Origin: an uncultured virus (IMG/VR IMGVR_UViG_3300021093_000051)
Lineage: Duplodnaviria; Heunggongvirae; Uroviricota; Caudoviricetes
Length of the DNA stretch: 20,000 nt
IMG/VR virus record: IMGVR_UViG_3300021093_000051
Coordinates: 54,605-74,604 of that record
Reading direction: 5' to 3' (one strand)
Shown: positions 1 to 20,000 of the stretch, piece after piece
How the letters are laid out: every line of letters begins with the position of its first letter
Position numbering within the stretch: the first letter of the stretch is position 1
Notes under the pieces: model-generated
What the model saw: the letters and a program-made list of their open reading frames with translations, nothing else
What the model was told of the DNA's origin: nothing
The model's database searches: none
Translations under genes and position numbers: made by a program

Positions 1-278
1 AGTCTCTTGATCGCCTCACTGGCAAGCTCAAACTTTCTTTTAAGTAGATTTACTTCACTTAAGATGACATAAGTAAGAGTGGCATGGCCCTCTTCAAAAC
101 GCATGTCTGGAAAGACGTCTACCTGTTTAAGCCAGCCCTGGATATTTTTTTGATCGAGCGCAGTCTCACCGTTGACGATTGACCACGAAAGGTCGTAGTT
201 TAGGATTGCTTGAAAGATGAAACCTCCGTCTTTTGAACTAGCCTCATCAGAATACGCCTTTTCAAAAATTTTATCCAT
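1..278 (-). CDS. Hypothetical protein, 5' part only (runs off the window start)
   Basis: Not in the ORF track. The ATG at 278-276 overlaps the TAA of the 278..535 ORF (TAATG coupling). The frame reads MDKIFEKAYSDEASSKDGGFIFQAILNYDLSW...ELASEAIKR and stays open to the window edge. Confidence 0.8.
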   Translation of the reverse strand, partial: MDKIFEKAYSDEASSKDGGFIFQAILNYDLSWSIVNGETALDQKNIQGWLKQVDVFPDMRFEEGHATLTYVILSEVNLLKRKFELASEAIKR

Positions 279-535
279 TAGTCTTTTTTACGATCTCTCG
301 TTCGTTTATAGTTCTTCCAAAGCTCGTTATAGATGTTACATGAAGCCCCTAAAAAGTTGATGATACCGACGTATTTTTTCTTGTCCTCTCCTTCCATATT
401 AGCGACCTTGACACCAATCTTCTTGGCATCATTGATCGTAAGCTCTTCATCCTCGTCCTTACCGACTAGCTTCTTAAGATCGCCCTTCTTTTCAAGTAGA
501 GCGTATTGCTCAAATCTCATGATAGCTCTATTCAT
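278..535 (-). CDS. Small hypothetical late protein, putative internal head protein
   Basis: 85 aa charged protein in a tightly packed minus-strand operon. The N-terminus IMRFEQYALLE resembles T4 capsid-targeting leaders. Confidence 0.75.
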   Translation of the reverse strand: MNRAIMRFEQYALLEKKGDLKKLVGKDEDEELTINDAKKIGVKVANMEGEDKKKYVGIINFLGASCNIYNELWKNYKRTRDRKKD

Positions 536-554
536 TGGTCTTAGATTTTATTAA

Positions 555-788
555 TTACTTCTTCTTACCTACCACGTTCTTGTTCTTTGCAGTAGTCATG
601 TATTGTTTAGTATACTTATCAAGTTGAGGAGTTCCTTTTCCCTTAACTGGACCTTCAACTAAACCTTGATTGATCTTCATCGAACCCGATCTATCGTTTG
701 CCGCAACGTTAGCTTTTCCACGGTATCCCGCTTCAGCCTTTTTGAATGCTGCCATAAACTGGTTATAGTTCATAACTGGATTTGCCAT
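555..788 (-). CDS. Small basic late protein, putative internal head/DNA-binding protein
   Basis: 77 aa, Lys/Gly/Ala-rich, with N-terminus VMNYNQF. Preceded by AGATAAATAA at 816-807 and an A-rich leader. Confidence 0.75.
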   Translation of the reverse strand: MANPVMNYNQFMAAFKKAEAGYRGKANVAANDRSGSMKINQGLVEGPVKGKGTPQLDKYTKQYMTTAKNKNVVGKKK

Positions 789-806
789 TATACTTTTATT
801 TTTTTA

Positions 807-816
807 TTATTTATCT
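807..816 (-). promoter_or_regulatory. Putative late promoter AGATAAATAA
   Basis: About 20 nt upstream of ATG 788. Identical 10-mers occur at 3181-3190, 10792-10801 and 13851-13860. Resembles the T4 late promoter TATAAATA. Confidence 0.7.
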
Positions 817-873
817 TTTTAATCTTAAAGAATTTTTTGTATATTAGCTATATAACCAATTAAATTTAAAGCC

Positions 874-1326
874 ATGAAAAAGTTAATTTTAACCCTATCG
901 ATCATCGGAGGAATATTTACCTCTAACGTATCATTATCTAACGAGTTAGATTCTACCGAAGTTAAAGATAAGTCTGAAAGGATTGCACGTATCAAGTACT
1001 CAATCGATTCCTTAATTAAGGCTGAGCTTGGCAACATTGAACTTACTAGTTCCTTTGACTCTAATTGTCATGATTATGCAATAAAGAAAATTCAAAAGAG
1101 CGCAGATGCTGATTCATATAGTGGAGTTCAGTTTCGAACATTAAACTCAGTACCAAATGATCAAGTATCAATATGTGATCTTCCATTATCTCACTTGATC
1201 TCAAGAGTCAAGGCGAACCTTATCAATGAGAAAATGGACATTAAGAGTTGGGAGTTTACTAAATACTCAATAGTATTTGGTGACTTTGGCGGAAAGAGCT
1301 ACATGGCAATCTCAATGGATTATTAA
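874..1326 (+). CDS. Secreted/periplasmic hypothetical protein
   Basis: 150 aa with a Sec signal-like N-terminus MKKLILTLSIIGGIFTSNVSLS. Followed by a terminator. Confidence 0.75.
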   Translation: MKKLILTLSIIGGIFTSNVSLSNELDSTEVKDKSERIARIKYSIDSLIKAELGNIELTSSFDSNCHDYAIKKIQKSADADSYSGVQFRTLNSVPNDQVSICDLPLSHLISRVKANLINEKMDIKSWEFTKYSIVFGDFGGKSYMAISMDY

Positions 1327-1343
1327 TCTAGCCCATCTTCATA

Positions 1344-1372
1344 AAAAAACCCATCTAAAAGATGGGTTTTTT
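1344..1372. terminator. Bidirectional rho-independent terminator
   Basis: Perfect inverted repeat AAAAAACCCATCT-AAA-AGATGGGTTTTTT with A and T tracts, lying between convergent genes. Confidence 0.9.
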
Positions 1373-1391
1373 GTTTAACTAATTATTAGAT

Positions 1392-3161
1392 CTAGATGTT
1401 ATCTTCTCCAGCAGGGGTTGCTTTTTCAATATGAGTAACGTATCTTTCTTCTGGTATGTCTACTTCCTTTATTAATTTAGGATTATTAGGATCAGTATAA
1501 TCCATTAATTTGACTTTCATCGTGCCTTTTTCTGTTCCAGGTCCAACTACGAATATTTTTTTCGTATCAGTTCCCCCTACTTCATTCGGTGGAGTCGATT
1601 TGTCAAATATTACGATCTCTTGTTCAGGCTTTAATTCCTTAAACTTGATTCGGTTTTCCTTGACTGCACGATTTGCCTTTTTCTCAGCCTTTGCTGCCGC
1701 TTTTTCTTCAGCTTTACCTTCTCCTTTTCCCCAACCAATTGACGTAACTAGTCCAGGCGATTTCCAACTAGCTGCGACCGTATACTCTTTTATTGTAAGC
1801 GCATCGTAGTTTAGAGTAACCTCACCAGTCTCAGTCACATTGATCCATTTAGTAGGTAGTTTTCTTTTTTCAACCCTGTCTCCAGTTATAAAGAAGTTAA
1901 CTACCCTCCATTCAGGTGCAGTATTTACATTATTATCTGGTTGAACTACTGCCGGTGTCCCAGCCAATGAGACCTGTACGCCCTTCGGCGCTCCAATTTT
2001 TGTAACAAACCATTGGGCTCGTCTTGTTGCAAGTGCCATGTTCTGTTTATCATCTCTTGCGCCAGCAGTCCATTCCCACGATGCGGATCCTTGAACCTTA
2101 ATCGAAGTTATTTTTGAATACTGTCCAAGGATCTGGTTCAATGCTTCAAGGATAGCTTTTTCCTTTGTTGGATCTGGTTTATCCTTTCCTTGACCAAATA
2201 GTGCATCTAATCCGGGCAATGATGTCAATTCATCAGTTACTTGAACTGCCTCTTCTCCTCCTTCTATTGGAACGCTTACCGTAGTCGTTGTAAATTCTGT
2301 ATATGGCTGGCCTCCTCCTTTAACAAAATCAGTCACAGTATAGAAAACAAACTTCTTCGTAAGGCTTTCATTCAGCAATCGTTTCGGGTCCTCTGGGAAA
2401 TCCTTAGGTGTAAGTCCTCCCCCAAGTGAACTTGATGCTGGAGGAGAGCTCATATTATACTTTAAGTTTGATCCGTCCCACATAAGAATTGTTTGACTCA
2501 AATTAGCTCCATTTATATAACTGGCCCGATATGGCCAGTACGCTTTTCCCATAGTTTTTTTGGTTTCGTCCATATCAAAAGCCGGCTTATCGTTTAATTT
2601 CATATCCTTCATCCTCTCAATCGTCAATCCATCCGCATAAACCTTCGAAGTTACTGTTTCAAGTTGTTTAAACATTTCCTGATGATTTAGTGCGCTTATT
2701 GATTTACATATAGCTGGAGCGGACGTCCATATTACCTCAGTTTTATTTAACGTCGGAACCTTTAAACCTTTAGCCGTTTTTATTTGAATCGATTTAACTG
2801 TTGTATTAAACGTTGGCTTTATGTATTTTTCGTTAGAATTAGTTTTAGTAAATTCAGCTACCGCCGATCCAACGTCAACAGTTAAGCTACTTGTAAAATG
2901 ATTTTTTGTAAGGTTGTCAGTCGATGCCGTCATCCAACCGACCTTAGCATTCTGTTTCCATTCATTAATAAATGTAGCATATGCTTCTCCCATTGCTGTA
3001 GCTATGTCCCCCATTTTACTAACCAGTGATTCAATGCTAGTTTGTGAATTCACTAAGTTTGCAACAGTCTGCTCATTGACCGCTTCTCGGTATCGTTCAT
3101 CATTCACAACTGATTCGTGAAGAGTTCTCCACATATTATAGTTTAATAAATAACCACCCAT
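1392..3161 (-). CDS. Large late protein with an OmpA-like (peptidoglycan-binding) domain; putative internal virion protein
   Basis: 589 aa. The segment LFGQGKDK...IKVQGSAS...NMALATRRA...WRVVNFFI follows the OmpA_C pattern (F..; IxGxx; NxxLSxxRA; RRVEI). No signal peptide. Late motif at 3190-3181. Confidence 0.7.
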   Translation of the reverse strand: MGGYLLNYNMWRTLHESVVNDERYREAVNEQTVANLVNSQTSIESLVSKMGDIATAMGEAYATFINEWKQNAKVGWMTASTDNLTKNHFTSSLTVDVGSAVAEFTKTNSNEKYIKPTFNTTVKSIQIKTAKGLKVPTLNKTEVIWTSAPAICKSISALNHQEMFKQLETVTSKVYADGLTIERMKDMKLNDKPAFDMDETKKTMGKAYWPYRASYINGANLSQTILMWDGSNLKYNMSSPPASSSLGGGLTPKDFPEDPKRLLNESLTKKFVFYTVTDFVKGGGQPYTEFTTTTVSVPIEGGEEAVQVTDELTSLPGLDALFGQGKDKPDPTKEKAILEALNQILGQYSKITSIKVQGSASWEWTAGARDDKQNMALATRRAQWFVTKIGAPKGVQVSLAGTPAVVQPDNNVNTAPEWRVVNFFITGDRVEKRKLPTKWINVTETGEVTLNYDALTIKEYTVAASWKSPGLVTSIGWGKGEGKAEEKAAAKAEKKANRAVKENRIKFKELKPEQEIVIFDKSTPPNEVGGTDTKKIFVVGPGTEKGTMKVKLMDYTDPNNPKLIKEVDIPEERYVTHIEKATPAGEDNI

Positions 3162-3180
3162 TTTTAAATAAGTTTTTTAG

Positions 3181-3190
3181 TTATTTATCT
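3181..3190 (-). promoter_or_regulatory. Putative late promoter AGATAAATAA
   Basis: 20 nt upstream of ATG 3161; same 10-mer as the other copies. Confidence 0.7.
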
Positions 3191-3224
3191 TTTAAAAAAA
3201 CCTAATTTTTAGTATCTTAATACC

Positions 3225-4016
3225 ATGCCAGAACTTGCAGAGATAAAAATAATGGCGGATTTCATAAATCTGGCCAGTAGAGAAAAGAGTTTTACTACCG
3301 TTGCCTTTTCAGAAAGCGCTATGAATAGAAAACTAGGTATAGTCCAGCCGACTGACCTTCAGATATTCAGAATCACAGCTGAGTCTCGGGGCAAGGAACT
3401 CATGCTCTCCTTGATCCAGGGAGATCAGGTTTTCATGAAGATCAGCTGCTCGATGGGCATGTCCGGCCATTGGGCGATGTGTCACCGAGATGATGTGCCC
3501 AAGCACACCCACATGAAATTTAATACGACCGATCAACTCAGTCTCTGCCTGGTCGACACTCGTCGATTTGCTAGGTGGAAGGTCGCATCCGACTGGTCCC
3601 AAAATCGTGGGCCCTGCCCAGTACACGAACCTAATCCTTTTAGGGAGAATATCCTCGCTAACCTAGGCAAGAAGGAATTCGATAAACCGATCCACCTGGT
3701 GCTCATGAACCAACAATATTTTAATGGAATCGGCAACTATCTTAGATCCGAGATTATGTTCCATGCCTCACAAGATCCTTTTGCTGATGCCCGTACTGCA
3801 CTCACACGAAATCCTTCAATACTCGATCTTTGTGAAAGGTTACCTAGGGAAGCTTACTTCCTAGGTGGAGGTCAGCTCAAGGACTGGCAAAACCCGTTTG
3901 AGGTTCCTGAAGGAGGATTTGACGAGTGGATGCAGTGTTACGGCAAGGGCAAATGGTTTACCGACAAGAACGGTCGACGTATGTGGTATCATCCCATCCA
4001 GCTTGAAACCAGTTAA
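3225..4016 (+). CDS. nei: Fpg/Nei-family DNA glycosylase/AP lyase, NEIL1 (endonuclease VIII-like 1) type
   Basis: Catalytic N-terminal PELAE, RGKEL (catalytic Lys), GMSG, DTRRF, H2TH motif FNGIGNYLRSEI, and a zincless finger DKNGRRMWY. Confidence 0.95.
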   Translation: MPELAEIKIMADFINLASREKSFTTVAFSESAMNRKLGIVQPTDLQIFRITAESRGKELMLSLIQGDQVFMKISCSMGMSGHWAMCHRDDVPKHTHMKFNTTDQLSLCLVDTRRFARWKVASDWSQNRGPCPVHEPNPFRENILANLGKKEFDKPIHLVLMNQQYFNGIGNYLRSEIMFHASQDPFADARTALTRNPSILDLCERLPREAYFLGGGQLKDWQNPFEVPEGGFDEWMQCYGKGKWFTDKNGRRMWYHPIQLETS

Positions 4017-4058
4017 TAAATTTGAGTTTTATTAATGTAACCTCATAAATCACGAAAG

Positions 4059-4241
4059 ATGTTAAGAAAAATACTTGGCCCCAAGCTTTCAAAAAGGGAA
4101 CTCGCAATAATCAGGGAATGTTGTCGGCAAGTCTCTACCTCCATGGATAAAGCAGATTTTCAAAATAACTTGGATCCTGAGATAAAGGAGATCCACCAAG
4201 ACATTAAAAAGATCATAAAAAAACTAGAGACCACTACATGA
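4059..4241 (+). CDS. Small hypothetical protein
   Basis: 60 aa that fill the operon gap, with an ATGA overlap with the helicase start. Confidence 0.65.
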   Translation: MLRKILGPKLSKRELAIIRECCRQVSTSMDKADFQNNLDPEIKEIHQDIKKIIKKLETTT

Positions 4242-5830
4242 GAGATATTCCTCTTGAGTTTTCACCAAGACCTCAACAGGTCCAGATCTTGGACTTCGTA
4301 AAGTCTTCCATTAAGGAGGGTAAAAAATTCATCATGGTGGATGCCCCTACTGGAGTAGGTAAATCCTATGCGGCGATCATGATCGCTGAGTGGTATAGAA
4401 ACGAACACTCAAAAAAGGCCAAGACTGACATCATCACCAACACCAAGATCTTACAGGATCAATATGTGAAAGATTTTAAGTTCGCAGCTAATCTAAAGGG
4501 AAAGAACAATTACTGGTGTCGTCATCAAGGAATGGGATGCGGTGATGCCCAGGTGCTCAATAAGGCCAGTGGTAAAAGATGCAATGTCTGCCCACACAAG
4601 ATCTCTCAGACCAAATTCCTGAAGAGCCCAGTGAGCTTGGCAAATTTTCACCTGGTGACTGCATACTCAATGTATTCTCCAGACATGTTGGCAGAGCGTA
4701 GTTCTAAGCTACTCATAATCGATGAGGCACACGCCTTTGAGGAGACCTTTTGTGATTTTATTCTCTCTACCTATTCCGAACGTAGCCTAAAGATATTGGA
4801 CGTTTGGCACGATTGGATGGAAAGGGACCTTGATAACATCTCTAGCCTGACTGAACTTTCAGATTGGACTAAAGACGTATTGGTTCCCTTGCTTGATAAA
4901 AAAGCACACGATCTGCTTGACGAGGCCAAGGAGACTCGACAAAAAAAGAAAAAGGTAGACCTAATTAAAAAAGCAGACCACGTCGATAAGTCAATGTGTA
5001 AGTACAATCGATTCGTCAACGACCGTGAAAACTACAAGACTAATTGGACCTTTGAAAAAGATCTAGACCAGTGGGGCAAGACCAGAATCCTAGTCGAACC
5101 TATTTGGGGCAACCTATACCTAAAAGAACTTTTTTGGGACCAATACGATCATGTGATCATGATGTCGGGTACACTATTGGATCGAGAGCTCTTCTCCTTC
5201 ATCATGGGAATAGACGAGACCGAGTCAACTTACCTCGCCCTACCGTGTCCGTTTGAGGCAGCTAAACGACCGGTAATCTATGTAAAGTTCGGTAAGATGT
5301 CCTATTATAATAAAAAGGAGACCTTTACCAGAGCAGTACCGATCATCGGCAAGATCTTGGAGAAGAATCACGAACATAAGGGCATTATTCATACTGCCAA
5401 TTATGAGTTTAGCAAGTGGATTCAACAGACCATTCAGGATTCACGTTTAATATTTCATGATTCAGCAAGCCGAGAAAAATCTCTTGAAGATCATCTTACT
5501 TCTAAGATGGAAACCGTCCTAGTCTCACCATCGATGATCAATGGAGTCGACTTAAAGGATGAGCTTTCACGATTTCAGGTGATCCTAAAAGTACCTTTTC
5601 CTAATCTTGTTAGTACAAAGATAAAGAAGAGACTCGATACTCGTCCAGAATGGTACAATTGGAAGACCCTGGTGGATCTTTTACAGGCATACGGTAGATC
5701 AATAAGAAACGATGATGACTGGGCTGAGACCTACATCTTAGACGAGTGCTTCGATCAAATATTAAATAACAAAGGCGTGCCTAAGTATTTTTTAGACGCG
5801 TTGAAAGTAAAAAAATTAGCAAAGAAATAA
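4238..5830 (+). CDS. dinG: DinG/XPD (Rad3)-family Fe-S SF2 DNA helicase
   Basis: Q motif PRPQQ, Walker A APTGVGKS, Fe-S cysteines KGKNNYWC..GC..C..CP, DEAH box, MSGTL, GVDLKDELSRFQVILKVPFP, and motif VI QAYGRSIR. Confidence 0.93.
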   Translation: MRDIPLEFSPRPQQVQILDFVKSSIKEGKKFIMVDAPTGVGKSYAAIMIAEWYRNEHSKKAKTDIITNTKILQDQYVKDFKFAANLKGKNNYWCRHQGMGCGDAQVLNKASGKRCNVCPHKISQTKFLKSPVSLANFHLVTAYSMYSPDMLAERSSKLLIIDEAHAFEETFCDFILSTYSERSLKILDVWHDWMERDLDNISSLTELSDWTKDVLVPLLDKKAHDLLDEAKETRQKKKKVDLIKKADHVDKSMCKYNRFVNDRENYKTNWTFEKDLDQWGKTRILVEPIWGNLYLKELFWDQYDHVIMMSGTLLDRELFSFIMGIDETESTYLALPCPFEAAKRPVIYVKFGKMSYYNKKETFTRAVPIIGKILEKNHEHKGIIHTANYEFSKWIQQTIQDSRLIFHDSASREKSLEDHLTSKMETVLVSPSMINGVDLKDELSRFQVILKVPFPNLVSTKIKKRLDTRPEWYNWKTLVDLLQAYGRSIRNDDDWAETYILDECFDQILNNKGVPKYFLDALKVKKLAKK

Positions 5831-7693
5831 ATGGCTAAGAAATCGATAGAAACAAAGTATCAGAAACTGACTGACGTTGAACACGTTTTACTCAGACCCT
5901 CAATGTATATAGGGTCAGTCGCAATCCATACTGGAGATCAGTATCTCTATGATGGCCAAAAGGTCACAATTGAAGAAGTTCACTACAATCCAGGATTCAT
6001 TAAAATCTTTGACGAAATTATTTCTAATGCAGTCGATGAACATCGGCGAAATCCTAAGCTGAATGAGATCCGAGTAACTATTAATCTTGACACTACTGAG
6101 ATCACAGTATGGGATAATGGTGGAATTCCAGTAGAAAAACATCCAATCCATAAAGAGTGGATTCCTGAACTAATATTTTCAAACTTGAAGGCTGGCTCCA
6201 ATTTTGATGACTCAGAACAGCGTACTGTCGCAGGAACAAATGGTGTTGGTAGCAAGGCAACCAATATTTTTAGTAAAAAGTTCTCAATTTCAACCTGTGA
6301 TGGTAAGAATCGATTCGATCAGGTTTTTACTGAAAATATGAAGGATAGAACTAAAGTTAAAATTACCCCAGCTAAGAGAGGATTCACTGAAATCTCATTT
6401 TTTCCCGATCTAGAAAGGTTTAAGATGCGATTAATTGACGAAAAGTCCTTTCAGATCCTATTTAAACGTTGTTTGGACCTAGTTGCATGTAATAATAAGC
6501 TTACTCTAAAGCTAACTAAGATCAAGGAGAGTAAAAAAGAGGAATTTGTGCTTAAATTTAAGAGTTTTGAAGAATATATTCAGCTCTATGCTCAAGAATA
6601 TTTCTTTGAGGAGACAAAAGACTGGAAGATAGGCTTTGCAAAGTCGGAAAAAGGATTTCAGAACGTAAGTTTCGTCAATTCTGTCTATACGATGGACGGC
6701 GGAACTCACGTAGAGTACATTACTAATCAGCTAATCTCACAATTAAGGGAAATGATTAAGAAAAAACACAGAGTTGACGTAAAACCTAGCGATATCCGTA
6801 ACCATTTATACGTTTTTATCGATTCTACCGTAGTAAACTCATTTTTTAGCTCACAAACTAAGGAAAAATTGATCACCGAGGTCAAAGATTTCGGTACCAA
6901 GCACGAAGTTACTGATAAGATCGCAAAACTAGTGTTTAAATCTGAAATAATTCAGTCAGTTTTAGATTGGATCGAGAAAAAAGCCCTTGTACAAGAGCGA
7001 GCAGAGCTCAGAAAGTTAAATAAGGACTTGGACAAGACCAAAATACCTAAATTGATCGATGCTCAACGAAAAGGAGATCGTGGAATATGCATTTTAGGAA
7101 TTTATGAGGGGCTAAGTGCAGTTTCAGCAGTTCGTAAGTTTCGAGATACTCAAACGATCGGCGCATTCCCTCTAAAGGGTAAGTTCATCAACGTAAGTGA
7201 GATGAAACCTTCTGAAATCGCTAAAAACGACGAAGCTGTGCAACTAATGGCCTCTCTGGGACTAAAGCTAGGCGAAGAACCCAAAGGATTGCGATACGGT
7301 CGCATCTACATCTATACAGATGCCGATCCGGACGGTAGTCACATCGCAGCTACCCTAATTAACTTTTTTAATCGCTTCTGGCCCGAACTTTTTGATCAAG
7401 GTAGGGTATATAAGGTAATGACTCCGCTTGTAGTAGCTAAAAAAGGCAAAGAATCCATCAATTTTTACACCAACGATGAGTTTGATGCCTGGTTGAGGAA
7501 GAATAAGGCCACCTCTTGGGAAATCGAATACAAGAAGGGATTGGGTGCACTCGAGGATACTGAATACGAAGAAATAATCAAGAATCCATACCTTGTACAG
7601 ATCAAGAACGATAAAGACTATCGGGACTCACTTGAATCGTGGTTCGGTAAGGACTCTCAACCTAGAAAGGACCGAATCCTTGGAAATAATTAG
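5831..7693 (+). CDS. gp39: Type IIA DNA topoisomerase large subunit (ATPase + TOPRIM; T4 gp39+gp60 equivalent)
   Basis: EHVLLRPSMYIGS, DEIISNAVDE, DNGGIP, GTNGVGSK, EGLSA, PLKGK, TDADPDGSHI, YKKGLG. Confidence 0.96.
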   Translation: MAKKSIETKYQKLTDVEHVLLRPSMYIGSVAIHTGDQYLYDGQKVTIEEVHYNPGFIKIFDEIISNAVDEHRRNPKLNEIRVTINLDTTEITVWDNGGIPVEKHPIHKEWIPELIFSNLKAGSNFDDSEQRTVAGTNGVGSKATNIFSKKFSISTCDGKNRFDQVFTENMKDRTKVKITPAKRGFTEISFFPDLERFKMRLIDEKSFQILFKRCLDLVACNNKLTLKLTKIKESKKEEFVLKFKSFEEYIQLYAQEYFFEETKDWKIGFAKSEKGFQNVSFVNSVYTMDGGTHVEYITNQLISQLREMIKKKHRVDVKPSDIRNHLYVFIDSTVVNSFFSSQTKEKLITEVKDFGTKHEVTDKIAKLVFKSEIIQSVLDWIEKKALVQERAELRKLNKDLDKTKIPKLIDAQRKGDRGICILGIYEGLSAVSAVRKFRDTQTIGAFPLKGKFINVSEMKPSEIAKNDEAVQLMASLGLKLGEEPKGLRYGRIYIYTDADPDGSHIAATLINFFNRFWPELFDQGRVYKVMTPLVVAKKGKESINFYTNDEFDAWLRKNKATSWEIEYKKGLGALEDTEYEEIIKNPYLVQIKNDKDYRDSLESWFGKDSQPRKDRILGNN

Positions 7694-7699
7694 CAATCG

Positions 7700-7810
7700 A
7701 TGAAATATTACAACGAGTTTGAAAGAAGACCAAAGATCGTCTTTATTTGGATGATTATAATGGGATCCATAATAGGTCTCATTTCATGGGTTGTCAAAAC
7801 TTTGGCTTAG
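7700..7810 (+). CDS. 36-aa single-pass membrane peptide
   Basis: Below the ORF-track cutoff. Reads MKYYNEFERRPKIVFIWMIIMGSIIGLISWVVKTLA and fills the gap after the topoisomerase gene. Confidence 0.6.
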   Translation: MKYYNEFERRPKIVFIWMIIMGSIIGLISWVVKTLA

Positions 7811-7842
7811 CTCAAAGTAAAAGATAAGAAAATCCCATTTTT

Positions 7843-8184
7843 ATGACATTTGAGCGCTTTAAATTTATCACTGGCCTAATGGTCCAAAATTCATCTCGAG
7901 TAGACAAATCATACGACCAAGGAATAGACCTTGTAGAGTTTGTTGAAGGATATAATGTCGTAACCGAATATCTTTGGGGAGAGATATTGACCATTGAAGG
8001 ATTAGACTGGTTCAACTGGTTCATGTACGAAAAGAATTATTTGCAAGACGGAATAGGCAATCCAGAAATGAATGCATATCATAAGATAAACGATGGAGAA
8101 CAGGTAGAAATAGTCAAAGACCTAGAAGGTCTACATCAATATTTAGTAGAAAACAATTATTTTAAATGCGAAAGCCAGAAATAA
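7843..8184 (+). CDS. Hypothetical acidic protein
   Basis: 113 aa, co-oriented with its neighbours, overlapping the start of the second topoisomerase subunit. Confidence 0.75.
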   Translation: MTFERFKFITGLMVQNSSRVDKSYDQGIDLVEFVEGYNVVTEYLWGEILTIEGLDWFNWFMYEKNYLQDGIGNPEMNAYHKINDGEQVEIVKDLEGLHQYLVENNYFKCESQK

Positions 8185-9533
8185 AGACGGTCACAGATTA
8201 CCTGGACAACGACTATAAAGAGTACGCAGTATACGTAGTTGAGGAACGAGCGATACCTTCCGTTATAGACGGGTTTAAGCCAACTCAACGTAAGGTGATA
8301 TTCGTAGCTAATAAAGTTTGGAAGAACGGCTCTGAAAAACCAATGAAGATCTTTCAATTAGCCGGTAGAGTAGCGGCAGACGCTTTTTATCACCATTCAG
8401 ACGGCTCGCTTAATTCTGCAATCATCGGCATGGCACAAAAGTTTAAGAACTCAATGCCAGTATTAGAAGAAATTGGGCAATTCGGTTCCCTACGTTCACC
8501 AGAAGCAGCCGCTCCTCGTTATATTGCAACCAAGTTACATAAGAACTTTAGATTGCTTTACAAGGATTTTGAGCTACTCGAGCCTAGGTACGAAGAGGGT
8601 AATGAGATCGAGCCCAAATATTTTCTACCAATCATTCCGACCGTCCTCCTGAATGGCGGTAGCGGGATCGCAGTAGGCTTCGCAACAAACATATTAAATC
8701 GCAATCCAATTAGCCTAATAGAGGCTTGCCTAAAATCATTAGACGGAAAGAAATACTCTGAACCCACTCCATGGAACCGAGAGTTTTCAGGCGAATGCTC
8801 GCTAATTGATTCAGAAAAGTTTTCCTGGATATTTAGCGGCAAGTATGATGTTAAAAACACGTCTACTGTTACCATTACTGAATTACCTCCTTCAATTACT
8901 TATGAGAAATTCGATCAGCATCTAATAGATCTTGAGGACACTCGACGAATTGCTAGTTATGAAAATAACTGCAAGTCTAATATCAGTTACACCATCAAGT
9001 TTAGACGAGAAGATCTCAAGATGCTTGCTGATTCGACCAGACTAAAGAGATTGTTAAAGATGGAAGAGCGTCAGACTGAGAACTTTACGGTACTTGATGA
9101 ACATGGTAAACTTAAGATATTTGGTTCTGCCAGTGAGATCATCGAGTATTTTGTGCAGTTTAGGCTCTCTTTCTATGATAAAAGAAAGCAATTTATCATC
9201 GATACCCTAAACCAGGAACTTACCCTTCTCTCAAATAGGGCCAGATTTGTGAAATCCATCATCGGCGGTAAACTAAAGATCAATAACGTGCCTAGAAAAG
9301 AGATACTTCTCTATCTACAAACTGCGGATTTTGATGAGATTAATGGATCATATCAATATCTACTCTCAATGCCCATTCATTCCCTAACTAAGGAAACATA
9401 TGAAGACCTGATTAGTGCTGAGGAGAAAAAAAGAGTTGAGCTTGAAGAGATCAAGAAGAGAGAACCCATACAAATGTACAGAGAAGATTTACAAGAGTTG
9501 AAAAAGGCTCTTCAAAAAGAGTATAATAGCTAA
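8166..9533 (+). CDS. gp52: Type IIA DNA topoisomerase medium subunit (breakage-reunion; T4 gp52 equivalent)
   Basis: RAIPSVIDGFKPTQRK, YHHSDGSL, catalytic AAAPRY, and LLNGGSGIAVGFAT. No beta-pinwheel CTD or GyrA box. Confidence 0.96.
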   Translation: MRKPEIKTVTDYLDNDYKEYAVYVVEERAIPSVIDGFKPTQRKVIFVANKVWKNGSEKPMKIFQLAGRVAADAFYHHSDGSLNSAIIGMAQKFKNSMPVLEEIGQFGSLRSPEAAAPRYIATKLHKNFRLLYKDFELLEPRYEEGNEIEPKYFLPIIPTVLLNGGSGIAVGFATNILNRNPISLIEACLKSLDGKKYSEPTPWNREFSGECSLIDSEKFSWIFSGKYDVKNTSTVTITELPPSITYEKFDQHLIDLEDTRRIASYENNCKSNISYTIKFRREDLKMLADSTRLKRLLKMEERQTENFTVLDEHGKLKIFGSASEIIEYFVQFRLSFYDKRKQFIIDTLNQELTLLSNRARFVKSIIGGKLKINNVPRKEILLYLQTADFDEINGSYQYLLSMPIHSLTKETYEDLISAEEKKRVELEEIKKREPIQMYREDLQELKKALQKEYNS

Positions 9534-9535
9534 AA

Positions 9536-9781
9536 ATGAAACCACTTCTCACATTTTCCGTTTTATTACTGATGAGCTGCTCCAATTGGAGATACCAAAG
9601 GGTGCAATATCTAAGATGTAAAAAATTAGATGAGATCCACGTTCATCTATATCATCATGATAGTTGTGAGTGGAATTGTCTTCATCTAAACGAACAGCAT
9701 GTAATCGTCGTAGACTCATTTAAGGTAAAATATAGAGTAAATAGCAAAGGTGAAGTAACAAAAATAAAACTAATAAGATGA
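9536..9781 (+). CDS. Small lipoprotein
   Basis: 81 aa with signal peptide and lipobox MKPLLTFSVLLLMS|C; the mature part is His/Cys-rich. Confidence 0.7.
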   Translation: MKPLLTFSVLLLMSCSNWRYQRVQYLRCKKLDEIHVHLYHHDSCEWNCLHLNEQHVIVVDSFKVKYRVNSKGEVTKIKLIR

Positions 9782-9906
9782 AAAAATACCTAAGATTTTT
9801 CTGTAGATCACTGCTCGCCCTGTTTATAATTCCAGGACTCATTTTAACCGTTCCTGGCATTCTTCTTTTTTTATTATTTGAGGAATTCATCAACACAAAA
9901 GAATAA
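9778..9906 (+). CDS. 42-aa membrane peptide
   Basis: Not in the track. ATGA overlap with the lipoprotein gene. Reads MKKYLRFFCRSLLALFIIPGLILTVPGILLFLLFEEFINTKE. Confidence 0.65.
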   Translation: MKKYLRFFCRSLLALFIIPGLILTVPGILLFLLFEEFINTKE

Positions 9907-9939
9907 CTTTTAAATCATTAACCTTTAAATCAGAATAAG

Positions 9940-10173
9940 ATGGCAGAGTTTTCTAAACAGTACTGTGAATCTCATGATCATGAGATTATTCCTGATTTTG
10001 ATATATTGGAGATCGCGTCAGAACTATCCAATGAACATTACCTTCCTGCAATCTGTGAAGGTTATGGATTTATTGCAATCGGAAAAAACGAACTTGGTGA
10101 AATTATCCTTGCTTTTAGAAAGGATGCGGATCAAGTTGAATGGAAACCTTACCTAGAAGTAGTAGTAGTATAA
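9940..10173 (+). CDS. Hypothetical acidic protein
   Basis: 77 aa with an ATG start after an A-rich leader and globular composition. Confidence 0.75.
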   Translation: MAEFSKQYCESHDHEIIPDFDILEIASELSNEHYLPAICEGYGFIAIGKNELGEIILAFRKDADQVEWKPYLEVVVV

Positions 10174-10407
10174 TAAAAAACATATCACTATGACAATCGC
10201 ACAAACGCCTAAAGAAAAAAATAAAAAGACCCGCTAAGTGTGGGCGACCGTGGATCACAATCCATTAACCATAGCGAGTATAATAAAATTATAGGATTAT
10301 TTCTAATATCTTTTCAGCCACTGCAATCGCATCGCTTTCACCCAATACTTCTTCTTCCGGTCTTCTAGCAACTACTGCGCGTATACTATCCTAGACATAT
10401 TAATAGA

Positions 10408-10776
10408 TTATTTTAGGGTCAATAAATATTTAAGCTTATTGATTGCAGCCAGCATCTCATCTCTTAAGTTTAAGAGATCACTGTCCTTGTTACCATCTAG
10501 TTTATGATTAAAACTTAATAAGAATTCTACAATAGTGTCCAGGAATTCCTCTATGTTTACCTCGCCTATATTACCCAATAGGATGGTGTCAGTCTCTCCT
10601 TCTAGAGCAACCCGACCGTATTTTCCCATGTATATTTCCATAAAATCATCAGATAGTGCACTAAGAGTATCATAGATCCCCCCGTATGCAATGTGCTTGG
10701 AATAAGATTGTGTCTGCCAATGAAACACTTTAAACTGGGATTGGATACCTAAAAAGGTAGACATTAAGCTAGTCAT
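10408..10776 (-). CDS. Dps/ferritin-like four-helix protein (DUF5856-like)
   Basis: FHWQT, H...GGIYDTL...DDFME ferroxidase-like residues and RDEM...KLKYLL C-terminal helix. Has its own late motif. Confidence 0.8.
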   Translation of the reverse strand: MTSLMSTFLGIQSQFKVFHWQTQSYSKHIAYGGIYDTLSALSDDFMEIYMGKYGRVALEGETDTILLGNIGEVNIEEFLDTIVEFLLSFNHKLDGNKDSDLLNLRDEMLAAINKLKYLLTLK

Positions 10777-10791
10777 AACTTGAAGTTTTTA

Positions 10792-10801
10792 TTATTTATC
10801 T
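10792..10801 (-). promoter_or_regulatory. Putative late promoter AGATAAATAA
   Basis: About 16 nt upstream of ATG 10776 and just downstream of the capsid terminator. Confidence 0.7.
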
Positions 10802-10809
10802 ACTAAAAC

Positions 10810-10840
10810 AAAAAAAGAGGACTCTTTCGAATCCTCTTTT
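10810..10840 (-). terminator. Rho-independent terminator of the major capsid gene
   Basis: The minus strand reads GAGGAUUC-GAAA-GAGUCCUC-UUUUUUU, a GNRA-capped stem plus U tract. Confidence 0.9.
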
Positions 10841-10861
10841 AATTATCTAAATATGTTTAGA

Positions 10862-12517
10862 TTATACTCCACTTTCTACAAATGAAGTAGAACCTGTAAG
10901 AACTCCAATAGCCTCTGGATCGATCTCCATGCTTACGTATTGAGTTTCAGGGTGCCATCCTGCTTCAGTAATCGCGTATCTTGATTTCATACCGATTTTT
11001 GGAGAGAATGTTCCTTCAGAAATAGTCTGAAGAGATTCAGCCATGATGTATGGCATGAATTTAACACCTGGTTCTTCGTCTGCTCCTTTACGCCCGATCG
11101 CAAGTCTAGAATCTCCCCAAGACAGGTTAGGGTCAACATAAACTTGTACACCGTAAACTTTACCAGCTGGGTAAAGGTTACCTGCAACTCCACCAATATC
11201 GGTTGGAACTTGTGCGATTGAGTAACCAGCAACATCAGCCATTGCAGAAGCAATACGTCCGTTAGTTACTAAGAAAGTACCAGCTCCGAAACGTCCCCTA
11301 TGGTAGATTAAGTTAGCAAGTTCAAGAACTTTAGTAACTAATCTTCTTTGTAGAGTAGATGTGTTATCGAATCCACCAGCAGTCAAGTCAAGGTTAGTTA
11401 CACCTGCACCTTCAACTAATGCAACTTCAGCAGAGTGAACGTCAGCTAATTGTAATACTCGGTCAACTAATCTTTTGTTGATTGATTGAGCTAAGTCATT
11501 AACTGCTACGTTTTCTAACATAGAGATAACGTCATAATTCCAAACTCTGTTTAAGTCTTGGATTTGCTCAACAGTTGCAGAGATAGACACTTGGTCAGTC
11601 TCAGCCTCAACAAACTTAGTGAACATTCTTAATCCCATTTGACGGAATTTAGAGTTTTCACCAGCCTCTCTCCTCATTGATCCAGGAACGTCTCCTGTAG
11701 CAGGAAGGTAAGAACCGTTGAATGCAGTAGTTGCGTAATCTGCATCAGATACAGATGTGAAACCAGAGATGTGGTTTTCCAATGCAGAAACTAGAGAAAC
11801 TCCAGTTGCAACGCCAGAAGAAGTATCACCATTGATAGTGATAGTGTTAGTAATGATTGATGAAGCTAATGTGTTAGTACCGTTATCTTCGACTACTTTA
11901 GCGATCAACTGACCGTCAACGCGAGAGTAACCTACGAATGTTAAATCAAAATCACCAGCACCAGATCCACCAACTGTGATTACATCACCAGGAGCTGGAA
12001 CCGTGCTGAAAGAAGCTGAAGTAACTCCTTCGATTTTAACTAAATATGGATCGAAATCACCAGCACCAGTTCTACCACCTGCATATAAATAATCCAAGTA
12101 AGGAAGGAATCCAACTGGAGAATCCATAGGGATAACTGGAACTAGGTCGAAACCAATAGTTTTTGCAGCTACTTGGATAGCAACTGGAAGAAGAGATGGG
12201 AATTTATCGCCAGATCCGTTTCCTGTAGCAGTGTAGCTGTTTTTTACACCAGCTGAAAAAGGAGTACCTCCGTTATTGAAAGTAGGTGCTTGTGGATTTC
12301 CCATAAAACCACCAAGAGAACCTGGAGTTTGGAAAAATACACCTGGAGCAGTGGATTCAAAGATAGGTGTAGTGTTATCAAAGATCGCGTGGTTGTGAGC
12401 GTACTCAGCTAACCATGGAGTCTTAGCAACATCAGCACCGTAACCTTCTAAAATCGGCTGCCATGTGTTCGTTAAGCGATTGTCGCTTGAACGTCTGAAA
12501 ATTTTAGTACGTGCCAT
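10862..12517 (-). CDS. gp23: Major capsid protein, T4 gp23-like
   Basis: DLVPVIPMDSPVG, TVEQIQDL, INKRLV, RGRFGAGTFLVTN, VYVDP, FMPYI, PKIGMKSRYA. Directly downstream of the prohead protease. Confidence 0.95.
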   Translation of the reverse strand: MARTKIFRRSSDNRLTNTWQPILEGYGADVAKTPWLAEYAHNHAIFDNTTPIFESTAPGVFFQTPGSLGGFMGNPQAPTFNNGGTPFSAGVKNSYTATGNGSGDKFPSLLPVAIQVAAKTIGFDLVPVIPMDSPVGFLPYLDYLYAGGRTGAGDFDPYLVKIEGVTSASFSTVPAPGDVITVGGSGAGDFDLTFVGYSRVDGQLIAKVVEDNGTNTLASSIITNTITINGDTSSGVATGVSLVSALENHISGFTSVSDADYATTAFNGSYLPATGDVPGSMRREAGENSKFRQMGLRMFTKFVEAETDQVSISATVEQIQDLNRVWNYDVISMLENVAVNDLAQSINKRLVDRVLQLADVHSAEVALVEGAGVTNLDLTAGGFDNTSTLQRRLVTKVLELANLIYHRGRFGAGTFLVTNGRIASAMADVAGYSIAQVPTDIGGVAGNLYPAGKVYGVQVYVDPNLSWGDSRLAIGRKGADEEPGVKFMPYIMAESLQTISEGTFSPKIGMKSRYAITEAGWHPETQYVSMEIDPEAIGVLTGSTSFVESGV

Positions 12518-12544
12518 TTGTTAAAATGATTTTTTTAGTTTTTG

Positions 12545-13786
12545 TTACAATCTAGAACCTGCGTTTCTCAACATCGTTTCTAAGTAACCTTGAGAGTAAC
12601 CTCTCTGCATCTCAACAACCTGATTTACAGGTATTAGGCCTTCTGTACTTTGGCTTTCGTTGAGTTGTTGCGTTATTTTTGTGTTGTATTTTTGTGCTTC
12701 AATTCTTTCATTGATTCCTCTCATATCTAAGTCATCCCAAAATGCTTTAACTTGGTATGGAGTGTTTACAGTATAAAGCTGTGCTTTTGCATGAACTTTA
12801 CTTTGTTCTTTCTCATTCATCTCGCTCCAGATAGCTTTATATTCTGCTGGCATGAATCTAATATAAGTAGGAATGTTTTGCTCTTTATTGTTTACTACTG
12901 CTTCCATGATTCCAACGATATCGTTTTCGTTAAACCATACAGATCCGTTAAGAGCTTCAACAATCGCTTGTTTAGTGTCTGATTGTAAGTTAAAGAATAC
13001 TTTCTTGTTTGCCTCTCCCATAACTTTTAAGAAAGGGTGTTTGCTTTCAAGAACTGCTTTAGAAGACTTATCGTTTACTTCAGTGATCACTTGGTCAACC
13101 TTAGAGATTAGGTGATCGATTGAAGACTCATTTAATTTAGAAACCGATCCAAGAACGTTTCTTCTACCTACAGTAGTTCCTTCTCCTAAAGACTCAGCGA
13201 TATATTCAGAGTAACCGATAGATTGGCCTAACTTTTCAGCAACATACTGAGAATATTCTCTATTTAAGTTGATGTTTTCTGAAAGGTATTCTCCGAACTC
13301 GATAGAACGGTTAGTCCCTTCAGCAACGTATTCAACATACTGTAATCCCTTGTCTAATTCTTCAGCCAAGTAATTTTGGTATTTAATAGAGTTGTTTACG
13401 TTTTCTTTAATGTATTCTGCGTAGTTAATTGACTCATTCAATTTAGATGAAAGGTAATCTTGATAGTTAACTGACTGGTTTAATTTTTCTCCTAAATAAG
13501 AAGAATAATCGATTGAGTTGTTAACTGTCTCAGAAACGTGCTCAGTATATCTAACTGACTCGTTTAGTTTGTGAGAAAGATAATCAGCGAAATTGATCAC
13601 TCCTTCTAACGATTCTGCTAAATAATTTACGAATCTAATTAATTCAGGATTGCTTGATCCATTATTTGATTGTGCAGACTCTAAAACAGACTTGTGATTC
13701 TTAAGTTCTTTTTTAATTCCATTGAATTGTGTTTTAAGAACTTCTGAATATTTGTCCATTTGTTCTTTTGTTACAAACTCGGCCAT
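12545..13786 (-). CDS. Putative nested scaffold protein from an in-frame internal ATG (413 aa)
   Basis: ATG at codon 245 preceded by CAAAAAAATAACAACACA, with an exact AGATAAATAA motif 65 nt upstream inside the gene. Confidence 0.6.
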   Translation of the reverse strand: MAEFVTKEQMDKYSEVLKTQFNGIKKELKNHKSVLESAQSNNGSSNPELIRFVNYLAESLEGVINFADYLSHKLNESVRYTEHVSETVNNSIDYSSYLGEKLNQSVNYQDYLSSKLNESINYAEYIKENVNNSIKYQNYLAEELDKGLQYVEYVAEGTNRSIEFGEYLSENINLNREYSQYVAEKLGQSIGYSEYIAESLGEGTTVGRRNVLGSVSKLNESSIDHLISKVDQVITEVNDKSSKAVLESKHPFLKVMGEANKKVFFNLQSDTKQAIVEALNGSVWFNENDIVGIMEAVVNNKEQNIPTYIRFMPAEYKAIWSEMNEKEQSKVHAKAQLYTVNTPYQVKAFWDDLDMRGINERIEAQKYNTKITQQLNESQSTEGLIPVNQVVEMQRGYSQGYLETMLRNAGSRL

Positions 13787-14518
13787 TGTGTTGTTATTTT
13801 TTTGTTCTTGCAAAGTCCCTTGGAACTGTGTTCCTGAACCATTTTCTAATTTATTTATCTTATAGACTTTAAAATTATCTGCAAAGTTTAAATTTTCTGA
13901 AATATCCATTAGTCCAGACTTATGAACAAAAGAGTTTTCCTTCATCGAGTTATAACTCTCAGTGATCATTGAAAAATCATTCTTTAGGGATTCACTAACC
14001 GTTTTACGTAAGATCGCATCCGTGAATCCAGGCTCTCCGACCAAGTCATAAGTAAAGATTCTCTGTAACTTAACGTGTCCGCTCTCACCTACCTGTCCAG
14101 CCGCTCTTGAAGAAACTGATAATTGAACTCCTCCATCGAGTAAAGCTTTCGCTAATTTACCGTGTGGAGTGTTTTCTAAGAGTCTAACCTTGATATAAAC
14201 CTTATCTCCTCCGTCATAGTTAATACTCTCAATGATGTGAGAGGCTTCGCTTAATTTTGGTTCGAAATGTTGAGGATGGTCTACCGTTCCTACTAATTGT
14301 CTCTTAGAGATTTTTTCTTGAAGATAAGTAAGATGAGGTAAGTATTCCGATTTTTCATATACTCGTCGGTTGTTATTCATTTGACCGAATACCGCACATA
14401 CTCCTTCAAGGACAGTGCCAGTGTTAGATGAATCCCTTACTTGAAGTTTTTCACCCACGTTTTCAACGATTAATACCCAATCGTTGTTGTTAATTTGTGC
14501 TGAATTTAATTTTGACAA
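12545..14518 (-). CDS. gp21: Prohead core protease (T4 gp21-like) fused to a C-terminal scaffold domain
   Basis: NNNRRVY, GTVDHP (His), SSRAAG (Ser) and TYDLVGEPGF (Asp) in the first ~170 aa, followed by a long helical repeat region. TTG start. Confidence 0.9.
   Translation of the reverse strand: MSKLNSAQINNNDWVLIVENVGEKLQVRDSSNTGTVLEGVCAVFGQMNNNRRVYEKSEYLPHLTYLQEKISKRQLVGTVDHPQHFEPKLSEASHIIESINYDGGDKVYIKVRLLENTPHGKLAKALLDGGVQLSVSSRAAGQVGESGHVKLQRIFTYDLVGEPGFTDAILRKTVSESLKNDFSMITESYNSMKENSFVHKSGLMDISENLNFADNFKVYKINKLENGSGTQFQGTLQEQKNNNTMAEFVTKEQMDKYSEVLKTQFNGIKKELKNHKSVLESAQSNNGSSNPELIRFVNYLAESLEGVINFADYLSHKLNESVRYTEHVSETVNNSIDYSSYLGEKLNQSVNYQDYLSSKLNESINYAEYIKENVNNSIKYQNYLAEELDKGLQYVEYVAEGTNRSIEFGEYLSENINLNREYSQYVAEKLGQSIGYSEYIAESLGEGTTVGRRNVLGSVSKLNESSIDHLISKVDQVITEVNDKSSKAVLESKHPFLKVMGEANKKVFFNLQSDTKQAIVEALNGSVWFNENDIVGIMEAVVNNKEQNIPTYIRFMPAEYKAIWSEMNEKEQSKVHAKAQLYTVNTPYQVKAFWDDLDMRGINERIEAQKYNTKITQQLNESQSTEGLIPVNQVVEMQRGYSQGYLETMLRNAGSRL
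13172..13633 (-). repeat. Eleven tandem 14-aa (42-nt) protein repeats
   Basis: FVNYLAESLEGVIN / FADYLSHKLNESVR / YTEHVSETVNNSID / YSSYLGEKLNQSVN / YQDYLSSKLNESIN / YAEYIKENVNNSIK / YQNYLAEELDKGLQ / YVEYVAEGTNRSIE / FGEYLSENINLNRE / YSQYVAEKLGQSIG / YSEYIAESLGEGTT. Confidence 0.9.
13851..13860 (-). promoter_or_regulatory. Putative intragenic late promoter AGATAAATAA
   Basis: Exact copy of the motif, in the linker between the protease domain and the scaffold ATG. Confidence 0.55.
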
Positions 14519-14536
14519 AGCCCAAAATATTTTTTA

Positions 14537-14546
14537 TTATTTATTA
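14537..14546 (-). promoter_or_regulatory. Putative late promoter TAATAAATAA
   Basis: About 19 nt upstream of the protease TTG. Followed by TAAAAA, as are the copies at 807-816 and 10792-10801. Confidence 0.65.
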
Positions 14547-14564
14547 AGGGCTCTTTTAAACTTT

Positions 14565-15572
14565 TTAAGTTTTATTTTCGCAATTTGATAATATTGCTTT
14601 TAATTTAGTTAAATCTTTGTTTGATAACTCATCAGTTTGCGGCAGAGTCACGTTAAACTTTACTAAATACTCTCCTAATTTACCCTGTTCATCCAGTATG
14701 CCCTCATTGGGTATGGAGAACTTAAGGTTTGATGCCGATCTGGGACTATTAAAGTCGGCCTCATATTTTTTACTTACAATCGTCTCTATCTTGATCTTTT
14801 CTTCTGTGAACACGACCTTAGATAACGGAAGATCGACCGTCTGTACTATCTTGTTACCCTCAATCTTAATGTTTTCAGGCACCACTAGTTCTAGCGTCAC
14901 GTGTAGGTCTCCCATTAGAGGTACTTGTTCTATCTCTCCCCATATGTTTAATTGGGTGATAACATCCTCATTTCCCAAGCCAGGTACTCTAGCGGATATT
15001 ATGTAGGCTCCACTGTCCTTCTTAATCAAGATATACTTTTTTCTAAGATCGATCGTGATGTTAATCTCCTTCTCCTCCTCTATCTTATCGAACGTAAGCA
15101 TGTTACCCGACTTGCCCGTATAATTTATCTTTTCTCGCGTAAAACCAATCTCTATCTTTTTACCCAATAAGGCGTCCTTTAGTTCTATTTTATCGTGCAC
15201 ATAAAGGTTTAGGTGATCAGTTTTAGGCTGAGCTGGGTGAGTTCGGTGTTGGGTCTTCTTAGCTCTATCGTTAGACCTTCTCCTAAAATCCGCGTCTGCG
15301 AAGTTTCTCACGAAATCATCGAAACCAAAACCCGCGCTCTCGTAACTAGAAGACCAGTTATTTGTTGAGTTAGTTTTCTTATCGTATTCGCCTCTCTTTT
15401 TCTCATCTGAAAGGACAGTATATGAGTCTGAGATCTTTTTAAATAGCTCTTCCGATTCCTTGTTGCCGTTTGTCTTGTCCGGATGGTATTTTACTGCAAG
15501 CTTACGGTAGGCTTTTTTGATTTCTTCTTGAGTGGCAGTCTTAGGGACTCCTAAGTTCGCATAGTGATCCAT
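14565..15572 (-). CDS. dnaJ: DnaJ/Hsp40 co-chaperone (class B-like, no zinc finger)
   Basis: J domain DHYANLGV...[19 protein letters not shown] region GFGFDDF, and C-terminal motifs [26 protein letters not shown]. No CxxCxGxG repeats. Confidence 0.92.
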
Positions 15573-15635
15573 TAATTGGGATTTTTTCTAAACTTGATCT
15601 AATCTATATTGTATAAGAAAAAAAGAAAAGGTTCT

Positions 15636-16400
15636 ATGGAAAAGGCAAAAATATGCTTATCGATAAAGTGGGAGGGTCAAGATCGGGAAAATAACCTGAC
15701 TCGGGTAAAAAGTGTGATTCGATCCTTTAGTCTTGGAACGATTGATTATCTTGCTCTTGATCCAGCTAAGAGTAATATCTTGACCTCCAAGGAATACGAT
15801 GAGATCGATTTAGAGTGTAGGGAAAGAGGAATCTCATGGTTTCCTATCGCCTCCTCCATTCAAGATGTTGATCTGACTCGACCTTATTATGCTAAATTAC
15901 CCAACGGGAAATCGGGTTTTATGCTCGGCATTGCTGAAACCCACATAAACGACTTTACTCTTCTTAATTATGCAAAAGACTGTGCCGACTATGTTGTTCT
16001 CTATACTGGCGGAAACACTCAACGCGATATCGATCGAGCGATTGAGGCAGTTCAGCCGGATCTGGTCGTCCATCACTCCTTTGGAGAACCTCGACTCGAC
16101 TACATCAAGTATCTTCAAGCTATCTCGATCGAATTTGAAAAGAGGTATCTAGTCGGCTTTAAAAATAACTCTTACATGATATCGGACGTGCTCTTATTGG
16201 CCGCATCGATGCTTGGTGCAAGCTTTCTAGAGTCTACTATTAGTATCCATGAGCACAATGAAACCGACCTATTAGAAAACACCTGGTGTTTTGCTGACCT
16301 TATTGATATTACCAATCACATAAAGACGATAAATACTTCTAGGGGAGGATATGAGGCCCGCAAGATAACCAAAGTCGAAAAAGAAATGATGAAAAGATGA
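15636..16400 (+). CDS. Divergent NeuB (N-acetylneuraminate synthase)-fold protein, probably inactive
   Basis: LTSKEYDEIDLECRERGISWF, INDFTLLNY, VVLYTGGNTQRDIDRAIE, LVGF, AASMLGASFLE and GGYEARKITKVEKEMMKR track NeuB motifs in order. ATG 15636 is preferred over TTG 15609. Confidence 0.65.
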   Translation: MEKAKICLSIKWEGQDRENNLTRVKSVIRSFSLGTIDYLALDPAKSNILTSKEYDEIDLECRERGISWFPIASSIQDVDLTRPYYAKLPNGKSGFMLGIAETHINDFTLLNYAKDCADYVVLYTGGNTQRDIDRAIEAVQPDLVVHHSFGEPRLDYIKYLQAISIEFEKRYLVGFKNNSYMISDVLLLAASMLGASFLESTISIHEHNETDLLENTWCFADLIDITNHIKTINTSRGGYEARKITKVEKEMMKR

Positions 16401-16684
16401 GAATCACACTAAAGAATATTAGGCACTATATTGAGGGCAACCTTAAGATGTTTGGAGACAAGATTCATCTCCTGTCCGAACACGAAAAGGAACAAGTAGC
16501 ATACCGAGCCATGATTTGTAAGGACGAGTGCATGAGATTAGAATACTGCGTCTATTGTGGCTGTGATGTTCCAGGCAAGTTATACGTTAAGGAGTCCTGT
16601 AATGGAGGAGAACGCTTTCCTGACCTAATGAAAAAGGAGGAATGGGAAAAGTTTAAGCTTGATAACGGGATTAACCTGGAATAA
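16397..16684 (+). CDS. Cys-rich putative metal-binding protein (DUF6171-like pattern)
   Basis: RAMICKDEC-x5-CVYCGC-x4-K-x6-C. ATGA overlap with the upstream gene. Confidence 0.7.
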   Translation: MRITLKNIRHYIEGNLKMFGDKIHLLSEHEKEQVAYRAMICKDECMRLEYCVYCGCDVPGKLYVKESCNGGERFPDLMKKEEWEKFKLDNGINLE

Positions 16685-17252
16685 GTGATAGTCCAGTAGT
16701 CACTATTGTCAACGTGCTAACCAGTGTCAAAACGACTGGCGGTAACTCAAACTTTAATTTATTAGCCAGCATGATCACAGTCGTTAGAGAAGACAGAACG
16801 ATATTAAGAGTCTTAAGTAGATTCTTTTTTGTCTGTAGGGCTATTCCTAAAGTATATGCTGGATTCGGTACGGCTGGTGGAAGAGCGGCTGGTAGAGCTG
16901 CAGTTGCGACGGTTGCTTGAGTCTCAGTCGGAATAGAATCAAGAGCCTCTTTAGCAGTTTTATATTCCTGTTTCATTTTAATAATATCTTCTTCCACTGC
17001 CGGTTTAAGGCTCCTTTTTAGCTCCTCTAATAGCTTTTTCTTGGCCTCATCCGATTCCTTATTCGCGTCCTCCTCTGACATTCCACGCTCAATCTTTTGA
17101 GCCTTTGAGTCATCAATCATCTTTAAATATTTACCAAGATTCTCGTCTTTTTTGATTAGGTTTTCAATCACGCTGTCTGCATTTAGTCCAGGAATATCAG
17201 TTCCTAAGGATCCCAACTTAGTCACAGCTTTTGCTTGATCTTCTAGTGCCAT
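16671..17252 (-). CDS. Hypothetical baseplate-module protein (coiled coil plus hydrophobic C-terminus)
   Basis: 193 aa starting 2 nt after the spike gene stop. Confidence 0.75.
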   Translation of the reverse strand: MALEDQAKAVTKLGSLGTDIPGLNADSVIENLIKKDENLGKYLKMIDDSKAQKIERGMSEEDANKESDEAKKKLLEELKRSLKPAVEEDIIKMKQEYKTAKEALDSIPTETQATVATAALPAALPPAVPNPAYTLGIALQTKKNLLKTLNIVLSSLTTVIMLANKLKFELPPVVLTLVSTLTIVTTGLSLIPG

Positions 17253-17254
17253 CT

Positions 17255-17944
17255 CTATTTAGTTTTTGTTATTTTACTGAGAACTGCATCACCCAGTCCA
17301 GGAGTAAGTATCTGAAGAGCCGGTGGTGCCCCTGCTGATGGGTGAATGTGAGTATTAAACAAGTCAATGAAAGTATCTCCCTTTATCACCGCTTCAGAAA
17401 CAGCAGGTGTTGTTTCTGGCCCAAGTTCAATATTTGGGGAATCCACAATCACCTTATTATCAGTCTTGATCGTTATCAAGTTGTCTGGTGCCAGGTTAAT
17501 GCTTGCTCCCTTTACTGAGATCGTCAGACCCTTACCTACAGTAAACCACAGCTTTAACTCCTGGTCTCCATCAAATAGAATAATATGGCTTCCATCATAC
17601 TCAGTGTTCAGCTCATCCTTGATATCTTGTGCCAGTTCATGGATTGCAAAGTATTCAGGTGAGTAAGGATTACCATTGTCAAATTTGACTGCAACTATAC
17701 TGCCGACCTTTGGAATGGAAATCGACCCAGCCTTGCCTCCCTGTCCAAAGAAGAGACTCTTGTTTTTAGGGTAGGCCCATGGGATATCCTCAGCGGGCAA
17801 ATCATCATGGATGCTATAGACTCTAACCCTAGCTCTTCCCTCTTTTCTGGGATCGTCTATTAACTCGACAACGCCTAGGAATTGTTTATCCAATAGGTCA
17901 TTAATGTCCCTGTTTGATATGTCGTGGTTTCGGTCTAACATCAT
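17255..17944 (-). CDS. gp5: Baseplate central spike (gp5/gpV-like OB fold)
   Basis: FLGVVE..DDP.KEGRARVRV, DIPWAYP, IPKVGSIVAVKFDNGNPYSP, then short beta-strand repeats and a C-terminal HIH. Confidence 0.88.
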   Translation of the reverse strand: MMLDRNHDISNRDINDLLDKQFLGVVELIDDPRKEGRARVRVYSIHDDLPAEDIPWAYPKNKSLFFGQGGKAGSISIPKVGSIVAVKFDNGNPYSPEYFAIHELAQDIKDELNTEYDGSHIILFDGDQELKLWFTVGKGLTISVKGASINLAPDNLITIKTDNKVIVDSPNIELGPETTPAVSEAVIKGDTFIDLFNTHIHPSAGAPPALQILTPGLGDAVLSKITKTK

Positions 17945-17955
17945 GTAATATTATA

Positions 17956-19218
17956 TTAGTAGATTCGACCCAGGTTTCGGTCTCCATCATTGTTTGGAAA
18001 CTTATCTGGGTAAATTGAATTATTTAATACTGCTTGAGCCATACTAGAAATTGAACTGTCGTTTCTTGGAAAATTGCCGCTGATTGGAGCTCCTTTGCCG
18101 TCGGTGAATGGATTATTGCCTTCATACAAGTCTCCGATGCTTCTGATCCCAGAAGAATTAAAGGCAGCTTGAAGTGCAGGGTTTATAAGTCCGCCGATCG
18201 ACTGCAGCCTGTCTTGAGAATACTGTCTTGCGTTATCTACGAATCCTCCGACGAATGGCAAGTCAGATGCTCCTTCTAATCGAGTCTGAAGGTTGGCCGC
18301 AGTGTTTCGAGCGTTCCATGGATTACGTAAAGAGCTAGTGATAGGATCGTCAGTTATTTTAGTAGCATCATTATACTCGCTCTCTTCTTGAAAATAACCA
18401 ATATTGATCTTGAAGCTGCTTGCAATAGGTTTAGCAGTAGTTGATTCCATTGCGACATCGAGTTTTTGACCTCCTGGAAAGCTACCTGAAAAGTCAAACT
18501 CGCACTGTCTACACTTAAATTTTACGAAACCGAATTGTTTTAGCGGACTGCTCTGATCCAACTCTCGATTGCCTAATAACGAACTGGCAGCAGATCCGGC
18601 ATTAGTCAAGACCCGATTTATTCCGCTCATGTCTATTCCTAGCGCACTAGTCATGTTACTAAACTGTCCTGCTGGATTGTATCTAATGTTCCTGGCCTCG
18701 GCCACATATATGTCCATGCAGAACCATCTAAGGTTATCCGGCACCAGTTCTCTCATGTATTCAGTGTCGTATACTGAGGATCTATATAGGTTTGCCAATT
18801 GAGTTATTCTTAAGTCAATCGCTTCCATCGTATCTATCGTGACTGTCGCTGACTTGCTCTTGCGCGCTCCCGCGACATCAGTTGCGACCTCCCACATCTT
18901 ATCTAGTCCTGAGATCGACTGAAAATACCATGGCGCGTTAAAGGTCAAGTACTCAAGTATAGACTTGAATTTTGCAATTCGTTCCTCTCGATCCTTATAA
19001 CCGATCGACCCTAAATATGTCTGTGCGCTATTATAATTTTCTTCTGATCCCTTTTCAAAGAGTGGGCTTTTCCATAATACGTCTCCAGATTTTTCGGGTT
19101 GGCTTTCAAATCTAAAATCTATTGCGAAGGTCAGATAAGTCGGCTGATCATATGGATCGATAAACAGACCTTTTCTAAAGTTATCGACCTTGTTTCGTAC
19201 TCCATAAAAGTTATGCAT
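17956..19218 (-). CDS. Baseplate/tail structural protein (possible tube-initiator fold)
   Basis: 420 aa between hub and spike genes. VTIDTMEAIDLRITQLANLYR resembles the tube-fold strand-helix. The function is inferred from gene context. Confidence 0.55.
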   Translation of the reverse strand: MHNFYGVRNKVDNFRKGLFIDPYDQPTYLTFAIDFRFESQPEKSGDVLWKSPLFEKGSEENYNSAQTYLGSIGYKDREERIAKFKSILEYLTFNAPWYFQSISGLDKMWEVATDVAGARKSKSATVTIDTMEAIDLRITQLANLYRSSVYDTEYMRELVPDNLRWFCMDIYVAEARNIRYNPAGQFSNMTSALGIDMSGINRVLTNAGSAASSLLGNRELDQSSPLKQFGFVKFKCRQCEFDFSGSFPGGQKLDVAMESTTAKPIASSFKINIGYFQEESEYNDATKITDDPITSSLRNPWNARNTAANLQTRLEGASDLPFVGGFVDNARQYSQDRLQSIGGLINPALQAAFNSSGIRSIGDLYEGNNPFTDGKGAPISGNFPRNDSSISSMAQAVLNNSIYPDKFPNNDGDRNLGRIY

Positions 19219-20000
19219 TTGCAGTAAAGATTATTTTATTAGGCACCCATTCTCTTCTAGCTAGAATGAGTTCAGTATAGAATATGTGAGGATCGGTCGG
19301 GTCAAATGTGTATCGTGCCTCCTTTACATAGTACCACCCAGTAAGTTCAGAATCGAGTGTCTCTCCCTCAAACGTATTACCTGATAGGTCGATAGGCGTA
19401 TCTCCATTTGGATCAGTTTCTTTACGAATCTTCTCTCCAAGCGAAAGAGTCATTAAGACAGGTATAACCATTCCCCGGATTACCTGAAAGTTTACGCCCT
19501 TAAGCAAAACTCTAAGTTTTATCTTTTCTAGTTCCTTTAAGTTATGTGAGTTAAACACTCTAGCTGCATTCCAGTGTTCGTGAGTGTTGCCATAATTAAT
19601 GTTCATCCATTTCTTATTACCAATCTCATCCATTCCTTCATCGTCTGGAATCAACATTGAAGCTTCCGGTAAGTCTGGCGCATTATTCGGTGCAACAAAG
19701 AACTGTTTAAACTTATTTGGCTTACCAGTATCATCTGTTTCAACTGGTTCAAAGTGATCGTAATAATAGATCTTTTTCTTATATCCGTCCTGCTTAAGAA
19801 CCATTCCCTGATCAGATATTAAGTTAGCCTCATATATGTAGTTTGGCTTATTGATGTTTTTCCTTAAATTAGTTAAAAAATTGACAACTACTTCTTCTGC
19901 AAATGCAGCATTCGCCGGATCATTTTTTTGAGTTTGAGTCACGCCTAACGAAAGCGGATTAGCGTTACTTGAAAAAGTGTCATCTACATCGTTCTTTATC
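19211..20000 (-). CDS. Baseplate hub protein (gp27-like), 3' part; gene starts beyond the window
   Basis: The frame stays open upstream of GTG 19942 to the window edge (IKNDVDDTFSSNANPLSLG). The C-terminus TGWYYVKEARYTF...YTELILARRE is typical of hub proteins. Confidence 0.65.
   Translation of the reverse strand, partial: IKNDVDDTFSSNANPLSLGVTQTQKNDPANAAFAEEVVVNFLTNLRKNINKPNYIYEANLISDQGMVLKQDGYKKKIYYYDHFEPVETDDTGKPNKFKQFFVAPNNAPDLPEASMLIPDDEGMDEIGNKKWMNINYGNTHEHWNAARVFNSHNLKELEKIKLRVLLKGVNFQVIRGMVIPVLMTLSLGEKIRKETDPNGDTPIDLSGNTFEGETLDSELTGWYYVKEARYTFDPTDPHIFYTELILARREWVPNKIIFTANA

What the first reader, a model, noticed from the sequence alone, without database searches (positions are those of the whole stretch)
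3225..4016. Phage glycosylase that looks like animal NEIL1 rather than bacterial Fpg/Nei
Seen versus human NEIL1 as recalled, collinear along the whole length: ITAESRGKELMLSL / ISASARGKELRLIL; GMSGHW..DDVPKHTHMKF / GMSGSF..EELPRHAHLRF; LCLVDTRRFARW / LCFVDIRRFGRW; RGPC..FRENILANLGKKEFDKPI / RGPC..FRENVLRNLADKAFDRPI; FNGIGNYLRSEI / FNGIGNYLRAEI; NPSILDLC / NPDLLELC; WMQCYG / WLRCYG; DKNGRRMWY / DRHGRTIWF. It has a zincless finger instead of the bacterial C4 zinc finger and lacks the disordered NEIL1 C-terminal tail. Inference: a minimal NEIL1 in a tailed phage bears on the origin of metazoan NEIL1 (phage/bacterial source or inter-domain transfer). It is embedded in a phage operon, so contamination is unlikely.
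Basis: partly seen in the sequence, partly recalled or inferred. Interest (0 to 1): 0.85.

Follow-up and report, generated by a model that had tools for sequence, protein, structure and literature searches.

The report
NEIL1-type DNA repair glycosylase in phage
A large uncultured T4-like phage carries an intact DNA-repair glycosylase far closer to animal NEIL1 than to bacterial Fpg/Nei, part of a big, mostly phage-borne family that is the nearest kin of eukaryotic NEIL1, though who gave the gene to whom stays open.

Summary
ORF 3225-4016 (+) encodes a 263-aa Fpg/Nei-superfamily glycosylase. It matches human NEIL1 at E 1e-48, against 9e-7 for the best bacterial Fpg and 9e-6 for mimivirus Nei1. 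Its model (pLDDT 95) superposes on NEIL1 at TM 0.83-0.87. The catalytic Pro2, Glu3, Lys57 and Arg251 are present, and there is no C4 zinc finger.

The gene lies in a gp23-type phage replication module and is under purifying selection (dN/dS about 0.07). It keeps its place beside a helicase and topoisomerase II in 60 of 82 related viral contigs.

The family is large: 750 protein clusters and 460 viral stretches. It is not phage-only: pelagic Poribacteria and Neomarinimicrobiota MAGs carry it in ordinary chromosomal settings.

Eukaryotic NEIL1 is not animal-only. Amoebozoan and apusomonad proteins group with animal NEIL1 in 130-146 of 150 likelihood quartets. The root, and so the direction of transfer, is unresolved. 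ML tree software was unavailable, so home-made NJ and quartet analyses were used.

I found no paper describing phage NEIL1-type enzymes. This scan met the family before on another genome (e1-5727291).

Verdict: a real, likely functional new member of a known enzyme kind, of moderate evolutionary interest.

The parts
3225..4016 (+). NEIL1-type (zincless-finger) Fpg/Nei-superfamily DNA glycosylase/AP lyase gene, 263 aa (P0001)
   Evidence: ORF. PDB phmmer: human NEIL1 1.2e-48. Pfam PF01149 4.4e-14. AF2 pLDDT 95 and Foldseek top 50 all human NEIL1, TM 0.83-0.87. dN/dS 0.07.
3225..3578 (+). N-terminal beta-sandwich catalytic domain (aa 1-118) with Pro2 (3228-3230), Glu3 (3231-3233), Lys57 (3393-3395), Met79, Arg113 and Phe115
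   Evidence: Pfam PF01149 over aa 1-118. These residues are invariant in 50 relatives. They align with human NEIL1 P2, E3, K54, M81, R118 and F120. The roles of the human residues are recalled from the literature.
3639..3797 (+). Helix-two-turn-helix (H2TH) DNA-binding motif (aa 139-191), including FNGIGNYLRSEI
   Evidence: Pfam PF06831 1.2e-5, 25.7 bits, below the 34.7-bit cut-off. Helices 136-180 in the model. Q163, G170, N171 and Y172 invariant.
3918..3989 (+). Zincless finger (aa 232-255): beta-hairpin 243-246/252-255 carrying Arg251, the equivalent of human Arg277
   Evidence: Pfam PF09292 Neil1-DNA_bind 6.7e-5, 23.0 bits, cut-off 25. Hairpin in the model. No CxxC pairs. Aligned with NEIL1 259-281.
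3162..3224 (.). AT-rich 63-bp divergent intergenic region upstream of the gene. No Shine-Dalgarno sequence; promoter not identified.
   Evidence: Sequence. Sigma-70-like sites are not above chance: 4 found against 6.2 expected.
4059..4241 (+). Small conserved ORF (60 aa) of unknown function between the glycosylase and the helicase; its stop overlaps the helicase start
   Evidence: Conserved in 17 of 86 related loci. No Pfam or PHROG hit.
4238..5830 (+). Superfamily-2 DNA helicase (Pfam Helicase_C_2/ResIII/DEAD), the conserved downstream neighbour
   Evidence: Pfam and phrog_2488 6.8e-99. Within 3 kb downstream in 63 of 86 loci.
5831..7693 (+). Topoisomerase II large subunit (gp39-like)
   Evidence: phrog_543 4e-189; Pfam DNA_gyraseB and Toprim. 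Syntenic in 43 of 86 loci.
8166..9533 (+). Topoisomerase II medium subunit (gp52-like)
   Evidence: Pfam PF00521 1.9e-83; phrog_551 2e-140.

Best explanation
The ORF encodes a functional, tail-less NEIL1-type DNA glycosylase/AP lyase of a large gp23-type (T4-like) phage of uncultured aquatic bacteria.

By homology it should work like NEIL1. The H2TH motif and the zincless-finger arginine (Arg251) grip the phosphates around a damaged base. Met79, Arg113 and Phe115 fill the gap when the base is flipped out. The N-terminal Pro2 amine attacks C1' to form a Schiff base, with Glu3 as the acid and Lys57 assisting. Beta,delta-elimination then leaves a one-nucleotide gap with phosphate ends.

The gene sits in the phage's replication module, followed by a helicase and topoisomerase II. 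The most likely role is base-excision repair of oxidised or ring-opened bases in phage DNA during replication. It would act alongside the phage's own UvdE, flap nuclease, polymerase and, in related phages, ligase.

Shown here: family, fold, residues, selection, synteny and distribution. Inferred: enzyme activity, substrates and biological role.

Evolution: the gene belongs to a zincless 'NEIL1-type' clade with a eukaryotic branch (animals plus amoebozoan and apusomonad protists) and a phage/bacterial branch. The split is old and the root is unresolved.
For: Family and fold:
- phmmer against PDB gives human NEIL1 1.2e-48 and the next subfamily 9e-7.
- The AF2 model has pLDDT 95.0 and pTM 0.92.
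- The Foldseek top 50 are all human NEIL1, TM 0.83-0.87, 34-38% identity.

Catalytic set: P2, E3, E6, K57, M79, R113 and F115 are invariant and R251 is at least 90% conserved in 50 relatives. They align with human P2, E3, K54, M81, R118, F120 and R277.

Zincless: 0 of 178 NEIL1-type sequences have the CxxC pairs, against 13 of 13 classical ones.

Real, selected gene: dN 0.078, dS 1.06, dN/dS 0.074 against the closest relative; 0.05-0.076 in the other 3 of 8 comparisons where dS was computable.

Stable phage gene: the helicase lies downstream in 63 of 86 loci (60 of 82 distinct contigs). The glycosylase there is 46-100% identical, the helicase 58-99%.

Repair context:
- UvdE (2.3e-53), a 5'-3' exonuclease, PolB, UvsX-like RecA and gp46/47-like proteins lie in the same record.
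- UvdE is directly upstream of the homologue in L018.
- ATP-dependent ligase is directly upstream in L085, L088 and L099.

Clade structure:
- NEIL1 type versus classical Fpg/Nei has 97/92% and 100% bootstrap support.
- Profile scores are bimodal, 270-335 bits against 91 or less.
- (animals, protists | any two phage/bacterial groups) is best in 136, 144, 130 and 146 of 150 quartets, with weight above 0.95 in 94, 111, 85 and 113.
Against: - No activity data exist for any member of the phage/bacterial branch.
- Two of the three Pfam domain hits are below their gathering scores: H2TH 25.7 against 34.7 bits, Neil1-DNA_bind 23.0 against 25.
- The lesion-recognition loop is not conserved. Human K/R242 and Y244 align with Gly216 and Leu218, so the substrate range may differ from NEIL1.
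- No polynucleotide kinase/3'-phosphatase, AP endonuclease or ligase was seen in the 74.6 kb held, which is about 30% of the genome. The downstream steps of the pathway are therefore unaccounted for in this phage.
- The gene is GC-richer than the window (47.2% against 39.1%; GC3 50.8% against 26.6-47.8% in seven neighbouring genes). This is unexplained.
- The phylogeny was made with home-written NJ and quartet code, not with a standard ML package.
Confidence: 0.8

Rival explanations
1. The glycosylase is not mainly a repair enzyme. It acts on host DNA or on modified bases, for example in host-genome degradation, processing of a phage-specific base modification, or counter-defence.
For: The record also encodes a thymidylate-synthase-family enzyme and a dCMP deaminase, families that some phages use to make modified pyrimidines (recalled). 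The lesion-recognition loop differs from NEIL1. Some divergent homologues sit next to MazG-like pyrophosphohydrolases and dCMP deaminases.
Against: The full NEIL1 catalytic and DNA-gripping set is conserved. The gene co-occurs with UvdE, and in other phages it sits beside UvdE or ligase. The chromosomal copies in Poribacteria and Neomarinimicrobiota lie among housekeeping genes, which fits repair. Nothing here shows that the phage DNA is modified.
Confidence: 0.12
2. Evolutionary reading A: eukaryotic NEIL1 came from the phage/bacterial pool. A phage- or bacterium-borne zincless gene entered an early eukaryote before the split of Amoebozoa, apusomonads and animals.
For: - In outgroup-rooted NJ trees the eukaryote clade is nested among short forms in 83 and 72 of 100 replicates. 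The short forms are monophyletic in only 3 and 5.
- Cluster C short forms tend to sit nearest the outgroup in quartets: 69, 61 and 79 of 150.
- The nearest outgroups, classical Fpg/Nei, are bacterial.
Against: - Backbone bootstrap is 5% or less.
- Outgroup quartets are mostly unresolved, with at most 11 of 150 at weight above 0.95.
- For the A, B and D groups the quartets favour (outgroup, eukaryotes | phage, phage): 85, 70 and 65 of 150.
- Long-branch attraction of divergent short forms to the outgroup is likely.
- Chromosomal bacterial carriers were found in parts of only two phyla.
Confidence: 0.4
3. Evolutionary reading B: the two branches are sister groups from an older, now rare cellular lineage, or an ancient eukaryotic gene passed to bacteria and phages. 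In either case the phage gene says little about where NEIL1 came from.
For: - There is a clean split between eukaryotes and all short forms.
- Pro5 is shared by the classical outgroup (10 of 10), animals (25 of 26) and protists (8 of 11). The window's lineage has Ala in 34 of 34 and the bacterial forms Ala or Ser in 13 of 13. So the window's lineage is in a derived group that excludes eukaryotes.
- Quartet trends favour (O,E|A,D) in 85 of 150.
Against: Phages of bacteria have no obvious route to eukaryotic genes. Cluster C and 12 of 86 'D' short forms also keep Pro5, so short forms may be paraphyletic. A single site can change more than once.
Confidence: 0.45
4. Artefact: the gene is eukaryotic contamination, a chimeric assembly, or a recent capture from an animal.
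For: High similarity to animal NEIL1. The gene is GC-richer than its window.
Against: - The same gene order recurs in 60 of 82 independent viral contigs, with co-divergence of the neighbours.
- Identity to any eukaryotic sequence is only about 40%.
- Eukaryotes form their own clade.
- The ORF is intact, intron-less and under purifying selection.
- It overlaps operon-style with downstream phage genes.
Confidence: 0.01

Closest known systems
Human/metazoan NEIL1 (endonuclease VIII-like 1; e.g. PDB 1TDH, 5ITQ-5ITY, 6LWA-6LWR, 8FTJ)
   Same: Same fold (TM 0.83-0.87). 34-38% structural-alignment identity, about 40% by phmmer. Same N-terminal Pro-Glu, Lys, void-filling Met/Arg/Phe and H2TH. Same zincless finger with the same W-x-x-C-Y...D-x-x-G-R-x-x-W-F/Y motif.
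   Different: - No roughly 100-residue disordered C-terminal tail.
- Shorter link between H2TH and finger: the human protein has about 18 extra residues around 199-217.
- The lesion-recognition loop residues 242 and 244 are not conserved.
- Ala5 instead of Pro5.
- Encoded by a bacteriophage.
Mimivirus MvNei1 (PDB 3A42/3A45/3A46, 3VK7/3VK8), called a viral NEIL1 ortholog in the literature (Imamura 2009, as cited in PMC3188539; passages read)
   Same: A virus-encoded Fpg/Nei-family glycosylase with a zincless finger.
   Different: Only distantly similar to the phage protein (E about 9e-6, 28 bits, against 169 bits for human NEIL1). Its virus infects a eukaryote. By sequence the phage protein is a far closer NEIL1 relative.
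Bacterial Fpg (MutM) and Nei (endonuclease VIII); phage-borne classical Fpg such as Bacillus phage SP-10 gp132
   Same: Same superfamily and the same Pro2/Glu3 chemistry. SP-10 shows that phages can carry Fpg-type genes.
   Different: They have a C4 zinc finger (13 of 13), 24-26% identity and E 1e-6 to 0.02. They are separated from the NEIL1 type with 92-100% bootstrap.
Chromosomal NEIL1-type genes of pelagic 'Candidatus Poribacteria' and Neomarinimicrobiota MAGs (L019-L027, L124-L127)
   Same: Same tail-less, zincless architecture, 36-39% identity, Ala or Ser at position 5.
   Different: They sit among housekeeping genes (Obg, RlmL, YbeY, PhoH, NrdR, UbiE, rhodopsin). There are two syntenic paralogues in Poribacteria. 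They form their own 100%-supported clades.
Plant/fungal Fpg homologues (e.g. Arabidopsis Fpg, PDB 3TWK/3TWL)
   Same: Also zincless (per PMC3188539; passages read).
   Different: E 8e-5 only. The cited paper argues that their zincless finger arose independently of the NEIL1 one.

Membership tests
Fpg/Nei (H2TH) DNA glycosylase superfamily | N-terminal catalytic domain with Pro2 nucleophile and Glu3 directly after the initiator Met | tested here: met
   The sequence starts MPELAE. PF01149 4.4e-14, 53.6 bits against a 25.5 cut-off, covering 1-118 of the protein and 1-117 of 117 model positions. P2 and E3 are invariant in 50 relatives.
Fpg/Nei (H2TH) DNA glycosylase superfamily | Helix-two-turn-helix DNA-binding motif | tested here: met
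   Pfam PF06831 is below its cut-off (25.7 against 34.7 bits). However, the motif aligns residue for residue with NEIL1, is helical in the model, and superposes on NEIL1.
NEIL1 subfamily (endonuclease VIII-like 1) | Zincless finger in place of the C4 zinc finger, with the conserved DNA-binding arginine (human Arg277) | tested here: met
   No CxxC pairs. Beta-hairpin at 243-246/252-255. Arg251 aligns with Arg277. PF09292 scores 23.0 bits, just under its 25-bit cut-off.
NEIL1 subfamily (endonuclease VIII-like 1) | Closer to NEIL1 than to any other Fpg/Nei subfamily (Fpg, Nei, NEIL2, NEIL3, plant/fungal Fpg, MvNei1) | tested here: met
   169 bits against 31.7 or less for all others. Clade support 92-100%. 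All of the top 50 Foldseek hits are NEIL1.
NEIL1 subfamily (endonuclease VIII-like 1) | Disordered C-terminal tail that binds partner proteins (a feature of animal NEIL1, not of the catalytic core) | tested here: not met
   The protein ends at residue 263, 8 residues after the finger. The short forms are 249-296 aa, the eukaryotic ones 330-791 aa.
NEIL1 subfamily (endonuclease VIII-like 1) | Lesion-recognition loop residues of human NEIL1 (K/R242, Y244; roles recalled from the literature) | tested here: not met
   They align with Gly216 and Leu218 in the GGGQLKDW loop. The alignment in this loop is gapped and so uncertain.
NEIL1 subfamily (endonuclease VIII-like 1) | Orthology with eukaryotic NEIL1 (same clade as the animal sequences) | tested here: not met
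   Eukaryotic sequences form their own clade, separated from all phage and bacterial forms in 130-146 of 150 quartets. The phage protein belongs to the sister or paraphyletic short-form branch. It is therefore NEIL1-type, not a NEIL1 ortholog in the strict sense.
NEIL1 subfamily (endonuclease VIII-like 1) | Bifunctional glycosylase / beta,delta-lyase activity on oxidised pyrimidines, Fapy and hydantoin lesions, including in bubble or single-stranded DNA | not testable with these tools
   This needs biochemistry.
T4-like (gp23-type) tailed phage, as carrier | Gp23-family major capsid protein, gp21-type prohead protease, baseplate hub, T4-type replication genes | tested here: met
   PF07068 1.8e-33, PF03420, phrog_430, topoisomerase II, gp41-like helicase, UvsX-like RecA and gp46/47-like proteins. 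The capsid is only 31-37% identical to the nearest deposited phages, an uncultured 462-kb phage and the Lak phages.

The most novel reading that the evidence does not exclude
The zincless NEIL1-type glycosylase arose among bacteria or their large phages. A phage- or bacterium-borne copy was then the source of NEIL1 in an early eukaryote, before animals, Amoebozoa and apusomonads diverged. On this reading a human base-excision repair enzyme descends from the phage/bacterial gene pool, and the phage enzymes are living minimal versions of its ancestor.
Probability: 0.35. Interest if true: 0.75.

Novelty: new member of a known kind. Interest (0 to 1): 0.55.

Why it matters
NEIL1 is a much-studied human repair enzyme. 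The classification paper I read (PMC3188539, passages) names its clade 'MeNeil1' alongside a plant/fungal 'PFNei' clade and discusses no viral relatives other than mimivirus.

This work shows a large, tail-less prokaryotic-virus and bacterial branch that shares the same zincless finger. That gives three things:
- An outgroup close enough to polarise NEIL1's features: the tail, the recognition loop and Pro5.
- Compact natural variants of about 260 aa for structural and substrate studies.
- A concrete, testable question about an inter-domain transfer.

It also shows that large aquatic phages carry their own oxidative-damage base-excision enzyme next to their replication genes, together with UvdE. 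That bears on how virions and replicating phage DNA cope with sunlight and oxidants.

Tried and rejected
- **ML phylogeny.** The tree programs could not be loaded. I replaced them with my own numpy NJ plus bootstrap and a Gonnet-derived quartet likelihood mapping. These are weaker than a standard ML analysis.
- **Rooting the NEIL1-type clade.** Outgroup quartets gave at most 11 of 150 resolved quartets per test and conflicting trends. I draw no direction from them.
Names came from the search for homologous proteins instead.
- **Atlas look-up of the Pelomyxa-type domain** gave no taxon information.
- **Megablast of the whole window against deposited phages** gave one 233-bp match at 72%, so there is no close sequenced relative.
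- **Promoter/terminator scan.** Nothing above chance.
- **Search for a PNK/3'-phosphatase partner in the record.** None was found in the 74.6 kb held. Metallophosphoesterases near divergent homologues are only a lead.
- **Host-phylum origin.** The NEIL1 type was found in 1 of 401 sampled genomes of the phylum of the Flavobacteriaceae MAG (G004). That one was the centre genome itself, on a contig that looks viral. I rejected this origin.
- **Contamination or chimera.** Rejected on synteny.
- **Literature.** Six full-text searches listed no paper on phage or bacterial NEIL1-type enzymes. One search failed on term syntax and was reworded. For PMC3188539, PMC12619734 and PMC9001079 I read matched passages only. 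Subscription-journal papers, for example the Pumo et al. 2009 book chapter on Fpg/Nei evolution cited in PMC3188539, could not be seen.
Full report
**1. The observation**

An ATG-to-TAA ORF of 263 codons lies at 3225-4016 on the + strand.

Against all PDB chain sequences the 15 best matches are all human NEIL1 (E 1.2e-48 to 9.6e-47). The alignment is collinear over residues 1-194 and 190-256.

Other subfamilies are far behind in the same search:
- T. thermophilus Fpg 9e-7
- mimivirus Nei1 about 9e-6
- Arabidopsis Fpg 8e-5
- E. coli Nei 0.023
- NEIL2 0.12

Pfam finds the N-terminal Fpg/Nei domain (4.4e-14). It also finds the H2TH and Neil1-DNA_bind domains just under their cut-offs. NCBIfam Fpg and Nei models all score far below their cut-offs.

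**2. Structure and residues**

An AlphaFold2 model built on 50 relatives has pLDDT 95.0 and pTM 0.92. It shows a C-terminal beta-hairpin at 243-246/252-255. Foldseek against the PDB returns human NEIL1 for all of the top 50 chains, with TM 0.83-0.87 for full-length chains.

Pro2, Glu3, Lys57, Met79, Arg113 and Phe115 are invariant among the 50 relatives, and Arg251 is at least 90% conserved. They align with human P2, E3, K54, M81, R118, F120 and R277. The roles of the human residues are recalled from the literature.

A CxxC...CxxC zinc finger is present in 0 of 178 NEIL1-type sequences and in 13 of 13 classical Fpg/Nei sequences.

Differences from human NEIL1:
- No C-terminal tail.
- A shorter H2TH-to-finger link.
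- Gly216 and Leu218 where the human protein has K/R242 and Y244.
- Ala5 instead of Pro5.

**3. Context**

The window is the last 20 kb of a 74.6-kb linear IMG/VR virus record, estimated about 30% complete.

Neighbouring genes:
- a 60-aa ORF
- an SF2 helicase
- two topoisomerase II subunits
- a Gp23-family capsid protein
- a prohead protease
- a J-domain protein
- a gp5-like hub

The rest of the record holds UvdE, RNR, GroEL/GroES, a flap nuclease, PolB, an intein-bearing UvsX-like RecA, a gp41-like helicase, gp46/47-like proteins, ThyA-family and dCMP deaminase genes.

The capsid is only 31-37% identical to the nearest deposited phages, an uncultured 462-kb phage and the Lak megaphages. There is no Shine-Dalgarno sequence before the gene. 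Two related contigs were binned into Flavobacteriaceae and Saprospirales MAGs. A Bacteroidota host is therefore plausible, but this is an inference.

**4. A real, old phage gene**

- dN/dS against the closest relative is 0.074 (dS 1.06). The other 3 of 8 comparisons with a computable dS gave 0.05-0.076. In 4 of 8 dS was saturated.
- The helicase lies within 3 kb downstream in 63 of 86 related IMG/VR loci. Four contigs were fetched twice, so this is 60 of 82 distinct contigs. Topoisomerase II follows in 43 of the 86 loci.
- In those loci the glycosylase is 46-100% identical and the helicase 58-99%.
- The remaining, more divergent copies (42-49% identity) also sit in phage DNA-metabolism or structural modules. 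ATP-dependent ligase is directly upstream in three of them. DNA polymerase, RNR, dCMP deaminase, metallophosphoesterase, tail tube and baseplate genes lie nearby in others.
- The gene's GC (47.2%) is above the window's (39.1%). I cannot explain this.

**5. Distribution**

- The 5.8-billion-protein search gave 750 clusters at E<=1e-3 among 886 candidates. The best 120 are 194-284 aa long and 51-87% identical. JGI often auto-names them 'endonuclease VIII-like 1'.
- The exhaustive representative search gave 1328 hits at E<=1e-3 and 141 at E<=1e-30.
- In IMG/VR, 460 of 489 pattern-matched stretches encode a relative.
- The nearest Atlas clusters are 63-100% viral in the rows listed.
- None of the 50,697 deposited phage genomes has the NEIL1 type. 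Six records matched, all classical Fpg at 24.6-26% identity. Records near the window's own may be hidden from that search.

**6. Bacteria**

One degenerate pattern scanned over one genome for each of 185,579 bacterial and archaeal species gave 11 loci, all in MAGs. This scan misses copies: in the phylum of the Neomarinimicrobiota MAG it found 1 of the 5 carriers later seen in a sample.

- Two loci have phage-like or ORFan contexts.
- Eight 'Candidatus Poribacteria'-type loci fall into two syntenic chromosomal settings: AddB-like/CorC/YbeY/PhoH/SAM-hydroxide adenosyltransferase, and Obg/sulfatases/RlmL...YkuD/NrdR. One MAG holds both.
- One Neomarinimicrobiota locus lies between UbiE, glutaredoxin and a rhodopsin.

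With the family profile the scores are bimodal: 270-335 bits for the NEIL1 type and 91 or less for classical Fpg/Nei. The NEIL1 type was found in:
- 5 of 151 sampled genomes of the phylum of the Poribacteria MAG (G001);
- 5 of 201 of the phylum of the Neomarinimicrobiota MAG (G003);
- 1 of 401 of the phylum of the Flavobacteriaceae MAG (G004), that one being the centre genome itself.

**7. Eukaryotes**

The long representatives are NEIL1 of crustaceans, molluscs, brachiopods, echinoderms, cephalochordates, cnidarians and vertebrates.

A second group comes from Pelomyxa schiedti (Amoebozoa), Thecamonas trahens (apusomonad) and EukProt transcriptomes. There a NEIL1-type domain is fused to a uracil-DNA glycosylase domain.

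**8. Phylogeny**

ML tree software was unavailable, so I wrote my own analyses.

Dataset: of 391 collected sequences, 42 were dropped for incomplete domain coverage. The rest were thinned at 70-100% identity to 191. Then 30 of 31 named eukaryotic sequences were added, giving 221.

NJ results:
- Kimura or gamma distances (100 bootstraps, 256 columns) and Gonnet-derived ML-gamma distances (60 bootstraps, 253 columns) separate the NEIL1 type from classical Fpg/Nei at 97, 92 and 100%.
- Poribacteria and Neomarinimicrobiota each get 100%.
- All eukaryotic sequences fall in one clade (32-42%).
- The backbone is unresolved, at 5% or less.
- Eukaryotes are nested among short forms in 83 and 72 of 100 replicates.

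Four-cluster quartet likelihood mapping (150 quartets per test):
- With the outgroup it is mostly unresolved, with at most 11 strong quartets per test. The trends partly disagree with NJ: (O,C|E,A) 69, (O,C|E,D) 79, but (O,E|A,D) 85 and (O,E|A,B) 70.
- Without the outgroup it is clear: (animals, protists | any two short groups) is best in 136, 144, 130 and 146 of 150, and strongly so in 94, 111, 85 and 113.

Pro5 is shared by the outgroup (10 of 10), animals (25 of 26), protists (8 of 11) and cluster C (5 of 6). The window's lineage has Ala in 34 of 34.

Conclusion: there is one old eukaryotic clade and one phage/bacterial assemblage. The window's lineage lies in a derived part of that assemblage. 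The root, and so the direction of transfer, is open.

**9. Mechanism**

Most likely this is a bifunctional glycosylase/beta,delta-lyase that removes oxidised or ring-opened bases from phage DNA during replication, together with UvdE and the phage's replication and recombination enzymes. Activity, substrates and role are inferred. The enzyme that would remove the 3'-phosphate was not found in the part of the genome held.

**10. Novelty**

Six full-text searches listed no description of phage or bacterial NEIL1-type enzymes.

In PMC3188539 (passages read) the NEIL1 clade is named 'MeNeil1', and the only viral enzymes discussed are those of mimivirus. The moraphage paper (PMC12619734, passages) describes large aquatic Bacteroidota phages with DnaJ and does not mention a glycosylase.

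This scan reported the same family earlier on another genome (e1-5727291). My independent tests agree with it.

It is a new member of a known enzyme kind, with a distribution that specialists would find fairly surprising.

Noticed in passing
window 14565-15572 (-); G000:C1 23807-25432 and 34942-35241 (+): The phage encodes a full DnaJ-type J-protein (J domain plus DnaJ_C) beside its head genes. Elsewhere in the record it also encodes GroEL- and GroES-type chaperonins. DnaJ is reported as typical of the recently named aquatic 'moraphages' of Bacteroidota (PMC12619734, passages). Whether this phage belongs to that lineage was not tested.
   Followed up: partly
P0257 (Pelomyxa schiedti, 791 aa), P0419 (Thecamonas trahens, 816 aa), P0386, P0389, P0391, P0394: Protist proteins fuse an N-terminal NEIL1-type glycosylase domain to a C-terminal uracil-DNA glycosylase domain (PF03167). 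That puts two base-excision enzymes in one chain. They are annotated only as 'uracil-DNA glycosylase'.
   Followed up: partly
L019-L025, L027 (Candidatus Poribacteria MAGs); G085 has two copies: Pelagic Poribacteria carry two syntenic paralogues of the NEIL1-type gene. In two such MAGs (G001, G002) the family profile found no classical Fpg/Nei at E<=0.001. The NEIL1 type may therefore be their only Fpg/Nei enzyme. MAG incompleteness is not excluded.
   Followed up: partly
L018 7074-7955 and 8001-8780; G000:C1 19394-20341: UV-damage endonuclease UvdE lies directly upstream of the NEIL1-type gene in a related phage contig binned into a Saprospirales MAG. It also occurs 38 kb from the NEIL1-type gene in the window's own phage. 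This suggests a recurring phage photodamage/oxidative-damage repair pair.
   Followed up: partly
G000:C1 43544-44443 (L135:7344-8243): The UvsX/RecA-like gene carries Hint/intein-splicing domain matches at its C-terminal end, and the ORF stops at 299 aa. It is probably an intein-interrupted recombinase.
   Followed up: no
G000:C1 40320-41738 (L135:4120-5538): The family-B DNA polymerase ORF is only 472 aa, covering the exonuclease domain and the start of the polymerase domain. Similar 471-aa 'DNA polymerase' ORFs occur in L015 and L100. The polymerase may be split into two genes in these phages.
   Followed up: no
window 10408-10776 (-); G000:C1 32077-32346: The phage encodes a DUF5856 protein, called 'starvation-inducible regulator' in PHROGs, next to the capsid gene. 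It also encodes a histone H1-like Hc1 protein.
   Followed up: no
window 3225-4016 against the rest of the window: The glycosylase gene is GC-richer (47.2%, GC3 50.8%) than the window (39.1%) and most neighbours, despite long residence in the lineage. Unexplained.
   Followed up: no
L014, L090, L094 (about 0.9 kb downstream of the homologue); L085, L088, L099 (directly upstream): In divergent phages the NEIL1-type gene lies near a metallophosphoesterase (phrog_1649) or directly after an ATP-dependent DNA ligase. These are candidates for 3'-phosphate removal and nick sealing after beta,delta-elimination.
   Followed up: no
G000:C1 2376-18931 (-): A run of very large ORFs (1896, 1195, 705, 317 and 1005 aa) has no Pfam match at E<=1e-4. 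They are presumably tail or fibre proteins.
   Followed up: no
window 15609-16400 (+): A 263-aa ORF has a weak NeuB-family (sialic-acid synthase-like) match, 2.5e-5 and 24.3 bits, between the DnaJ gene and the baseplate genes.
   Followed up: no

Follow-up and report, generated by a model that had tools for sequence, protein, structure and literature searches.

How does a phage whose head protease and scaffold appear to share one reading frame supply the two proteins in the amounts that head assembly demands? Assembly needs far more scaffold than protease, and a simple fusion could only deliver the two 1:1. The problem is posed by one open reading frame (ORF) in a 20,000-nt stretch of phage DNA, called the window below. 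The best reading of this locus is that the ORF contains a nested gene, and that the arrangement is a new variant of the design of lambda C/Nu3 and herpesvirus UL26/UL26.5. The ORF and its parts are as follows.

12545..14518, minus strand: full-length ORF of 657 aa, comprising S77 protease, linker and putative scaffold, with a TTG start at 14518-14516
14081..14434, minus strand: protease core, residues 29-146, from Pfam Peptidase_S77, PDB 5jbl and invariant columns
13787..13920, minus strand: variable low-complexity linker, approximately residues 200-244, which houses the internal box P2 and the internal leader
12545..13786, minus strand: nested in-frame ORF from ATG 13786-13784 to the shared stop, with a predicted 413-aa scaffold-only product
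13175..13636, minus strand: eleven 14-residue helical repeats, residues 295-448, in the printed register and by helix prediction

The N-terminal domain is assigned to the S77 family by a family model that it matches above the curated threshold. Pfam Peptidase_S77 (PF03420) aligns to residues 29-146 with an E-value of 7.7e-10 and a bit score of 39 (cut-off 27). The solved T4 gp21 chain 5jbl aligns to residues 33-146 (E 2.5e-4), and PHROG 207, 'head maturation protease', spans residues 16-400 of the 657-aa ORF. Residues H81, S136 and D158 are invariant across the 26 sequences of alignment A1. The 5jbl alignment places Ala residues opposite H81 and S136, and the crystallised chain is presumably an inactivated mutant. 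In the description of S77-type enzymes in PMC5694885, the catalytic triad is H, S and D. These matches and the helix prediction bear out the proposal, made in an earlier note on this DNA, that a gp21-type protease domain is fused to about 410 aa of helical sequence. The fused protein belongs to a large family, with 4453 matches at E <=0.001 among 7999 candidates scored. The earlier description of the virus as a T4-like phage holds for the head module and for the style of late transcription but not beyond them. In the 'phages' collection, the closest entries belong to uncultured huge phages and Lak phages.

The 413-aa part is predicted to be nearly all helix, in models that are poor (mean pLDDT 57 and 49.8). 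The linker before it varies in length and sequence in alignments and is modelled as coil at low pLDDT, again in a weak model. Nine of the eleven 14-residue repeats carry Y-(L/V/I)-x-E in the printed register, and the others read H-V-S-E and Y-L-S-H. The motif [LI]xE occurs 15 times in the ORF, whereas shuffled sequences have 6.2 and reach 15 in 2 of 2000 cases. (L/I)xE is the T4 cleavage consensus, in which gp21 of T4 cuts head proteins after Glu. A conserved cleavage site in the linker itself (L-Q-E, residues 236-238) was ruled out, as it is not kept in related loci.

Comparison of the 413-aa part with PHROG and Pfam yielded no significant family, and thus neither a scaffold family nor a gp22 family. 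For want of gp22-family homology it is described here as scaffold-like in working, and it is not classed as a gp22 homologue. Its scaffold-type features are its place between the protease and capsid positions, its helicity (in a low-confidence model) and its richness in [LI]xE. The absence of a separate gp22 scaffold gene, also claimed earlier, is confirmed, with the capsid gene following the ORF directly after a 27-nt gap. Position, helicity, repeats and the lack of any other scaffold gene together suggest that the helical part is the scaffold. A complex prediction for the capsid protein with scaffold residues 222-413 scored 0.10 against a mark of 0.32, which speaks neither for nor against binding.

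A short box that recurs in this genome is a candidate signal for the expression of both proteins. Twenty-four copies of ATAAATAA are present in the 74.6-kb contig, 13 of them within the 7% that is intergenic. The box lies 15-21 nt before 12 same-strand starts, represented by 11 of the 13 intergenic copies and one copy at the end of an upstream ORF; eight of the 24 copies are on the sense strand inside ORFs. The window holds seven copies compared to 2.14 expected, and none of 200 shuffles reaches seven. Box-led genes include the tail sheath, an endolysin-like gene and the protease gene, and the box upstream of the tail sheath is kept in 37/37 distinct upstream regions. On this positional evidence, the box is the late-gene upstream element of this phage.

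The form of the box, xATAAATA(A), is TATAAATA-like and equals the T4 late TATA box except at the first base. The gene at G000:C1:17863-18261 codes for a gp55-like late sigma factor (phrog_234, 'late sigma transcription factor', E 2.2e-19), so that both the box and the gp55 component of T4-type late promoters are found here. Transcripts from promoters of this type begin about 6 nt downstream of the box. The T4 late promoter as described in PMC2988020 consists of an 8-bp box roughly one helical turn upstream of where transcription begins and AT-rich downstream DNA, with no -35 element. An RNA translational enhancer was rejected as the main reading of the box, as only about 12 of 76 ORFs have one and the internal copy is 37-70 nt from its ATG.

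Upstream of the full-length frame, the box is embedded in a larger conserved element.

14530..14544, minus strand: P1, the late box ATAAATAA (14544-14537) plus TAAAAAA, with the core ending 18 nt before the TTG
14519..14552, minus strand: inverted repeat AGCCC (14552-14548) / GGGCT (14523-14519) around P1, with the 3' arm abutting the TTG

The P1 box is found 16-21 nt upstream of the start in 79/79 loci. Across 49 distinct upstream regions, 13 of the 15 columns of ATAAATAATAAAAAA are invariant and the other two are at least 90% conserved. The start codon that follows is TTG in 50 of the 79 loci, GTG in 25 and ATG in 4, such that 75/79 use TTG or GTG. Among distinct box-led starts, 48/52 of those belonging to the protease gene are non-ATG, whereas 33/35 of those belonging to other genes are ATG. 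Judged by this codon usage, the outer start of the full-length frame is weak and is conserved as such.

The arms of the inverted repeat show compensatory changes between clades. Cognate arms have a mean pairing energy of -6.85 kcal/mol compared to -4.09 for non-cognate arms, and 0/300 permutations reach the cognate value, in a set of loci that are interrelated. Distant clades that start with GTG have a weak stem or none. A hairpin in this position makes sense only if transcription begins within its loop, and it counts in favour of the two-output reading given below. Similar leaders are described in PMC3014915 for T4 gene e (lysozyme) and I-TevI, where a hairpin silences early read-through transcripts and the late promoter lies inside it. 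As in gene e, the arms at P1 enclose the late box, with the 3' one directly adjoining the start codon. Unlike gene e and I-TevI, the layout here is found on a head gene with a TTG start, and its stem is weak or absent in the distant GTG clades.

The second set of signals lies inside the linker.

13851..13858, minus strand: P2, the internal late box ATAAATAA, encoded as Ile221 ATA, Asn222 AAT and AA
13787..13804, minus strand: A-rich, G-free internal-start leader CAAAAAAATAACAACACA, directly before ATG 13786

A late motif at 13860-13851 and an in-frame ATG at 13786 were reported in the earlier note, and both are present at these positions; the motif reads AGATAAATAA, with the core ATAAATAA at 13858-13851. 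Their conservation in homologues had been named as the test that could refute the nested gene. Both are invariant, letter for letter, in 80/80 related loci (45-100% identity; 66 distinct coding sequences) and in 21/21 further distinct loci, counts that overstate the number of independent events because the loci are interrelated. P2 keeps its place 37-70 nt before the internal ATG amid a linker that is variable in both length and sequence.

The codons used at P2 are as constant as its letters. Ile221 is ATA in 63/63 sequences that have Ile and Asn222 is AAT in 63/63 that have Asn, and across these genes ATA accounts for 14.6% of Ile codons. Among 147 conserved degenerate columns, a mere three are restricted to a single codon, and two of these are the ATA and AAT of P2. 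The same-codon fraction at P2 is 0.95 compared to 0.53 overall. In three loci (L046-L048) the peptide is altered to YKMDQINN and the P2 box is kept. An in-frame internal ATAAATAA in the tail-sheath gene, which also encodes I-N, serves as a control; it is kept in 1/56 distinct homologues, namely the reference itself. Within one genome the P2 box alone would be weak evidence, given 24 copies with eight inside ORFs, and the weight comes from its conservation, its fixed codons and the unconserved control. P2 consists of the 8-base core without the TAAAAAA found invariantly at P1, and has a spacing of 37-70 nt compared to the usual 15-21 nt. It always codes for Ile-Asn, so a protein-level reason for both residues is possible, and it is codon choice alone that argues for selection on the DNA. 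A frameshift or transcriptional slip at the A-run CAAAAAAAT was rejected, as relatives have GAAAATAAT or CAAAATAAC there.

The internal ATG is preceded by sequence that resembles the leaders of annotated genes. The leader CAAAAAAATAACAACACA is 72% A and 0% G, the sole case so A-rich and G-poor among 341 internal in-frame ATGs; annotated starts in this phage average 56% A and 8% G upstream. Leader codons from -18 to -13, (C/G)AA AA(A/T), are fixed, with a same-codon fraction of 0.94 versus 0.53 overall. Taken together, the conservation shows purifying selection at the DNA level on P2, the leader and the ATG. A homologous Met precedes the scaffold domain in 10/10 distant fusions that were read (29-47% identity to the scaffold part of the query) and is present in 3/3 huge-phage relatives (whole-protein match of approximately 30-36%). 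The locus thus has the composition of a nested gene, with a protease and a probable scaffold in frame beside the capsid gene and an invariant, start-like ATG at their boundary.

Two database proteins, P0121 (416 aa) and P0163 (409 aa), have the homologous Met as their first residue. No contig closely encoding either was found in viral_contigs, nor for P0121 in metagenome_contigs, and the two may be gene-calling artefacts rather than products of a natural split. Public RNA data comprise 13 runs, each holding small shares of the sequence, in the form of assembled contigs that cannot show starts, levels or absence. Among four runs, such contigs, silent as to starts and levels, cover the capsid gene in 4/4 and scaffold parts in X1, X2 and X3, whereas the protease region is covered, thinly, in X3 only. 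A contig from X1 terminates at 13811, and as the end of an assembled contig this position cannot show a start.

Downstream of the ORF, the capsid gene completes the unit.

10862..12517, minus strand: major capsid gene of the Gp23 family (E 1.8e-33), lying 27 nt beyond the shared stop and lacking its own box
10813..10840, minus strand: hairpin plus T run resembling an intrinsic terminator, from a terminator scan, at the end of the P1/P2 unit

The gap between the ORF and the capsid gene measures 16-37 nt in 71 loci. ATAAATA is absent from this gap in 68 of them, abuts the ATG in two and lies 20 nt upstream in one (L015). The earlier observation that the capsid gene has no motif in its upstream gap therefore extends to its relatives, with no properly placed box in 70/71 loci. 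The capsid gene would appear to rely on upstream promoters. From P1 to the capsid stop, the terminator scan of this strand found only one weak 5-pair site, at 12325-12312 within the capsid ORF. RNAalifold, applied to the segment spanning the 3' end of the ORF and the start of the capsid gene, returned 3 pairs at -1.9 kcal/mol and no consensus structure.

These elements can be assembled into a two-output head-assembly cassette. To give the first output, P1 would drive the 657-aa frame from its weak TTG, and the product would be a gp21-type serine protease connected to a helical scaffold through a floppy linker. The scaffold tether would bring a few protease molecules into each prohead. To give the second output, P2, written in the Ile-Asn codons of the linker, would start a transcript near 13846 if T4 geometry applies. 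The first good initiation site on this transcript would be ATG 13786, which follows an A-rich, G-free leader of the kind that the phage uses in place of a Shine-Dalgarno site, and translation from this codon would yield free 413-aa scaffold in excess. The P2 transcript would continue into the capsid gene, 27 nt past the stop, and end at the terminator at 10840-10813. It is rather probable that the phage makes a little protease-scaffold and much free scaffold in this manner, co-transcribed with the capsid gene. We infer the firing of P2, initiation at ATG 13786 and the ratio of the proteins from sequence features.

Other uses of the same signals can be envisaged. The internal ATG might be a translation start only, used on the P1 transcript in the manner of lambda C/Nu3, with the internal ATAAATAA acting as some other DNA or RNA signal, for example a pause, processing or regulator-binding site. 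Speaking for it are the conservation and start-like character of the ATG and its leader, and P2 both lacks the extended TAAAAAA of P1 and sits 37-70 nt from the ATG instead of the usual 15-21 nt. However, the conserved 8-mer is identical to the box before 12 late-type genes, the phage encodes a gp55-like sigma, and no other role is known for the motif. Moreover, an 8-bp box and AT-rich downstream DNA suffice for T4 late promoters according to PMC2988020, and control by a translation start alone seems unlikely. It is very unlikely that P2 is a true promoter serving capsid expression, with Met245 kept for protein reasons and free scaffold arising mainly as the protease cuts the fusion. Any P2 transcript would offer ATG 13786, with the best internal leader in the genome, as its first strong start. 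An otherwise variable linker holds this invariant Met, and the fixed A-rich codons just before it are hard to explain by protein function, even though the capsid gene lacks its own box in 70/71 loci and the enrichment of [LI]xE in the ORF makes proteolytic release plausible.

The simplest alternative is a plain one-product fusion, in which the internal box and ATG are unused, products made 1:1 are split by autoproteolysis, and the conserved letters reflect unknown constraints or ancestry. Single-product fusions of protease and scaffold do exist, with gpO of phage P2 given as an example in the preprint 10.64898/2026.09.13.751334. This reading is nevertheless highly improbable here, as box and leader codons are fixed while synonymous sites elsewhere have diverged (same-codon fraction 0.53), and the tail-sheath control box is not kept. 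The conserved weak outer start would also starve the phage of scaffold were the fusion its only source.

If the two-output cassette is correct, the nested unit would account for the way in which a widely distributed family of fused genes controls its ratio of scaffold to protease. It would also provide a case of a promoter box kept within codons and detectable from synonymous-site conservation alone. Gene callers that report the 657-aa product alone would miss a major virion-assembly protein. A broader proposal, which we regard as doubtful, is that the UL26/UL26.5 layout, in which an assemblin-fold protease is joined to the scaffold and a promoter-driven scaffold gene is nested in frame, was not invented by herpesviruses and is instead an old solution common to a very large clade of big phages. 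The split genes 21 and 22 of T4 would then be derived, and three devices stacked on one another would control the amount of protease in the big phages, namely a weak TTG/GTG start, a hairpin silencing transcripts that read through from upstream, and a promoter in two linker codons.

A full-text literature search, with Liu and Mushegian 2004 outside it, found no published account of a nested protease-scaffold arrangement for an S77 protease. Genes 21, 22 and 23 of T4 resemble the present locus in their S77 protease, their order of protease, scaffold and capsid, their gp55-type late transcription and their (L/I)xE-rich scaffold. Genes 21 and 22 are separate in T4 and fused here, and no gp22 family is matched by the 413 aa. 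The imbalance to be achieved is illustrated by the T4 core, for which PMC5694885 gives approximately 576 gp22 and 100 gp21 molecules.

Nested protease/scaffold genes named in 10.64898/2026.09.13.751334 include lambda C/Nu3 and Mu I/Z. These share with the cassette proposed here a scaffold made from an in-frame internal start, a common C-terminus and a capsid gene just downstream. The lambda C and Mu I proteases belong to other families (ClpP/S49-like, HK97-like), whereas the protease here is S77, and we know of no separate internal promoter described for either pair. The gp17/gp17.5 pair of Haloferax tailed virus 1 (HFTV1) is documented by Ribo-seq and mass spectrometry in 10.64898/2026.09.13.751334, in contrast to the conservation-based argument made here. 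As presented in that source, HFTV1 is an archaeal virus with post-transcriptional control of the pair, whereas the phage has a promoter-like box.

In expression design, the proposed cassette resembles herpesvirus UL26/UL26.5. Both systems place an N-terminal protease and a C-terminal scaffold in one frame, and both have an in-frame, 3'-coterminal scaffold unit with a promoter, a candidate one in the phage, inside the protease-scaffold ORF. In both, one expects little fusion and plentiful scaffold; for Ostreid herpesvirus 1, the fusion transcript is reported in PMC11565193 to be about 10-fold rarer than the scaffold transcript. T4-type and herpesvirus proteases have common structural elements and catalytic residues, as noted in PMC5694885 (citing Cheng 2004 and Liu and Mushegian 2004), such that the phage would place a herpesvirus-style expression design on a homologue of the herpesvirus protease. 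The phage version, as predicted from sequence, differs in that its putative promoter is a gp55-type box in two codons and in that the capsid gene downstream would be co-transcribed. Its weak TTG/GTG outer start would add an extra layer of translational control to the herpesvirus scheme.

The window is the final 20 kb of a 74.6-kb contig (G+C 37%), and in it a protease gene with a long C-terminal extension lies directly before the major capsid gene. The relevant features are as follows.

Features of the head-gene region
14565-15572, minus strand: DnaJ-like gene (J domain and C-terminal domain), 46 nt upstream of the protease-scaffold frame and directly before the head genes
14519-14552, minus strand: inverted repeat around the outer late-gene box (P1, 14544-14537), its 3' arm abutting the TTG start
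12545-14518, minus strand: full-length protease-scaffold frame, 657 aa, TTG start
13858-13851, minus strand: internal late-gene box (P2), in linker codons
13786, minus strand: in-frame ATG (Met245), predicted start of a 413-aa scaffold-only product
10862-12517, minus strand: major capsid gene, Gp23 family, beginning 27 nt past the protease-scaffold stop
10840-10813, minus strand: terminator-like hairpin downstream of the capsid gene

Residues 29-146 of the full-length protein match Pfam Peptidase_S77 above the family threshold (E 7.7e-10), and residues 33-146 align with the solved T4 gp21 structure 5jbl (E 2.5e-4). The match to PHROG 207 ('head maturation protease') spans residues 16-400, corresponding to profile positions 15-412 of 519, so long fused forms are already present within this family. 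No Pfam or PHROG family matched the C-terminal 413 residues, which are predicted to be nearly all helical in low-confidence models (mean pLDDT 57 and 49.8). Eleven 14-residue repeats occupy residues 295-448; in the register used, Y-(L/V/I)-x-E appears in nine of them. The motif [LI]xE occurs 15 times versus 6.2 in shuffled sequences, a count reached by 2 of 2000 shuffles. We infer that this helical part is the scaffold. The closest records in the 'phages' collection are from uncultured huge phages (~30-36% identity) and Lak phages. The phage also encodes a GroEL-like chaperonin (G000:C1:23807-25432, plus strand; phrog_5725, E 1.2e-155), a second chaperone of its own beside the DnaJ-like protein.

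The sequence ATAAATAA is that of the T4 late promoter save for the first base, and it is the late-gene box of this phage. T4 late promoters are described as lacking a -35 element and consisting of a TATA box of 8 bp, placed roughly one helical turn ahead of the point where transcription begins and followed by AT-rich DNA; variants that have A instead of T as the first base are known (PMC2988020). There are 24 copies of ATAAATAA in the contig, counting both strands, and 13 are intergenic, where intergenic DNA makes up 7% of the total. Twelve copies (11 of the 13 intergenic ones and one that falls at the end of the preceding ORF) lie 15-21 nt before a start on the same strand. Genes led in this way include those for the tail sheath, an endolysin-like protein, a DUF5856 protein and the protease. 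The window alone carries seven copies compared to 2.14 expected, and none of 200 shuffles reached seven. A gp55-like late sigma factor of 132 aa is encoded elsewhere in the contig (G000:C1:17863-18261, minus strand; phrog_234 'late sigma transcription factor', E 2.2e-19). At 3146-3188 two boxes point apart with 35 nt between them, separating divergent genes at 1392-3161 (minus) and 3225-4016 (plus); the plus-strand copy is 72 nt from its gene.

Both the internal box and the internal methionine are conserved. A protein family search gave 4453 hits at E <= 0.001 among 7999 candidates scored, and the best 120 of these are 644-664 aa long, on contigs of up to 275 kb. In 80 related loci with 45-100% identity, Met245 is always kept and an exact ATAAATAA is always found 37-67 nt upstream of its codon. 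The intervening linker differs among loci both in how long it is and in its sequence, but box and Met persist nonetheless. Scans made for another purpose yielded 21 further distinct loci, all with the ATG and with the box 37-70 nt upstream; the ATG is at the computed place in 8 and at the codon just before in 13, where the computed offset was one codon out. Met directly precedes the (E/N)(F/Y)VT with which the helical part begins in 10/10 distant fusions read (29-47% identity to the query scaffold part) and in 3/3 huge-phage relatives. These three (L147-L149: LR756500, LR745206 and LR756501; 462-735 kb) carry the same fusion, begin the full-length frame with ATG, and have capsid genes with their own TATATA-type upstream sequences. 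For proteins of ~410 aa that begin at the homologous Met, the encoding genomic context was not located.

The codons argue for selection on the DNA itself. Across 66 distinct coding sequences, the alignment has 147 columns where the amino acid is conserved and could be written with more than one codon; the codon never varies in just three of them, Ile221, Asn222 and F496. The first two spell the internal box. Ile221 is ATA in 63/63 sequences, versus an ATA share of 14.6% among Ile codons in these genes, and Asn222 is AAT in 63/63; F496 (13031-13033, minus strand) is TTC in 63/63. For pairs with less than 75% identity, the same codon is used at 53% of identical residues overall, compared with 95% for residues 221-223 and 94% for residues 238-240, the (C/G)AA AA(A/T) of the internal leader. 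As a negative control, the tail-sheath gene's in-frame internal ATAAATAA, also read as Ile-Asn, is kept at the corresponding position in one of 56 distinct homologue sequences, the reference itself. The box upstream of that gene is kept in 37/37 distinct upstream regions.

Starts in this genome lack a Shine-Dalgarno site or motif and have A-rich, G-poor leaders, which hints at a Bacteroidota-like host or translation style. At 62 ATG starts, the stretch from -18 to -1 contains on average 56% A and 8% G, versus 33% A and 21% G at 341 internal in-frame ATGs. The leader of ATG 13786 is 72% A with no G, and none of the others among the 341 matches it in both A-richness and lack of G. By its context, this codon looks like a start codon of the genome.

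In all 79 loci with upstream sequence, a box precedes the start of the full-length frame by 16-21 nt. This start is TTG in 50 of them, GTG in 25 and ATG in the remaining 4 (in one locus, L072, the start is ambiguous, but all candidates are non-ATG). As distinct sequences, protease genes start with TTG in 35, GTG in 13 and ATG in 4 cases; other box-led genes in these loci have 33 ATG and 2 GTG starts. The first in-frame ATG (M47) would cut into the conserved protease domain. Judged from these patterns, the outer start is probably weak by design.

Arms of the inverted repeat around P1 covary between clades (AGCCC/GGGCT, GTCTG/CAGAC, GAGTCCT/AGGACTC and GTCTTCG/CGAAGAC). Cognate arms average -6.85 kcal/mol versus -4.09 for non-cognate pairings, and 0/300 permutations reach the cognate value, a figure inflated by relatedness. 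Distant clades that use GTG starts have a weak repeat or none. In T4 gene e, the start is concealed by folding in early read-through transcripts, and late transcription sets out from within the hairpin (PMC3014915). The layout at P1 resembles this arrangement of a hairpin, silencing early read-through in T4, with a late promoter inside it, and can be understood only with the box acting as a promoter. A TAAAAAA extension is invariant at P1 and missing from P2.

Across the 71 loci that show the next gene, the gap before the capsid gene measures 16-37 nt. ATAAATA is absent from 68 of these gaps, so P2 is normally the candidate promoter nearest to the capsid gene. The motif abuts the capsid ATG in two loci (L043 and L049; TATAAATA). 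In L015, a AATAAATA box lies 20 nt before the capsid ATG (L015:4957-4986); a separate capsid promoter may have been acquired in this locus. Two other elements occur near the end of the fused gene. At residues 620-627 (12638-12661, minus strand), ~120-140 nt before the capsid ATG, synonymous codons are again fixed, as AAC GAA AGC CAA (A/G)GT ACA GAA GG (AAC 59/59, AGC 56/58, ACA 40/40), and RNAalifold found no structure there. Residues 629-635 (12614-12634, minus strand) encode a small hairpin, for example ACCTG-TAAAT-CAGGT, kept by paired changes that alter amino acids from P..Q to S..R (TATCCG/CGGATA, GCCG/CGGT, CCCG/CGGG) and absent in the most distant clade.

We propose that P1 and the TTG start would yield a little protease-scaffold. 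If T4 geometry holds, the P2 transcript is predicted to begin near 13846; ATG 13786 would be the first good start on it, and the capsid gene its second cistron. The output of surplus scaffold would then keep pace with that of capsid protein.

Genes of the nested protease-scaffold kind have been described in lambda, Mu, herpesviruses and now HFTV1. In this last case, an archaeal tailed virus, a similar nested start was demonstrated by Ribo-seq (preprint 10.64898/2026.09.13.751334), whereas the start described here is deduced from sequence conservation. The novelty lies in three features combined on one T4-type, herpes-protease-like S77 enzyme: a putative promoter within codons, an outer start that is weak and conserved, and a hairpin that would silence read-through transcripts; a full-text literature search found no description of an S77 protease with this arrangement. 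The proposed surplus fits the T4 core, which needs far more scaffold than protease (~576 gp22 and ~100 gp21; PMC5694885). It also agrees with herpesviruses, where scaffold transcripts exceed fusion transcripts 10-fold (PMC11565193).
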